Notes: generated by a model from the letters alone, not told the origin. A DNA stretch of 64,000 nucleotides from an uncultured Methanosarcinales archaeon (GCA_964455675.1 CAYVYK010000003.1:1-64000), one strand, 5' to 3'. Positions 1 through 64,000 are shown, counted from the first letter of the stretch. Program-made: numbers and translations.

Positions 1-75
1 TGTTCGCCGCTAAGCCTCCCGCGGCGTTGGTGCTGTTAGAGTATTTGTGCACCTTGTGTGTTTGAAAGAAAAGAA

Positions 76-201
76 CGCCGCGGGAGAGATTTGAACTCTC
101 GTGTCCCGAAGGACAGTGGATCATTGAAGGCCATTGTAGGTTTCTAACAGACAATCTGCCTGTAGCAATCCACCGCAATGGCCGGGCTATGCGACCGCGG
201 C
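76..201 (-). tRNA. tRNA-Ser(GCT) with 41-nt intron at 37/38 (122..162)
   Basis: Reverse complement folds: acceptor GCCGCGG/CCGCGGC, anticodon stem GTGGA/TCCAC, loop TT-GCT-A|A, long variable arm TGTCC-TTCG-GGACA, T-loop TTCAAAT. Relaxed BHB (bulges TAC/TGA, outer helix AGGC/GCCT). Confidence 0.93.
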
Positions 202-346
202 ACACGACGAAGGATTTTAAAGAGGTTTATAAAATATGCGGAAGGATTGGAATGATATTTCTGTCGCACATCATTACATCGTGGCAGGGTACATCTTTTT
301 CAATACGATTCCCTTTAGGTTCTGCCACTGACAAAACGGTGACACT

Positions 347-607
347 ATGGCTTATGCACTCATTCCGGAAGCTAGGTCCCAAGGGATTGCGGGATACCCT
401 AAGAATTCGAGATCAAGATACTCTGCAGCATCTCCAACATATGCGGACAGAATGCAGACCGGACTCTCCTCATATGGATCCGCGATGCCATATCAGCGAC
501 ACACATCATACCTGCATGATAAACCACATTGGGATTATGCATCTTCTGGCGCGACGTCTCACTATATGCACAACACCAGCGGCTGCTGTTCGTCATACCA
601 CCGCTAA
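347..607 (+). CDS. Putative small Ser/Tyr-rich protein (86 aa)
   Basis: ATG preceded by SD-like GGTGA; fills the gap between two tRNAs; no recognisable family. Confidence 0.45.
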   Translation: MAYALIPEARSQGIAGYPKNSRSRYSAASPTYADRMQTGLSSYGSAMPYQRHTSYLHDKPHWDYASSGATSHYMHNTSGCCSSYHR

Positions 608-687
608 TCATCAGTACGAGAGTACTCAGACACTATTCATTGTTTACCTAAACGTTTATAAAGCACTCACTACTGACTTTACCCAAT

Positions 688-762
688 AGCGGGGTAGGGC
701 AGCCAGGAGTGCCCGGAGGGCTCATAACCCTCAGGTCAGTGGTTCAAATCCACTCCCCGCTA
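688..762 (+). tRNA. Initiator tRNA-Met(CAT)
   Basis: Cloverleaf with A1:U72 and three G-C pairs (GGG/CCC) in the anticodon stem; upstream TTTATAAA; downstream T-run. Confidence 0.95.
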
Positions 763-937
763 CTTTTCTTCATAGGCGATACATTTTCTGTTGAATAGTA
801 TCCCTTCACTCATTACGTGCCAACTACACTCACCCTGTCGCAATGGATCAGGTGTTGCTGAACATGTCACACTCCTTCTGGACATCTCCAATACGTTGTG
901 CTTACCTTAATATATCTCTAGAAAAATATCATGATTC

Positions 938-1543
938 ATGGACTTCCAATCTCTCGTACAAGAACGATACGCAACGAAGAAGTTTGATGGCCGGACTATT
1001 CCTGATAGTATCCTTGAGCAACTTTTTGAGATGATTCGGCTTGCACCAACAGCATATAATTTACAGGCTTACAACGTGATCGTTGTTAGCACACAGGACA
1101 TGAAGCAAGCGCTTGCGCCGACCGCAGGGAATCAAGCACAGATCACGACATGCTCGCACCTTCTTGTTCTCTGCGCGGATACTGACGTCGCATCTTGTGC
1201 TGATCGTATGCCAGCACTACTTGCTCTGCAAGGCCGAACTCCTGAACAAACCGAGTACTCACTTTCAGCACTGCACAACTTTCTCTCAAAACTGACATCG
1301 GAACAGAAATTATGCTGGACTCAACGGCAAGTCTATATCGTACTTGCATATGCTACTCTTGGAGCAAAAGCGCTCGGTCTTGACTCTTGCCCCATCGAAG
1401 CGTTTGAACCTGAACGTTTGGCACGCGTCCTTGGGCTACCCGCACACCTCGTTCCAACAGTGCTTTGTGCTGTAGGGTACGCTGCTGATGTTCCCCGAAA
1501 GAAAGCTCGCTTTCCAAAAGAACAACTCTTTCAGACTCTCTAA
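938..1543 (+). CDS. Nitroreductase family (NAD(P)H:FMN oxidoreductase)
   Basis: RYATKKFD, RLAPTAYNLQ, GLDSCPIEAF, KKARF motifs. Confidence 0.9.
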   Translation: MDFQSLVQERYATKKFDGRTIPDSILEQLFEMIRLAPTAYNLQAYNVIVVSTQDMKQALAPTAGNQAQITTCSHLLVLCADTDVASCADRMPALLALQGRTPEQTEYSLSALHNFLSKLTSEQKLCWTQRQVYIVLAYATLGAKALGLDSCPIEAFEPERLARVLGLPAHLVPTVLCAVGYAADVPRKKARFPKEQLFQTL

Positions 1544-1610
1544 GGATACTGTCTGTTCTTACGTTTCTATCCCAAACCTTTATATAGTAGCGTTATTTGT
1601 ATACTGGGGT

Positions 1611-2303
1611 ATGGAATTGGATCCTTATAAACTTAAAAATGTTCAAGAAGAACTTGAAATAAAACGGACACGAGTCAACAAAGGGTGGGTCCACAAAGGC
1701 GAAAAGTATTGCTGCCCAATCACTGGAAAAAATTTCGATCTCACACATGATAACCTTAAGAAATCACTTGATCTCTGCAGCACGGAGCTCAAGAAACATC
1801 ATGAAGCACACAAAGTCAAACGACGTTTGATCATTACCGCAAACATTCTCACCATCTTTCTCGTGGTTGGAATCCTTGGATGGATGGGCTGGCATTATAC
1901 TGCAGTTAGCGCAATCACAGGATTTGCTATCTCCGAAGCACTCAGTGATACAGGGCCGTTACCCATTGAAAGCAGTACTGACAATGTCCGCGAACGAATT
2001 GCAGTCTCCGCCCAGGAGAAAGATATAAGAACGGACAACCATCCCCCTGCATTTGGAAAGCTTGACAGCCTCAGCGTCGAAGGGAAGATGGTACTTGACC
2101 TTCGAGATTATGTCAAAGATGAAGACAATGATGAACTCACATTCATTTCCACACAACCCGAAGGTGTTTCTGTGGAATGGAAGGATAGCATTGTTACCAT
2201 CTCCCCAGTAAAGGAGGGCAAGGGAACTATTATCTTCTTTGCCTCCGACAGTCAAGATATGACCAGACGCGAGGTACCCATCAGCTTCAAGCCCAGGGGA
2301 TAG
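1611..2303 (+). CDS. Single-pass membrane protein with C-terminal Ig/cadherin-like domain
   Basis: Start moved to ATG 1611 (TATA upstream); TM followed by ITGFAI; NHPP...DLRDYVKDEDNDELTF. Confidence 0.7.
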   Translation: MELDPYKLKNVQEELEIKRTRVNKGWVHKGEKYCCPITGKNFDLTHDNLKKSLDLCSTELKKHHEAHKVKRRLIITANILTIFLVVGILGWMGWHYTAVSAITGFAISEALSDTGPLPIESSTDNVRERIAVSAQEKDIRTDNHPPAFGKLDSLSVEGKMVLDLRDYVKDEDNDELTFISTQPEGVSVEWKDSIVTISPVKEGKGTIIFFASDSQDMTRREVPISFKPRG

Positions 2304-2306
2304 GCA

Positions 2307-3689
2307 TTGAAATTTTTCAACACATACTCCCGAAAAAAAGAGGAGTTCACACCACACCGCAAGGGACACGTATCACTTTACACCTGTGGCCCTACGGTCT
2401 ACAATTATGCGCACATCGGCAATTTCCGCGCATATCTCTTTGAAGATCTGCTCCGCAGGTATCTGTCGTTTCGCGGATACCATGTCAAGCATGTCATGAA
2501 CCTCACCGACGTCGATGATAAGACGATCAAAGGATCACGCGCGGACAACGTATCACTCTCCCAATTCACGGAAAAGTACAAACAAGCATTCTTTCATGAC
2601 CTCTCAACGCTCAACATCGAACGTGCAGAGATATATCCAGCCGCGACTGACAACATCCCGGAAATGATTTCCCTTGTGCAATCGCTCCTTGATAGGGGAT
2701 ACGCGTACAAAGCTGAGGACGGATCTATCTATTTTCGGATCGAGAAATATGTGGAGTACGGAAAGCTGGCGCACATCAATGTGGATGACCTCAAATCCGG
2801 AGCACGCGTGAAGCATGATGAATATGAAAAACAGCACCTTGCCGACTTTGCGCTTTGGAAAGCATGGGATGAGAATGACGGAGACGTATATTGGGAGAGC
2901 CCTTTTGGGCGGGGGAGGCCCGGATGGCACATCGAATGCAGCGCAATGAGCGTGAAATACCTTGGACTCCCCATCGATATCCATACTGGCGGCGTTGACA
3001 ACATCTTCCCGCACCATGAGAACGAAATCGCGCAGACTACCTGCGGACTTGGCAAATCTTTCGTGAACTACTGGATGCACTGCGAACACTTACTCGTGAA
3101 TGGACGAAAGATGTCAAAGTCCCTCGGCAATTTCTACACGCTCCGGGACGTGCTTGAAAAGGGCTACGAGGGCAAAGCGATACGATACCTCCTCATCAGC
3201 GCGCACTACCGCCAGCAGCTCAACTTCACATTCGAAGCACTCGATGCCGCACGAAGCAGCGTCGAGAGGCTCAGTGACTTCATGAGCCGCATGAAAGAGT
3301 CAAGCGGGAAGGGAAAACCAAGCCGAAAAATTGAACAATTCACTGAGAAAACTCAGAAACTTTTTATCGAATACATGGATGATGATCTGAATATCTCTCC
3401 AGCCCTTGGAGTAATCTTTGATTTTATGCGTGACGCGAATAAAATGGAACTCACACCCGCAGATGCGGCACATATCGCTTCATTCATGGAATCACTTGAC
3501 ACTGTTATCGGTGTTCTCTCTCACCATGAAGAAGAAGTACCTATCGAGATCATGGACCTTGTGAAGAAGCGCGAGGACGCACGAAAGAACAAAGATTTCG
3601 CACAATCAGATCAGTTGCGAGACCATATCCTGCAGAAAGGATACATCGTGGAAGATGTTGCCCGCGGATCTCGAGTACGAAAGGCGTGA
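2307..3689 (+). CDS. cysS: Cysteinyl-tRNA synthetase (class I)
   Basis: CGPTVY, HIGN, GRPGWHIECSAM, KMSKS; TTG start. Confidence 0.98.
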   Translation: MKFFNTYSRKKEEFTPHRKGHVSLYTCGPTVYNYAHIGNFRAYLFEDLLRRYLSFRGYHVKHVMNLTDVDDKTIKGSRADNVSLSQFTEKYKQAFFHDLSTLNIERAEIYPAATDNIPEMISLVQSLLDRGYAYKAEDGSIYFRIEKYVEYGKLAHINVDDLKSGARVKHDEYEKQHLADFALWKAWDENDGDVYWESPFGRGRPGWHIECSAMSVKYLGLPIDIHTGGVDNIFPHHENEIAQTTCGLGKSFVNYWMHCEHLLVNGRKMSKSLGNFYTLRDVLEKGYEGKAIRYLLISAHYRQQLNFTFEALDAARSSVERLSDFMSRMKESSGKGKPSRKIEQFTEKTQKLFIEYMDDDLNISPALGVIFDFMRDANKMELTPADAAHIASFMESLDTVIGVLSHHEEEVPIEIMDLVKKREDARKNKDFAQSDQLRDHILQKGYIVEDVARGSRVRKA

Positions 3690-3759
3690 TTATTCTCAAC
3701 AACAAATTAACTTCCATAAATGCTTAGCCCACCGACTAGTTCTTCTCGAAACAGCGAAA

Positions 3760-4005
3760 TCAGGTCCTGTACCTAGGTTCAAGACCATACATCAAGTAAT
3801 TTGGAGTCGTATTTAACAATCTGACAACTTTGTCGAGATTCACTAATCTGATGTGTTTATCGCCAACACCATTCACCATCTGGGAGATTCGAGCCTGTGT
3901 CATCCCAACTGCTTCAGCAACACTATGTTGGGTTAATCCTTGCTCGGCCATTAATTCTTCCAACCTTCTTCCTATACTCTTTGGATCATAATCTGGAAGG
4001 TCCAT
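3760..4005 (-). CDS. XRE/Cro-family HTH protein
   Basis: GLTQHSVAEAVGMTQARISQMVNG helix-turn-helix. Confidence 0.85.
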   Translation of the reverse strand: MDLPDYDPKSIGRRLEELMAEQGLTQHSVAEAVGMTQARISQMVNGVGDKHIRLVNLDKVVRLLNTTPNYLMYGLEPRYRT

Positions 4006-4203
4006 ACGCTTATGATGAATCTCACTTCTTATAAAAAATGTGTTCTCCCTTTTCCAATCATGTATACTGTCGGATCGTACCCTCTATGTTCTGATACACT
4101 ATCATTATCCTAGAAAGCACAACTTTCGTACTTTCCTGCGGCACGATGTGAAAAACTATATAAACTACCAACAGCGCCCATATAGCAGGTGTTTATCGGG
4201 CCG

Positions 4204-4506
4204 ATGTTGATTGCATATATTGTGTGCGGGAGCAGGCGAGAAGCTGACCGGATAGGGATATACCTTCTGCGACAAAAGCTTGTTGCGTGTACAAACAGAT
4301 TCCCTGTAGAGAGCAGATACCTCTGGAAGGGGAACATGAAGACGACGCGGGAATATGTGCTCCTTGCAAAGACCGCAGTCAAGCATCAGAAGACCATCAT
4401 CAGAGAAGTGACGCGAATGCATAGCTATGAAATCCCATGCATTGCGTTTGTCCGCGCAAAGGCAAACACCTCATACGAAACTTGGGTTGGCAGTAACCTG
4501 CAGTAA
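4204..4506 (+). CDS. cutA: Divalent cation tolerance protein CutA
   Basis: LVACTN, SRYLWKG, HSYEIPCI motifs. Confidence 0.9.
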   Translation: MLIAYIVCGSRREADRIGIYLLRQKLVACTNRFPVESRYLWKGNMKTTREYVLLAKTAVKHQKTIIREVTRMHSYEIPCIAFVRAKANTSYETWVGSNLQ

Positions 4507-4790
4507 TGACCGTGAAACTCATGATGGACCATTGGATTGACATTGAACGATTCAGGCATACGTGCTACTGCGGACGAGAACTCAGAGGAGAACGCTGGGA
4601 CTCATTCTGGATGGGGGAGCGGCACTACAAACGGCACAGTTGTACGTGCGGGAAGGAAATCATCATGCTTGTCAACTTTTTCGGCTCAGGACATGACAGC
4701 TGGGACGGTACCCACAGTTGGCTAGAGAAAACACTCAAACCGGTCGAACGGAAAGAAAAAATCAAGCACCTTGATGATCATAGCCAATAA
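4506..4790 (+). CDS. Small putative Zn-binding protein
   Basis: Two CxCG motifs; start overlaps cutA stop (TAATG). Confidence 0.65.
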   Translation: MTVKLMMDHWIDIERFRHTCYCGRELRGERWDSFWMGERHYKRHSCTCGKEIIMLVNFFGSGHDSWDGTHSWLEKTLKPVERKEKIKHLDDHSQ

Positions 4791-5445
4791 GTGTGCCCTT
4801 GAACAACTTTCCGTTAACAAAATTCTGCACTTCGCCCAGATTACTTCCTGATATGTGCGCAACCTGCAGCCCCTTCGCAGCTCTCGCCGCTACAGGATCA
4901 AAGGGAACATTCATTCCAGGAGTGCGAGAAGATCCAGTAATCGCAAGGAGCTCATCCCATGTAAGACACCCCTTTGGCTTTGCATTAGCATGCTTTCGAG
5001 GATCCTTGTCAAATATGAATTCTGTATTTGATAAATTAATCATTCGGATGGCTTTCACGCTCCTAGCGGCACGAACTGCAACATAATCCGTGCTCCATCC
5101 TGGCTTCCAGCCGCCACCAATAACAATCTTCCTCGTCCTTGGAATATCTGTCGGATCGAGAATAACCTTGGGATACGCATGAGAACCTATACTACGCAAG
5201 AGCAATTCGGCATTCAAGCGAGTCGCGGCAATGCCAAGCCAATCAAGATCATCTGGATCAGTGATCTTCGCTTCCTTTGCGGCGGCGATGTACCTTCGGG
5301 CAGTCGCGCCGCCGCCTGTGATCACCACGATTCCAAACTTCTGCGACAGAGTCGTGAGAGTATCTGCGCACTTTCTCATGAATCCTGTGTCAATTCCATC
5401 TGGAACGAGCAGCGAACCTCCGACGGAAAAAACCAAGTATTCCAT
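4762..5445 (-). CDS. pyrH: Uridylate kinase (archaeal type)
   Basis: SVGGS, GGGATARRYI, PGWSTDYVA, DKDP, PFDPVAA. Confidence 0.95.
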   Translation of the reverse strand: MEYLVFSVGGSLLVPDGIDTGFMRKCADTLTTLSQKFGIVVITGGGATARRYIAAAKEAKITDPDDLDWLGIAATRLNAELLLRSIGSHAYPKVILDPTDIPRTRKIVIGGGWKPGWSTDYVAVRAARSVKAIRMINLSNTEFIFDKDPRKHANAKPKGCLTWDELLAITGSSRTPGMNVPFDPVAARAAKGLQVAHISGSNLGEVQNFVNGKLFKGTLIGYDHQGA

Positions 5446-5448
5446 TTA

Positions 5449-5793
5449 CTATCCTCCGAGACTTATGAGTGTTGTACCTGCGACAATCGCTACGACACCA
5501 AGCCATTTCCACGCATTAATATTCTCCTTCAGAATAACGAGCGAGAAAATAACCACCCATATCTGTGTTGTCGACGTCAGCGGGTAGAGGATGCTCAGGT
5601 CACCCATTTTCAGCGCTGGAATAAACATAATCGTTGCGAGGCCATAGAGGAAAAGACCACCAACCAGACGGTAATTCTTGATGACCTGCAAAGGATGCAA
5701 TGAACCGGTTGAACCAAGCTTTAACAGAACAGCACCAATTCCACCAATTACACACGCGACCAGCACGATAAAGATAGCCAGGAAGGGAATCAT
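5449..5793 (-). CDS. 4-TM DMT/SMR (EamA-like) membrane protein
   Basis: Four hydrophobic helices, GDLSILYP...KE...KWLG; start at ATG 5793 overlapping upstream stop. Confidence 0.85.
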   Translation of the reverse strand: MIPFLAIFIVLVACVIGGIGAVLLKLGSTGSLHPLQVIKNYRLVGGLFLYGLATIMFIPALKMGDLSILYPLTSTTQIWVVIFSLVILKENINAWKWLGVVAIVAGTTLISLGG

Positions 5794-6170
5794 GCGGCTG
5801 CCTCTTTCTTTTCGGCTGCATGACTTCCAATCCCAATAAAACACATACCGAGGATGATAATTCCAATACCAACCCATTTCAGCGTGGTGAGCGGCTCATG
5901 AAAGAAGTATGCGGACGCGAAGTTGACCCAAACATATCCAAGCGCGACGAGTGGATACAGCACTGACAACTCGCCATGTCGCAATGAGATGATGAGGACT
6001 CCAGCACCAATAGCATACATTCCTATGCCAATGAAAATCCAGTAATTCGTCAGGATACCCGAAAGAGTATACGTGAGTTTTGCCGCGCCAAATTTATAGA
6101 ATATCTGCGCTGTAGCAAGCAGCAACGTGCAACAGAGCACTGCAATAATCGCGCCAATCTTTGTTTTCAA
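5790..6170 (-). CDS. 4-TM DMT/SMR (EamA-like) membrane protein
   Basis: GELSVLYP...FFHE...KWVGI; paralog of neighbour. Confidence 0.85.
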   Translation of the reverse strand: MKTKIGAIIAVLCCTLLLATAQIFYKFGAAKLTYTLSGILTNYWIFIGIGMYAIGAGVLIISLRHGELSVLYPLVALGYVWVNFASAYFFHEPLTTLKWVGIGIIILGMCFIGIGSHAAEKKEAAA

Positions 6171-6183
6171 ACTCCACCTCTTT

Positions 6184-7938
6184 TTACTCGCGCGTTAGTA
6201 TCTGAATCATCGCAGCAAACGCGGGGCGCGAGATCAGAATACCAACCGTAAATCCAGCAATTGTTGTCACCGCAAGACCCTTGAGGAGCCCAGCACCAGC
6301 AACAAGGAGAGGGAACATCGCCGAGACAGTCGTGAAATATGCGATCATGATTATAAGGAACGCTCCTTTCAGACGCCTAACCCAGTCACCTGTCGAACCA
6401 GAAGACTGCCCTGTAAGCGTCTCATCAGTGATGACGATCTGATGGTCAACACCAGTTCCAATCGCAATAATAATTCCTGCGATCGCTGCAAGATCTAGGT
6501 TTTGCCTTGTCAAGGAAGCGAAACCAAGAATTAGGACTATCTCGGAAAAACACGTGATTAGAATTGGAATCGCGATCTTCAACGATCTATACCTCACGAG
6601 GATCCACGCAACAACGATACTGAGCGAAATTACGGCAAGCAGTAGCGCGTTTTTCACAAATTCTTCGCCAAGCACTGGGGAAATTGTATCGGTCTTCACT
6701 ATATTCAGTTTCACGGGAAGGGAACCTGTGAGCATAATCGTCTGCAAACGCTTCATATTCTTGAGTGATTGTTCCCTTGCCTCAAGCTCGTTAGACCCAA
6801 CACCAGAACCAGAAATTTGGATGTCAGTCACCGCTTTTCCCTTCAGATCGGCAGCAATACTTAACGTATCTACCACCTGGTCATCCAAGATGAGCTCAAG
6901 AGGCTGGTCAAGATACTGATCGCCCTTTGGAACAGGCTGACCTGTTGAAGGATCGAGCATGATCACACCAAGTTTTTGCGTAGCCGCAGCCTGACGGTCT
7001 GCCGCATCCTTACTCAGCGTAATTGTGAAGAAAAATCTGCAGGCAACTCCCTCGGTAACAGCACCACAACCGCCGCCACGCACGTCAATACCTGAGCAAT
7101 CCGCGCTCCTGCATACATACGTCACGTCACGCTGGCCGCCGATGAATACTGTGTCATTTGCAACCTTCGCCTCAAACTTACCTTGTTTTGCCAGCAAGTC
7201 TTTGACCTCTTCTTCAGTCGCGCCGGCAATCTCGACGATGATATACTGCTGGCCAGTCAAGTCACCAGCCTTCACGACACGAACGTCACTTAGACCATAC
7301 ACATTCAGGCGCTCGGACATACTCTCCAGAATATATTCCATATCATCAGGAGATACTTCCTGTTCAGGCTGCAGGAGTACGCGCGTTCCACCCTGCAGGT
7401 CAAGGCCCTTGTGCAAGTTCGTCCTTGCCGCACGCTCAACTCGGAGTCCGATGTCCTGCACGCCAAGAATCCTACGCTCAATCTTTGGTACAACCCTTTC
7501 TCGCGTTACATTTTTCATCCCAGGAACTTCAGTGCCATTCAGGATCTCCGTGACTTCAACCGTCTCATTCACAAGAATAATCTCAGTCTCATTCAACTCA
7601 ACGATCTCGATGATGGGCTTAGGGACAATCGCATATGAACCCTTGTTTGTGAGCAAGGTGTAAGACTGGCCCGCCTGCAAAGATGTCAACGCGCGGTTAT
7701 AATCCTCAAAACTCTTGATCTCTATGTTGTTGAAGGAAAGGATTCGTTCACGGGCAGTTGGCTGCGCTGCTTGCTTTGGAGACTCTACACCTGCGATCGC
7801 AGCAGAACTGTTTCTTACAACTGTCTTGATCGCAAGACCCTCCGAGAACAACGAAGGATGTATAGAGACGACTGCCAGTACAAGGCAGAATAGAAGCAGG
7901 AGGACGCGCCAGTTTGTGAACAACTGCTTGAACTTCAT
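6184..7938 (-). CDS. secD: Protein translocase subunit SecD
   Basis: GLDLQGGTRV, GSLPVKL, GTGVD; start at ATG 7938 overlapping secF stop. Confidence 0.93.
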   Translation of the reverse strand: MKFKQLFTNWRVLLLLFCLVLAVVSIHPSLFSEGLAIKTVVRNSSAAIAGVESPKQAAQPTARERILSFNNIEIKSFEDYNRALTSLQAGQSYTLLTNKGSYAIVPKPIIEIVELNETEIILVNETVEVTEILNGTEVPGMKNVTRERVVPKIERRILGVQDIGLRVERAARTNLHKGLDLQGGTRVLLQPEQEVSPDDMEYILESMSERLNVYGLSDVRVVKAGDLTGQQYIIVEIAGATEEEVKDLLAKQGKFEAKVANDTVFIGGQRDVTYVCRSADCSGIDVRGGGCGAVTEGVACRFFFTITLSKDAADRQAAATQKLGVIMLDPSTGQPVPKGDQYLDQPLELILDDQVVDTLSIAADLKGKAVTDIQISGSGVGSNELEAREQSLKNMKRLQTIMLTGSLPVKLNIVKTDTISPVLGEEFVKNALLLAVISLSIVVAWILVRYRSLKIAIPILITCFSEIVLILGFASLTRQNLDLAAIAGIIIAIGTGVDHQIVITDETLTGQSSGSTGDWVRRLKGAFLIIMIAYFTTVSAMFPLLVAGAGLLKGLAVTTIAGFTVGILISRPAFAAMIQILTRE

Positions 7939-8846
7939 TGCGCACCCTCCTTCCTTTTCAGATACCATCTCAGAATTGCCACATTCTGGAACCAGGTGAA
8001 GAGCAGATCTACAAACAATCCGATCCAAACGACAAGCATGATCTGCTTTATCGTATCAGAATTTGTCAAGAAAAATCCCGCGGCCGCAACAGTCACGGTA
8101 ATAATTGTCATGTACACTCCAGTCTTACCTGCACGGAGGATCCTTTCAGATACACTACCCACCTTTTGCTTGAGGACTTTTGTCGTGAGTAAAATGTCCG
8201 TGTCAACCGAGTAACCAATCATCATGAGAAGTGCTGCAATACCTGCAGTAGAGAATTTCACATTAAAAATGTTCAGGATAGCGATCGTCACGACCATATC
8301 AGAAAATGCGCAGAGGATCACGGCAACGCTAGGCACAAACGAGCGGAATGCAATGAAGACAACAATCGCCATTAAAATGAATGAAACCACAAGAATAAGC
8401 ATGGTCTCGCGAAAGAACGACGCTCCAAGCGACTGACCCATCCCCTCAACAGAGTACTCGCCACTAGTAAGGGCAAGACCTGTCTCTTTGCGGATAAGAT
8501 CGAGCGCTTTTTCAGTGTCAGCAACGGACGAGATATCAATCTCTAACTCCACAATAAAACCAGACGTATCCCCTGTTGTAGTCTTCAAAGAACGAACCGC
8601 AGCTTCCTCAAAATTCTGAGCCAGGACTTTTTCAAGCGCGATTATATCCACGACCTCATGAGTTGGAACGGTAATAGACATCCCGCCCCTGAGACTTATC
8701 CCCTTATGGATAAACTCTCCCTGCGTCGCCGTCTGCCACCCAATCTGCACGAGAGAAAGGACAAGGATAACTGTCGTAATACCAATCAGCAATCGATACT
8801 TCTTCTCGTACAAGTCAAGGAGTTTGTCAGACCATGGAATACGCAT
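7935..8846 (-). CDS. secF: Protein translocase subunit SecF
   Basis: GISLRGG, AALLMMIGYSVDTDILLT. Confidence 0.93.
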   Translation of the reverse strand: MRIPWSDKLLDLYEKKYRLLIGITTVILVLSLVQIGWQTATQGEFIHKGISLRGGMSITVPTHEVVDIIALEKVLAQNFEEAAVRSLKTTTGDTSGFIVELEIDISSVADTEKALDLIRKETGLALTSGEYSVEGMGQSLGASFFRETMLILVVSFILMAIVVFIAFRSFVPSVAVILCAFSDMVVTIAILNIFNVKFSTAGIAALLMMIGYSVDTDILLTTKVLKQKVGSVSERILRAGKTGVYMTIITVTVAAAGFFLTNSDTIKQIMLVVWIGLFVDLLFTWFQNVAILRWYLKRKEGAQ

Positions 8847-8921
8847 TAGTTAACCCCATCATCACTGGTTTCTGAAGTCTTAATAAAGGTTATGGTTTTC
8901 ACTCCGACATGTAGAATTCTT

Positions 8922-10598
8922 CTAATTGCCCTCTTTTGCCTTGAATGCACGGAAAAGCTCCTCAAGATCAATCTCAAGCGCAATCGAAGGCATGTCAAGC
9001 TGCCAATTCTCAAGAACTCCAGGGTGTATCTCGCCCCAGTACGCAATCTCCTTCTTTCCAATCTGCGCTGATGCGGCTCTTCCTTGGATAAAAGAGCCAT
9101 GCTCGAGTTCCTCAATATCATACTCCAGATTCAGGTTTCTCATTATACTATCCACGATTTGCTTCATCTGGGTGAATGTCGCGCGGTCGGCGCTTACTGC
9201 AAGAGCCAAATGCTGTTTCTCGCCAACACCTGTCTCGGTACTGCTATCAGAAAAAAAGACAGAACCCATACCAAACACTTTCTGAGGGTACTCATGCTGG
9301 CGATTATTCCTTAGAACCTCAAGCATTGTCGGGATCATCCACGCGCGGAGCGCGTGATGCTCCGCACTCACAGGATTCTTTACCTCAACGAGATTTTTTG
9401 ACATATTCATTTTCGTTGTCTGATAGTCTTCCTGCGTTAGGTGGTAGGTGTTTACTTCAATGAACTCAAAACCCACAAGCATGTTCGCGATCTGGTTCTG
9501 GAAGCGACTGAACTCATCTTCTGAAGCGATCGTAAACAGATTGGGCAATTGAGGCTCAAATTTGTCATATCCATGCGCGATCGCGATATCCTCCACAATA
9601 TCTATCGGATGCATGATGTCGACTCTGTATGGAGGAACCAAGACTTTAAGCGTACCTCCCTGCACTACCACATCCATTCCCATCATCTCAAGGAGTCTTT
9701 TACATTCTGGGCCTTTGAATTCCATCCCCAACTTCTGGTTTATGTATGAGATATCCACCTTGATAGTCTCTGGATCAAGCTTTGGCGAAATCTCTTTCTT
9801 GTTTGGATATACAATCTGCACGGCGTGAATCTCGCCGCCCATATCCGCGAGAGCGCACACCAGAATATTCAAACATTTCTTCAGCGTCCACTCATCAAAT
9901 CCTGAGCACTCAATGAAGAGATCTGTCGTCGAAGAAGTCACCTTTCCTGTATCATGACTGTTAATTATTGGAGGCATGGAGAGAATACGATTGTTACTAT
10001 CAACAAATATTGGGAATCGGTCCTTGCCATCCAATAGGTGAGCATACTCGCGACCTGCCGGATGCGACTGCACTATCTGCAAACCATTCACTTCTTTAGT
10101 CATCTCAAGCGGCCGGAACAGAATATCCTTCGGAGGTCTTGCGGTGAACGTAATGGGCATCTTGATCTTATCAAGAGGATACACACCAATCGCAACCTTC
10201 TTCCGGTTACGACCAAGCGTCACGTGCAACTTTTCCTGAATCTGGATTATATCGCGAATCTTCTCATCATCAAGCTGCATGCCCTTCATGATTGCGCAGA
10301 ACGTGAACGGGCGCACCTTACTTACCGCGCGATCCACCGTCACCTTTTCCGTAGCAGGGAAAACCTTGTATTTCTTCATCCCCTTTTCTACGCCCATGAA
10401 ACTAGCGAATGCCCGCGCAAGACCATGTTCAGAGAGCATGTCGGGCCTGTTTGGAAATACTTCAACAACTATCTCACGCTCTGAGACGGATTCAACATCT
10501 GTTCCGAGAAACGAGACCCTGTCAAGTAGCACATCGTCGCGCAAGCGGCGCTTAATCTTGCGTTCCAAAACCTTTCTGCTTACTGTAATTGTTGGCAT
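8922..10598 (-). CDS. pheT: Phenylalanyl-tRNA synthetase beta subunit
   Basis: PNRPDMLS, SMPPIINS, RVDIMHPIDIVEDIAIAHGY, GEIHP. Confidence 0.97.
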   Translation of the reverse strand: MPTITVSRKVLERKIKRRLRDDVLLDRVSFLGTDVESVSEREIVVEVFPNRPDMLSEHGLARAFASFMGVEKGMKKYKVFPATEKVTVDRAVSKVRPFTFCAIMKGMQLDDEKIRDIIQIQEKLHVTLGRNRKKVAIGVYPLDKIKMPITFTARPPKDILFRPLEMTKEVNGLQIVQSHPAGREYAHLLDGKDRFPIFVDSNNRILSMPPIINSHDTGKVTSSTTDLFIECSGFDEWTLKKCLNILVCALADMGGEIHAVQIVYPNKKEISPKLDPETIKVDISYINQKLGMEFKGPECKRLLEMMGMDVVVQGGTLKVLVPPYRVDIMHPIDIVEDIAIAHGYDKFEPQLPNLFTIASEDEFSRFQNQIANMLVGFEFIEVNTYHLTQEDYQTTKMNMSKNLVEVKNPVSAEHHALRAWMIPTMLEVLRNNRQHEYPQKVFGMGSVFFSDSSTETGVGEKQHLALAVSADRATFTQMKQIVDSIMRNLNLEYDIEELEHGSFIQGRAASAQIGKKEIAYWGEIHPGVLENWQLDMPSIALEIDLEELFRAFKAKEGN

Positions 10599-10600
10599 AG

Positions 10601-12142
10601 TTATCGCATCCAGTACCTCAATTCCTTAATCTGGCGAAGATCGTTCTTGTACAAGTCTCGAATGTCACGGATACCATAATAGTCAGTAATGATCCTGTCA
10701 AAGCCAGGGCCCCACGCGAGGACTGGAACCTCCTCACCAAGCAAAAATTCCGTCACTTCTGGGCGGAAAATCCCTGCGCCACCCAGTTCGATCCACTGCT
10801 TATGCACCGGATGGAAGACATCAATCTCAAGCGAAGGCTCCGTGTATGGGAAATATCCCGGCCTAAATCTCGCCTCTGGGAAACCCATCGCGGCGAAAAA
10901 TTGGCGTAAGTAGCCAACCAAATCGCGGAAGTTTGCATTAGGATCAACAACGATACCCTCTGTCTGATTGAACTCAAATAAGTGCTTCCAATCAAGCGAT
11001 TCATTCCGAAAGCAACGGCCAACCGAGAAAAACTTCGCCGGCCACTCTTCCTTCTTCAACGCAGCTAGTGTACGAGCTGACAAGACCGTTGTATGCGTGC
11101 GCAAAACATTCTTCTTTGCTTCCTCAACATCCCACTCATAGCCCCATCCTCTGCTCTTCGTGTGCGCACCATCCTCGTGAATCTTCGCGAGCAATGCGAT
11201 CATCTTGCGATCCTTTGGGATTTCTCCACGCTCCGGATTTTTCAGGAAGAAGGTGTCCTGCATTTCCCGAGCGGGATGATCCTGCGCGGTAAACAGACTA
11301 TCGAAATTCCAAAACGAGGTATTGATGATCGGGCCTTTCATCTCCTTAAAGCCCATATTCATCCAGACTCTCTTCGCGTAGAGAAGCGATTGACTGACAA
11401 AATGACGCTTGCCCCCATGAAGCGTGGATACGGGACTACGAATATCATACCGCCTGAACTCTTTTCCTTTCCATGACTGTTGGCGTATCATTTCCTGAGT
11501 CACATACTCTGTTGCGTCCGACCAGGATCCTGTCATCTTGAGCACGTGCCTACCAAGTTCAGTCAACTGAATAGTCTTATGCTTTTTTGGAATTGATTTT
11601 ATTATCGATTTGCGAGATCGCAATTCCTTCATGGCAAACAATTCTTCAGGAGTCAAGTCTGCGACCGCAACAGGAAATGAACGCTGCATGAACTGCTCCT
11701 CGAGCGAGTCCTTGCTTAGCATGGTCTTTCCAGCATCAAGAATTTTTACGACAAGATTCTTCTCCTTCGTGATAAAAATTGCGGCCTTTCGTCTGAGTAC
11801 ACCAAGAGCTATATTCAATTCCTCCTTGGAGAGGTCAGCAGACTCACGAATACGGTCTGGTGTTGATGGGCCAGGTGCCACTGCCTTGAGGAGGCGGCGC
11901 TCAGGTAATCCAACCTTCAAATACCTCTTTCCATTTGCATCGAGGTCTATTAACTCCTTTGTCTCCATGCTGACAGTTATCAATCCTTTATTCGTCAGCC
12001 ATTGGATTCCCCGAGAAATTTGGACATCCATAAGTCCTGTAACCTCAACAAGCTTGTCAAAATCGCTTATTTTGTCTAAATAAGGTAGAATCTTCCTTTC
12101 TATGCTACTCAAGGTTGCTACGAGCTTCTTTATATCGGACAT
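10601..12142 (-). CDS. pheS: Phenylalanyl-tRNA synthetase alpha subunit (archaeal long form)
   Basis: WNFDSLF, HPAREMQDTF, LRTHTT, FPYTEPS. Confidence 0.97.
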   Translation of the reverse strand: MSDIKKLVATLSSIERKILPYLDKISDFDKLVEVTGLMDVQISRGIQWLTNKGLITVSMETKELIDLDANGKRYLKVGLPERRLLKAVAPGPSTPDRIRESADLSKEELNIALGVLRRKAAIFITKEKNLVVKILDAGKTMLSKDSLEEQFMQRSFPVAVADLTPEELFAMKELRSRKSIIKSIPKKHKTIQLTELGRHVLKMTGSWSDATEYVTQEMIRQQSWKGKEFRRYDIRSPVSTLHGGKRHFVSQSLLYAKRVWMNMGFKEMKGPIINTSFWNFDSLFTAQDHPAREMQDTFFLKNPERGEIPKDRKMIALLAKIHEDGAHTKSRGWGYEWDVEEAKKNVLRTHTTVLSARTLAALKKEEWPAKFFSVGRCFRNESLDWKHLFEFNQTEGIVVDPNANFRDLVGYLRQFFAAMGFPEARFRPGYFPYTEPSLEIDVFHPVHKQWIELGGAGIFRPEVTEFLLGEEVPVLAWGPGFDRIITDYYGIRDIRDLYKNDLRQIKELRYWMR

Positions 12143-12345
12143 TGCGCTGCAAACCCCCCAATCGACGATGACGTTGATGGGGGCAAGTATTAATACTTTT
12201 TGATAACGCTACTACTCTACCATCCACATTTTCGCCTATTTCCTCAAATTTCTCGCGAAAAACCTGTTCTTTGTCCTCTTTGACCAAAAGGTATATAAAT
12301 TGTTGATATTTACAAATTCTTATCCAATTTGATGGTGAATAGTCA

Positions 12346-12981
12346 ATGATCCGGATACTGCATGATTTTTTTAGCAAGTTCTTCAGCAAAATGTTCAAGG
12401 GCCGAAAAACAGTGAAGCTAGGATTGTATGGACCACCAAACGGAGGGAAGACAACCCTTGCCAACCGCATCTGCCAAGACTGGCTAGGCGAGGATATGGG
12501 AAGCGTCAGCAGCGTACCCCATGAGACACGCGAAATCCAAATCAAAGAGGAAATCAAGATCAAGTCCAAGGGGCGAGAACTCATCTTCAACCTTGTCGAT
12601 ACACCAGGAATCGCCACAAAGATCGACTATGAGGACTTCATCAAGACAGGCATGAAAGAAGATGATGCGAAGCAGCGCGCAAAGGAAGCGACAAAGGGAG
12701 TTGTAGAAAGCATCAAATGGCTTGATGATATGAATACGGTCGTCGTCGTCCTTGACGCAAGCAAGGACCCTTACACTCAAGTCAATATCACCATCATCGG
12801 CAACCTTGCGGCGAGAAACACTCCTGTACTTCTTGTAGGTAATAAAGTCGATCTCAAAAAGGCGAACTTGAAACGCATCGAATCAGCATTTCCCCAGTAC
12901 AAAGTCATTGGCATCTCTGCCAAACACGGAACAAATATGGAAGAGTTTTATGAGCAACTCTTCCAACTCTGTGGTCGATAA
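12346..12981 (+). CDS. Era-like small GTPase (OapA-like)
   Basis: GPPNGGKTT, DTPG, NKVD, ISAK; context with DUF2073-like and Zn-ribbon genes. Confidence 0.88.
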   Translation: MIRILHDFFSKFFSKMFKGRKTVKLGLYGPPNGGKTTLANRICQDWLGEDMGSVSSVPHETREIQIKEEIKIKSKGRELIFNLVDTPGIATKIDYEDFIKTGMKEDDAKQRAKEATKGVVESIKWLDDMNTVVVVLDASKDPYTQVNITIIGNLAARNTPVLLVGNKVDLKKANLKRIESAFPQYKVIGISAKHGTNMEEFYEQLFQLCGR

Positions 12982-12983
12982 CC

Positions 12984-13355
12984 ATGGTAACACTCCAAGT
13001 CGTTCCCTACACGGAAATCTCGGAACTCTCGAGCGTAGGCCGAATCCGAAAACTTCTCAACCTTGCCAAAGAAGACAAGATCGTCCTCCTCCAGGGCCGA
13101 CTCAAAAAAGAAGAAGAGATGGAACTCATCAAAGTCACTATGGAGGAAATCAACCGAGAATTCCGAGGAATTGAGCTTGCGGTGATTGATGCTGCAGACA
13201 GCAAGCATAGTTATGGCCTACGAGAAAAATTCTTACGAGTGCTTTTCGCGGACAGGCTTGGCATCACGGTCATCGGCCCCTCATCCGTCGTCAAAGAAAT
13301 CAAAAAAGATCCTTCTAAGATCGAACTTATCACGAAGAGCGGAAAGAAACGCTAA
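12984..13355 (+). CDS. DUF2073 / OapB-like protein
   Basis: EEEMELIKVTM, FRGIELA, GITVIGP. Confidence 0.8.
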   Translation: MVTLQVVPYTEISELSSVGRIRKLLNLAKEDKIVLLQGRLKKEEEMELIKVTMEEINREFRGIELAVIDAADSKHSYGLREKFLRVLFADRLGITVIGPSSVVKEIKKDPSKIELITKSGKKR

Positions 13356-13396
13356 TTCACGAAAACTATATATACGCCGCGTAACTGGCCTATCCC

Positions 13397-13783
13397 ATGC
13401 CACACCAGTGCGTACGATGCGGAAAATTCTATGTGGATACTGCCACAACAATCCTTAAAGGATGCAGCTGCGGTGGTCGACTCTTCTTCTTCATCAAGAA
13501 AGAGAAGCTTCAGGAAATACGGAACCGTGAACCGCTCCAAAATCTCACACAGAACGACAAACTGCAAATCGAGAAGGACGTCCGCGACATTATCGGTATG
13601 GACGAAGAACAGGACGAGCCTGTCATCCTTGACCTTGAAAGCATACGCATCACGAAACCAGGGCAGTATGAACTTGACCTTGTCAGCCTTATGAACAGAA
13701 ATCCCCTTGTCATCAAGGTATCAGAAGGAAAGTACATGATTGATCTTATCAGAACATTTGAAAGTCTGCGGGACAAAGATTAA
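13397..13783 (+). CDS. Zn-ribbon protein (OapC/DUF2072-like)
   Basis: MPHQCVRCG...GCSCGGRLFFF, ESIRI..PGQYELDL. Confidence 0.85.
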   Translation: MPHQCVRCGKFYVDTATTILKGCSCGGRLFFFIKKEKLQEIRNREPLQNLTQNDKLQIEKDVRDIIGMDEEQDEPVILDLESIRITKPGQYELDLVSLMNRNPLVIKVSEGKYMIDLIRTFESLRDKD

Positions 13784-14139
13784 TTCACAACGACCTTATG
13801 CTGCTTGCTCGGCAGTTTCTTGATCGTATACACATACACTCCGGTCGTCGTAAAGGTATGTGCGGCCTCTCCTTGCGATGGAATCCTGAGCGTTCCAAAC
13901 TCGGATGACTTCAGTTCATGGGTGTAGGGATCAGCATTCCTCCACACAATTGTACCTCCACGAAGCGTACTAATGGGGTCGGTGGACACCAGGTCATTCT
14001 CCACTGTCACAAAGATGCTGGTGTTGCCGTACTGTTCATTATTCCTGATTACCGTATCTCTCTCTCCATCACCATCATCACTTGAAGTACATCCCACCAT
14101 GAGAACAATTATGAGGACAAAGAGCGGTAATCTCATCAT
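13780..14139 (-). CDS. Lipoprotein with cupredoxin-like fold
   Basis: Lipobox VGC; GGTIVWRNAD..H...HTF...GVYVY; start moved to 14139. Confidence 0.65.
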   Translation of the reverse strand: MMRLPLFVLIIVLMVGCTSSDDGDGERDTVIRNNEQYGNTSIFVTVENDLVSTDPISTLRGGTIVWRNADPYTHELKSSEFGTLRIPSQGEAAHTFTTTGVYVYTIKKLPSKQHKVVVN

Positions 14140-14185
14140 ACATGCTTCATCAAAATTTTTTCTATATAAGTTTTGTGGATAAACT

Positions 14186-15313
14186 TCATCTCGCAAGCTG
14201 GTAATCCTCAAGAATGATGGCATCAAGATCCTCAGAATCCCGCGTGACATACACCCTTCCCGAACCAATACCTGCAAGCCTTGTGGCAAAAGCTGCGCCT
14301 TTCTCATTAAGGCCAATGCCCACCATTGAAAATGTAATACCCCGGGATCTGGCAAGAGACACAATCTGTTCGGTTTCGCGCTCGGGATCAATCCCGATAT
14401 TTGGGAGTGCATCACTTAAGACCACAATATGTTTTGTCATCTTTTTATCGGGAAACAGGTCCAGGCAGCGCCGGAGACCTTTTACCATGTCCGTCTCCTT
14501 TGAAGGCCTGACGCGTGCTATCGTGTACAGAATCTTCTTGAAATCCTGTGTGGGCGGCACTTCCTCGATAATCTCTTTTCCAAACACCACAAGTCCCACA
14601 AGATCCTTATTCCCAATTGCAGCAAACGCGAGCCCAATACCCGCCTTCTTTGCCATCTCAATCTTCCTGCCACGCATACTTCCTGATGCGTCAAGAACAT
14701 ACATTACGACGACGGATCCCTTCTTTCTCCGCTCCCACATCCGCAAATCTTCCTTGGAAAACGTCGAATGGCCCCTTCTCAACGCGACTTTCGTTGACGC
14801 ACTGACCGCAAGATCCTTGAAACGATCACCCGAGCGAAAACCCTTAGTATCATACCTCTCTCCATAATGAGCAAGCTTTTTCTGAGATCTCTCGCCAATC
14901 ATCCCAGAGGGCATGAGTTTCTCAAGTTCCTCAACATACAACAGCAACCCCCCAAGCTTAAAACCAAGATTCGTAACGCTTCCATCACGATCAAGAAAGC
15001 CACGATCACGCAGTTCGGCAACACGATCCTGCATACGCGATCGAAGCTCCCTACGAAATTCAGGGATCTTAATATTACGTTCAATATACGATGGCTCATA
15101 TCCGGAAAGCAGGCGGAGAAACTTCTCACCGTACAGATTTGCCGACGTCGCGTAATCCTTTGTCAACTGATCAAAGAGCATATCGGGAACGAACGATGAG
15201 AATCCCTGATGCGTCGCCTGTGCAAGAAGGCGACCATCACGTACCACATTTTCATCATTCTCCACAAGAGACTTCATCAAACCCTGATCGTCTGATTCAC
15301 GCGAACCTGGCAT
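14186..15313 (-). CDS. von Willebrand factor A domain protein
   Basis: MIDAS DASGSM, T in KETDM, VVLSDA. Confidence 0.9.
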   Translation of the reverse strand: MPGSRESDDQGLMKSLVENDENVVRDGRLLAQATHQGFSSFVPDMLFDQLTKDYATSANLYGEKFLRLLSGYEPSYIERNIKIPEFRRELRSRMQDRVAELRDRGFLDRDGSVTNLGFKLGGLLLYVEELEKLMPSGMIGERSQKKLAHYGERYDTKGFRSGDRFKDLAVSASTKVALRRGHSTFSKEDLRMWERRKKGSVVVMYVLDASGSMRGRKIEMAKKAGIGLAFAAIGNKDLVGLVVFGKEIIEEVPPTQDFKKILYTIARVRPSKETDMVKGLRRCLDLFPDKKMTKHIVVLSDALPNIGIDPERETEQIVSLARSRGITFSMVGIGLNEKGAAFATRLAGIGSGRVYVTRDSEDLDAIILEDYQLAR

Positions 15314-15347
15314 TTCCTCCGCTTTTGAGAACTCTGCCTCAAGGATT

Positions 15348-16373
15348 TCAGGGACCTTCCTCAGAAGAAGGTTTTCCTGAAGGAGCGGAACCCCGACGGA
15401 ACCTGGAAAACTCTTCCACTATCAGTTTACTCGGTGACTCAAGATATCTGAAGCTCGGCTTTAGTTCAATCCTATGCGTCAATACCGAATGCAGCACCGC
15501 AGCAACATCCTCCATTTCAACGATTCCCCTCTTATGGAGCAGAGCATGGGCCTGTGCACGCTCATATATCCCTAGTGAAGCGCGAACACTTGGCTTTCGA
15601 CTAAGCTTATCAGAACTCCTCAAATGCCTGACAAACCGTAGACTGAACTCAAGAACGTCCTTAGGAAACTCCACATCAAGCTGTTTTCCCTTCTGCACGA
15701 CAATACTCCTCTCATAATCCAACGTTTCTGGATACTCCATATACACCATGTCAAAACGATCCAAGAATACCTCAGAGAGGGGCTCGGTAGATGTATCCTC
15801 AGGATTCATAGTACCAATAAAGATGAAGTTTGCAGGAACATTCACATTATAGCTTGCGAGCGTCGCCGTATGCTCTTCCAGCACCTGCAACAGTGCATTC
15901 TGAAGTTTTTCCGGACACCTATTGAGCTCATCAAAGAACAGCACCCCATTGTTCGCGCGAAACACTTTACCAGGACTGAATGCCTCAAGACTCATCGGCC
16001 CAAACTGCAATGCCTTAATCGGATCAATATCACCGAGCAAATCCTCAGCCGTCAGGTCGGGAGATCCTTGAATCCTGATGAAGCGGTCAGCGCCTTTCAA
16101 TATTTTCTTCTTCTTAGTTTTCTTTGCACAGCATGCCGGACAGATAGGACTATCGGGGGAACAATGATACTCACAATCCATCACTTCAACATCAGGCAAA
16201 AGTTTTGCCACATTCTTTGCAAGAGTCGTCTTACCAATCCCAGGAGGACCAATCACGATAACGTTTCGCGACGTTAGCAAAGCAGACTTCAAGTCTATCT
16301 TTGTCTTGTCCTGCCCGATAATATCCTTAAATGGGTCACTACCCACAAATTGTTCTTTCCAGTCGATTTGCAT
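15348..16373 (-). CDS. AAA+ ATPase, ChlI/MoxR-like
   Basis: GPPGIGKT, Cys cluster CEYHC..CPAC, FFDELNR, GTMNP, LDRF. Confidence 0.9.
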   Translation of the reverse strand: MQIDWKEQFVGSDPFKDIIGQDKTKIDLKSALLTSRNVIVIGPPGIGKTTLAKNVAKLLPDVEVMDCEYHCSPDSPICPACCAKKTKKKKILKGADRFIRIQGSPDLTAEDLLGDIDPIKALQFGPMSLEAFSPGKVFRANNGVLFFDELNRCPEKLQNALLQVLEEHTATLASYNVNVPANFIFIGTMNPEDTSTEPLSEVFLDRFDMVYMEYPETLDYERSIVVQKGKQLDVEFPKDVLEFSLRFVRHLRSSDKLSRKPSVRASLGIYERAQAHALLHKRGIVEMEDVAAVLHSVLTHRIELKPSFRYLESPSKLIVEEFSRFRRGSAPSGKPSSEEGP

Positions 16374-16423
16374 GGGGCGCCGGTAGCGTACCTGGTTATT
16401 TAAAGGTTTGGAATACCGAACAC

Positions 16424-18253
16424 TCATCGTTTCCGAAGCTCTTCGACGGCATGCGCGATGTGCCGTGCGCTAATACCATACTTCTCCAACAGCAGTTCTG
16501 CAGGACCGGACCTAGGCACCGCACGGACGCACAGGTGCTTATGCGATGAAATACCCTCCACAGAAGAAAGAACTGCCTCACCAAGTCCTCCGGCCTCATA
16601 ATGGTCCTCAACAACGACCAACCGACCGTGGGACCTCTTCACCATGCGTGTAATCGCCTTTGAATCGAGCGGCCGAATGGAATATGCATCGATGATGCAT
16701 ACATTGATCTTATGCTTCTTCAGCAGCGCATACGCTTTCAGCGACTCGTGCACGGAAATACCTGAGGCAACAATCGTCACACTATCTGAAGCACTCTTAC
16801 GAATGACCTTGCATCCACCGATGGTAAAATTCTCTCTCCTGCGATAAAGCACAGGAGTCTTTGGTCGTAAGGTCCGCATATATCCGATGCCTTTTGAGTT
16901 TAGCAATAGCTGTACACAATGCTCTGCTGTAACCGCATCAGACGGCGCAAGCACGATCGAATCTGCAAGGGAACGGAACAGTGCAACGTCCTCCAGACCC
17001 ATTTGCGATGGACCATCCTCCCCAACAGAAACACCTGAATGAGAACCGCAGAACTTCACATTCGCTCGAGAGTACGCAGCCATCCTGATTTGGTCATGCG
17101 CTCTTGATAAAAACGCAGAAAAGGTCGCGACGAACGGAACAAATCCTTTCGCTGACAATCCCGCGGCAATACTTACCATATTCTGCTCTGCGATGAATGC
17201 ATCAACACCACGCGACGGAAACTCATGAAAAAACTTCGCTGCAAATGTGGAATTCTTGACATCACCATCGATTGCAACAACGCGAGCATCTGCATGCCCT
17301 GCATTCACGAGCGCATTGCCATAAGCCTCCCGCGTAGAGAAATCCGTGCCATACTCAGTAAATTTTATGCTTCCACGGCGCTCAGTTTTTGATGACCTAC
17401 CTGATTTTTTTGGGCTCACCAATTTTGATGTATCTATCTCTGGAGCGTCACCGAGTTCTGCAAGCGCTTTTACCAGTTCATCCTCTGAAAGAGCTTTCCC
17501 ATGCCAATGAAGTTGATCCTCCATGAATGATACGCCCTTTCCCTTTACTGTCTTTGCGATAATCGCCACGGGCTTCTTCTGCCCTCTTGCAGTCTGCAGT
17601 GCGCGCAAAATCTGTGGGATACTATGGCCGTCAATTTCCAACGCAAACCACCCAAACGCGCGAAACTTGTTGGTGTACGCACGAACATCATGACCATGCA
17701 TTGTCTCCCTGCTCTGTCCGAGCCGATTCACATCAACAAAAGCTACGAGATTATCCAAATTGAGATAGGATGCGGTATTTGCTGCTTCCCAGACCTGGCC
17801 TTCAGCGCACTCACCATCACCAAGGATAACAAACGTTCTTGCTGGCGATGAGCGCATACGGGCGGCGAGAGCCATTCCAACGCCAGCTGACAATCCCTGA
17901 CCAAGAGAACCTGTGGCAATCTTCACCCACGAAAGAAGAGGGGTTGGATGACCCTCAAGCCTACCCTCCCACTGCCTGAGTGACAGGAGTTCGTCGTGAC
18001 GTATGATACCTGCTTCCGCATACGCAGCATACAATATGGGAGCTGCATGGCCCTTAGAGAGAATGCATTCATCATTATCAAGGCTGTCTGGTTCACCTCT
18101 GTTGTACCTCATCTCTTGAAAGAAGAGACACGCCATGATATCGGCAATAGAACAACAGGATGACGGGTGGCCGGAACCCGCACGCGTTGTCATCTTCAGC
18201 GAAAGCGCCCTCAAGCGCTTAGCAACAATCTGGAGGTCACGCACCGAGAGCAT
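16424..18253 (-). CDS. tkt: Transketolase (single chain)
   Basis: GSGHPSS, LSKGHA, TGSLGQG, GDGE ThDP motif, GEDGPSQM. Confidence 0.93.
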   Translation of the reverse strand: MLSVRDLQIVAKRLRALSLKMTTRAGSGHPSSCCSIADIMACLFFQEMRYNRGEPDSLDNDECILSKGHAAPILYAAYAEAGIIRHDELLSLRQWEGRLEGHPTPLLSWVKIATGSLGQGLSAGVGMALAARMRSSPARTFVILGDGECAEGQVWEAANTASYLNLDNLVAFVDVNRLGQSRETMHGHDVRAYTNKFRAFGWFALEIDGHSIPQILRALQTARGQKKPVAIIAKTVKGKGVSFMEDQLHWHGKALSEDELVKALAELGDAPEIDTSKLVSPKKSGRSSKTERRGSIKFTEYGTDFSTREAYGNALVNAGHADARVVAIDGDVKNSTFAAKFFHEFPSRGVDAFIAEQNMVSIAAGLSAKGFVPFVATFSAFLSRAHDQIRMAAYSRANVKFCGSHSGVSVGEDGPSQMGLEDVALFRSLADSIVLAPSDAVTAEHCVQLLLNSKGIGYMRTLRPKTPVLYRRRENFTIGGCKVIRKSASDSVTIVASGISVHESLKAYALLKKHKINVCIIDAYSIRPLDSKAITRMVKRSHGRLVVVEDHYEAGGLGEAVLSSVEGISSHKHLCVRAVPRSGPAELLLEKYGISARHIAHAVEELRKR

Positions 18254-18294
18254 ATACTACTCTTTACGCTTTCTTTTAATAAATATTGTGGCAG

Positions 18295-18915
18295 CTAGTA
18301 TGCTGGCTTGCCATCTGTATGCTTAAGATCATCAGTTTTTTTCATGGGAGAGGCCGGATTACCGACGACAACAGTATCCGGGCCCACGTCTTTTGTCACA
18401 ACAGAACCAGCACCAACAAGCGCATTCCTTCCGATCCTTACACCCGGGAGTAGGACACTATTTGCCCCTATTTTGGCATGCGCATCAACATACACCCCAG
18501 CCAAGAACTTCTTACTATCCCTGCTCAACGGGAACTTTGCGTTTGTGATCGTCACACAGGGCCCGATCCAGCACTTCTCCTTCAGCACACTATACTCTGG
18601 AACAAATGCGTTGCTGTGCACACGCACACCATCTTCCATATCAACATGATGCTCAACAATGGAATGCGTGCCTATACTCACATCATTCCCAATTCGATTC
18701 TCCTCGCGAATCATGGCACCGTGCCCTGTCTGAAAATGATTGCCGATGATGTTCCCTGCATAGATGACCGTATGGCTTCTGATCACGGCATCATCACCAA
18801 TCACTGTCTTTAACTCGCCATCTCTTTTACCCTTTGGAGGTATGCCGATAATGACATATTCTCCAATCTCAGCATTCTTACCGATGATAACGTTTTTGTA
18901 GACTTTCGCGTCCAT
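18295..18915 (-). CDS. Hexapeptide-repeat N-acetyltransferase (WbpD/WlbB-like)
   Basis: Left-handed beta-helix repeats, IGANS, VGAGSVVTKDV, GNPA. Confidence 0.88.
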   Translation of the reverse strand: MDAKVYKNVIIGKNAEIGEYVIIGIPPKGKRDGELKTVIGDDAVIRSHTVIYAGNIIGNHFQTGHGAMIREENRIGNDVSIGTHSIVEHHVDMEDGVRVHSNAFVPEYSVLKEKCWIGPCVTITNAKFPLSRDSKKFLAGVYVDAHAKIGANSVLLPGVRIGRNALVGAGSVVTKDVGPDTVVVGNPASPMKKTDDLKHTDGKPAY

Positions 18916-18941
18916 ATGATCCCATCACTGTCGCTAGCTAT

Positions 18942-20006
18942 TTATTCCTTTTCATTCATATCAATCGATGCCGTCAGTGCATACGAGCCAAGAATCGCGT
19001 CCATCGGCGCGTAGCGATTGTCAAATTCGAGGACAAGAGGAACGCTTTTTGGGATTGCTCTCAAGCAGCTCGCTACGGGCACGGTGCCAATCGGCAACAC
19101 CCCATCAGGATCAAACATGACTGAAGCGACAAGCCTGTCACGGAACGCAAGATTCTCGCTACCGATATCCACGTCGCCATACATTCTGGATATGGAAACC
19201 GCACCATGCAGCGGGAAGTGCGGATCAACATCCTGCAGATTCGTTCGAGGAGCCGATTCACCAAAGCGCCGATCCACACAATACATACCACCATGGTTCT
19301 GGCTCAGCGAGACAACGCCAATATGATGATACACCTGATGAATCATCTCAACCAGATCAAACCCAAATACCCTCGACGCAAGATGAGCGTGCGGGAGGTC
19401 AAGATCCAGTTTGACCCTTGGGCCGAGCGCAGAAGAGAACTCGACGATCTCCGAGGGCACTTGGAGGCCATACGTGATTCGCGGATTTAAGTTTTCCAAA
19501 CAGAGCGCCATATCATGCGGGAAGTTGTCATCCAGCCGCTGCAGAATAACTCTCAAGGTCTCAATAGCCACCTCTTTTGCCTTTTGATACTTATTAGACC
19601 GCAAAAACTTCTGCACGGAATCATACTGCTCATCAAACGACCGCAGAAGCGCAAACTTCTTTTCATCATCCTTTGGCAAGGCAAACCTGCCACCAAGAAC
19701 ATAAAACGGATGAATCGTAACACACTTCGCGTTAACACGGACAGCAGTCTCGAAACTGCCAGCAATCAAATCATAATTCCTTTCCAAATGCTCTTCTGCT
19801 GCAGCGAGATTCGGATGCAAACCCGTCGCGTTTGGAGAGGGGCCATGAACACCGATAACCTGTATTCCTTCCTCCTGTATTCGCTGAATCACAGACTCAA
19901 GTGCCTTGGGTCCATGACTAGAAACCTCGACAATTGGAACCATTGCCCTTGTCAGCAATGGAAGTCTTTCACCCTCAAAGACCGACGTGGAAAGAGCAGT
20001 TACCAC
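18942..20006 (-). CDS. Xylose-isomerase-like TIM barrel (AP_endonuc_2-type)
   Basis: HP, LENL, LDLPH, D.H.P, LVLE metal-ligand pattern. Confidence 0.6.
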   Translation of the reverse strand: MVTALSTSVFEGERLPLLTRAMVPIVEVSSHGPKALESVIQRIQEEGIQVIGVHGPSPNATGLHPNLAAAEEHLERNYDLIAGSFETAVRVNAKCVTIHPFYVLGGRFALPKDDEKKFALLRSFDEQYDSVQKFLRSNKYQKAKEVAIETLRVILQRLDDNFPHDMALCLENLNPRITYGLQVPSEIVEFSSALGPRVKLDLDLPHAHLASRVFGFDLVEMIHQVYHHIGVVSLSQNHGGMYCVDRRFGESAPRTNLQDVDPHFPLHGAVSISRMYGDVDIGSENLAFRDRLVASVMFDPDGVLPIGTVPVASCLRAIPKSVPLVLEFDNRYAPMDAILGSYALTASIDMNEKE

Positions 20007-20010
20007 GCCA

Positions 20011-21054
20011 TCACCGGTTCTTCAAGAAATTCTCCATCACGACAGTCTTGCCTGTCAAAGCGCTCTCATAAATCGCTTGGATGACCTCGATAGATTTCCT
20101 ACCCTCAAATGCATCAATATCATGCTCCTTGTTATGCACAAGCGAGCCAACAAAATTCTTGTACACTTCCGCATGGCCAAAACCGTAGACGTTTGGAGGC
20201 TCCGTGTTATAACGGTACACATACTCATCATCATTCTCAAAATTGCGGAATTCCCAATGTTCCACCTTATTCACGGCGGTTCCACCGATCTTCACACTTC
20301 CAAACTCCCCAATGACAGTGACTGATCCTTCCATATTCTTTGGGTAAGCACAGGTCGTTGCCTCGATGACTCCGAGCGCGCCATTCTTGAAATGCAGAAC
20401 CGCAACAGCAGTATCCTCAACTTCAATCTTCCGGATGCGGGTCTTTGTGTACGCCTTTACCGACTCAACTTCACCACCGATCCATCGTACGAGATCGACG
20501 TGGTGACTTGCCTGGTTGAGCAGGACGCCGCCATCCCATCGCTTTGTTCCACGCCACTTATCCTGATCATAATACTCCTGAGGACGCGCCCAGCGCACGG
20601 TTGTATTAATAATCACCAGACGGCCGAAACGATTGCGATCAAGAGCATCTTTTAGTTTTCGAACAGCAGGATTATAACGATTCTGCTTAACGATATAGAG
20701 CCGTACACCATTCTCCTTACACGCGCGAGTCATCTGATCAGCACCCTCGAGCGTGAGCGCCATAGGCTTTTCACACACCACATGCTTCTTGTGCTTTGCA
20801 GCTGCGATCGTCATCTCCGCATGGTATCCGGAAGGCGTGCAGATGCTCACTGCATCAATCTCTTGATCCTGCAGCATCTTTTTATAATCTGTATACGCTT
20901 TCACATGATGCTTCTTTGCCGTCTCGGCCAATCTCTGCTTATTTGTATCACAAACTGCGACAAGCTTGGCAGTTGCCTGTATTGCCTGAATATGCCTATC
21001 AGAAATTCTTCCGCAACCAATAAGGCCAAATCGCACAACCCTCTGATCATCCAT
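20011..21054 (-). CDS. Gfo/Idh/MocA oxidoreductase (WbpB/WlbA-like UDP-sugar 3-dehydrogenase)
   Basis: IGCGRIS, CEKPM, VKQNRYNP, WARPQEYY, NQASHHVD. Confidence 0.9.
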   Translation of the reverse strand: MDDQRVVRFGLIGCGRISDRHIQAIQATAKLVAVCDTNKQRLAETAKKHHVKAYTDYKKMLQDQEIDAVSICTPSGYHAEMTIAAAKHKKHVVCEKPMALTLEGADQMTRACKENGVRLYIVKQNRYNPAVRKLKDALDRNRFGRLVIINTTVRWARPQEYYDQDKWRGTKRWDGGVLLNQASHHVDLVRWIGGEVESVKAYTKTRIRKIEVEDTAVAVLHFKNGALGVIEATTCAYPKNMEGSVTVIGEFGSVKIGGTAVNKVEHWEFRNFENDDEYVYRYNTEPPNVYGFGHAEVYKNFVGSLVHNKEHDIDAFEGRKSIEVIQAIYESALTGKTVVMENFLKNR

Positions 21055-21079
21055 GCTCCTTGAGAGTCAAAGATCGCTT

Positions 21080-22057
21080 TTAAAACTTGTGCTTGAAAAA
21101 TCCAGAGATAAAACCAACGCCGTACATAAAATGCTCAATGAAGTAAAAGAAAGGAGACACGATCATCAGCAAGGGATCTCTCGTCACGAACAGGGAGCAG
21201 ATCCATCCGATCAGCACGTACGCAAGGAGAGACAATCCATACAGCAGGCGCAAGAAGGGAATGAAGACAGCAGCACACGCTCCTCCTATTATATAGGCAG
21301 AAAACACCGAAGGGATGATGTATGACCACCGGAACGAAGCAGGATGCTTCTTCATGATGAACTTGCGGGCCATGCCATACCTATACATCTGACGGACAAA
21401 TTTTCTGACCGAGTCCCTATTCCTCCGAAAAACATGAGTCTCTGGTGTGAAGATAATCTTGTATCCCTTCTCTATCACGCGATAATTCAGCTCAAAATCC
21501 TGTCCGCACCAAAATTTGTCATCAAAACCACCAACCTCATCAAGAACCTCTTTTCTGTAGAGAGCAAATGCAATACTTGGCACGGACACGTCCTTGTCAA
21601 ACCTGGCGTTCTGGTCCACATTTTTAACACCACCAAAGATACTCGCGTACACCACAGCAACTGCGCGAGCAACAAAAGACTTGTCATTTGGGGCGATATT
21701 TGCACATCCCACAACCGCCACATCCTTCCTTGCCTTGCGCAGTTTACCCACGAGCACCGAGAGCATATTTTTCTCAGCCATTGCATGGGCAGAATAGTTC
21801 ATGACGAACTTGCCGCGCGCGTTATCGACGCCGATATTGCGGCCAATTGCGGTATTACCTGTAGGATTAGCGAAGATTCTCACATTCCCATATTTTTTCT
21901 TGTACTCCTCAGCAACCTTTCTTGTGTCATCCGAAGAATTACCGTCCATGATGAGAATCTCAAACGGCTCAAGAAAGTCCTGAGCGTAGAGGCAATCAAG
22001 TGTTTCCCGAAGATTCTTTCCCTCATTTCTAGCAGGAATAACAATAGACACGATCAT
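21080..22057 (-). CDS. Glycosyltransferase family 2
   Basis: SIVIPARNE, DGNSSDDT, GGFD, QDFELNYR; C-terminal TMs. Confidence 0.9.
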   Translation of the reverse strand: MIVSIVIPARNEGKNLRETLDCLYAQDFLEPFEILIMDGNSSDDTRKVAEEYKKKYGNVRIFANPTGNTAIGRNIGVDNARGKFVMNYSAHAMAEKNMLSVLVGKLRKARKDVAVVGCANIAPNDKSFVARAVAVVYASIFGGVKNVDQNARFDKDVSVPSIAFALYRKEVLDEVGGFDDKFWCGQDFELNYRVIEKGYKIIFTPETHVFRRNRDSVRKFVRQMYRYGMARKFIMKKHPASFRWSYIIPSVFSAYIIGGACAAVFIPFLRLLYGLSLLAYVLIGWICSLFVTRDPLLMIVSPFFYFIEHFMYGVGFISGFFKHKF

Positions 22058-23208
22058 GTGAACCTCCCCATCCACGACTGCAGAGCGAAGCGAATATCCC
22101 CTCCTAACCGAGCACCCTGGTTACCAACAAACTCCGTTGGATATGAGAGAGCACCAATGAGCGAGACCACCGCATACGCCGCGATGCCAATAATCAGCCA
22201 TCCATTTGTGTGATTCCAGAACGATTTCTGCCCGAGGTACTCCGAGCAGTCCAGAATACCTCTTGAAGCGAGCAAAAGAACGACCGGAAATAGCATGAAT
22301 GAATACCTTGGGCTGTAAATATGCGTCGTGATGAATGTGAACACCAGGACTGGAATCATCACCATAAGGAAATTTTTGACAAACGCCCTTTCATCCGTGC
22401 TTGAAGTTCGCCAACCGAATATCAGAAAGAACCACGCCACGTGAAAAGCGACGAATGAGCGGAATACAAAGACCCAGAGCCCATTCCAGGAGAAGATATC
22501 CCAATTAAACCAATTCAGCCACGCGCTGGAAACGTTTTCACCTGTGAAAGACTTCCACATGAAGAATGGGATGAACATAAGAATAATCACGAGGAGAATA
22601 CTCAATGCTCTCGAGCGGAGGATCCTTACGATCATCCACTTCTCTTTTGATACGAGCCACACAAACCAGTAGAGGAGCAGAAATCCCAGGGTCTCCCGAA
22701 TAAGCATACAGCCTGCAAAAAAAAGTCCTAGAATCACCACATGATGTGCACGCTCGATCTTTCCTATCCGTTCAATCAGAAGAATTCCCGCCATGATACC
22801 AAAAAAACCCGCAGCATCCGTTAAAACTCTTGGCCCCCAAATCATTACTGGGGAAGAGAGCGCGAACAATGAACCTGCAATGATACCTATCTTCGCAGAT
22901 GCTAAGTTGCGACAAAATATATAGACTAAAAACGATGTGAGCGCGATAAAAACGATGTTAATAACTCCAAAACTCGCATTCAATCCAATAGAGGGTTCAA
23001 GAAGTGCAGCAAGCGCTGGAACAACAGGACGCATGGCAAAGGGCGAGGCAACGTGAACATCATCTCCCTGAATTAACAACGTCAGGTTGCGGTAGTCACG
23101 AGAATCTCGAAGTTCTGCACCAAAAAACATAAGGGAGCTAACCATGGAAAGAGCTAACAACAGTATCAGGACTGCCCACTCATTATATCTTTCCATGCGT
23201 GTTTTCAT
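22054..23208 (-). CDS. Polytopic GT-C-like (PMT/ArnT-like) glycosyltransferase
   Basis: About 10 TMs, DSRDY, LTD, RE and PRY motifs. Confidence 0.65.
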   Translation of the reverse strand: MKTRMERYNEWAVLILLLALSMVSSLMFFGAELRDSRDYRNLTLLIQGDDVHVASPFAMRPVVPALAALLEPSIGLNASFGVINIVFIALTSFLVYIFCRNLASAKIGIIAGSLFALSSPVMIWGPRVLTDAAGFFGIMAGILLIERIGKIERAHHVVILGLFFAGCMLIRETLGFLLLYWFVWLVSKEKWMIVRILRSRALSILLVIILMFIPFFMWKSFTGENVSSAWLNWFNWDIFSWNGLWVFVFRSFVAFHVAWFFLIFGWRTSSTDERAFVKNFLMVMIPVLVFTFITTHIYSPRYSFMLFPVVLLLASRGILDCSEYLGQKSFWNHTNGWLIIGIAAYAVVSLIGALSYPTEFVGNQGARLGGDIRFALQSWMGRFT

Positions 23209-23255
23209 GCACACAAGCAGAAAGATCAACCTATAAGAATGTTATGCTCCTCACA

Positions 23256-24044
23256 TCAACGATACCGACCTAGGGCATCCATCTTTCTTATGTGGATAAT
23301 CTCAAAGAACATCTCAAAAGCCGTCTTTAAAGGGGTTACTTTCGTGCCCCGATCGTCAGCCCACTCGACGGGGATCTCCTTGATGCAATACCCTAGTTTT
23401 TTTGCCACATACAAGATTTCGACATCAAATCCCCAGCCATCAATCGTCTGACGAGAGAATATTGGAACAACAACTGATTTTTTGAATAGCTTAAATCCAC
23501 ACTGGGTATCATGAATCCCACGGATTGTAAGCGAACGGACAATCATATTGTATGTCTTGCCCATAAAGACCCTATAGAAAGGCTGGCTCTTTGTGATCTT
23601 TGAGCCGCGCACAGCACGTGAACCTATTACCACATCACACCCTTTCTCCATTTCCATAGAAAGACGATCAAGCTCCCCTATCGGTGTTGATAGATCAGCG
23701 TCGGAAAACAGTACCATTCTTCCCCGTGCCGCAAGCATTCCTCTCTTCACAACAGAACCCTTGCCTTTGTTCTGCCCAACACTAATTACCATCCATGTCG
23801 AATTCTTCGTTCTTGCGTTCAACGATGGAAGCACTCGACGGACCACTTCGACTGTCGGGTCGGTACTCCCGTCATCCACAACAATAACCTCATATCTTCC
23901 GTCCTTGGATGAAATATACTCCGCAATCTTATGCAAGGATGAGACTATTCTCTGACTCTCATTAAATGCAGGTATGACAATCGAAACGTCGACGTTAGGA
24001 CTATTAATGCGTTTCTTCTTCTTTGAGTGCGATTCTGCGGACAA
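23256..24044 (-). CDS. Dolichyl-phosphate glycosyltransferase (Alg5/Dpm1-like GT2); start uncertain
   Basis: IPAFNE, DDGSTD, DADLS, DTQCGFK, GFDVE. Confidence 0.9.
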   Translation of the reverse strand: MSAESHSKKKKRINSPNVDVSIVIPAFNESQRIVSSLHKIAEYISSKDGRYEVIVVDDGSTDPTVEVVRRVLPSLNARTKNSTWMVISVGQNKGKGSVVKRGMLAARGRMVLFSDADLSTPIGELDRLSMEMEKGCDVVIGSRAVRGSKITKSQPFYRVFMGKTYNMIVRSLTIRGIHDTQCGFKLFKKSVVVPIFSRQTIDGWGFDVEILYVAKKLGYCIKEIPVEWADDRGTKVTPLKTAFEMFFEIIHIRKMDALGRYR

Positions 24045-24342
24045 GCTTCTCCACCTTCTTCTGCATCTTCTTTAGCTGGCTATACGTATGGAAATGAAAT
24101 GCAACCAGTACCATGAATCCTATAATAATGTACAAGTCAAGAGCTCTCACAATGTGCAGCGGTTGTAAAATTGGATCAACAATCCTTGGGATAAATGTCA
24201 ACAGCAGAAAGACTGCCCATAACAGGACCCATCCAACAAATTCGATCCCGGTGATCTCTTTTCTCTTGAAATTCAGAAAAACAACATACAGAATACCCAA
24301 CGCAAAAATCAATCCCACAACCTGAATTCCTGATATTATCAT
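24004..24342 (-). CDS. DUF2304-type small membrane protein
   Basis: 3 TMs plus C-terminal coiled segment, directly downstream of a GT2. Confidence 0.75.
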   Translation of the reverse strand: MIISGIQVVGLIFALGILYVVFLNFKRKEITGIEFVGWVLLWAVFLLLTFIPRIVDPILQPLHIVRALDLYIIIGFMVLVAFHFHTYSQLKKMQKKVEKLVRRIALKEEETH

Positions 24343-24998
24343 TTTGCCAACCTCAATCCAATCATTTTTGCAACAATTTTCACGCCATCAAGGGGCGTCG
24401 TACCCTTATAATCATCCAAGTACACCGTCGGAACCGCTACTTGCGTGAATCGCAGATGATGACGCGCCGCACGCGCAATGATCTCAGTCTCAACCTCATA
24501 ATCCATCGACTCCCACCGAATCTTCTCATACGCGCTCCTTTTCCACGAACGGAATCCGCAGAGGATATCCTTCACATCAACATGGTGGATGATCCTCATG
24601 CATCCGTTGATGAACCGATTGCCCATACCAAGCACAAGAGGCATACTCCTGTCAAACTTCCGATATCCATACACTAGATCATGATCAGCAAGCCCTTTCA
24701 CAAACTGGGGAATAAGATTAGGATCATGCTGGCCGTCAGCGTCCATGACCACCATCATCTTTGCACCGTGATTGAACGCATACTCACAGCCGGTCTTCAG
24801 CGCCGAACCCTTGCCCAGGTTCACCACATGACGAAGAGCAATGATCCCTTCAGTTCGCGCGATATCATATGTACGATCATCACTACCATCATCAACAACA
24901 ATAATATTACTGCAGAACTTCTTACTGCGCTTCACGACGCCCCCGATGTGCCTGGATTCATTGTATGCGGGAATAATTAAAAACACATCATCCCTCAT
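24339..24998 (-). CDS. Glycosyltransferase family 2 (DPM1-like)
   Basis: IPAYNE, DDGSDD, GKG, DADGQH. Confidence 0.92.
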   Translation of the reverse strand: MRDDVFLIIPAYNESRHIGGVVKRSKKFCSNIIVVDDGSDDRTYDIARTEGIIALRHVVNLGKGSALKTGCEYAFNHGAKMMVVMDADGQHDPNLIPQFVKGLADHDLVYGYRKFDRSMPLVLGMGNRFINGCMRIIHHVDVKDILCGFRSWKRSAYEKIRWESMDYEVETEIIARAARHHLRFTQVAVPTVYLDDYKGTTPLDGVKIVAKMIGLRLAK

Positions 24999-27967
24999 AC
25001 AGTGACCTCCACCGTCGAGTTAACTACAGGTGAAACGGGCGTTGCGTCCTCTGCATCACTTGGGGATGAACTCTCCACTGGTCCCAAACCCTGCAGAATA
25101 TTATTCTCTGTACCCTCCCAGTTGACTTTCCAGACGTAGATCTCATTACCATTAAATGACGTCTGATGCGTCAAGAGCTTGAAGTGCTTGAGCCCGTGGC
25201 CTTCCAGCCAGTAGAGCTTCGTAAACATGCTGCCCGCAAGAGCTGGATCGCTCTGGATAGTGATCCAATTACTTCCATCCCTTACAACGGTTATCCCAAC
25301 CTTCATGCCATTCCTGCTCTCTATGAGGTTACCTGTGAAGTCTTTCTTCAGGTACGACCCATCTGATTTTGGAATGACTACCCTATTTGGGCGATACAGC
25401 GTGCCATCAGGACCGCGAACACCGGCTTCACCTGTCACAAGATTCACTTCGATTCCGCTATCGCATGAAAGGACGTCAGTCTCTGTCATTTCACAAGAAG
25501 AGGCACCGGCAAAACTTGGCCAAGGCGCGATCCAACGATCAGCATCCGTTGTTTGGATCTCACCGTAGACTCTAGCTGCCTCTTCAGCTGCAAGGCCATA
25601 CTTCTCCTGGAGCAAGGCGACACCCTCTGACTGGGACAGTTTATTTACGTTCAAGTACATATCCGCTTTCGTGAAATTCCAACTGCCAAAGTGTGCCCAA
25701 ACACCACTCTTTCCTATCATATCATCGCTCGCGATATAATAATCCTCAGGAGGATTGCAATGTGTCTTTGTGAGCACAGCATCTGCCTCTTCCGCCCTGA
25801 TGCCTGATGAAATGAGATACTCCCGAGCCTGATCCTTGTCAAGCACAATAATATGGTTAATCACATCGATTGTCTTTGGCCCATCGTCAATGATCGGAAG
25901 CAGCATCTCGTACGCGTCATTAGCACTGCAGTCAAGCATCCGCAAGATCCCAACCGTGACATCCTCATCATCCGTCAGGAAACTTCTCCCAATCCAATAC
26001 GCATGGGAGCCCTTCTGTACACTACCATCAAATGTTGCACTTCTATTCGCGACCGTTATAAACCAGTGGCCATAATCCCACCACGAATTAATTATCGCGT
26101 CAGGCTTGCTATCCGCTTTGATCATCTGCAATGAGGTCACCCATGACTTGTTGATCAGGGGAACCTGATACATTCCGCTCTTATGGGCAGTCACCACCGG
26201 GCTTATGAGCAGCGTCAGAGCACATAGAATCAACACTGCAGAGATCGCCTTTCTCATTACATTTGACGAGACCTCCTTATCCAAATATGACTGGACATAC
26301 TCGTAGAGAATCCCAATACATGTACCAAAAGCCACGACAAACGCGGGTATTAAGAGCAGCAGGAATCTGATCCCATTCAACGTAGCATAGATCGTAGCCA
26401 CGTACCAAATGAGCAGAAGCAAAGACCTCTTGTACGGCGAAAGCTTCTCTGTCCGCACGAGGAACATGATCAGAACGGGAGGTATACTAATCAATATCAC
26501 ATACAACAGATAGTGGCGACCAATGAGACTAAAGACGCTGTCCGTGTGCAAAATGGCGTACCACACGAGCGAACCCACGAGCAAACCAATCGACCGCCAC
26601 AGACGCTTTTCCTCACGAATCAAGATGAGCGTTATACCAACGAGCGCGAGTATGTAATAGAATCTCCCACCCATCTCAGAAATTATATCGCCAATATCAG
26701 CCTCATTCAATTCAGCTACGGTTGTATGAATCTTTGGGAATATATCCGTTTCGGCAACGTGTTTTCCTATAGCCTGCTTTGGAGCAAGCGCATTCAATGG
26801 AGCATCAAAGAACGTTACGGGACCACTAAATATGGAAACAAAAACTCCTGACGCAATAATGAATATCACGAGCATACCAAGTGACTCGCGCGCAGGGCCG
26901 CTTTTCCAGGCTTCCATAAATCCCTTTTTCCGGTGGGCCAATACTTTAATTGCCACGTGATAGGCAAGATACGCAAGTGTTGTTGCGACGATGATCACAA
27001 AAATGTACCACCATCCTTCCCACGCGAATGAGAAGATGCCGATGAACAACCCTGCAAGAGAACTTAAGATAATCTTATTTCTCCATGAGGATGCCTCAAA
27101 ACTCTCAATAAAGAGCCAAGTAATCATCAAGGGCAGCAGCACGTTGAACCCGTCAGTTTCAGGAACCCCTGCGCTTGTACGGGAGATGAACTGCGCTGCT
27201 GTGGCAAGCATCATCGCCGACATAAATCCTCCAAGGTTTCCAGCGATCCTCCTTCCGATAAAGAACGCTGGGATTATTGCGAGGGATGCAATGACCACAG
27301 AAGAATAATAGGCCGCGATAAACACCGTCTGTTCATGCGCCCAAATCTGAACAATCGAGAGAATCCAATAAATTACTAAGATTGAATACATCAACATGTC
27401 TCGGGGAATTTCTACTCCCTTTGGAGCATATTTTTGTGTGTCATAAAATTTTCCATCAATCTCAACATTACCCGGATGGCCCTTTTCTATTAGATAAGTG
27501 GCTTGACGTACATGATGATACGGATCAATGTCAAGTACATAGGTATGACCCCACTCATTCTGAAACTGGCTCTTAAAATATTGTGATGCTTGCTCAATTT
27601 CGATATTGATCTGATCATGATTCTCCTGAAGGACTTCGTTAAATCTCTCATTCAGCAGCAAGGTCTTCCGGTCATCGGGAAGGTTTGGGAACTCCTGTGA
27701 TATCTGAGCTGCCATCTGATTCTTGATATTATTGTAGACTGTCTCTGTTGCCCATTCGTCGGTAATCGGGAGTGAAATGGGATATGTGCGAAACACAACA
27801 GCGAGAATGAGCGGGATGAGTACCAGGAACAAGACCTGATATGTTTTGATATTCTTCCAAAATTTTTTCAGCTCACCAGGTGATTGGTCCTTGCTACCTT
27901 TAAAGAAATTCTTGATCCTTTTCCAATCAATGATCACTTCATCCTGCGCATCATTCTGTTCTGGCAT
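24995..27967 (-). CDS. aglB: Oligosaccharyltransferase AglB (STT3)
   Basis: DIDPY, ETD, TVAEL, SWWDYG; many TMs. Confidence 0.96.
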   Translation of the reverse strand: MPEQNDAQDEVIIDWKRIKNFFKGSKDQSPGELKKFWKNIKTYQVLFLVLIPLILAVVFRTYPISLPITDEWATETVYNNIKNQMAAQISQEFPNLPDDRKTLLLNERFNEVLQENHDQINIEIEQASQYFKSQFQNEWGHTYVLDIDPYHHVRQATYLIEKGHPGNVEIDGKFYDTQKYAPKGVEIPRDMLMYSILVIYWILSIVQIWAHEQTVFIAAYYSSVVIASLAIIPAFFIGRRIAGNLGGFMSAMMLATAAQFISRTSAGVPETDGFNVLLPLMITWLFIESFEASSWRNKIILSSLAGLFIGIFSFAWEGWWYIFVIIVATTLAYLAYHVAIKVLAHRKKGFMEAWKSGPARESLGMLVIFIIASGVFVSIFSGPVTFFDAPLNALAPKQAIGKHVAETDIFPKIHTTVAELNEADIGDIISEMGGRFYYILALVGITLILIREEKRLWRSIGLLVGSLVWYAILHTDSVFSLIGRHYLLYVILISIPPVLIMFLVRTEKLSPYKRSLLLLIWYVATIYATLNGIRFLLLLIPAFVVAFGTCIGILYEYVQSYLDKEVSSNVMRKAISAVLILCALTLLISPVVTAHKSGMYQVPLINKSWVTSLQMIKADSKPDAIINSWWDYGHWFITVANRSATFDGSVQKGSHAYWIGRSFLTDDEDVTVGILRMLDCSANDAYEMLLPIIDDGPKTIDVINHIIVLDKDQAREYLISSGIRAEEADAVLTKTHCNPPEDYYIASDDMIGKSGVWAHFGSWNFTKADMYLNVNKLSQSEGVALLQEKYGLAAEEAARVYGEIQTTDADRWIAPWPSFAGASSCEMTETDVLSCDSGIEVNLVTGEAGVRGPDGTLYRPNRVVIPKSDGSYLKKDFTGNLIESRNGMKVGITVVRDGSNWITIQSDPALAGSMFTKLYWLEGHGLKHFKLLTHQTSFNGNEIYVWKVNWEGTENNILQGLGPVESSSPSDAEDATPVSPVVNSTVEVTV

Positions 27968-28287
27968 TGAAAACCCCCGTCGTTTGAAACCCAACCCTGT
28001 TTATAAAGTTTGTGCAGTGCATTCGGGAACGAGCGGAGGGTGCTGTCAGTTGCTTGTGCAAATAGAAACAACCTATGTATCCATGTTTTCTCATCGGCGC
28101 CACATCCCTCTTTTCAGGACGGTGAAGCATGATCTAGTTTTCGCGCATCCTTGAGTTGTCATCACGTCGAGGCAAAACACAGACTCTTGAGTATTCTACA
28201 GTAGTGAAAAAGGAAAATTTTATATACCTTGCCATTATCCAACATAACTTCGTATTGTTAATAACAACAATTGTGGGGTGCTATCGT

Positions 28288-29661
28288 ATGTCAAACCTTG
28301 AACATAGAGTACATTCTCGAAGACCAGGAATACTTGCCGCGTGGGGTGCAGCTGCTATTCTCAGTGCAGGCGCTGCAATCGGCATTGAGGGATGTGGTGC
28401 TGATCCATTCAAGCCAAACAGTCCACCAACCATCAAAGCGCGATACTTCCCAGGAAACGCGCTCAACGCCGCCACAGCTTTTCCAGACCAAATCCCAAGC
28501 GCACCAGACGTCCCCAACCCTAATACAAATTCCGAAATGGGCGTCGACTTTGAAGACAAGGACGGTGACAGCCTTGCAGTCAAGGCTCGTGTTATGTACC
28601 GGCCACTTGGCAGCGATAGGTTAGTGCCTGCAGATGAAAATCTTCTTGCAACACTCACCCACACAACTGAAGGAAATGAAACTCAAGCATGGATCCGACT
28701 TTGGTCCCGACGCGAAGGCGGACCACAACCAGGAGACTATGAAGTCCTTGTGATGGGAAGTGATCGACAAGGAGAACGATACGCTCTTTTCGTTGCAGGA
28801 GGACCATTACCTTTCCCATTCGCATTCGGCGCGATCGCGAATGTCGAGGAAGGAACAGTTGGCGTCAGCTTGCCTTACAAGATACTTAATCCAGATGAAG
28901 ATGAACCAATACCTGGACCAAATGATGCAGACGGAGACGGAATCACCAATGCACTTGACAACTGCCCGAACGCATACAACCCTGCACAGCAGGACATGGA
29001 TGGAGACGGCGTTGGCGATGCATGCGACAGTACTCCAAGTGGAAATGACACGGACGAAGATGGCATTCCCGATGGAATCGACAACTGCCCGAGCGCGTAC
29101 AATCCAGGACAGAACGACGCAGACGGCGACGGTGTCGGCGATGCATGCGATGGTACACCAGCCAGCCAAGATACCGACGGTGACGGCATTGCAGATCTTG
29201 TCGACAACTGCCCCGCAGTCCCGAATCCAGGTCAAGCAGACTCCGACCAGGATGGCATTGGTGATGCGTGTGACACGACTCCTTATGGCATGAACGACTT
29301 TATTGTCATGTACAACGGAAATGTTGTGCAGCCAACATGGACTGAAAGCTACCTTGATGGCGAGAGAATCCAAAGTAATGCAACAGTAATCCCACAGGAC
29401 GGCCAGTCACATGAAGTGCTTGTGATACCACAGTACCCCATGAATCCAGATGATCTTCAGGTGAACGAAGCATTCCCGAGGCAAGACCCGAGCATTCCGC
29501 GCATGTACGGACTCGAACGAGAAGTGCTGTCACCAGGACCAGGAATGCCTTACGGTGGAGTTCGACTCCATATTGTCAGGCACCAGCCAGGAGACGTGCG
29601 GGTCGAAGTGAGCGATGCAGCTGCTGCACCATACCACACCGAAGAAGTCGACCTCGATTAG
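28288..29661 (+). CDS. Secreted lipoprotein-like protein with thrombospondin type-3 repeats
   Basis: SRR + hydrophobic stretch + IEGC; three DxDGDG..DNCP..NP.Q.D.DGDG.GDACD units. Confidence 0.8.
28921..29289 (+). repeat. Three ~123-bp (41-aa) TSP3 Ca-binding repeats
   Basis: Direct read of the translation. Confidence 0.85.
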
Positions 29662-29671
29662 AGGTAGCCAC

Positions 29672-32600
29672 ATGAGCACCATCACTAAGTTGCTCATTTT
29701 TTTTATTTTTGGAATACTCTCAGCTACTGCAGTACTCGCAGTTCCAGCATGCAGCGACAACTTTGATAATGACAACGATGGATATTGCGACTATGATGGC
29801 TGCAGCGAAATGATGCCAGACCCGCAGTGCAGTGGTCCGAGCGACAACGACGAGTATCCCCAGGACAATGGGCCTATAGAACAGTGCCGTGATGGCATTG
29901 ATAACGATGGTGATGGTGCTACTGACTTCCCTGCCGATTTTTCTTGTTCAAGCGCCGTAGACAATGATGAGGCGCATCCGTATGCGGCATGTCAGGATAA
30001 TTTTGATAATGATAATGACGGTTTCTGTGACTATGACGGATGCCTTGGGCTTCCTCCTGATCCACGCTGCTCAAACTTCCAGGACAATGATGAATATCCG
30101 CAAGACAATCCTCCGCTTGAGCAGTGCCGTGATGGTATTGATAATGACGGTGATGGCGCTGTTGATTTTCCTGCTGACTTCTCTTGTTCAAGCGCTGTAG
30201 ACAATGATGAGGCTTATCCGTATGCAGCGTGCGAGGACAATTTTGATAATGATAATGACGGATTCTGCGACTATGACGGATGCAGTGGAATGCCACCTGA
30301 TCCCCGGTGCACGAGTTACCAAGATAATGATGAATATCCGCAGGACAATCCTCCGCTTGAGCAGTGCCGCGATGGCATTGATAATGACGGTGATGGTGCT
30401 GTAGACTATCCTGCTGACTATTCTTGCTCGAGCTCTGTGGATAATGATGAATCGTATCCCAAGGCGCAGTGCGAGGATAATTTTGATAATGATAATGACG
30501 GTTTCTGTGATTTTGACGGCTGTGCTGGAATGCCTGCTGATCCTCGATGCTCAAGCTATCAGGATAACGATGAGTATCCGCAAGACAATCCTCCGCTTGA
30601 GCAGTGCCGTGATGGTATTGATAATGACGGTGATGGTGCTGTAGACTATCCTGCTGACTATTCTTGCTCGAGCTCTGTGGATAATGATGAATCGTATCCC
30701 AAGGCGCAGTGCCAGGATGATATTGACAATGATAATGACGGATTCTGTGACTATGACGGATGCAGCGGAATGCCACCTGATCCCCGGTGCACGAGTTACC
30801 AAGATAATGATGAGTGGCCTCAGGATAATGGACCTATAGAGCAGTGCCGTGACGGAATCGATAATGATGGTGATGGCGCAATCGATTATCCTGCCGACTA
30901 TTCTTGTTCTAGCCTTGTTGACAATGACGAGAGTACTCCACGAGCGCAGTGCCAGGATGATATTGATAATGATAATGACGGTTTCTGTGATTTTGACGGC
31001 TGTGCTGGAATGCCTGCTGATCCTCGATGCTCAAGCTATCAGGATAACGATGAGTATCCGCAAGACAATCCTCCGCTTGAGCAGTGCCGTGATGGTATTG
31101 ATAATGACGGTGATGGTGCTGTAGACTATCCTGCTGACTATTCTTGTTCAAGCTCTGTGGATAATGATGAATCGAATCCCAAGGCGCAGTGCCAGGATGA
31201 TATTGATAATGATAATGATGGATTCTGTGATTATGATGGATGCCTTGGGCTTCCTCCTGATCCTCGATGCTCAAGCTATCAGGACAATGACGAATTCCCA
31301 CGTGACGATCTGCCAGTGGAACAATGCCGTGACGGAATTGACAATGACGCTGATGGCGCCATAGACTATCCTGCTGACTTCTCGTGCTCAAGCGCTACCG
31401 ATACTGATGAAACATATCCCAAGGCGCAGTGCCAGGATGATATTGACAACGATCAAGACGGATTCTGCGACTATGACGGTTGTGGCGGAATGCCTGCTGA
31501 TCCAGGATGCGTGAGCTTCCAGGACAACAGCGAACTTCCTTATGATGGATGCATAGACACAGATGGAGATGGTGTTTGTGATTCAAATGACAACTGCCCC
31601 TATGCCTACAATCCTGGACAGGAAGACAGTGACTATGATACACTCGGAGATGCATGTGACATCTGCCCGATGGATGATGAGAACGACTACGACGGAGATG
31701 GGATATGTGGAAACGATGACAATTGCAGATACACATACAACCCATCTCAAGAGGATACCGACTATGACGGCGTCGGAGATTACTGCGACATGTGCCCGAA
31801 CGATCCACAAAACGATGCGGATGGCGACGGGTACTGCTCAGACAATGACAACTGTCCGCTCGTATTCAACCCAGGGCAAGAGGATAGCGACCACGACGGC
31901 ATTGGAGACGCATGCGATTATGGTAACACACTCACAATCGACGTGAAGAATGTCAATACCCACCAGCCAATCTCAGGTGCAGACGTTACATTCAGAGGCA
32001 TGGTTTACACCACGAGTCCTTCTGGAAGCGTCGTCATCACTAATGTTGCGCCCGGTACATACGCATATATTGTCACTCACGATGATTACTATCCACTCTT
32101 TGGAGATATCACCATGCCCGGACACGACTTTGGCGTCGTAGTCTACATGACCCCATTACCTCCAATCAATCATGCACCAATCATCATCAGCACACCTGTC
32201 ACGGAAGGACAAGTATCCTTGCTCTACACCTACGATGTTGATGCGATTGATTATGATAATGATACACTGAACTATTACTTACTCCTCGCTCCGGGAGGAA
32301 TGAGCATCAACAGCATTACCGGACTTGTTCAATGGACTCCCTCACAATCTGGAACGTACCAGGTCGGCGTTGGAGTATCCGACGGTAATGGAGGCAGTGA
32401 CACGCAGTACTTTAGCATCATTGTTGGAGGAACCGCAAATCACGATCCGATCATCACATCAACACCCATCCTCAACGGACAGGTGGGAACACTCTATAGC
32501 TATGATGTTGAAGCGTATGACCCAGATGGGGACTTCATTAACTACAGTCTTCCTGTCAAACCAGTGGGTATGAGCATCAATACGATGACCGGCATCATCC

Positions 32601-34537
32601 AGTGGATTCCATCGGCATCACAAGAAGGACTCAATGCAGTCACTGTCTTAGTGATGGACACACACGGCGGATATGACACGCAGTCATATACTATTGATGT
32701 CAGTGAGACAGTGAACCACCCGCCAGTTGCGGACTTCACTTATACTCCACTCCACCCTATTGCTGGTGAAGTTGTGCAATTCACATCCACCTCATATGAT
32801 CCTGATGGCGATACCCTCTATTACCTCTGGGACCTTGATGGGGATGGAACTATTGACAGTACACAGCAAAATCCACAGGGGATCTACCCCACGCCAGGAA
32901 CATATTATGTAACACTCAACGTTTCCGATACCATCCACCAAAGCTCAATCACGAAACAGTTGAACATCCAGAACAATGGAACAATCATCGTCGATAGTCT
33001 TGACTGCTTCGAAACTGTCATTGTCGATCATGAACAAAGCTGCAGTGTTTTTGTCAGCGATGATCAAGGACAGGTTACGGGCAATGCGCACGTGACTATC
33101 CGATATCTTGACGGAACACTCTTTGGAACTTGCATAACAAACCCACTCAGCGGTGGATGCCAAGTGATCCATGTCGAGCACAATCTGGGAATCTATACTG
33201 TGTACGCAACGGCAGAGAAAACCGGATATGAGTCTGATGGCGACGAGCAGCCACAGTTCACGTACGAAGTCATTGCACAAAGGTATGATATCATGAACCT
33301 GCATGTATACAATGACAGCCTATTCTCACATCAGGATTATGACTTCTATCGCGGTGAAGACATGTACGTGAGTTTCCAAGTCTACGATCAATTCCTTGGT
33401 GGCTTTGTGCATGACATCGTTACAGCGGCAGAACTCGTGAGTCCTCCTGGAGGGGTTGCGGTCCTTTCAGAAGTTGGAGGTATCGGCGAACCTGCGACGT
33501 ACTACTACTCACTCACACCGATTCCGCCAACGCATGACTTCCTTGGAGAAAGTCAAGCATTTGCATTCGCATTCGATTATACGGATCACACTGGAGGACA
33601 GGAATACGTGAATCTCACAATCCGTAATAATCCTCCGTACATACAACCACAGATACCTTCGCTCACTACGCCTCATGATGTTATACTCACGTTTAATCTT
33701 GAGCCATACGGGCACGACCTTGAAGACCCATCGAGCATACTTACTTGGGCGGTCAGTGGTGGCAGTCAAGGAAAATTCGTTGCTTCGATCAATGGCGGAC
33801 GTACCCTACGGATCGTACCACTCGCACCGGGCAATGATAGCATAACCCTCCATGTCTACGATCTTGACGGAGACCATGTATCCCAGACGGTTACTGTGAG
33901 TATCACTCCACAGGATCATGAACCCCCTTTTATCGTGGTTGTACATCCGATCAACAATTCAGTATTCCATTATGGAGACGTTCCACTCAATGTGAGCCTC
34001 AATGAAGTTGGTACATGTATCTATACACTCAATGGAAAACCAGCATTAACACTCTTTACGCTTGGCACCTATGGATCTGCAATCATGCAATCACAAGAAG
34101 GGGAGAATGTTGTAGACATACGATGCAGTGATCTTCGCGATAACGAAGCGGGCATAACAGTGCATTACTTTGTCCATACCAACATTCCGCGTCCAGAAGA
34201 ACCGTTCGTTCCTACACCAGATGAGTCACTGCGCGTGGACAACATCCATTTCCTCAAGGGAGAAGTCTACTCACCTGGAGAAACACTTGACTTTGTCCTG
34301 AAGTTTGACAACGATGGTGATATGGATCTTGACAACATCAAGGTTGTTGCGATGGTTCCAGAGCTTGGCATGCGGCGCGCAGTCGGTCCACTCAAACTCA
34401 CCGAAAATGAGAAAGAGAGCAGGATGATATCGCTCGAAATACCTGATGATGCAGCTCCTGGCATGTACTGGGCCAGGTTCACCATTGGGGACGGAACACT
34501 CAACAGAATCAAACACCGGCCATTCTGGATCCGGTAA
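29672..34537 (+). CDS. Large secreted surface protein: Cys/Asp tandem repeats, TSP3, Ig (He_PIG-like), PKD, CARDB-like
   Basis: Signal peptide after GAGGT SD; NHAPII, PVADFTY..WDLDGDG motifs; start at ATG 29672. Confidence 0.9.
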   Translation: MSTITKLLIFFIFGILSATAVLAVPACSDNFDNDNDGYCDYDGCSEMMPDPQCSGPSDNDEYPQDNGPIEQCRDGIDNDGDGATDFPADFSCSSAVDNDEAHPYAACQDNFDNDNDGFCDYDGCLGLPPDPRCSNFQDNDEYPQDNPPLEQCRDGIDNDGDGAVDFPADFSCSSAVDNDEAYPYAACEDNFDNDNDGFCDYDGCSGMPPDPRCTSYQDNDEYPQDNPPLEQCRDGIDNDGDGAVDYPADYSCSSSVDNDESYPKAQCEDNFDNDNDGFCDFDGCAGMPADPRCSSYQDNDEYPQDNPPLEQCRDGIDNDGDGAVDYPADYSCSSSVDNDESYPKAQCQDDIDNDNDGFCDYDGCSGMPPDPRCTSYQDNDEWPQDNGPIEQCRDGIDNDGDGAIDYPADYSCSSLVDNDESTPRAQCQDDIDNDNDGFCDFDGCAGMPADPRCSSYQDNDEYPQDNPPLEQCRDGIDNDGDGAVDYPADYSCSSSVDNDESNPKAQCQDDIDNDNDGFCDYDGCLGLPPDPRCSSYQDNDEFPRDDLPVEQCRDGIDNDADGAIDYPADFSCSSATDTDETYPKAQCQDDIDNDQDGFCDYDGCGGMPADPGCVSFQDNSELPYDGCIDTDGDGVCDSNDNCPYAYNPGQEDSDYDTLGDACDICPMDDENDYDGDGICGNDDNCRYTYNPSQEDTDYDGVGDYCDMCPNDPQNDADGDGYCSDNDNCPLVFNPGQEDSDHDGIGDACDYGNTLTIDVKNVNTHQPISGADVTFRGMVYTTSPSGSVVITNVAPGTYAYIVTHDDYYPLFGDITMPGHDFGVVVYMTPLPPINHAPIIISTPVTEGQVSLLYTYDVDAIDYDNDTLNYYLLLAPGGMSINSITGLVQWTPSQSGTYQVGVGVSDGNGGSDTQYFSIIVGGTANHDPIITSTPILNGQVGTLYSYDVEAYDPDGDFINYSLPVKPVGMSINTMTGIIQWIPSASQEGLNAVTVLVMDTHGGYDTQSYTIDVSETVNHPPVADFTYTPLHPIAGEVVQFTSTSYDPDGDTLYYLWDLDGDGTIDSTQQNPQGIYPTPGTYYVTLNVSDTIHQSSITKQLNIQNNGTIIVDSLDCFETVIVDHEQSCSVFVSDDQGQVTGNAHVTIRYLDGTLFGTCITNPLSGGCQVIHVEHNLGIYTVYATAEKTGYESDGDEQPQFTYEVIAQRYDIMNLHVYNDSLFSHQDYDFYRGEDMYVSFQVYDQFLGGFVHDIVTAAELVSPPGGVAVLSEVGGIGEPATYYYSLTPIPPTHDFLGESQAFAFAFDYTDHTGGQEYVNLTIRNNPPYIQPQIPSLTTPHDVILTFNLEPYGHDLEDPSSILTWAVSGGSQGKFVASINGGRTLRIVPLAPGNDSITLHVYDLDGDHVSQTVTVSITPQDHEPPFIVVVHPINNSVFHYGDVPLNVSLNEVGTCIYTLNGKPALTLFTLGTYGSAIMQSQEGENVVDIRCSDLRDNEAGITVHYFVHTNIPRPEEPFVPTPDESLRVDNIHFLKGEVYSPGETLDFVLKFDNDGDMDLDNIKVVAMVPELGMRRAVGPLKLTENEKESRMISLEIPDDAAPGMYWARFTIGDGTLNRIKHRPFWIR
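29750..31535 (+). repeat. Intragenic tandem repeat, exact 240-bp (80-aa) period, ~7.5 copies
   Basis: CA(G/A)TGCCG recurs at 29882, 30122, 30362, 30602, 30842, 31082, 31322. Confidence 0.97.
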
Positions 34538-34666
34538 GTTATCACTTTGAAATGCTCTGTTATTATAACTACTGGAGCATAACAACAAATAGAAACATTT
34601 AAATATGAGAACGGAATTAGAGAGCATGATTATTATCTACGAAAAAACCAATAAGGGGGCGCTAGA

Positions 34667-35959
34667 ATGAAGATAAAGAATTTCGTAATGTTTGGATTTA
34701 TCTCCATCTGCCTGCTGGTGCTCCTCGGGGCTGCGTATGCAACCATCGAGGTGCAGAAAGTCGAGGTTGACGATGAAGTCGTCAGCGAAACCGACGCAAA
34801 CAGGCTCGATGTGGAACGCGGCAACGACATTGAAGTTTCAATACGACTCAGATCAGATGTCGACATGGAAGATGTCGAGATCGAAGCATTCATCTCGGGA
34901 TACGAACACAGTGATCGTGACCGAATTTCTGACAACGTCGGACCATTCGACATGGACGCAAATACCAGCTACGTGAAATATGTCACGCTCGGACTGCCAG
35001 ACCTTGTCGATGAGGACTCATACCTCCTCCGCATCATCGTCAGCGACCGCTACGGAGATGCAGAAGTCCTACAGTACAAACTCAAAGTAGATGTCCCAAG
35101 GCACAGCGTGCAAGTAAAGGACATAATCCTCAACCCTGATGGAGAAGTCAAGGCAGGACGAGCACTGCTCGTCACAGTCCGCGCTGAAAATTTCGGCGAG
35201 AAGGACGAAGACTCCGTCAAGGTACGCGTCAGCATACCGGAACTCGGTATCACAGCTTCAGAATATATCGATGAAGTGGAATCAGAGCCTGACGACAACA
35301 CCGAAGATTCTGAGGAACTCTTCCTCCGCATCCCAGAAGATGCAAAGGCAGGTGTCTACACCGTGCGTGCAGAACTTTCCTTTAACGATGGATATGACAA
35401 AGTAACCAAGGAAACAACCATCAGAGTACTCGAGGCGGAAGATGTACAGGAAGAAACACCTGAAACCCCAGCATCAAAGACCATCATCGCCATCTCAACA
35501 AGCGCCCAAGACATTGCGAAGGGAGCAGCCGGAGCAGTCTACCCTGTGACTATCACAAACAGCGGAGCAGATAGCAAGGCATACACCCTCGTTGTTGACG
35601 GTGCCGACGAATGGGCAGATGTTCGGATCACACCAAGCAACAGCATGGTCATCAACGGCGGCGAGTCACGAGTAATGTATATCTACGTAACTGCCCGCGA
35701 GGGAGCGAGCGTCGGCCAGAAGGTATTCACCGTTTCAGTCAACTCAAACGGAGAAACCCTCAAGCAGATCCCGCTCAGCGCGAACGTTGTTGCTGGACAG
35801 CAAACACAGGAACCAACTAACTTACGAAGGGCACTTGAGATCGGCCTCATTGTACTTGTGCTGATTCTCATCATCCTTGCGTTCGTGGTAGGATTCCGCA
35901 AGTCCCGCAAGGACGAAGGGGAGTCTGACGAGGAACCAACCTCGCAGACTTACTATTAA
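34667..35959 (+). CDS. Acidic secreted protein with Ig/CARDB-like domains and C-terminal TM anchor
   Basis: Signal peptide, beta-rich acidic domains, C-terminal TM, tail ending TYY. Confidence 0.8.
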   Translation: MKIKNFVMFGFISICLLVLLGAAYATIEVQKVEVDDEVVSETDANRLDVERGNDIEVSIRLRSDVDMEDVEIEAFISGYEHSDRDRISDNVGPFDMDANTSYVKYVTLGLPDLVDEDSYLLRIIVSDRYGDAEVLQYKLKVDVPRHSVQVKDIILNPDGEVKAGRALLVTVRAENFGEKDEDSVKVRVSIPELGITASEYIDEVESEPDDNTEDSEELFLRIPEDAKAGVYTVRAELSFNDGYDKVTKETTIRVLEAEDVQEETPETPASKTIIAISTSAQDIAKGAAGAVYPVTITNSGADSKAYTLVVDGADEWADVRITPSNSMVINGGESRVMYIYVTAREGASVGQKVFTVSVNSNGETLKQIPLSANVVAGQQTQEPTNLRRALEIGLIVLVLILIILAFVVGFRKSRKDEGESDEEPTSQTYY

Positions 35960-35999
35960 TTTTTTTTCGCCCCCCTTTTTTTTCTCTTTTATCCTTTTT
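35960..35999 (+). terminator. Oligo-T archaeal terminator
   Basis: Several T-runs immediately after the stop codon. Confidence 0.6.
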
Positions 36000-36012
36000 G
36001 GAGGACCTGCTC

Positions 36013-38808
36013 ATGATGCTATCGCGACCGCGCAGACGCGCATACATCGAAAGTGTGGTACTCCTGATATCCTTATTCTTGATCAGCTCTGCAGCGTATG
36101 CCCTTGACTTCAACGTCCAAGGCCCGTACCAGGAGATCAGTGTCTGCAAATGCGGAACGACTGTGAATACATTCACGATCACGAACCTAGCTCAGCAGGA
36201 TGTAGCACTCATTGAGATCATCAACGATACTGCCACGGTGACAAATACCGTGCAGTCAGTACCACTTGCATTCGGAGTAAGCTCGACTGGACTTATGCCT
36301 TCATGGTACCGATTTTCTGAAAACGTATTCCAAGTTGGATCAGGAGAGCAGTACATCGTAGAACAATACATCACCATTCCGTGCAGTGCACGAGCACAGC
36401 GATACACACAGACTGTTACTTTTACTGCATCGAACGGAGAGACAACGACCTACGTACAGACGATAGGAGCGCAACAATGCAGTGCGCTTGAAATGACTCC
36501 GACGCAAGGAACAATCATTGCTAACCCGTGCGAAACTGGCACATTTGAAATTACGCTTGCAAATACACAAGCATTTGAGGAAACATATCAACTCAGTGCA
36601 TCTCCAGCCGCGCTTGGACTGCAGCTTAGCGAATCAACTGTGAGTCTTCTCCCTGGCAGCACACGAACGGTCTATCTTTATACTAACCCACCTTGCGAAG
36701 TTTATGGGTCACATGAAATCACGATCAAAGCACGATCACGCCAGACAGGAGCGACATACATATTATCTCCACTCACGCTTCAGATCCAGCGAACATACCT
36801 ATTCCATGTGATAGCCCTCAAGGAAGGAGCAACGCTTGAGAATCCTCTACCACAAACAGCACCGCTTACCGTATGCCAAGGCATTACGCAGCAGGTTAAC
36901 CTTGCAGTTCAGAATCTGAACGATTTTACCAATACATTCTCACTCACCGCATCAAAACCAACATGGGTCGGATTTAGCAATGGTAAAGTTACACTCGGAC
37001 CACAAGAAGGAACAACTATCCCAATTACCGTCGCACCTTTGCCATACAATCCAGATAATCCGGAGGACACGTCCATAGAAACACAAGCACATATCGTAAC
37101 TATCAAGGGAGTGAGCGAAAAGGGAAGAGCGGTCAGTACCGCAACTTTCGCTATCAACGTCGAACCATGCTTTCGCACGGTACCACAATTCCCATCTCGC
37201 ATAACCATCAACCGAAGCTCGCAGGAATTACCACTATCATTCCAAAACCTTGGAACACGTGATGCTCTGTACAATGTTACTGTTGTGCAAGCACCTATGT
37301 GGGTCACACTTGAGTCAACATCCCTCCCCGCTCAATCAGGAGAACTTTCAACACTTATCCTTACTCTTGCGCCATCAGCAGATACTCCCTCAGGATCATA
37401 TCCTGTGACTGTTGAGCTTGTGGAATATGGTATACCTTACAGACACACCATTAACCTAAAGATACCAATGACACAGACCTATATTATCACGATCCTCGCA
37501 ATCGTCGGTGGACTGTTCATCGTTCTACTCCTTATCATCATCCTGCTATTCGTTTCAAGGAAACGATCAGAACAGAAGAAGAAAGAAGCTGAAGAACTCT
37601 GGACAAAAACCGCACGCACCGAACAAGAACCAAAGGCAGCAACTACCAAGTCAGGAGAACCACCTGCTGATCGACGGAAACGGATGCTCCCAATCATTCT
37701 CATCATCCTTGGGGTCCTCATCGTACTCCTTGTGGCACTGATCGCACTCTTCAATTATGTCAGACTCCCAATACTCTCACCGAATGGAACTCTCGTCACA
37801 AACGTTACACCAATACCATCGCCAACACTTGAACCCTTGATTACACCAACCCCAGTCGTGACACCACTACTTGAACCTGGCATCTTGAACATCACAAACG
37901 CAACACTTACGAATGCTACTGGTACAAACGGGTATCCCCTTGGTGGATCATCGCTCCTCATAATCGGCGCTGTCATCCTCATATTGCTCTTCCTTGCATG
38001 CTGCTTCATTATACCATTCATTATTGTTCGGCGAGGAAAAACCGCCGCACAAAAGGAGATTGCGCGGCCTACCAAACCGGTCAAGAAAGTAGCTTTGCAG
38101 CGTAAAGTCCAGAAGAAATCAGGACGACGTACATCTTATGTTTGGGTTATTCTTACCGGAATCATCCTCGTCGTTCTCGCAGCAGTCCTCGCAGCCATAT
38201 TCCTTGTACCTTGGAAGAGCTTGCCACTCAACCAAGTGGGAAACATCACTAATGTATCGCAAAACATCACCGAGAATATCACACTCACTCCTACAGCAAC
38301 TCCTACACCGACTATACCACCAACTCCTACACCGACAGTTACACCAAATGTCACAGAGACACCAGTTGCTACAGAGATTCCCGTGAATACCACACCACCG
38401 TTTGATTTCACGCCATACAGCTGCGCATTTGGGCTGGAAGTGGGGAGTCCAACACAGTTCGACCTCAATGATTATTTCAACGATCCTGATAATGACACGC
38501 TTAATTTCAGTATCAGTAGCTCCCCATTCCTTGTTGAGGCGGAAATCACAGACTCAATCCTTGAGCTACGGCCGCCTGCTGGATTCATTGGGGTTGACAA
38601 TATCACAATCACCGCGAACGATCAGAAGGGTGGAAATTCCACAAGCGGCAGTGTAACTATCTGCGTTGGACCCGAACTACAGAGGGGATACACATCCTGG
38701 CTTGGAACTCAGATTAAGGGATACATGGATTACATTATCGTCGGAGTGCTTATCCTTATCATTATTATTATTCTCTATTCCTTCGCCACGAGTTCTCGCA
38801 AGAATTAA
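36013..38808 (+). CDS. Multi-pass membrane surface protein with Ig-like ectodomains and Pro/Thr-rich linkers
   Basis: GGAGG SD; signal peptide plus 5 TMs; many N-x-S/T sequons. Confidence 0.8.
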   Translation: MMLSRPRRRAYIESVVLLISLFLISSAAYALDFNVQGPYQEISVCKCGTTVNTFTITNLAQQDVALIEIINDTATVTNTVQSVPLAFGVSSTGLMPSWYRFSENVFQVGSGEQYIVEQYITIPCSARAQRYTQTVTFTASNGETTTYVQTIGAQQCSALEMTPTQGTIIANPCETGTFEITLANTQAFEETYQLSASPAALGLQLSESTVSLLPGSTRTVYLYTNPPCEVYGSHEITIKARSRQTGATYILSPLTLQIQRTYLFHVIALKEGATLENPLPQTAPLTVCQGITQQVNLAVQNLNDFTNTFSLTASKPTWVGFSNGKVTLGPQEGTTIPITVAPLPYNPDNPEDTSIETQAHIVTIKGVSEKGRAVSTATFAINVEPCFRTVPQFPSRITINRSSQELPLSFQNLGTRDALYNVTVVQAPMWVTLESTSLPAQSGELSTLILTLAPSADTPSGSYPVTVELVEYGIPYRHTINLKIPMTQTYIITILAIVGGLFIVLLLIIILLFVSRKRSEQKKKEAEELWTKTARTEQEPKAATTKSGEPPADRRKRMLPIILIILGVLIVLLVALIALFNYVRLPILSPNGTLVTNVTPIPSPTLEPLITPTPVVTPLLEPGILNITNATLTNATGTNGYPLGGSSLLIIGAVILILLFLACCFIIPFIIVRRGKTAAQKEIARPTKPVKKVALQRKVQKKSGRRTSYVWVILTGIILVVLAAVLAAIFLVPWKSLPLNQVGNITNVSQNITENITLTPTATPTPTIPPTPTPTVTPNVTETPVATEIPVNTTPPFDFTPYSCAFGLEVGSPTQFDLNDYFNDPDNDTLNFSISSSPFLVEAEITDSILELRPPAGFIGVDNITITANDQKGGNSTSGSVTICVGPELQRGYTSWLGTQIKGYMDYIIVGVLILIIIIILYSFATSSRKN

Positions 38809-38859
38809 ATCAAGATACACCATACTCAGAGATATGATTTGTCCAGTAATCACTGAGCT

Positions 38860-38875
38860 CACTGGGGCTGCTGGG
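38860..38875. repeat. 16-bp direct copy of tRNA-Pro 3' end and flank (CACTGGGGCTGCTGGG)
   Basis: Identical to 38925..38940. Confidence 0.85.
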
Positions 38876-38927
38876 TATATAGAAATTCTTCGAATTTCTG
38901 TCACCCATTATTCCCATTGCTTTGCAC

Positions 38928-39000
38928 TGGGGCTGCTGGGATTCGAACCCAGATTGTAGCGTCCCGAACGCTAAGTGATACCAAGTTACACTACAGCCCC
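38928..39000 (-). tRNA. tRNA-Pro(CGG)
   Basis: GGGGCTG/CAGCCCC acceptor, TAGCG-TTCGGGA-CGCTA anticodon arm, TTCGAAT T-loop. Confidence 0.95.
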
Positions 39001-39083
39001 TTGATCTGTACGTGTTCTCGAGAGGGTTTTTTAATGTTGTGCTTGCCATTAGTTTAATATACCGCTCATGGAACTTCCACGAT

Positions 39084-40109
39084 ATGATAGATCTGTCAGA
39101 CTATGTGTATGATTTACCTCCCGGGCTTATTGCGCAAAAACCTCTCGCACGAAAGGAAGCAGCGCGATTGATGGTCCTTGGAAGGGAAACGATGCACCGT
39201 AAGTTCTCCGATATCCTGGAGTATCTCCATTCTGGAGATGTACTTGTTATCAATACCACAAAAGTCATGCCCAGCAGACTGGTTGGCAGCAAATACACCG
39301 GCTCTCGGGTAGAGATCACGCTCACTTCATCAACACCAGATCCGCATGTATGGCAAGGCCATATCAAGGCTAACCATCCACGCATTGGGATGCAACTGCA
39401 GTTCCCTCATCATCTGTCTGCTGTAATCATCAACATCTCCGGCGATGTCTACACGTATCGCTTCAATACTGCAGTAACACCTGCGTACCTCAGAAAGTAC
39501 GGAACATTGCCATTTCCTACGTATGTAAGGAGACCAAAGGTTACGCCGCGAGAATACCAAACGATCTACGCGCAGCAGGAGGGAAGCGTTGCAGCGCCAA
39601 CTGCGGGACTTCATTTCTCCCGAGAATTAATTGCTAAGATCAAGAAGAGAGGTATCAAGATCGCAAAAGTATGCCTTCATGTATCGTACGGCACGTTTCT
39701 TCCAGTACGAAAGGAGATGTTCGTCAGTAGGAAAATGCGACCGGAATACGTAATCATCGACAAGAAAACGTGTGATATCATCAACAACCGCAAGGGGAGG
39801 CTCTTTGTCGTCGGAACAACAAGCCTCAAAGCTCTTGAAAGCGCGGCAAATGCGCAAGGAGTGATACATCCCTTCAACCAGAACTCCGAACTTTTCATCT
39901 TTCCAGGATACAAATTCAAAACGCGCGTTGATGGATTCATCACAAATTTTCACCTGCCAAGGTCAAGCCTCCTCTTGCTTGTCAGCGCATTCTATGGACG
40001 AAAAAGAATACTCGCTGCGTATCTGGAAGCGATCAGACTTCGCTATCGGTTCTATAGCTTTGGGGATGCGATGTTGATTTTAAGAAAATCTATGCCACGC
40101 AAAACATAA
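39084..40109 (+). CDS. queA: S-adenosylmethionine:tRNA ribosyltransferase-isomerase
   Basis: YDLP..LIAQ.P, YQTIYA, GSVAAPTAGLHF, LHVSYGTF.P, VGTTS, TNFHLPRS, YRFYSFGDAM. Confidence 0.96.
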   Translation: MIDLSDYVYDLPPGLIAQKPLARKEAARLMVLGRETMHRKFSDILEYLHSGDVLVINTTKVMPSRLVGSKYTGSRVEITLTSSTPDPHVWQGHIKANHPRIGMQLQFPHHLSAVIINISGDVYTYRFNTAVTPAYLRKYGTLPFPTYVRRPKVTPREYQTIYAQQEGSVAAPTAGLHFSRELIAKIKKRGIKIAKVCLHVSYGTFLPVRKEMFVSRKMRPEYVIIDKKTCDIINNRKGRLFVVGTTSLKALESAANAQGVIHPFNQNSELFIFPGYKFKTRVDGFITNFHLPRSSLLLLVSAFYGRKRILAAYLEAIRLRYRFYSFGDAMLILRKSMPRKT

Positions 40110-42413
40110 ACCCACCACAACAAAGAATGATAATGCAGCGAGAGCCTTTTCCCATACAAAGTGACGGTAGACCAGCTCAATCTTACCACTACCCTCTGAA
40201 CGAATCAACACAGTCTTCATGTCTGACTGGTATACTGGGATCTCGATTCCTTCTTGATAGGCATGCCACCGAGGAAAGTATGCTTCATTCACCGATACCC
40301 AGTCCCCAGCGAAGATCTCACCTTTTATTATTAGCGACTCATCACTAAACCTTTCTATATTCAGACGCCGCAGAGGTGGGATTCTCTCAATCTCCTCCTG
40401 ACTATTCACTACTACCGCCGCTGTATTGAGCGGTATACCATTTGCGGCACCACTTAAGTCAAAATAGTCCATACCAAGTGACGTCCGCACCGGAGTAACC
40501 ACTTCCGCATCCGACGCGGCCATGTTACGAATGAGGAAAAAACACTCGTCACGAAAAACTGGTTTCCATATCACTCCAAGACTTGAATCCTTGTAACGCT
40601 CGAACCGTCCCTCAATCTTCAAGACTTCTTTTGCACTTTTTTCATGACAATAAAAAAATAATACATGATCAATCCCAAACACTTCATAGAGGTTGTGAAC
40701 ATATATCATCGAACGATTTTGAGGCAATAATCCGAGACTCTCATCATACCGTACCTTATCTATAATGTCGAGCGATTGTCCCTGATGGAGAACCTGATCA
40801 ACCGTGGAAATACCATATGCCGTCTCAAAAAGATGGGAGGGCCTCGGAATGCCGTATTGCACAAATCGTCCCCCCTTATTTTTGTATTCTACGCGATCTG
40901 GAAACTGTTTATGGACAGACTCCACAATCCACGTATGCCGAAATTCTTGAAGCGCTACGACGGTACTTCCTACAAGCAAGAGAAAAGCCGATCCCACCAA
41001 AACCCACCTTAGCCATTTCTTTCGAATGCGGAGAAGAAAACCAGAGAGCGGAAACACCGCAAGCATAACAGGTCGCTGCCAGACAACATCAAGAATGGAT
41101 CGAAGACCTAAGAGGTATGTGAGTGCACAGGCACCATATACCAACACAATGGAAAGAGAGAGTCCTGCCAAGAAGGGGTTAAATTTGCCTTGAGTGAGGC
41201 GAAAAACCACAACCAGACACCCCCCAATCACCGCGATCGAAAACAGCGAAACATACCCGAATGGCGACGTACTAATCAAGAACAATTTGAGAAGATACAA
41301 CGGTAGATTACTGTTCACCATACCAAAGTTTGACGGCGTTGTGTACTGCAGGAATACCGAAAAGGGGATCCATCGAACAGCTGTCACTACCACTTCTAGG
41401 ATTACGAAAAGCACAATGTACCCTAAGAACTTGTTATCGATTTGATCCCTGAATCGCATGATACTCGTGCAACCAAGCATGATGAGTAACGCGGTCAAGG
41501 CGTAGAGAGGGTGGTGAAACGATCTCAATGTGATGAGAATCGCGATGGGAAAAAGATACCAGCGCTCTTTTATCGATCGATAAAAAAAGATCAGCATCAG
41601 CGGTATCGACGCAGTAGCCATTACCGGCCGAAAGTTACCATAGGCAACAAGCTTGAAGAACGGAGCTCCCGTCCATAAAAGTGCTGTGGAAAAAGCTGAC
41701 TCTATCGCAGAAAAACCCAGTGTCCGACAGAACAGATAAGCAGTACTCACGAGAATCAATAGATTGAGAATTGTTAATGAGTTACCAATCAGGACAAGAG
41801 GCACTTTAGGGAGTAATAATCTCATTATACCAATGTCAAAGTAAGTTAAAAATCCTTCAAACGTAAACCGAGCATACCCTCCAGCGACTCCAGATGTCCA
41901 AGAAAAGATATCCCCATACCCAAGGATGTTACTCGCGACGTCCTGACCCATCCACAACTCACGGTAAGTATCAAGAGTCGAGACAACATCGCCAGAAAAA
42001 AGCGGGTGCAAGAATGCCAAGGAGATTATCAGTACGGCCGAAAGTGAGAGAGAATCCTGCAATGAAATTCTTAGTTTAGTGAATTCGCGACATTGAATTC
42101 CAAGGTTCTTGTAAAAGAAAACTCCGATTAGTACCGGGAGGCCGCACTCCAATGCAAGAACAACTCCCAATGGAACTGGTGAACCCAAATAATCAATGAA
42201 GAACAGAATCACATGAGGCATACTACTTAAAAGAAATGCCAGAGGAACCCTGTATACCATAGGCAAACGTTCAATCGGAGAAAGAAGCAATAGACCAATG
42301 CAGAGCTTTATGAGGAGTACTATTGCCAGAACTGGCTGAACTATGAAACATGCCACCACGATCAATATAACCACAATGGGCCCTATCCACCCATCCCCTC
42401 TCGTCGTGCTCAT
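40080..42413 (-). CDS. Large polytopic membrane protein (YfhO/GT-C-like)
   Basis: Many TMs; C-terminal VNEAYFPRWHAY domain followed by a final TM. Confidence 0.65.
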   Translation of the reverse strand: MSTTRGDGWIGPIVVILIVVACFIVQPVLAIVLLIKLCIGLLLLSPIERLPMVYRVPLAFLLSSMPHVILFFIDYLGSPVPLGVVLALECGLPVLIGVFFYKNLGIQCREFTKLRISLQDSLSLSAVLIISLAFLHPLFSGDVVSTLDTYRELWMGQDVASNILGYGDIFSWTSGVAGGYARFTFEGFLTYFDIGIMRLLLPKVPLVLIGNSLTILNLLILVSTAYLFCRTLGFSAIESAFSTALLWTGAPFFKLVAYGNFRPVMATASIPLMLIFFYRSIKERWYLFPIAILITLRSFHHPLYALTALLIMLGCTSIMRFRDQIDNKFLGYIVLFVILEVVVTAVRWIPFSVFLQYTTPSNFGMVNSNLPLYLLKLFLISTSPFGYVSLFSIAVIGGCLVVVFRLTQGKFNPFLAGLSLSIVLVYGACALTYLLGLRSILDVVWQRPVMLAVFPLSGFLLRIRKKWLRWVLVGSAFLLLVGSTVVALQEFRHTWIVESVHKQFPDRVEYKNKGGRFVQYGIPRPSHLFETAYGISTVDQVLHQGQSLDIIDKVRYDESLGLLPQNRSMIYVHNLYEVFGIDHVLFFYCHEKSAKEVLKIEGRFERYKDSSLGVIWKPVFRDECFFLIRNMAASDAEVVTPVRTSLGMDYFDLSGAANGIPLNTAAVVVNSQEEIERIPPLRRLNIERFSDESLIIKGEIFAGDWVSVNEAYFPRWHAYQEGIEIPVYQSDMKTVLIRSEGSGKIELVYRHFVWEKALAALSFFVVVGLCFAWHRFS

Positions 42414-42477
42414 GGAAGTACCACTGGCAGAATGTTAGTACCCAATCGTATTTAAATATCCCCCCTGCTCCATCACC

Positions 42478-42681
42478 ATGATGCCAACAGTTACCATTAT
42501 CCATGAAGGGAAAACGCGTTCCCTACGGTGCAAGGCCACCATACTTCAGGGTCTCCTAAGGGAAATCTCTCTTAACCCTGAAGAAATCATCATTGAAAAA
42601 AACGGGGAATACACTGTCCTTGAAGACACGCTACAGAGCGGCGACATCATCAGGATCATCACGTTTTCCTCGCAGGGATAA
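42478..42681 (+). CDS. ThiS/MoaD/SAMP ubiquitin-like sulfur carrier
   Basis: 67 aa beta-grasp pattern (LNPEEIIIEKNG...GDII.I), ends SQG, upstream of NcsA/TtuA. Confidence 0.85.
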   Translation: MMPTVTIIHEGKTRSLRCKATILQGLLREISLNPEEIIIEKNGEYTVLEDTLQSGDIIRIITFSSQG

Positions 42682-42686
42682 ACGAC

Positions 42687-43745
42687 ATGATACCATGCAA
42701 AAAATGCGGAGGGCGAGCGGTGGCGAATGTGCAGCACGGAGTTCTCTGCGAAAAGTGCTTTCTTTCCTATTTCGAGGACAAGGTCTTTCGCACCATCCGC
42801 GAGTACAATCTCATCGTGCCAGGTGACATGGTATGCGTTGCCGCATCAGGAGGAAAGGACTCGACAACAGCACTCTATCTCATCAACAAGTTTGCCCATG
42901 CGAGATCCTCCAAGATCAAAGTGTATGCAGTTGCAGTCGACGAAGGCATCAAGGGTTACCGTGCCAAGACCATCAAACCACTAACATCATTCTGCAAGGA
43001 GCATGGAATTCCACTTACCGTACTCTCATTTCAGGAATCACTCGGGAAGACACTCGATGAGATCAAACCATACGTGATGAAAAAAGGGGAACATGTCAAA
43101 GCGTGCACGACGTGCGGAGTGTATCGTAGGTATCTTCTGAACAAATACGCGCGCGACAGTGGAGCAACAAAAATCGCAACAGGACACAACCTCGATGATG
43201 AGTGTCAAGCGTTCCTCATGAACATTTTCAAGACAACAACAAACATCCTTGCGAACGGAGGACCAATCACTGGAGCTCAACAGTCCGCCGGATTCATTCC
43301 GCGAATCAAACCGATGTACTTTTGTGCTGAAAAGGAATCCCGGCTCTACTCACTCATCAAAAAATTCCCCATTGCGGAAGGCAGATGCCCATACGCACAG
43401 GCAGGATACCGCACACAGATTCGGCGGATGCTCAACGAATTTGAAATGCACCACCCCGGAACGAAGAGCTCGATCGCGCGCTCATACCTCTCCATGCTGC
43501 CCATACTCAAAGAGCGCGCACGATCTCTTGGTGCTCGACGCATCAACAGGTGCGCAACATGCGGTGAACCTTGCGCCCGAGAAACCTGCCAAGTGTGCGC
43601 CTTACTGTCGAGTGTGCGGGGATCTAATCAAGTACCTTTAGCAAATCCCAAAAGTCGTACCCGGCAACAGCGAGATACAGCAGTACGAGCACAACGTCCA
43701 AAAGATAAAACCTCCCCATCAAGAGCACGGTCAAGACCTCGGTAA
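42687..43745 (+). CDS. tRNA 2-thiolation protein (NcsA/TtuA/Ncs6 family)
   Basis: N- and C-terminal Zn fingers, SGGKDS PP-loop, CTTCGVYRR, TGHNLDDE. Confidence 0.92.
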   Translation: MIPCKKCGGRAVANVQHGVLCEKCFLSYFEDKVFRTIREYNLIVPGDMVCVAASGGKDSTTALYLINKFAHARSSKIKVYAVAVDEGIKGYRAKTIKPLTSFCKEHGIPLTVLSFQESLGKTLDEIKPYVMKKGEHVKACTTCGVYRRYLLNKYARDSGATKIATGHNLDDECQAFLMNIFKTTTNILANGGPITGAQQSAGFIPRIKPMYFCAEKESRLYSLIKKFPIAEGRCPYAQAGYRTQIRRMLNEFEMHHPGTKSSIARSYLSMLPILKERARSLGARRINRCATCGEPCARETCQVCALLSSVRGSNQVPLANPKSRTRQQRDTAVRAQRPKDKTSPSRARSRPR

Positions 43746-44031
43746 ACGCGAGCGAGACGCCTATCACAAGCATTGAGATACCTGTTGTGATGTGAGCAAG
43801 GTAGCGCTCAAGCGGCCGCTTCAGCTCAATCTTCTCATATGTAAATGCGAAGTTCCCAAAGCACGCTGTGACGGCGATGATAGATGTCACGACGATGATG
43901 CTGCCTGCAGCATCCATATCATGTACGAGATTGCTCGACAAAACATATTTCTCAATAGGCAGATACGACGCCACCAGCAGAATTGCGACCGTCAGGTTCT
44001 TCAAGATATTCTCTTTGATGATGAGATGCAT
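43624..44031 (-). CDS. Hypothetical 4-TM membrane protein
   Basis: Hydrophobic helices; TATA-like element upstream. Confidence 0.65.
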   Translation of the reverse strand: MHLIIKENILKNLTVAILLVASYLPIEKYVLSSNLVHDMDAAGSIIVVTSIIAVTACFGNFAFTYEKIELKRPLERYLAHITTGISMLVIGVSLAFTEVLTVLLMGRFYLLDVVLVLLYLAVAGYDFWDLLKVLD

Positions 44032-44137
44032 TGGAATTGATTCTTCTACCCTTATTCATCAGCTATATAAAGCTTTTATTATCTTATTATTATAAAAAAT
44101 GCGGTACGCGCACTCTCTACCTTCGATAATAAAAAAA

Positions 44138-44289
44138 TGGGGTCGCCGCGATTCGAACGCGGATCCGCTGGTCTCTTCCTTGAAGCGAAAGCCTCAACAG
44201 ACCATAGCATCAGTCATCGCCACAGCATTCTGTGGCTCAGCGCTCCATTACTGGAGCCAGCTATTCTAGCCAGGTTATACTACGACCCC
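44138..44289 (-). tRNA. tRNA-Trp(CCA) with 78-nt intron at 37/38
   Basis: GGGGTCG/CGACCCC acceptor, GCTGG/CCAGC anticodon stem, TTCGAAT T-loop; T-run terminator downstream. Confidence 0.95.
44173..44250 (-). ncRNA. Intron-encoded box C/D guide RNA predicted to target tRNA-Trp C34 and C39
   Basis: Guides TGGAGC-G-CTGA and TGGTCT-G-TTGA; the +5 rule lands on positions 34 and 39. Confidence 0.8.
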
Positions 44290-44358
44290 GCGCGAATATG
44301 ATACTTCCCGGACGATTTATAAAGGTTTTTGTCCATGTCGTCGTATTCACGGCGATCT

Positions 44359-44706
44359 TCATGAAACTGTCCAGGATAGTTTCTGACCCAAACGGACCCG
44401 GTATTTCTTTACTGATCCATCCGCCATTTCCAGGATATACATCGCACGATTCTTTGGAGTGTATACAGACCAAGGTCTGAAATGTTCCTTGATCTCAACA
44501 ACCCTTTTTTGCTCATCCAGAAAAATCACATCAATGGGGAAAAACACGAAACACATGTGCAACTGATACATACCTGACTTATTGAAGACAAACAGAAGAT
44601 TCAATGGATTGGAACGGAACATCAACCCGCGTGCCTTTGAGAGCACACCTTTGCACACCAAAAACAGCTCTCTCTTCGAGCCTATACTGACGTGTGTGGA
44701 ATCCAT
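44359..44706 (-). CDS. DUF192 family protein
   Basis: KARGLMF, HMCFVFFPIDVIFLD, YILE. Confidence 0.88.
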   Translation of the reverse strand: MDSTHVSIGSKRELFLVCKGVLSKARGLMFRSNPLNLLFVFNKSGMYQLHMCFVFFPIDVIFLDEQKRVVEIKEHFRPWSVYTPKNRAMYILEMADGSVKKYRVRLGQKLSWTVS

Positions 44707-44750
44707 TATTTGGCAATACATTTATTAATATATAAATCTAGAGTAGCGCT

Positions 44751-45071
44751 ATGAAAGAGATTCTCTTCATGGTATTGGTATTCGTTCTGCTCTGTGCGAG
44801 CTGTGAGAAATCCCCTGAAAGTATTGTACCTGGAGCGACGCAATACCCAGGAACCGAATGCACAACGGCAGATGATTGCACACGAGCGGGTTGCAACGGA
44901 GAGATTTGTGTTGCCAAAACGCAGGCAAGCGAAGTCTTCACTACATGCATGGTACCACCGAACGCGGAATGCCTCGGCCTTACGACCTGCGGCTGCGTGA
45001 ACGGAGGCTGCAGATGGATCGAAACAAGCGAGTTTGTGTCGTGCATGCAAAACCGGAAACCTTTCGAATAG
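44751..45071 (+). CDS. Lipoprotein with eight-cysteine-cluster domain
   Basis: ASC lipobox; C..DDC..GC.GEIC...TTC...C...CGCVNG.C.W. Confidence 0.8.
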   Translation: MKEILFMVLVFVLLCASCEKSPESIVPGATQYPGTECTTADDCTRAGCNGEICVAKTQASEVFTTCMVPPNAECLGLTTCGCVNGGCRWIETSEFVSCMQNRKPFE

Positions 45072-45112
45072 GGTGCACAAAGTATAAATAGGCTCCAGAA
45101 TTACTTTCTACC

Positions 45113-46186
45113 ATGGGATTATTCGACGACATGCTCGGCTCGGGGGAAAGCCTCTTTCGAAACCCCGTCGCACTCGATTATGACTATCTTCCCAAACTGA
45201 TACCTTACCGTGAACTGCAACAGAAGCACGTTGCTAGGTGCATCCAGCCACTCTTTCAGGAAAGGAACGGTAAAAACGTCTTTGTTTATGGAATGCCGGG
45301 AGTTGGAAAGACAGTTGCGATAAGGCACGTCCTCAAGGAGCTCTCGGAGGAGACGGATAGCGTCGTTCCACTCTATGTCAACTGCTGGCAGAAGAACACG
45401 AGCTACAAGATCTACATGGAACTTTGCGAAGCGCTCGACTACCGATTCACACAAAATAAGAAGACGGACGAGCTCTTCAAAGTCATCAAAACAATGCTCA
45501 ATAAAAAGAGCGTCGTGTTCGTTTTTGATGAAATTGACAAGGCCGAAGAGTATGACTTCCTCTACACGATCCTTGAAGAAGTGTACCGCAAGACCGTCAT
45601 CCTCATCACGAACTACCGAAACTGGCTCGATGAGCTTGATGAGCGCATCAGGTCGCGTCTCCTGCCCGAGATTGTGGAGTTTCCCGTATACAACGCAAAA
45701 GAAGTTGAGGGCATCATGCGCCAACGGATGGAGTTCGCATTTGTGCCAAACGTGTGGGATCCGAAGGCATTTACGGCGGTCGTCCAAAAAACAAGCGACG
45801 TGCACGACATGAGGACTGGGATGTACCTCATGAGGGAAGCTGGAGAGCATGCGGAAGGACGAAGCTCTAAAAGGATCGAGATGGATGATAGCGCATATGC
45901 GATCCACAAGCTCGACCAGTACTCCATTAAGAACTCAGCAGAGCTCGATCCCGAAATCCATGAGATCCTTGACATGATCAAAGACAATCCCGCATCAAAA
46001 ATCGGCGACCTCTTCTCGCTCTACCAGAAAAAAGGAGGGAAGAGCTCATACAAGACATTCCAGCGCCGGATCGATAAGCTCGAGACTGGCAAGTTCATAA
46101 CTGTCGAGAAAACGGAAGGCGGATCCGAGGGGAACACATCTATCATCTCCTTGCGGGAACTGCCAAAGAAGCTCACGGATTTCTAA
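45113..46186 (+). CDS. cdc6: Orc1/Cdc6-family AAA+ protein
   Basis: LDYDYLP..IPYRE, GMPGVGKT, YVNC, DEID, RIRSRL, C-terminal winged helix. Confidence 0.88.
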   Translation: MGLFDDMLGSGESLFRNPVALDYDYLPKLIPYRELQQKHVARCIQPLFQERNGKNVFVYGMPGVGKTVAIRHVLKELSEETDSVVPLYVNCWQKNTSYKIYMELCEALDYRFTQNKKTDELFKVIKTMLNKKSVVFVFDEIDKAEEYDFLYTILEEVYRKTVILITNYRNWLDELDERIRSRLLPEIVEFPVYNAKEVEGIMRQRMEFAFVPNVWDPKAFTAVVQKTSDVHDMRTGMYLMREAGEHAEGRSSKRIEMDDSAYAIHKLDQYSIKNSAELDPEIHEILDMIKDNPASKIGDLFSLYQKKGGKSSYKTFQRRIDKLETGKFITVEKTEGGSEGNTSIISLRELPKKLTDF

Positions 46187-46229
46187 TCAGGCGGCTCATC
46201 CAGTTTTCCAAAACCATTCTGTCAAAAGT

Positions 46230-46943
46230 TTACCCAGGCAGTCCAGGCGGCGTAGCAGGATTCACCCTTGGGGAGGCAAGCGCACAGCTGCCACCCACTT
46301 TTACAACCATACCATTACCAAGTACGTCGTCAAAATCGTAACCTTTAAACTGCGTTGTGATCTCAACAGGCATCCAGTTCTGCGCTTCATAATTCCACAT
46401 GTAGATCCTCTGTATAGTGCATGTTCCTTGCACAAGATTCCACGCAAAGTATTCTCCTGCGTTTCCGGATTCTGGATTGTACGAGCCCATAAACATGTCT
46501 GGTGTAATCGTGACAAAATTATATCCCCTCGACAGATGACGGTTCTCGAGCGCGGGATAATCCTCGAGCGTAGAATATCGCATCATACCGGATTTTCCGG
46601 AATACATCCACATAGAACTTGTCAATACTATGTCATCATCTTCCTGCTGCAAAGGCGTGGTCTCAGGATCAGGATGAACACGGATGTACCTATTCTGCAA
46701 CGGTGAGTAATACCACATCGCATCGATATCAGATGGCCTGATTTCGCTATCTGCCAGAATCCCTTCAAGTGGGACTGTGCCTGCAATAATATTCCATCCC
46801 TCCGTCACATAGATCTCGACGGAGTATGGGCCATTACCCTGTCTTTGCATACTATTCCTATTCTTTATTGCGGTGACCGAACTTGCTAACATTAGCACGA
46901 TGGTCAAGAACACAAGCGGCATCAGTTTTTGAACGGTTTTCAT
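46230..46943 (-). CDS. Hypothetical secreted protein
   Basis: Signal peptide; duplicated GWN/GYN beta motif; PPGLP tail. Confidence 0.7.
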   Translation of the reverse strand: MKTVQKLMPLVFLTIVLMLASSVTAIKNRNSMQRQGNGPYSVEIYVTEGWNIIAGTVPLEGILADSEIRPSDIDAMWYYSPLQNRYIRVHPDPETTPLQQEDDDIVLTSSMWMYSGKSGMMRYSTLEDYPALENRHLSRGYNFVTITPDMFMGSYNPESGNAGEYFAWNLVQGTCTIQRIYMWNYEAQNWMPVEITTQFKGYDFDDVLGNGMVVKVGGSCALASPRVNPATPPGLPG

Positions 46944-47078
46944 CTATTCTCCAATACCACCTGATTATATAATACTTTTGTACCCTTTCTATCGTCGTGA
47001 GGCACTGGACAACTGCCCGCCCAGCGTATTTAAAGGGATCTTACTCGTATAGGTCCTGCATTGTCGGAGGTGATCACA

Positions 47079-47174
47079 ATGCCTACAGACTTACAACCCG
47101 CGACGATCAAAGAACTGCTGTTCCAACAGGTACGAAAACTCACAATTCATGGAACATGCAGGACGGCAGCATAA
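47079..47174 (+). CDS. Putative 31-aa small protein MPTDLQPATIKELLFQQVRKLTIHGTCRTAA
   Basis: GGAGGTGATC SD just before ATG; TTTAAA box at ~47029. Confidence 0.5.
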   Translation: MPTDLQPATIKELLFQQVRKLTIHGTCRTAA

Positions 47175-47207
47175 GACATTTAAAGCTGCCTTCTTTTCCT
47201 TCTTTTC

Positions 47208-47777
47208 ATGAACGTCGTCACTAAGGATGAATTTCTGCTGAAGAAATCATATTACTGCAATAAGATCAAGAAAGGAGCAGTGTTCATTTACCCAACGGAT
47301 ACCATCTACGGCATTGGAGGGAATGCGCTTGATGACGACGTAGTGAAGCGCATCCGAACAATTAAGAACCGAACTGAAAGACCCTTCTCAGTCATTGCTC
47401 CATCACGCGCGTGGCTCAATGGTGAGTGCTCCATCACTCCAGGGTATGATGAATGGGTAAAAAAACTTCCTGGACCATACACCCTCATCCTGCCGTCGGG
47501 ATGCCGAGGATTATCCAAGGAAGTCACACGCGGCCTACCAACACTTGGTGTGCGCATCCCAAAGCACTGGTTTAGCAAAGTAGTGGAAGAGCTCGGATTT
47601 CCCATCATCACCACTTCCGCCAATATCACCGGAGAATACTTCATGACGACACTTGATGACATGAATCCCAAGTTATCCGGCCTTGTGGACTTCATCGTGT
47701 ATGAAGGCCCGCTCCCCGGAAAGCCAAGCAAGATCATTGATCTCACCGGGATGAAGCCAAAGGTACTCGAGCGTTGA
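47208..47777 (+). CDS. tsaC: Threonylcarbamoyl-AMP synthase (TsaC/Sua5 YrdC domain)
   Basis: YPTDTIYG, K.R, LPGPYT, GVRIP, TTSAN. Confidence 0.93.
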   Translation: MNVVTKDEFLLKKSYYCNKIKKGAVFIYPTDTIYGIGGNALDDDVVKRIRTIKNRTERPFSVIAPSRAWLNGECSITPGYDEWVKKLPGPYTLILPSGCRGLSKEVTRGLPTLGVRIPKHWFSKVVEELGFPIITTSANITGEYFMTTLDDMNPKLSGLVDFIVYEGPLPGKPSKIIDLTGMKPKVLER

Positions 47778-47820
47778 CTTCTCCGCAACGTATATAAACC
47801 AACCTGCCTTCTTCATATTC

Positions 47821-48423
47821 ATGAAAATCCTTGCAGCAGGAGACATTCACGGCGACTGGAGGCTGGCGGAAAAGCTTGCTGAGCGCGCGCAAAAAGAAAA
47901 AGTTGACTTTGTGGTTCTATGCGGCGACCTCACATTCCAAGAGCAGAGCACAGACAACATCGTCGGACCGTTCGTCAAGAGACACGAGAAAGTGCTCTTG
48001 ATTCCTGGCAATCACGAGACTGTCGCGACAGCCGATTTCCTTGCCCAATTATACGGCGTAAAAAATCTCCATGGCTACTCCGTCAAATACAAGGGGGTTG
48101 GAGTGTTTGGATGCGGCGGCGCAAACATCGGGCTCTTCCAGCTTGGCGAGGAAGAAATATTCGGCCTCCTTAAGAAAGGATTTGAGGATATAAAAAATAT
48201 CGAGAAGAAAATCATGGTTACGCATGTTCACCCCTCCGAAAGCAAGATGGGAAAACTCACCAAATATTTCCCCGGAAGTGAAGGTGTGCGTAAAGCAATC
48301 AGCACATTCAAGCCAGATATCCTGCTGTGCAGCCACGTCCACGAAGCAGAAGGCATTGAAGAAATGATTGGCGGAACACGCGTCATCAATGTTGGAAAGA
48401 ACGGAAAAATCATCGAGCTCTAA
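47821..48423 (+). CDS. Calcineurin-like metallophosphoesterase
   Basis: GDIHG, GD, GNHE, THVHP, HVHE. Confidence 0.92.
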   Translation: MKILAAGDIHGDWRLAEKLAERAQKEKVDFVVLCGDLTFQEQSTDNIVGPFVKRHEKVLLIPGNHETVATADFLAQLYGVKNLHGYSVKYKGVGVFGCGGANIGLFQLGEEEIFGLLKKGFEDIKNIEKKIMVTHVHPSESKMGKLTKYFPGSEGVRKAISTFKPDILLCSHVHEAEGIEEMIGGTRVINVGKNGKIIEL

Positions 48424-48704
48424 ACATTCTCATCGGACTTGGTATTCTCCTCATCCACAAGGGTCATATTCGGTAGCTCTTCTTGCTTGAACGGCTCAGG
48501 CATCCTGCGCTTGATACGAATGGGGATTACACCTGCTTCAAACTCCATCTTCGCTATCTCAACAGGGTTGTACTTGATCTTCTGGAGAGTATCAGCATCA
48601 ACCGTTACCATGAATGGAGCCCCAAGAGAGATCTGCAGTGCCCTAGCTCCAATGAGCCGAGCCTTCTCATACTTCGTGTACTTCTCAACTTCCTTCGTAG
48701 ACAT
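48420..48704 (-). CDS. rpoK: RNA polymerase subunit Rpo6 (K)
   Basis: TKYEKARLIGARALQIS.GAP, IPI.IKR. Confidence 0.96.
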   Translation of the reverse strand: MSTKEVEKYTKYEKARLIGARALQISLGAPFMVTVDADTLQKIKYNPVEIAKMEFEAGVIPIRIKRRMPEPFKQEELPNMTLVDEENTKSDENV

Positions 48705-48820
48705 ACTCACACCGGGCCTGAGGCTACCAATTGAGCACCCTCACGGTTGTATGAGTGAACTACCCCCCCTTTATAAAGGTGTTGGTTAGGTTTATATAAA
48801 TCAGCTTCTCGGAAGGGAGT

Positions 48821-49129
48821 ATGAAGCCTACCTATCTACTCTGTCTATTCCTTCTTGGGATACTCATCACCGGATGCGGTAGCGGCAACGAAAAGCAGGA
48901 TAAGGAAAGTGCAGACGCGGCGAAAAATGGTGCCGGAGCTGATGCGTCAAAAGGCCAGGCGGGAAGCGTTGCCACGTGCTCAGGCGTCACCTGCCCCGAA
49001 GGGAATATCTGCGTCAACAGAAAGCCAGATGGATCCTATACCGTTGTCGGATTTAACACGGAATCTGGAGTTGAGCGATGTTGCATCGGCGGAGTGTGTG
49101 CGGCAGACGCGACGCGTGTCCAGCCCTAG
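48821..49129 (+). CDS. Small Cys-rich lipoprotein
   Basis: ITGC lipobox; six further Cys. Confidence 0.7.
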   Translation: MKPTYLLCLFLLGILITGCGSGNEKQDKESADAAKNGAGADASKGQAGSVATCSGVTCPEGNICVNRKPDGSYTVVGFNTESGVERCCIGGVCAADATRVQP

Positions 49130-49141
49130 GAAATTATCCCT

Positions 49142-51814
49142 TTAGATACTCAGCTCAAACTCATCCGACCACAATTCTCCCTGACGGCAGCTAAAGTACC
49201 CTTGCATTCCACTTTGCACCTGCGCGTCACACGTAAAGTATCCTACATAACACGAGGCAAATTCAAACACCATATCACGCTCGGTTCTTGGATTGCATCC
49301 CAGAGGAATCCTAAGCTCAATTGGTCCATTCCTCTGTTGGCTAACATAGCACTCTTCAAACGGCCGATCAACAATAATCTTGAGCTCTCCGATAACACCA
49401 ATATCCGTTTCGGTCCGGCCGTTCACGAGCACGTCAAGTACTGTTGGCTGTACCGAAGGAAGATCGCTGCTAATCGGGAACTCAAGCAGGAGCTCCTTTC
49501 CAATCTGGAAGCTCTGATTATCAACACAGCGCACCTTTGCGACGACGCGTCCGTTAACGACCTCAAAAGGAATACTTGCGTCACTTTTTGGGAGACGAAC
49601 CTCAAACTCATACGAAGAACGATAGTCATGCGGATTCAGCCAACTGTATTCCACTGGTACGTCCTCTCCAAGCACACGGTAGTTTGTCAATCCAATGGAA
49701 CAGCGACTTGGAACGGAAGTCTCAATATGAACAATCACCGGTGCATACGGTGCGATCTGGCGCTCGAGAATCCAGTGATCCACGTCAGTACCCCACACCG
49801 AGTTTGGAATACCCATCCACCCAAATGACGCGTTAGACAATAGGAGAACTGAGCCTTGAGCAGGCTCGAGCGATCCTGACACACCACAAAGCCCCGCACC
49901 CCCAGATTCCGAAAAGAAGCACGCGGGACCAAGGCTTTTACACCTATACTCACTGCACGGACGAAACTCTGTCTCATCACATAACAGGCACTGACTTGCA
50001 ACATTTTGCTGCCACACGCCGCAATACGCATGCTTTTGACCGCTCAGCATTCCGGGATATACTACGAGGCTCGTGTACTCGCGGTTTGCGCCCTTGCTCA
50101 CAATATAATCCCTCCCGTCCATAACAAACATCGCGCTATAAAACAATCGAAAATCCTTCGGATCGGGGGACCCCCACTTGTTGTGGTAACCACCAACGCC
50201 AAGCTGTCCCGCAACATTCCGATAATCACCACAGTCCCCCATACGCTGGCAGACAAAAAATGTCGAGTACGACCAGCTCCTCGGCCAATCCCGTGCCATC
50301 TCCGATGGAGGATCCATACTCGCAAGATTGCATACCTTTTCGCCATTCTGCTCCCAGAACCTAAATCCTGGCGGAACGAATGGAACGCACGTACTTACTT
50401 TCTTCTCTTTTAGGTACAGAGCGTCCCTTCCGAACCAATAGCAGTCACGCTTGGTCACATCCTCACATGTCATTTGCGACGATTGCGCATAGCAGTCATA
50501 CCAACGATTGACACGGCAATCACCATTTGAAACGAGAGTATCCCCTGCGGCGAACTCTTCCTCGGTGCACAACTCTTCACGGTAATCCCTACACTCCTCA
50601 ACAAATTCTCGGCCAAACATGCAACTATGTTTGTAATGCCGAGTACCAACATAATCCCGTCCATACCCTGGCCTACTCTCATATTCGCACCAGCTCTCAC
50701 CGTGACGACGTACCGGTGGGCCGAATGACTCTGTTCGGTAGTCATATGTCTTCCTGCACTCAAAGTTACTGCAGGTCGACTGCAAACAGTATACATCTTG
50801 AGGATAAAACATTGAGGAGCTTGCGCAGTCACTATCTGTGACGACGCTGCACTCATTCAGTGCATTCACACAGCAACCAACTTCGTCAAGCAAAGGCGCG
50901 GCGCATGTGCAGTCCGCATCCGCTGAATACGTTCCTTCCTTTGAGCTGCACAACTCTCGTGATACCCCCACACCACAAGATCCATCTCGGAGCGAGCAAC
51001 ATCCAAGGCCGTTCAAGACACCTGAGAACACCTCCATACCCACCGTAGCATGCCCCTCAATACCAAAGCTAAATGTGAAGTTCCTCTTGAGATCCTTGTC
51101 ATACTTCTGCACGGAAAAAACCACATCAGGGTAGGGCTTATGCTTCTCGATGCTGAATTCACTTCCGAGCTTTAGCATGACCTCCTCCTTATCCATAGGA
51201 TCTGCACGGATCTCATTATTCAGCAGCCATTGCGCAATCTCAAACAACCGGTTTAGTGGAGTAACCACACGGACGGCAAAAGAATCCATGCGTATCTCTG
51301 CATTTTCTTTGGTAATCTCTAGAGGCATTGTCAGCGTGAGTTCGATGTCCTCTTTTGTCATCACGACATCAAGTCTTTTTTGACCGACAACGAAACGATC
51401 TACCTCCTCTTCAAACTCGGTAAAGTTCAAGCAGGCTTCAAGACGAGGAAGGATGCCTTGCTCAAGTTCTCGTTCAATCTCACCCTTTGTTAACAACATG
51501 TTCTCACAACCATCAGCGGTTGCGCGGCATAAGGTATTTACTTTAACCTCCCTGAAATACAAATGACCATCAGGCGCGAGGGAGCCCCCATGTTCTGTCA
51601 CACCATGGATGACTGGAATACTCTCACGGACAAGGCAAGACTTCACAAAATCCGTAATCCTTGCCTCAAGCAAGGGAGGAGTTGAGGCACCAAAGATCTG
51701 CTGTCCAACGTCAGTTGCATCACGCTTTGCATAGAATATATAGACAAAGAGCGCGATAATCAATACGGCCACCAGGATCAGCACCAATGCCAGCTGAGCT
51801 TTCCGTCCTCTCAT
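49142..51814 (-). CDS. Large Cys-rich exported protein with class-III-type signal
   Basis: MRGRKAQ + hydrophobic segment; GCC repeats, ESWC, CQRMGDCG, CSEYRCKSLG. Confidence 0.8.
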   Translation of the reverse strand: MRGRKAQLALVLILVAVLIIALFVYIFYAKRDATDVGQQIFGASTPPLLEARITDFVKSCLVRESIPVIHGVTEHGGSLAPDGHLYFREVKVNTLCRATADGCENMLLTKGEIERELEQGILPRLEACLNFTEFEEEVDRFVVGQKRLDVVMTKEDIELTLTMPLEITKENAEIRMDSFAVRVVTPLNRLFEIAQWLLNNEIRADPMDKEEVMLKLGSEFSIEKHKPYPDVVFSVQKYDKDLKRNFTFSFGIEGHATVGMEVFSGVLNGLGCCSLRDGSCGVGVSRELCSSKEGTYSADADCTCAAPLLDEVGCCVNALNECSVVTDSDCASSSMFYPQDVYCLQSTCSNFECRKTYDYRTESFGPPVRRHGESWCEYESRPGYGRDYVGTRHYKHSCMFGREFVEECRDYREELCTEEEFAAGDTLVSNGDCRVNRWYDCYAQSSQMTCEDVTKRDCYWFGRDALYLKEKKVSTCVPFVPPGFRFWEQNGEKVCNLASMDPPSEMARDWPRSWSYSTFFVCQRMGDCGDYRNVAGQLGVGGYHNKWGSPDPKDFRLFYSAMFVMDGRDYIVSKGANREYTSLVVYPGMLSGQKHAYCGVWQQNVASQCLLCDETEFRPCSEYRCKSLGPACFFSESGGAGLCGVSGSLEPAQGSVLLLSNASFGWMGIPNSVWGTDVDHWILERQIAPYAPVIVHIETSVPSRCSIGLTNYRVLGEDVPVEYSWLNPHDYRSSYEFEVRLPKSDASIPFEVVNGRVVAKVRCVDNQSFQIGKELLLEFPISSDLPSVQPTVLDVLVNGRTETDIGVIGELKIIVDRPFEECYVSQQRNGPIELRIPLGCNPRTERDMVFEFASCYVGYFTCDAQVQSGMQGYFSCRQGELWSDEFELSI

Positions 51815-51909
51815 GCACGATCAATTGGTCTTCCATGTTTAAGAACCTTTGGATGGTGATCGTCCCGCCCAGAAAAATATAAAAGCAGAAGGCAGTATGA
51901 GCGCTCAAG

Positions 51910-52893
51910 ATGAAGAAATACGATTTTTTCGGCCTCGGGAGTCCTATGGTTGATGCGATCGCGAAGGTCGACTATGCCTTTGTTCGGCGGTTACCCTACA
52001 GGCACGGGCACCATTCCGTTACCGATGTGGAACTTTCAGATCTCCTTTCCAAGATCGGCGCGAATAATGTCACCTATGTCCCTGGGGATTCAACCTCAAA
52101 CACGATGGTTGCGCTCTCCCAATTGAAATGCAAGACTCTTTTATGCGGACGCGCAGGCCAGGACGAATTTGGAGGACTTTTTCACGATAGTCTCAAAGAG
52201 GCCGGAGTTGGATCTCGTCTTGTCCTCTCGAACGAAAAAACTGGATGCGTGATTGCACTTGTTACGCCCGATGCTGAGCGCAGATTTGTCATCCACCTTG
52301 GAGCGAGCAACAATCTCCTCACAGAAGAAGTGCCACTTGACGACATTGCGGCGAGTAAATACTTTCATGTGACAGCGTACCAACTCGATCAGTCGCCGCT
52401 CCGTGACACCGCGCTTGACTCTATTGAGTACGCACGAGAACACGGCTGCATCATCAGCCTGGATCTTGCCGATCCAACATTCGTGAAAAGAAATCTTGAT
52501 CACCTCCGAAGAATCGTGCGCCAGCATGTTGATGTTCTCTTCGTCAATGAAGAAGAGGCAGCAGCGTTCACAAAAAAAGCAGGATATGAAGAACAACTCC
52601 ATGCACTGTCAACATACGCTCCAACTGCCGTCCTAAAACTCGGCGCGAAGGGATCCATGATCCATCACGACGGAAGGATTTATCAGGTATCAGCAGTCAA
52701 AACGAAAGTCGTTGACACAACGGGAGCGGGCGATAGTTATGCAGCAGGCATTCTTTACGGTCTGCTCCGAGGCATGCCCATGGACAAAGCTGGAGCGCTG
52801 GCATCATCAATTGCAGGCCAAGTCGTGTCACAAGTTGGGCCTAGACTTCGAAGGATCAAGATACCCGCGCCTCTTGCGCGCTATATGAAGTGA
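51910..52893 (+). CDS. PfkB-family kinase (adenosine kinase-like)
   Basis: NEEEA, KLGAKGS, VDTTGAGD. Confidence 0.9.
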   Translation: MKKYDFFGLGSPMVDAIAKVDYAFVRRLPYRHGHHSVTDVELSDLLSKIGANNVTYVPGDSTSNTMVALSQLKCKTLLCGRAGQDEFGGLFHDSLKEAGVGSRLVLSNEKTGCVIALVTPDAERRFVIHLGASNNLLTEEVPLDDIAASKYFHVTAYQLDQSPLRDTALDSIEYAREHGCIISLDLADPTFVKRNLDHLRRIVRQHVDVLFVNEEEAAAFTKKAGYEEQLHALSTYAPTAVLKLGAKGSMIHHDGRIYQVSAVKTKVVDTTGAGDSYAAGILYGLLRGMPMDKAGALASSIAGQVVSQVGPRLRRIKIPAPLARYMK

Positions 52894-53005
52894 CGCTGCC
52901 GGTACTCATAGAGATAATTTCTTTACGCCATCGTCAATACTGGTCATACGTGGTTGCTATTAGTCCCTACTTACAATCAGCCCAAAAGTACAGTCAGTCT
53001 TAAAG

Positions 53006-53065
53006 AAAAAACTGGAACATCCTCAGCATATCGTGTATTGTTGGGGGTGTGAAGATGTTCCAGTT
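53006..53065 (-). terminator. Hairpin plus T-tract after lrp
   Basis: 12-bp inverted repeat AACTGGAACATC (53010-21) / GATGTTCCAGTT (53054-65), followed by T-run on the minus strand. Confidence 0.6.
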
Positions 53066-53077
53066 CAGAAATGAGCA

Positions 53078-53494
53078 TCAGAGTACCTCCTTGATCTTGA
53101 TGGTTGCCACTTCACTAAGCGTCTTTACAATCATCTTGTTCTTGCGCAAGTCAAGCAGGAATGCATTGAATTCGTTCACGTCCTTGCACTTCACTTTCAG
53201 CATGATATCGTACTCGCCGGTAATACCAAACACCTCATGGATGAACGGATGATTAAATGTGGACGGTGGAAGATTTTCTCTCGTTGTCAGGAATATGAAT
53301 CCCACAAAATCCTTCCCTACCTTTGAATCGTCAAGCTCGAGTGTGAAACGACGGATCGTTCCTTGCGTGATGAGCTTCTGAATACGAGCATGAACCGTGG
53401 ATGGCCGCACTCCAGTGAATTGCGAGATCTCTTTGCTTGTCGCTCGTGCGTTGCCACGCAGCACTCCAATGATCTTTCGGTCGATGTCATCCAT
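53078..53494 (-). CDS. Lrp/AsnC transcriptional regulator
   Basis: DDIDRKII..L..NAR, STVHARI, ITGEYD. Confidence 0.93.
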   Translation of the reverse strand: MDDIDRKIIGVLRGNARATSKEISQFTGVRPSTVHARIQKLITQGTIRRFTLELDDSKVGKDFVGFIFLTTRENLPPSTFNHPFIHEVFGITGEYDIMLKVKCKDVNEFNAFLLDLRKNKMIVKTLSEVATIKIKEVL

Positions 53495-53570
53495 GTTTTG
53501 CGTTCCATGGTGCGATATTCGGATAATGAATTACCCGCTCAAAAATAGTCATACTCATTTATAAATATAT

Positions 53571-53585
53571 ATGGAAATTATCCAT
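53571..53585. promoter_or_regulatory. Candidate Lrp-type operator ATGGA-AATTA-TCCAT between divergent TATA boxes
   Basis: 15-bp dyad with AT-rich centre; TATA-like boxes at ~53558 and ~53632. Confidence 0.45.
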
Positions 53586-53674
53586 CATATTGAAGTAATT
53601 ACTGTCATTTCTTCTGTATATTTGTCAAAAATTATATAAATTGTCCAGTACTACCCCCAGAGCCGTGATACTCT

Positions 53675-54934
53675 ATGGACAATGGAACAAACTATGAAGT
53701 CAAAGACTTACGATTAGCACAGCAGGGAAAGCTCAACATCGAACTTGCCGAGACACATATGGGGGCGCTCCTAGAAATCAAGAAGCGCTTTACCAAAGAA
53801 AAACCTCTCAAGGGCGTCCGCATCGGTATGGCACTTCATGTTACCAAAGAGACTGCCGTGCTCGTACGGACACTTATCGCGGGAGGCGCAAGCATAGCCA
53901 TCACTGGCTGCAATCCGCTCAGCACGCAGGATGATGTTGCTGCAGCGCTCGCAGAAGAAGGAATACAAGTATATGCGTACAAGGGCGAAACCCACGAGGA
54001 CTACTACCGGTATCTCACCAATATCATCAACTTCAAACCTCATATCACAATTGATGACGGCTGCGACCTCGTCTCAGAAATCCATGCAAAACACACATCG
54101 CTCATTCCAGCCCTTCTTGGCGGATGCGAGGAAACAACAACCGGCATCATCAGGCTAAAAGCAATGGAAAAAGACAAGGCACTCAAGTACCCAATCATAG
54201 CGGTGAATGACAACAACACAAAACATCTCCTCGACAATTACTATGGAACCGGACAGAGCACGATCGATGGAATACTCCGCGCGACAAACATCCTCTTCGC
54301 CGGAAAGACTGTGGTGGTTGCAGGGTATGGCAGCTGCGGCAAAGGAGTATCACTCAGATCAAAAGGACTTGGGGCAAATGTTATCGTCACCGAAGTTGAG
54401 CCATTCCGCGCTCTACAGGCGCATCTAGATGGATTTCGTGTGATGCCCATGAAAACGGCTGCACCCATCGGCGATATCTTCATCACAGTCACCGGAAACA
54501 AACATGTCATCACGGTCCAACACATGCAAGCTATGAAGGAAGGCGCAATCGTCGCAAACTCGGGACACTTTGACATCGAGATCGACGTTCAAGGGCTATC
54601 AAAAGCAGCACGAGGAAGAAGAATACGCCCATTTCTCGATGAGTACACCCTTGGCGGCAAACGCATTTATCTCTGCGGCGAAGGACGACTTGTGAATCTT
54701 GCAGCGGCGGAGGGTCACCCAAGCGAAGTCATGGCTACATCATTCTGCGGGCAGTCACTCGCGTGCGAGTACCTTGTGAAGAACAAGGGCAGGCTTAAGC
54801 CGCAGGTCATACAACTACCTCCCGAAATTGACACCCATATTGCCGAACTTCAGCTTAGAACTCTCGGCGTAACAATCGATACACTTACACCTGAACAGAA
54901 AAAATACCTCGCAAGCTGGCAGGAAGGAACCTAA
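53675..54934 (+). CDS. ahcY: Adenosylhomocysteinase
   Basis: CNPLSTQD, DDG.DL, EETTTG, GYGSCGKG, NSGHFD, GRLVNL, GHP. Confidence 0.97.
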   Translation: MDNGTNYEVKDLRLAQQGKLNIELAETHMGALLEIKKRFTKEKPLKGVRIGMALHVTKETAVLVRTLIAGGASIAITGCNPLSTQDDVAAALAEEGIQVYAYKGETHEDYYRYLTNIINFKPHITIDDGCDLVSEIHAKHTSLIPALLGGCEETTTGIIRLKAMEKDKALKYPIIAVNDNNTKHLLDNYYGTGQSTIDGILRATNILFAGKTVVVAGYGSCGKGVSLRSKGLGANVIVTEVEPFRALQAHLDGFRVMPMKTAAPIGDIFITVTGNKHVITVQHMQAMKEGAIVANSGHFDIEIDVQGLSKAARGRRIRPFLDEYTLGGKRIYLCGEGRLVNLAAAEGHPSEVMATSFCGQSLACEYLVKNKGRLKPQVIQLPPEIDTHIAELQLRTLGVTIDTLTPEQKKYLASWQEGT

Positions 54935-55647
54935 TTCCCAAGTCGGAAGACGTTAATTCCATCTGAGTTCTTATCTTCTGGCTTATTTATCTTCTCACTC
55001 TTCTCTTCGGTTCTTTTTACGAGCTCATGCCTCTCAAGAATCTTCACAAACTCCTCATACCTGTGGGAATTCTTGAACTCCCTAAACGTTCCGGGAGGTA
55101 ACTTCTGCATTATCTCTGTAGCAATCTTGGCAATAGTTCTCATGTCTTCCCTTAAGTCTCCGACCTCGCTGTCAAGATGCTTGGTTTCCTCGGGAATCCT
55201 GCGGGAGAAGAGCGAAGCCATTTTCGCCCAAACACGATTTTCCTTCGACTTAATCTCAGATTCCTGCTGCTCAAGTTCCTCTTCCTCTCGCTCCAAATCC
55301 TCGAGCTCTTCCTCGAACTTTTCCTCTTTAGGTTTTTGTTGTTCATCCATAGTATCCCCACTGTGAAACCACTCGGAGAATCGCTTCATGATTGTTGGTT
55401 TCTCTTCGATCTCCTGCTCCATCTCCTCAAAATCCCTATCCTCATCAAAATCTTCCTCCTCAAGTGGCGCATCTTTACCAATATCGACTGTAATCTCCTC
55501 AGGCTCAGGGTTTTTATCCTTGCTCACTCTATCCATAACGCGGTTGTACTTCATGGCAATGTTCTGACGAACATTCGCCATCAGCGGTTTTCGTCGCTTT
55601 GCAGAAATATAGTCGTCCAGTTCCTTATTGATCTCGACGTTAACCAT
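54931..55647 (-). CDS. Hypothetical acidic coiled-coil protein
   Basis: Glu-rich ORF with upstream TATA. Confidence 0.7.
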   Translation of the reverse strand: MVNVEINKELDDYISAKRRKPLMANVRQNIAMKYNRVMDRVSKDKNPEPEEITVDIGKDAPLEEEDFDEDRDFEEMEQEIEEKPTIMKRFSEWFHSGDTMDEQQKPKEEKFEEELEDLEREEEELEQQESEIKSKENRVWAKMASLFSRRIPEETKHLDSEVGDLREDMRTIAKIATEIMQKLPPGTFREFKNSHRYEEFVKILERHELVKRTEEKSEKINKPEDKNSDGINVFRLGN

Positions 55648-55736
55648 GCGGTGAGGTTGGGCTTTGCTGTTTTTATACTTTTCTGTCCGTCGTGACTATC
55701 AGAGAACATCTCTATGCAATCACGTGCGTATCCCAT

Positions 55737-56492
55737 TCATTGCTCTTTTCGCTGCTCAATATAGACTGTCACAGTGAGCACCAGAATGCCAAAAATCACC
55801 CATGAGAGAATCACGAATAACGAGTTGTCCTCACCGTCCTTCTGAGGCATGGGAGTCGCAATGATATCGATCGTCACTGCTTTCTGTTCCACATCGTCCA
55901 TCTCCGAGCTTTCTTGGAACGCAATCACATGGATACTCTCAAAATCCACCGAGTCCATTTGTCCAGGAACCGCGAACTCAACTACGAGATCTTTCGAACC
56001 AACGAACTCAACTATTGGATCTGGGCTTGTCTGAATAACCCTCCTTGGCCTCAAAGGAAAAAATAACTGATCAAAAGGCCCAACGGCGCTTTCAGGCAAC
56101 AATAGGACAAGATGAAGATTATCTCCGGAAGCAGTGAGCGTGATCCGACTAACAGTCGAAGATTCGACGCTCATCAAATTCTTCGCATTAAGTACTTCAA
56201 GAGTTCCCTCCACAGGTACCGCAGTCAATGCACCAGAAGCAAGCGACTCCTTCCACGATCTCAATTGTGACACTGCAGATGGCTCGTGCGTGAATATCAA
56301 TACATTCTCCAGATCCAATTGTGTCTGCATGGATGTGCCCTCATAGATGATTGGACGACCCAATTGCTGGATAACACTTAGCCTTTGAGGTAGACCAAGC
56401 TCTTCAGGAGTGATCGCGAGCACCGACAATGCGAGAAGCACGAATGCAGCAATGAGGGAGATGGGCGCAACAATTTTCATGAGCGTTGTCAC
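55737..56492 (-). CDS. Hypothetical secreted protein with C-terminal TM
   Basis: Signal peptide plus C-terminal hydrophobic anchor. Confidence 0.7.
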   Translation of the reverse strand: MTTLMKIVAPISLIAAFVLLALSVLAITPEELGLPQRLSVIQQLGRPIIYEGTSMQTQLDLENVLIFTHEPSAVSQLRSWKESLASGALTAVPVEGTLEVLNAKNLMSVESSTVSRITLTASGDNLHLVLLLPESAVGPFDQLFFPLRPRRVIQTSPDPIVEFVGSKDLVVEFAVPGQMDSVDFESIHVIAFQESSEMDDVEQKAVTIDIIATPMPQKDGEDNSLFVILSWVIFGILVLTVTVYIEQRKEQ

Positions 56493-56523
56493 TTGCAGTA
56501 TACATCTTATTTAAAGATTGTTC

Positions 56524-57360
56524 TTACTTTCTTGAAAGGACCGCAAACACCGTCTCAGTCTCACCGGGCGTTAGCGTCACAATCTGGCCGCGGAATTTAT
56601 ACCCTGCGGCAAGGAACAGAACTGCGTAGTCGCCCGGAGGCAGCGTGGTAATATTCATCGGGGCCTGCCCATAGGATGTCTGGTTAATGAAGACACTCGC
56701 TCCATTCGGAAAACTCAAGATGATGAGTTTTGTGCTTGTTGATACCTCCTCGAGGACCGGTTGAAGTGTCACGGTCTTACCCTGCGATAGAGTCACCGTT
56801 TCCTCAAAAGACTGGTAACCTTGCGACTGCAATGTTATCACGTAATCCCCCGGTTCCAGAGTCAGTGTCAGAGGAGTCGTCCCTGATGCGATTCCATCCA
56901 CAAATATCTGGGCTGATGGTTGGGATGAAACGATCAATGTACCCCTATCCTCACGGGTGCACCCTTCGGTGCTGATCTGGCAATTCACGCACGCAAGCAT
57001 TCCACCAACAAATCCTTCTGAAACACACGTCCGACTTCGAAAGTCAAGGCCATCACAGAGCTCTGTTCCTTCCGCCATGCCATTCCCACAAACCGGGGGA
57101 GGGGGTGTAATCGTTACCTCTGGCGTCGAGACGGTTGGTATTGGGGTAGGTTCTGGTGTTGTGGGTTCCTTTGTTTGCATCGCCCACACCAAGAATATCA
57201 CGACGGCTAGAATGACAACAATGAGAGGGATGTTCAGATAGGAATGCGGTTTTTCCTGAGACTTCCCTGGAATAGAACGTGGGATTTGCTGCACGGGACG
57301 CGCTTGCACTCCACGACGCGCCGGTTGCTGTGGAACCCCTTTTCGGACGGCCTGTGGCAT
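56524..57360 (-). CDS. Membrane-anchored PEGA-domain protein
   Basis: TM, PT linker, CGNG..E.CDG module, two S.P.A..FVDG...G.TP PEGA repeats. Confidence 0.85.
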   Translation of the reverse strand: MPQAVRKGVPQQPARRGVQARPVQQIPRSIPGKSQEKPHSYLNIPLIVVILAVVIFLVWAMQTKEPTTPEPTPIPTVSTPEVTITPPPPVCGNGMAEGTELCDGLDFRSRTCVSEGFVGGMLACVNCQISTEGCTREDRGTLIVSSQPSAQIFVDGIASGTTPLTLTLEPGDYVITLQSQGYQSFEETVTLSQGKTVTLQPVLEEVSTSTKLIILSFPNGASVFINQTSYGQAPMNITTLPPGDYAVLFLAAGYKFRGQIVTLTPGETETVFAVLSRK

Positions 57361-57451
57361 TGTCCCACTTGAGGAGTGCCTGTTTAATAATTTATTGTTT
57401 TTCTCTGCGAACGGCACTGAATTTTTAAATTCCATACCATTCCCATTCTCT

Positions 57452-58663
57452 GTGAAATACTCAGAAGATTCACTACTTCATCACCAGAGCAAGCGACTTG
57501 AAGAATCATACAAAAGGCTCCAGACACTTCGCCGCATCAACGGCGGATACCTTGCTTCTCCTAATCCTGGCCTGCCAAATGGTGTTGGACGCTACAATGT
57601 CTTCTGGCTCCGTGATATCATGTACGCAACGTACGCAAACGAGTACCTTGGTAATATGGAGGAAATGATTGAGAGCTATGAACTCGTGATGACGATCATG
57701 ATGAAATACAAACATAAGATCTGCGCGGCAATCAAAAAACGTCCCCACCAGTGGGCACTACACGCGCGATTCCATCCAAACACGCTCGAGGAGCTTACAC
57801 CAGAGTGGGGGCACCACCAGCTTGATGTCTTTGGATTATTCCTGTATAAGACTGGCGATCTCATCAAGAAAGGCCATAATGTTGTGCGGACGAGCGAGCA
57901 ACGTGACCTGATCAAAGACATCATTCAATACTTATTCACGTACCGGTGGGAAACACATCCTGATTACGGAATGTGGGAAGAGGGGCCCGAAGTACACTCC
58001 TCCTCAATCGGAGCAGTATTTGCGGGACTCACCATGTGGTATGACGATGGATACTACAACTACAAATATCCGAACAAGATAGAATTATCATCCATCGTTT
58101 CTGTATCCGAGCGCCACTTTGATACAGGACGAAAGGCACTGCAGGATCTCCTCCCGAGAGAGTCATGGACGAGGGCTTGTGACATGGCACAACTCTCACT
58201 TATCTGGCCATACAACATTGTTAACGAGACCATGCGAGACGTAATCCTCGCAAATGTTGAAGGAAAACTGCTACGGGAACGTGGCGTCATCCGGTACGAG
58301 GGAGATCTGTACTTCAACGCAAATCCTCGTAGTGCAAAAGGCAATGAAGCGCAGTGGCCACTTGGCATCGCGTGGCTTGCCATCGTCCACAACAAAATGG
58401 CACGATGGAGCGAAGACCTTCCATACTCACTCAAGCACCTCAGGATCTCAAAGAAATATCTTCTCACCCTGGATAGACTCATGGTCAATGGAGCACTTCC
58501 AGAACTCTATTCTGGAGGAAAGCCAAATGATAATTGCCCCCTTGCGTGGGCTCACAGCTTCCACATCATTGCGCTTCAGTCATTCATCCATGCGGTTGAA
58601 ATCGTACGAATGAAGCACGGACTTGAGATCACCGAGGACCTTGACGCTATTCCTTCAGCCTGA
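57452..58663 (+). CDS. GH15-like (alpha/alpha)6 glucoamylase / phosphorylase-kinase-alpha/beta-like protein
   Basis: WLRD, WGHHQLD, DYGMWEE, EAQWP, LPELY, PLAWAHS; probable GTG start. Confidence 0.85.
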   Translation: MKYSEDSLLHHQSKRLEESYKRLQTLRRINGGYLASPNPGLPNGVGRYNVFWLRDIMYATYANEYLGNMEEMIESYELVMTIMMKYKHKICAAIKKRPHQWALHARFHPNTLEELTPEWGHHQLDVFGLFLYKTGDLIKKGHNVVRTSEQRDLIKDIIQYLFTYRWETHPDYGMWEEGPEVHSSSIGAVFAGLTMWYDDGYYNYKYPNKIELSSIVSVSERHFDTGRKALQDLLPRESWTRACDMAQLSLIWPYNIVNETMRDVILANVEGKLLRERGVIRYEGDLYFNANPRSAKGNEAQWPLGIAWLAIVHNKMARWSEDLPYSLKHLRISKKYLLTLDRLMVNGALPELYSGGKPNDNCPLAWAHSFHIIALQSFIHAVEIVRMKHGLEITEDLDAIPSA

Positions 58664-60104
58664 TCTCCGGGCGGGTGTACGACTGTTCGCAGTAATGACA
58701 ACGCAGCAGCAACGGGTCCCTACGCTCGAGCGTGAAATAACTGGGTGCATTCTCGCCGGTCTTGTTCGAGATGCAATTGTCATTGACGCACGTCAAAATC
58801 CCATGAAGCTCGCCTGGCACATTCACGCGACCCTTCCGCACCACGCGACCATCCTGAATGATATTAATCGTCGCGCGTGTCGTCACTAGGCCAATCCTCT
58901 GCAAATCGTCCTCCGACAGTTCCTTACCGTGAATAGCAATGACATCCTTACGACCGTACCTGGTGCTTCTAATGTTAAACGGCGGAACAACCTCCACGTC
59001 ACGCTCCTTATGCAAGCCAAGCAGTGTCAGAACGCGCATCCCAGCACCCTGCTCGAGATGATCAATGAGGGTGCCATTATCGAGGCGATACAAGAGGTTT
59101 TCTCCGCGCTTGTCACCACCCGGAATCGGAAGATCCTGCCATAAGCTGTTCTCAGGAGCTGGTCGGGGAATACCTTCATAACCTTCACCAATAGATCGGG
59201 CCATCAGTGCCATTCTTGTTGGAACACCATTTGCTGACTCCTGATCGAACCATGCGTTTGGGAGTTTCTGCACATCAGGCGTAATCTCTGGCTGATGCAT
59301 GTAAATCGGCTGGGGGTGCAGAATCACAATCGGAAGGCCACGCACACGATCCGCGGTGAGCTGCAAGGATTTCGTGACACGTTCATACTCCTCGCGGCCT
59401 TCCCTTGTGTCAGCAAACCACTCCTTTTGCACTCGCGTCATGTAGACAACATGGCATGCCCTCAGCGCCTCATTTAGGTCATCAGTGCGAACAACCTTCT
59501 TCCCGGTTGCCTCCTCATAGTCGCGAATGCGCCAGGCAGGCATCTGCACAATTTCCGGAGCGACGAGCCAGGGTTCAATATCATAACGCTCACACGCGTG
59601 GAGGAATGAGTGTACCGTACGACCGTACTTCAAATCACCTACTAACGCCACCTTAATCCCATCAAGCCTTCCGACCGCCTCCGTTATTGTGACGAGATCA
59701 AGAGCCGTTTGTGACGGATGACTGTTATACCCATCACCACCATTGATAACTGGTATTTTGAATACATCAGCCATCAGCCTCGCAGAGCCAGCTACCGGAT
59801 GACGCAGCACGAGAAGATCAGCACCATATCCAATGTACTGCTGGGCGGTACGTTCTAAGCATTCTCCTTTTGCAACAGAGGAAGCCTCGGGACCTGCCAT
59901 ACCACGAACAAACGCGCCAAGCCTTATTGCAGCAATCTCAGAACTCTCGCGCGTCCTCGTCGAATGCTGGTAGAACAATGATGCCACCATTTTATCCTCG
60001 AGCGGACGACTAGCTCTCCGATTACCTTTGTATTGCAGCGCCTCTGCTATAATCATGTCCAAGTCATGCCTGGAGAAGTCTCGGATTGTTATGACGTTTT
60101 TCAT
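58647..60104 (-). CDS. pyrBI: Aspartate carbamoyltransferase, fused catalytic + regulatory chains
   Basis: STRT, HPSQ, GDLKYGRTVHS, YMTRVQKE, then NGTLIDH, C.NDNCIS and RCHYCE Zn site. Confidence 0.92.
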   Translation of the reverse strand: MKNVITIRDFSRHDLDMIIAEALQYKGNRRASRPLEDKMVASLFYQHSTRTRESSEIAAIRLGAFVRGMAGPEASSVAKGECLERTAQQYIGYGADLLVLRHPVAGSARLMADVFKIPVINGGDGYNSHPSQTALDLVTITEAVGRLDGIKVALVGDLKYGRTVHSFLHACERYDIEPWLVAPEIVQMPAWRIRDYEEATGKKVVRTDDLNEALRACHVVYMTRVQKEWFADTREGREEYERVTKSLQLTADRVRGLPIVILHPQPIYMHQPEITPDVQKLPNAWFDQESANGVPTRMALMARSIGEGYEGIPRPAPENSLWQDLPIPGGDKRGENLLYRLDNGTLIDHLEQGAGMRVLTLLGLHKERDVEVVPPFNIRSTRYGRKDVIAIHGKELSEDDLQRIGLVTTRATINIIQDGRVVRKGRVNVPGELHGILTCVNDNCISNKTGENAPSYFTLERRDPLLLRCHYCEQSYTRPEIRLKE

Positions 60105-60163
60105 TAAAAAAATAGGAGAGTGACATTCCGTATAAAAAGATTTATTGTATCCAACCCGGAACA

Positions 60164-61351
60164 CTATCTCGCGAGTTTTTGTAGGATCTGTATTTTATCC
60201 TGACGTTCCCAAGGAAACTGAGAACGACCAAAATGTCCGTACGTGGCAGTGTCCCGGTATGACCAACCAGAAGGATGACAAAGGCTAAGATGCTCGATTA
60301 ACGCAGCGGGTTTTAGCGGGAATACACTACGCACTATCTCTGCAAGTTTGTCATCCGAACACCCCGTTGCTGTTCCAAAGCTATTCACCATCACTGATAC
60401 AGGATCCGCGACTCCTATGGCATAGGCAAGCTGAACCTCGCACACTTTAGCCAGACCTGCACCAACGACATTGCACGCAATGTACCTTGCCATGTAGGCT
60501 GCGGACCGGTCAACTTTTGAAGGGTCCTTCCCCGAAAATGCGCCTCCCCCGTGGCCTGCACGGTACCTACATGAACCTCCACCATATGTATCAACAATGA
60601 TCTTCCTACCTGTCAATCCTGTATCGCCCACTGGTCCACCCACGACAAAACTCCCTGAAGGATTAATAAAATATTTTGTTTCCGGGCGAAGCCATGTACC
60701 CGCAACTGGGCGTATAACGTTCGCCATAATATATCCATGAAGCGATTCCTGAGACAAGTGGGGGCTATGCTGAGCAGAAACAACAACCGTATCAATACCC
60801 AGTGGAGAACCATCGGCATCGTACTCCACAGTAACCTGGGTTTTTCCGTCAGGCCGCAGATGTGGGATATCACCCATCATTCGAACCAGATGCAGCTTTT
60901 GCGCGAGCTGATGAGCAAGCATAATCGGCAAGGGCATTACCTCGCGCGTCTCGTCAATCGCAAAACCAAACATCATACCCTGGTCACCAGCGCCCTGCTC
61001 CTCGCCTGACTTGACCGCAGCGGCAATCTCTTGCGACTGTGTTTTTAAATGATTCTGAATGTGCACGGTATCATACGCGAAACCAAGGTCACGATTAATG
61101 TATCCAATTCTTCGAATAGTGTCGCGCGCAATCTGCTCGACAGGTAGGCGATCAAGGCCACCCTTCCATGTGATCTCTCCACCGATCACCACATCATTTG
61201 CTCCTGTGCAGAATACATTGCATGCGACGTGTCCACTTGGGTCGTTCTCCAAGACGTAATCAAGAATCGCGTCAGAAATCTGGTCAGCAATCTTGTCGGG
61301 ATGGCCGGCTGTCACACTTTCACTTGTGAATAGATGCTTCTGTGCTGCCAT
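60164..61351 (-). CDS. metK: S-adenosylmethionine synthetase, bacterial type
   Basis: FTSESVTAGHPDK, GAGDQG, GLTGRKIIVDTYGG, GGGAFSGKD. Confidence 0.96.
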   Translation of the reverse strand: MAAQKHLFTSESVTAGHPDKIADQISDAILDYVLENDPSGHVACNVFCTGANDVVIGGEITWKGGLDRLPVEQIARDTIRRIGYINRDLGFAYDTVHIQNHLKTQSQEIAAAVKSGEEQGAGDQGMMFGFAIDETREVMPLPIMLAHQLAQKLHLVRMMGDIPHLRPDGKTQVTVEYDADGSPLGIDTVVVSAQHSPHLSQESLHGYIMANVIRPVAGTWLRPETKYFINPSGSFVVGGPVGDTGLTGRKIIVDTYGGGSCRYRAGHGGGAFSGKDPSKVDRSAAYMARYIACNVVGAGLAKVCEVQLAYAIGVADPVSVMVNSFGTATGCSDDKLAEIVRSVFPLKPAALIEHLSLCHPSGWSYRDTATYGHFGRSQFPWERQDKIQILQKLAR

Positions 61352-61438
61352 CACCCTCGATAGTACAAATCTGCTTAAAAAACTTGCGAAATGTACCCCC
61401 TTAACAGTGGTTAATTACTCTCTTTGGGATTATGATTA

Positions 61439-62227
61439 CTACCACTTACGATGGAGCCTCAGAATACGTACGAGATCACCATGAATGGACGGGGTTGCAG
61501 CAATGAACCCTTTCGTCGTCCGATCATACCTCTGGTCATTCCCGTTGAGGTCAGTGCAGATCCCTCCTGCCTCCTCGATAATGACCTTAATTGCCGCCAC
61601 ATCGTGCGCATGCGGCCAAAGAAAAATCAATCCTTGGAGTTTGCCGCACGCCGCAAGCACTCCCATATACACCACGGAACCCATATCCCACGGCCAATAA
61701 TCTTTGACAATGTCTCCCATCACTGGGCCAATCTTCACCAGCGGGGATTCACCAATTGATATCCCGATGGGACTACGTATCCTCTGCAGATTGTCATCGA
61801 CGCGAATCTTCGCGTTATTCTTGAACGCCCCATGCCCCTTCACTGCTGTATACATCTCATCCCTGAATGGATCATATGCCACACCAAGCACTGGAACACC
61901 ATCCTTTACGAGAGCAAGACTAAATGTACTCACTGGAATACCGAGCGCAAAGGGGAGAGTTCCGTCAATAGGATCGCACACCCAGGCAAAAGAAGAACCT
62001 TTCACTAGAAAAGATTCCTCCTCGCCAATAATCGAATGCGACGGAAATCCTTCTCGAATACTCTGGATTACCATACCGTTAATAGCCTTGTCAGTTTTTG
62101 TGACGATCGTTCTATCAGCCTTGGTTTCAGAATCAACACGTTCACTAAACCCAGAAATCATCATCTTACCTGCAAGCTTCGCGATATCCTTCGCGGTATG
62201 CAGTTCCTTATGGTACTCCGCTAACAT
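61439..62227 (-). CDS. Inositol monophosphatase family
   Basis: IVT.TD, GEE, WVCDPIDGT, HDVAA..II.EAGG. Confidence 0.92.
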   Translation of the reverse strand: MLAEYHKELHTAKDIAKLAGKMMISGFSERVDSETKADRTIVTKTDKAINGMVIQSIREGFPSHSIIGEEESFLVKGSSFAWVCDPIDGTLPFALGIPVSTFSLALVKDGVPVLGVAYDPFRDEMYTAVKGHGAFKNNAKIRVDDNLQRIRSPIGISIGESPLVKIGPVMGDIVKDYWPWDMGSVVYMGVLAACGKLQGLIFLWPHAHDVAAIKVIIEEAGGICTDLNGNDQRYDRTTKGFIAATPSIHGDLVRILRLHRKW

Positions 62228-62299
62228 TCCTTTACCCTTATCACTTGGCTTTGTGCCATTTTACTACATCATCAAAATTCATTCAATACTTCAGCCCAA

Positions 62300-62372
62300 A
62301 GCCTCCGGCGGGAGTTGCACCCGCGACCTCAGCCTTACCAAGGCTGCGCAATAGCTACTATGCTACGGAGGC
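62300..62372 (-). tRNA. tRNA-Thr(GGT)
   Basis: GCCTCCG/CGGAGGC acceptor, CAGCC-TTGGTAA-GGCTG anticodon arm; variant T-loop TGCAACT. Confidence 0.88.
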
Positions 62373-62376
62373 GAAT

Positions 62377-62476
62377 NNNNNNNNNNNNNNNNNNNNNNNN
62401 NNNNNNNNNNNNNNNNNNNNNNNNNNNNNNNNNNNNNNNNNNNNNNNNNNNNNNNNNNNNNNNNNNNNNNNNNNNN
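62377..62476. other. Assembly gap (100 N)
   Basis: N run; 18 nt duplicated on both sides. Confidence 0.99.
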
Positions 62477-62530
62477 TATGCTACGGAGGCGAATGCCGTT
62501 TGAGGGTTCCGAGCATTATTTAAAGGTTAC

Positions 62531-63016
62531 TTAGGGCAGAACTTGGATGAAGAGCTTATCTGTCATCACTACACCCTCGGCCGAAGCCATAACCTCACAG
62601 GGATATATTTCGTTCTTTGCGATTGGACCGGGTATCACTGGAATTGCAGCATGAGACACACCGTTTGCCGCTAGCTTGATATTTGAAACAGGAACATGGA
62701 AATCCTCCTCGATACCCTGCGCATCCAGACATCGCACTGTGACAGTATAGAGAGCCTCGTGGTCAAATACATTTCTGACTGCAACAAGAAACTCAGTGCT
62801 CTCTCCTTTTTTTGCCTTAACAACATACGGAAATAATTTGATCGTCAGAGTCTGTGCCTTAAGTTGGGCTATCAATCCGTCCTGATCACCAATCGGTTTT
62901 TGCGAAACCGCAACCGTGCTGCCATCATCTTTTCTTCGAATCTTGTAATCGTCAGCAGGTTCACAGGAGCAAAGCAGAATCAATAAGGTGATCAGCATTA
63001 TAACTTTCAAACGCAT
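62531..63016 (-). CDS. Hypothetical lipoprotein with Ig-like domain
   Basis: LCSC lipobox, beta-rich C-terminus. Confidence 0.7.
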   Translation of the reverse strand: MRLKVIMLITLLILLCSCEPADDYKIRRKDDGSTVAVSQKPIGDQDGLIAQLKAQTLTIKLFPYVVKAKKGESTEFLVAVRNVFDHEALYTVTVRCLDAQGIEEDFHVPVSNIKLAANGVSHAAIPVIPGPIAKNEIYPCEVMASAEGVVMTDKLFIQVLP

Positions 63017-63095
63017 ATCCTGCCACTGGCTTTTTAACCATATAAAGATACCGGTCAGTACGAAGATTTATTAACTCTCAAAAGGACCCCTCCGC

Positions 63096-64000
63096 ATGCG
63101 CTTGCTGCTTGCCTTGCTCATTTTTCTCGTCGTCATGACTGGATGTTTCTCGCGAGAGTATACCCTGCCAAACCTACGAACACCAACCCCCGAACCATCG
63201 GTACAAGAGCACACGCCTTACGCACTACTTGTAGGCTCGCACTTTGGATGGGTGCAACTCGAACAGCTCAACAACAGCAATTTTACGATAAACAACGGAG
63301 GATATCTTCGGCAGTATCCGGGAAATTTTCTATGGCAGAAAATCGAACTTGTTAAGGGATCGTACGAATTCTCGCAAAGCGATGATGCGGTAAGGCGAGC
63401 CCAGGATATGAACAAAATAATTATCCCACAGATCTGGCCACTCAACCGCATCGATCAAACAGTATGCAGACCAAAAGCAGTACCAGCTTGCGAAGCGTCT
63501 GAATACGATATCTTCATCAAGCGCCAGAAAGACTATTACCTGCCGACGGACCGATGCGCTCCATGCAACCTCACTCAATACACAGAATTCGTCATGACGA
63601 CAGTTGAGAGGTATGATGGGGATGGCAGAGAGGACATGCCAGGACTCATATATCCCCTCAAGCAATGGGAGTTCTACGATAGACCAGAGATCCACAGCGA
63701 GGTTGTCACTTTCTTTGCCGGAAGCAGGGAAGAATACCGAGAAATGATCAAAGCCACCCATGACGGCATGAAACGTGCGTGCGCAGATTGCGAGCTTTTG
63801 CACTCAGCAATACCTGGCATCACCGACGATATCATCACCTACTGGAAGGATGTCTACAACGACAGAACATTCGATATATCCAATCTTCAGTCATATGATT
63901 CAGCAGGAGACCTTGGCGTATCATCATTCCGCGCAGCCTTTCCCGGTCATGATATCATATGGATAACCCGTACACTTCCCAGCAGCGGAGACACAGAATC
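63096..64000 (+). CDS. Lipoprotein with clan GH-A (GH5/GH39-like) barrel; 3' partial, absent from ORF track
   Basis: Manual translation MRLLLALLIFLVVMTGC...WQKIE..KGSYEF...VERYDGDGREDMPGL..PLKQWEFYDRPE...IWITR, open to window end. Confidence 0.8.
   Translation, partial: MRLLLALLIFLVVMTGCFSREYTLPNLRTPTPEPSVQEHTPYALLVGSHFGWVQLEQLNNSNFTINNGGYLRQYPGNFLWQKIELVKGSYEFSQSDDAVRRAQDMNKIIIPQIWPLNRIDQTVCRPKAVPACEASEYDIFIKRQKDYYLPTDRCAPCNLTQYTEFVMTTVERYDGDGREDMPGLIYPLKQWEFYDRPEIHSEVVTFFAGSREEYREMIKATHDGMKRACADCELLHSAIPGITDDIITYWKDVYNDRTFDISNLQSYDSAGDLGVSSFRAAFPGHDIIWITRTLPSSGDTE

Follow-up and report, generated by a model that had tools for sequence, protein, structure and literature searches.

How does a tRNA intron act as a methylation guide if its sequence elements do not stand in the customary order? 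For an intron that modifies the RNA hosting it, the guide inside the tRNA-Trp intron is the textbook example, and the dual guide of euryarchaeal pre-tRNA-Trp was reportedly described by Clouet d'Orval in 2001, Bortolin in 2003 and Singh in 2004. The DNA analysed here, a single stretch of 64,000 nucleotides (hereafter, the window), contains a tRNA-Trp gene for which a first-pass annotation made two proposals: (i) that the intron is a self-targeting C/D guide with permuted boxes, directed at positions 34 and 39, and (ii) that this guide is assembled or activated only by splicing and ligation. Comparative sequence analysis indicates that the intron is a real and conserved permuted variant, for which we infer a mechanism that differs from proposal (ii).

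The tRNA-Trp(CCA) gene lies at positions 44138..44289 on the minus strand, to which all intron and exon features below also belong. ARAGORN, run with introns allowed, and the sequence itself place exon 1 at 44289-44251, a 78-nt intron at 44250-44173 (exactly the coordinates given by the first-pass annotation), and exon 2 at 44172-44138. The intron interrupts the gene at 37/38, beside the anticodon, and its removal leaves a mature tRNA of 74 nt that folds as a cloverleaf. The splice site may equally be placed 0–2 nt further 5', since AG ends exon 1 as well as the intron. Within the window, the gene was detected neither by default ARAGORN nor by Rfam at gathering scores; Rfam at E ≤ 10 on positions 44100-44320 returned two chance-level matches only, and no C/D family. 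A TATA-like sequence, TTTATAAA, is found at about 44316-44323 (minus strand), ~30 nt upstream of the first base of the tRNA, and a run of seven Ts (44131-44137) directly follows the last; TTTATAAA and the T run look like an archaeal TATA box and terminator, respectively. Three further tRNA genes in the window are intron-less: Met CAU (688-763), Pro CGG (38928-39000) and Thr GGU (62300-62372).

From exon 1 onwards, the intron reads UAA, UGGAGCG, CUGA, a 7-bp stem-loop, G-AUGACUG, 6 nt, UGGUCUG, UUGA, a hairpin and GGAAGAG, and then exon 2 begins. All motifs that had been claimed for it are present, in the order given. As a reference, one genome per prokaryote species was scanned with a canonical pattern (anticodon loop, 0–20 nt, RUGAUGA, 25–55 nt, UGGAGNN-CUGA). 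At least 120 loci matched, and at 90 of the 120 examined ARAGORN reports a tRNA-Trp with an intron. Among the matches listed, 80 titles comprise 64 archaeal entries (Methanosarcinales, Methanomicrobiales, Archaeoglobi, Thermoplasmata and others) and 16 bacterial chance matches. The 81 distinct introns among the matches listed give the canonical order: exon 1, 2–20 nt, C, guide 39 (GGGUCUG), D' (CUGA), a short loop, C' (UGAUGA), 5 nt, guide 34 (UGGAGCG), D (CUGA), a few nt and GA(A/G)GAG, followed by exon 2. As the set is defined by its search pattern, it shows this order to be widespread in Euryarchaeota, not universal there. The distance between C' and D in these introns is 12 nt.

The window intron holds much the same strings, differently placed. 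The string formed by guide 34 and box D (UGGAGCG-CUGA) is letter for letter that of the canonical introns, in which the heptamer UGGAGCG also directly precedes box D. The string formed by guide 39 and its box (GGUCUG-YUGA) is near-identical in the two layouts, with one difference at the start of the guide and one at the start of the box. What the window intron does not have is the linear succession C, D', C', D with ~12 nt spacing, nor a box C near the 5' splice site combined with guide 34 and box D near the 3' splice site; it runs instead guide, D, C, guide, D'-like and, as had been claimed, has no box C 5' of guide 34. Its box order is a circular permutation of the euryarchaeal one. The comparison of 81 canonical introns with the window intron and its relatives bears out the earlier statement that the boxes are permuted relative to introns of the characterised type.

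The permuted arrangement extends well beyond the window. A permuted pattern (exon-CUCCAR, 2–12 nt, UGGAGNN-NUGA, 4–60 nt, AUGA) was matched in 248 of 401 genomes of the window's own order (180 of 281 when only good-quality genomes are counted), while the same pattern read backwards, as a control, was matched in two, and hence the arrangement is beyond chance. Seven of the 248 genomes (G315, G209, G182, G244, G207, G131 and G374) are unpublished; without them the count is 241 of 394, and no other claim depends on them. A pattern scan for the canonical layout in 121 genomes of the order gave none. In a phylum-level sample the permuted layout was found in 51/79 for the own order and in 3/22 for other orders of the same class. 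In most of 40 relatives, a BLAST search with the gene matched the 5' exon and the first ~14 intron bases. Sixty fetched loci were then parsed: 44 yielded an intron, of which 42 were distinct, and one misparsed locus (L017) was dropped, leaving 41 introns of 29 to 102 nt; the other 16 loci gave no parse. In several relatives (loci L011, L012, L013, L017, L019, L022 and L024) ARAGORN overlooked the tRNA-Trp gene because it has a second intron, located in the T arm. In all counts below, kin among the permuted introns are not independent, and the permuted and canonical sets, each defined by the patterns that found them, originate from separate phyla that differ in base composition. Conservation of the rotated tRNA-Trp guide extends over an entire order of archaea with small genomes.

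The 5' half of the intron contains one guide and one complete pair of boxes. Guide 34 (UGGAGCG; 44241..44247) starts 3 nt past the 5' splice site and has the same seven letters in 31 of the 41 permuted introns. Its UGGAGC (44247-44242) forms six Watson-Crick pairs with G31 C32 U33 C34 C35 A36 of exon 1 (44252..44257), invariant in 9/9 clade members, and the fifth base upstream of CUGA faces C34 (44254), as the first-pass annotation had calculated. Box D (CUGA; 44237..44240) follows. Among the 41 introns this box reads ATGA (31), CTGA (8), TTGA (1) or GTGA (1), and the downstream bulge reads GAT (35) or AAT (6), with C-type heptamers that all start ATGA; NTGA at box D and NAT-GA at the bulge and box C were fixed by the search pattern and the parsing regex, and so these letters are no independent evidence. 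The NUGA at 44237..44240 is a D-type rather than a C-type box, because the preceding base is not kept as G in relatives. A reading of GAUGA before the hairpin of relatives as a 5' box C was rejected on the same grounds: the first G is unconserved (CUGA, AAUGA, UAUGA and GUAGA variants occur), NUGA is conserved.

Where a normal C/D RNA has its terminal stem, the window intron has a stem-loop, GCCACAG-AAUG-CUGUGGC (44219..44236). In 40/41 introns a stem of 2 bp or more adjoins the two boxes, and in 30/41 one of 3 bp or more, against 12.9% and 3.7%, respectively, in a shuffled-spacer control; 15 stem types are represented, and an alignment of nine sequences from the window's clade shows compensatory changes at three of the pairs. 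Directly after the stem come a GAU bulge and GA (44211..44218), making up box C, with the heptamer AUGACUG at 44217-44211. This box retains only the AUGA of the consensus RUGAUGA. CUGA, the 7-bp stem, the GAU bulge and GA have the geometry of a K-turn in linear RNA. Since D, hairpin and C are contiguous, a K-turn predicted to bind L7Ae should form in the unspliced precursor, and circularisation would therefore not be needed for assembly. The first-pass annotation had seen AGGAAGA, at the 3' end, as the sole C-like motif. As worded, this is not supported: the real box C sits right after the covarying hairpin past CUGA, within the block that had been left as GATGACTGA, and completes a K-turn in the linear RNA. 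The box missing from the window intron would then be C', not C.

The second guide lies further 3'. Guide 39 (UGGUCUG; 44198..44204) is antisense to the intron's own 3' junction: in the precursor it pairs with A(n-1) G(n)|A38 C39 C40 A41 (44174-44169), in the spliced tRNA with C35-A41, so that UGGUCU (44204-44199) lies in a 6-bp and a 7-bp duplex, respectively. The fifth base upstream of UUGA faces C39 and the pairing with AG|ACCA is as previously described. Antisense to the 3' junction is present in 20/41 introns, always 5–7 nt past the C heptamer, and it covaries both with the last two intron bases (AG/CU, AU/AU, AC/GU) and with position 41 (UA to CG). The following D'-like UUGA (44194..44197), which also supplies the first four bases of hairpin 2, is confined to the window's clade, where it is TTGA (7) or TAGA (2); at this place the other two-guide relatives have TCAG, TCGC, TGCT, ACTA, GGGC or AGTT. 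The spacing from C to D' is 13 nt in the window and 12–14 nt in relatives. Hairpin 2 itself (UUGAGGC-UUUC-GCUUCAA; 44180..44197) is paired in 98.4% of cells of the nine-sequence alignment, with one pair compensated (UA to AU). It contains GCUUCA (44181..44186), a look-alike of the anticodon-loop target, and overlaps the final element, AGGAAGA-G (44173..44180), the 3' strand of the bulge-helix-bulge (BHB) splicing motif. The placing of both antisense stretches at +5, the K-turn boxes and the order-wide conservation support the proposal that the intron is a C/D-type guide directed at positions 34 and 39 of its own tRNA.

The genome to which the window belongs, G000 (1.72 Mb, 99% complete), encodes the expected proteins. 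The genes for Nop5 and fibrillarin are adjacent and L7Ae is also present (all matches above Pfam cut-offs), as are RtcB and a 207-residue EndA reading frame. A lack of fibrillarin and Nop5 had been named in advance as an observation that would count against a guide; the genome search found both. A second, weaker L7Ae-family match is located at G000:C3:99037-99306 (39.5 bits, one in-frame TGA). A strict consensus scan of the genome for ordinary C-D'-C'-D sRNAs returned 0 matches (control, 0). Among public sequencing runs, none of RNA was listed as containing this DNA.

The arrangement of guide 34, D, hairpin and C recurs in two other tRNA genes of this genome: a tRNA-Leu(CAA) with a 40-nt intron (G000:C1:189844-189967), and an elongator-type tRNA-Met(CAU) with a 46-nt intron (G000:C20:1-121). 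In both, an antisense to the tRNA's own anticodon loop comes first, followed by AUGA or AAGA as the D-type box, and then by a GC hairpin and GAUGA, with C34 facing the +5 base. The same module stands alone in 29–47-nt tRNA-Trp introns of relatives. Its presence in the tRNA-Leu(CAA) and tRNA-Met introns argues that, in this organism, one closed K-turn plus a neighbouring cis guide makes up the working unit. tRNA-Trp, tRNA-Leu(CAA) and tRNA-Met are reported to carry guide-directed Cm34 in Pyrococcus. The shared module suggests that, in the archaea studied here, guides for wobble methylation are kept inside their target genes. The introns of tRNA-Cys GCA (G000:C1:121955-122066) and tRNA-Tyr GUA (G000:C2:2-128) show CUGA, a spacer and GAUGA, and so are K-turn-like, with no obvious antisense to position 34. 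In total, ARAGORN calls introns in 20 of the 44 tRNA genes of G000, some of which look doubtful.

In silico folding gives two competing structures. The naked pre-tRNA has its energy minimum (-68.1 kcal/mol) in a fold that combines the two cis guide duplexes with the K-turn hairpin and hairpin 2. With only the anticodon arm and intron considered, the guide fold has -37.9 kcal/mol, against -32.6 kcal/mol for the best one in which anticodon stem and central BHB helix are both retained. Enforcing the BHB leads GCUUCA to pair with guide 34, forming an inner helix that excludes hairpin 2, and sets GAAG (44178-44175) opposite C35-C32, where it pairs with C35, U33 and C32 and leaves C34 opposite A. 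The 3' splice site then falls in a standard bulge of 3 nt (A-G|A), and a 5x3 internal loop holds the 5' site. On this model, the window intron has a BHB motif that excludes the guide duplexes and is of the relaxed kind. An alternative BHB register (U33-C35 with n-4 to n-6) was rejected, as relatives with AUGAAGA have no G at n-6.

Both folds are conserved. In the nine-sequence alignment 97.4% of cells are paired for the guide fold and 91.9% for the splicing fold, compared with 33–54% when partners are slid by 1–3 columns. Compensatory changes fall in the K-turn stem, in hairpin 2 and between guide 39 and position 41; the inner helix of the splicing fold, with 96.3% of its cells paired, shows no double changes in these nine sequences. 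The earlier observation that GCUUCA(A) has rival partners—UGGAGC (6 bp) or UUGAGGC (7 bp)—stands, with both pairings conserved, and by the alignment and the in silico folds the proposed "switch" between them is also real and conserved. Mutually exclusive splicing and guide folds are said to have been described for Pyrococcus pre-tRNA-Trp by Bortolin in 2003; by analogy, the switch in the window would be their counterpart.

We consider it probable that the window intron is the self-targeting euryarchaeal tRNA-Trp methylation guide in a form whose modules are circularly permuted and which still addresses positions 34 and 39. A hairpin would have taken over from the terminal stem found in ordinary C/D RNAs, and the open ends would now lie where C' would otherwise be. 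Such an intron might work as follows: (i) the nascent pre-tRNA folds, with guide 34 pairing to G31-A36 only 3 nt away and guide 39 pairing to the junction of intron and exon 2, (ii) the K-turn is occupied by L7Ae, Nop5 and fibrillarin, which methylate C34, (iii) the RNA refolds, such that GCUUCA captures guide 34 and GAAG pairs within C32-C35 to give the relaxed BHB, and (iv) after cleavage by EndA, RtcB ligates the exons to each other and closes the intron into a circle. Methylation of C39 may be less efficient, or a weak second motif may assist it. The circular intron, which assembly would not require, could still act in trans. Proposal (ii), by which the guide depends on splicing and ligation for its assembly or activation, is not supported as worded: the lowest-energy fold of the unspliced RNA already has both cis duplexes, and the module stands alone in introns of 29–47 nt and in the tRNA-Leu(CAA) and tRNA-Met introns.

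Several observations count against the permuted-guide reading. The guide duplexes are short (6–7 bp), the window intron has no consensus C', the D'-like UUGA is clade-confined and doubles as a compensated hairpin arm, and box C keeps AUGA only. Efficient methylation by archaeal sRNPs is reported to require both motifs. Of a second, C'/D' motif the window has UUGA, but as part of hairpin 2, and AGGAAGA, which keeps both GA steps but is the BHB strand. The C34.A mismatch in the BHB helix is likewise left unexplained by this reading; it is explained by a rival in which the 3'-terminal heptamer has two uses.

According to this rival, A(G/U)GAAGA forms a strand of the BHB in the precursor and would act as box C' once the intron is excised and ligated; splicing and RtcB ligation would complete a C/D RNP with two K-turns (C', 11–12 nt, D), and the circle would be the main, trans-acting guide. 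We regard it as possible but doubtful. As first pointed out in the earlier annotation, AGGAAGA agrees with RUGAUGA at 5/7 positions and, once the intron ends are joined, precedes CUGA by 11 nt; the C/D K-turn forms independently of this joining. Joining the ends puts the heptamer 11 nt before box D in 21/41 introns and 12 nt before it in 9/41, close to the canonical C'-D distance. The base composition of the heptamer also differs between layouts. A is found at n-4 in 27/41 permuted introns versus 12/81 canonical ones, which mostly have GG at n-5/n-4; the A keeps a GA step at the cost of the C34.A mismatch, seen in 28/41 permuted introns, and the BHB helix is perfect in 1/41 permuted versus 66/81 canonical introns. 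Similarly, A occupies n-7 in 25/41 versus 3/81. A.GAAGA is matched by the heptamer of 16/20 two-guide introns versus 4/21 one-guide introns, counts that include nine close kin of the window, which weakens the association. In five of the parsed introns AUGAAGA is itself the box C of the K-turn; in the 29-nt intron of L185, it is box C, terminal heptamer and BHB strand at once. A circle-ordered, permuted, stand-alone C/D sRNA is reported, in the accessible part of the source, from Nanoarchaeum equitans (PMC3491384), and circular tRNA-Trp introns are likewise described as stable in Haloferax and Sulfolobus (PMC3326292).

On the other side, AGGAAGA can be accounted for by the BHB splicing motif, through its pairing within C32-C35. 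Canonical introns, with a normal C and C', end in GGAGAG (58/81) or GAAGAG (12/81), and therefore the motif predates any role as C' and is part of the ancestral splicing signal. Two-guide relatives with the best heptamer (AUGAAGA) lack a D'-type box after guide 39 to partner it, C and the putative C' would lie only a few bases apart in circles of one-guide introns, and the cis guide fold is already the lowest-energy state. In the two-guide loci L010, L173, L181, L183 and L184, CUGAUGAAGA or UUAUGAAGA immediately precedes the 3' splice site; in four of the five a consensus-like C-type box overlaps the BHB strand, and no D'-type box comes after guide 39. A fuller version of the dual-use rival puts the splice junction in the linker between C' and guide 34, so that splicing builds a two-K-turn RNP from a one-K-turn precursor, the lineage having fixed a circular permutation of the ancestral guide, plausibly by reinsertion of a circular intron or by boundary migration. 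We hold this, too, to be rather unlikely.

That the complementarities are structural only, the helices serving folding, quality control or splice-site definition and the K-turn binding L7Ae as a chaperone, with no guided methylation, is very improbable: the guide duplexes are indeed short, the second box pair is degenerate, the strict genome scan finds no ordinary C-D'-C'-D sRNA and, in the accessible part of the source, the Haloferax intron and its methylations are described as dispensable (PMC4090602), but in the tRNA-Trp, tRNA-Leu(CAA) and tRNA-Met introns of G000 C34 lies exactly opposite the fifth base 5' of a D-type box, the base facing C39 is at a fixed distance from box C in 20/20 two-guide introns, and fibrillarin and Nop5 are retained in a 1.7-Mb genome.

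If the permuted-guide reading is correct, a rotation that spans an order would mean that guide modules can be reordered without loss, and a minimal design of a single closed K-turn, with a guide on either side, may be workable. The permuted layout escapes Rfam and standard C/D finders. These introns offer a natural system for asking whether archaeal C/D RNPs need two protein-binding motifs, and whether circularising an intron serves a function. Were the dual use of the heptamer true, splicing and guide assembly would be mechanistically coupled.

Searches of the openly accessible literature, judged by listings and passages, yielded no apparent description of a permuted guide inside a tRNA-Trp intron; the nearest known systems are the following. 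The closest, as far as the accessible parts of the papers describe it, is the box C/D dual guide in the euryarchaeal pre-tRNA-Trp intron, known from Haloferax volcanii and Pyrococcus (via PMC4090602, PMC2584109 and PMC3326292), with intron guides from at least 29 archaea in the supplements of PMC2584109. It and the window intron share the gene, the intron position (37/38), the targets (34 and 39), the UGGAGCG-CUGA and GGUCUG-YUGA strings, and a BHB strand ending in GA(A/G)GAG. They differ in that, in the window, (i) the order is rotated and the C/D stem is closed by a loop rather than formed by the intron ends, (ii) guide 34 lies 3 nt from its target as opposed to about 50 nt, and its duplex falls wholly in exon 1, and (iii) there is no consensus C', D' is UUGA, and the BHB is relaxed (C34.A, 5x3 loop).

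Two RNAs of Nanoarchaeum equitans, both in the accessible part of PMC3491384, offer partial parallels. sRNA24 (Randau 2012) is a permuted, circular C/D sRNA that, so its authors argue, regains the conserved order only as a circle. As in the window, its genomic box order is circularly permuted and its host is a DPANN archaeon; unlike the window's order-wide intron layout, it is a stand-alone gene beside a split protein gene, is one case that its authors take for a recent rearrangement, and has no self-target. The 66-nt tRNA-Met intron of the same species, a DPANN tRNA intron too, houses a C/D-like RNA: besides box D it has a stable GC hairpin and a variant of box C. Compared by text and figure legend, it resembles the tRNA-Met intron of G000, which carries the module of guide 34, D, hairpin and C. 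Lastly, the tRNA-Trp intron of Sulfolobus solfataricus (Danan 2012, PMC3326292) is, according to the accessible part of that paper, a stable circle with two 7-bp complementarities, to positions 34 and 39, and without consensus C/D boxes; the window intron differs from it in having one clearly recognisable, conserved K-turn.
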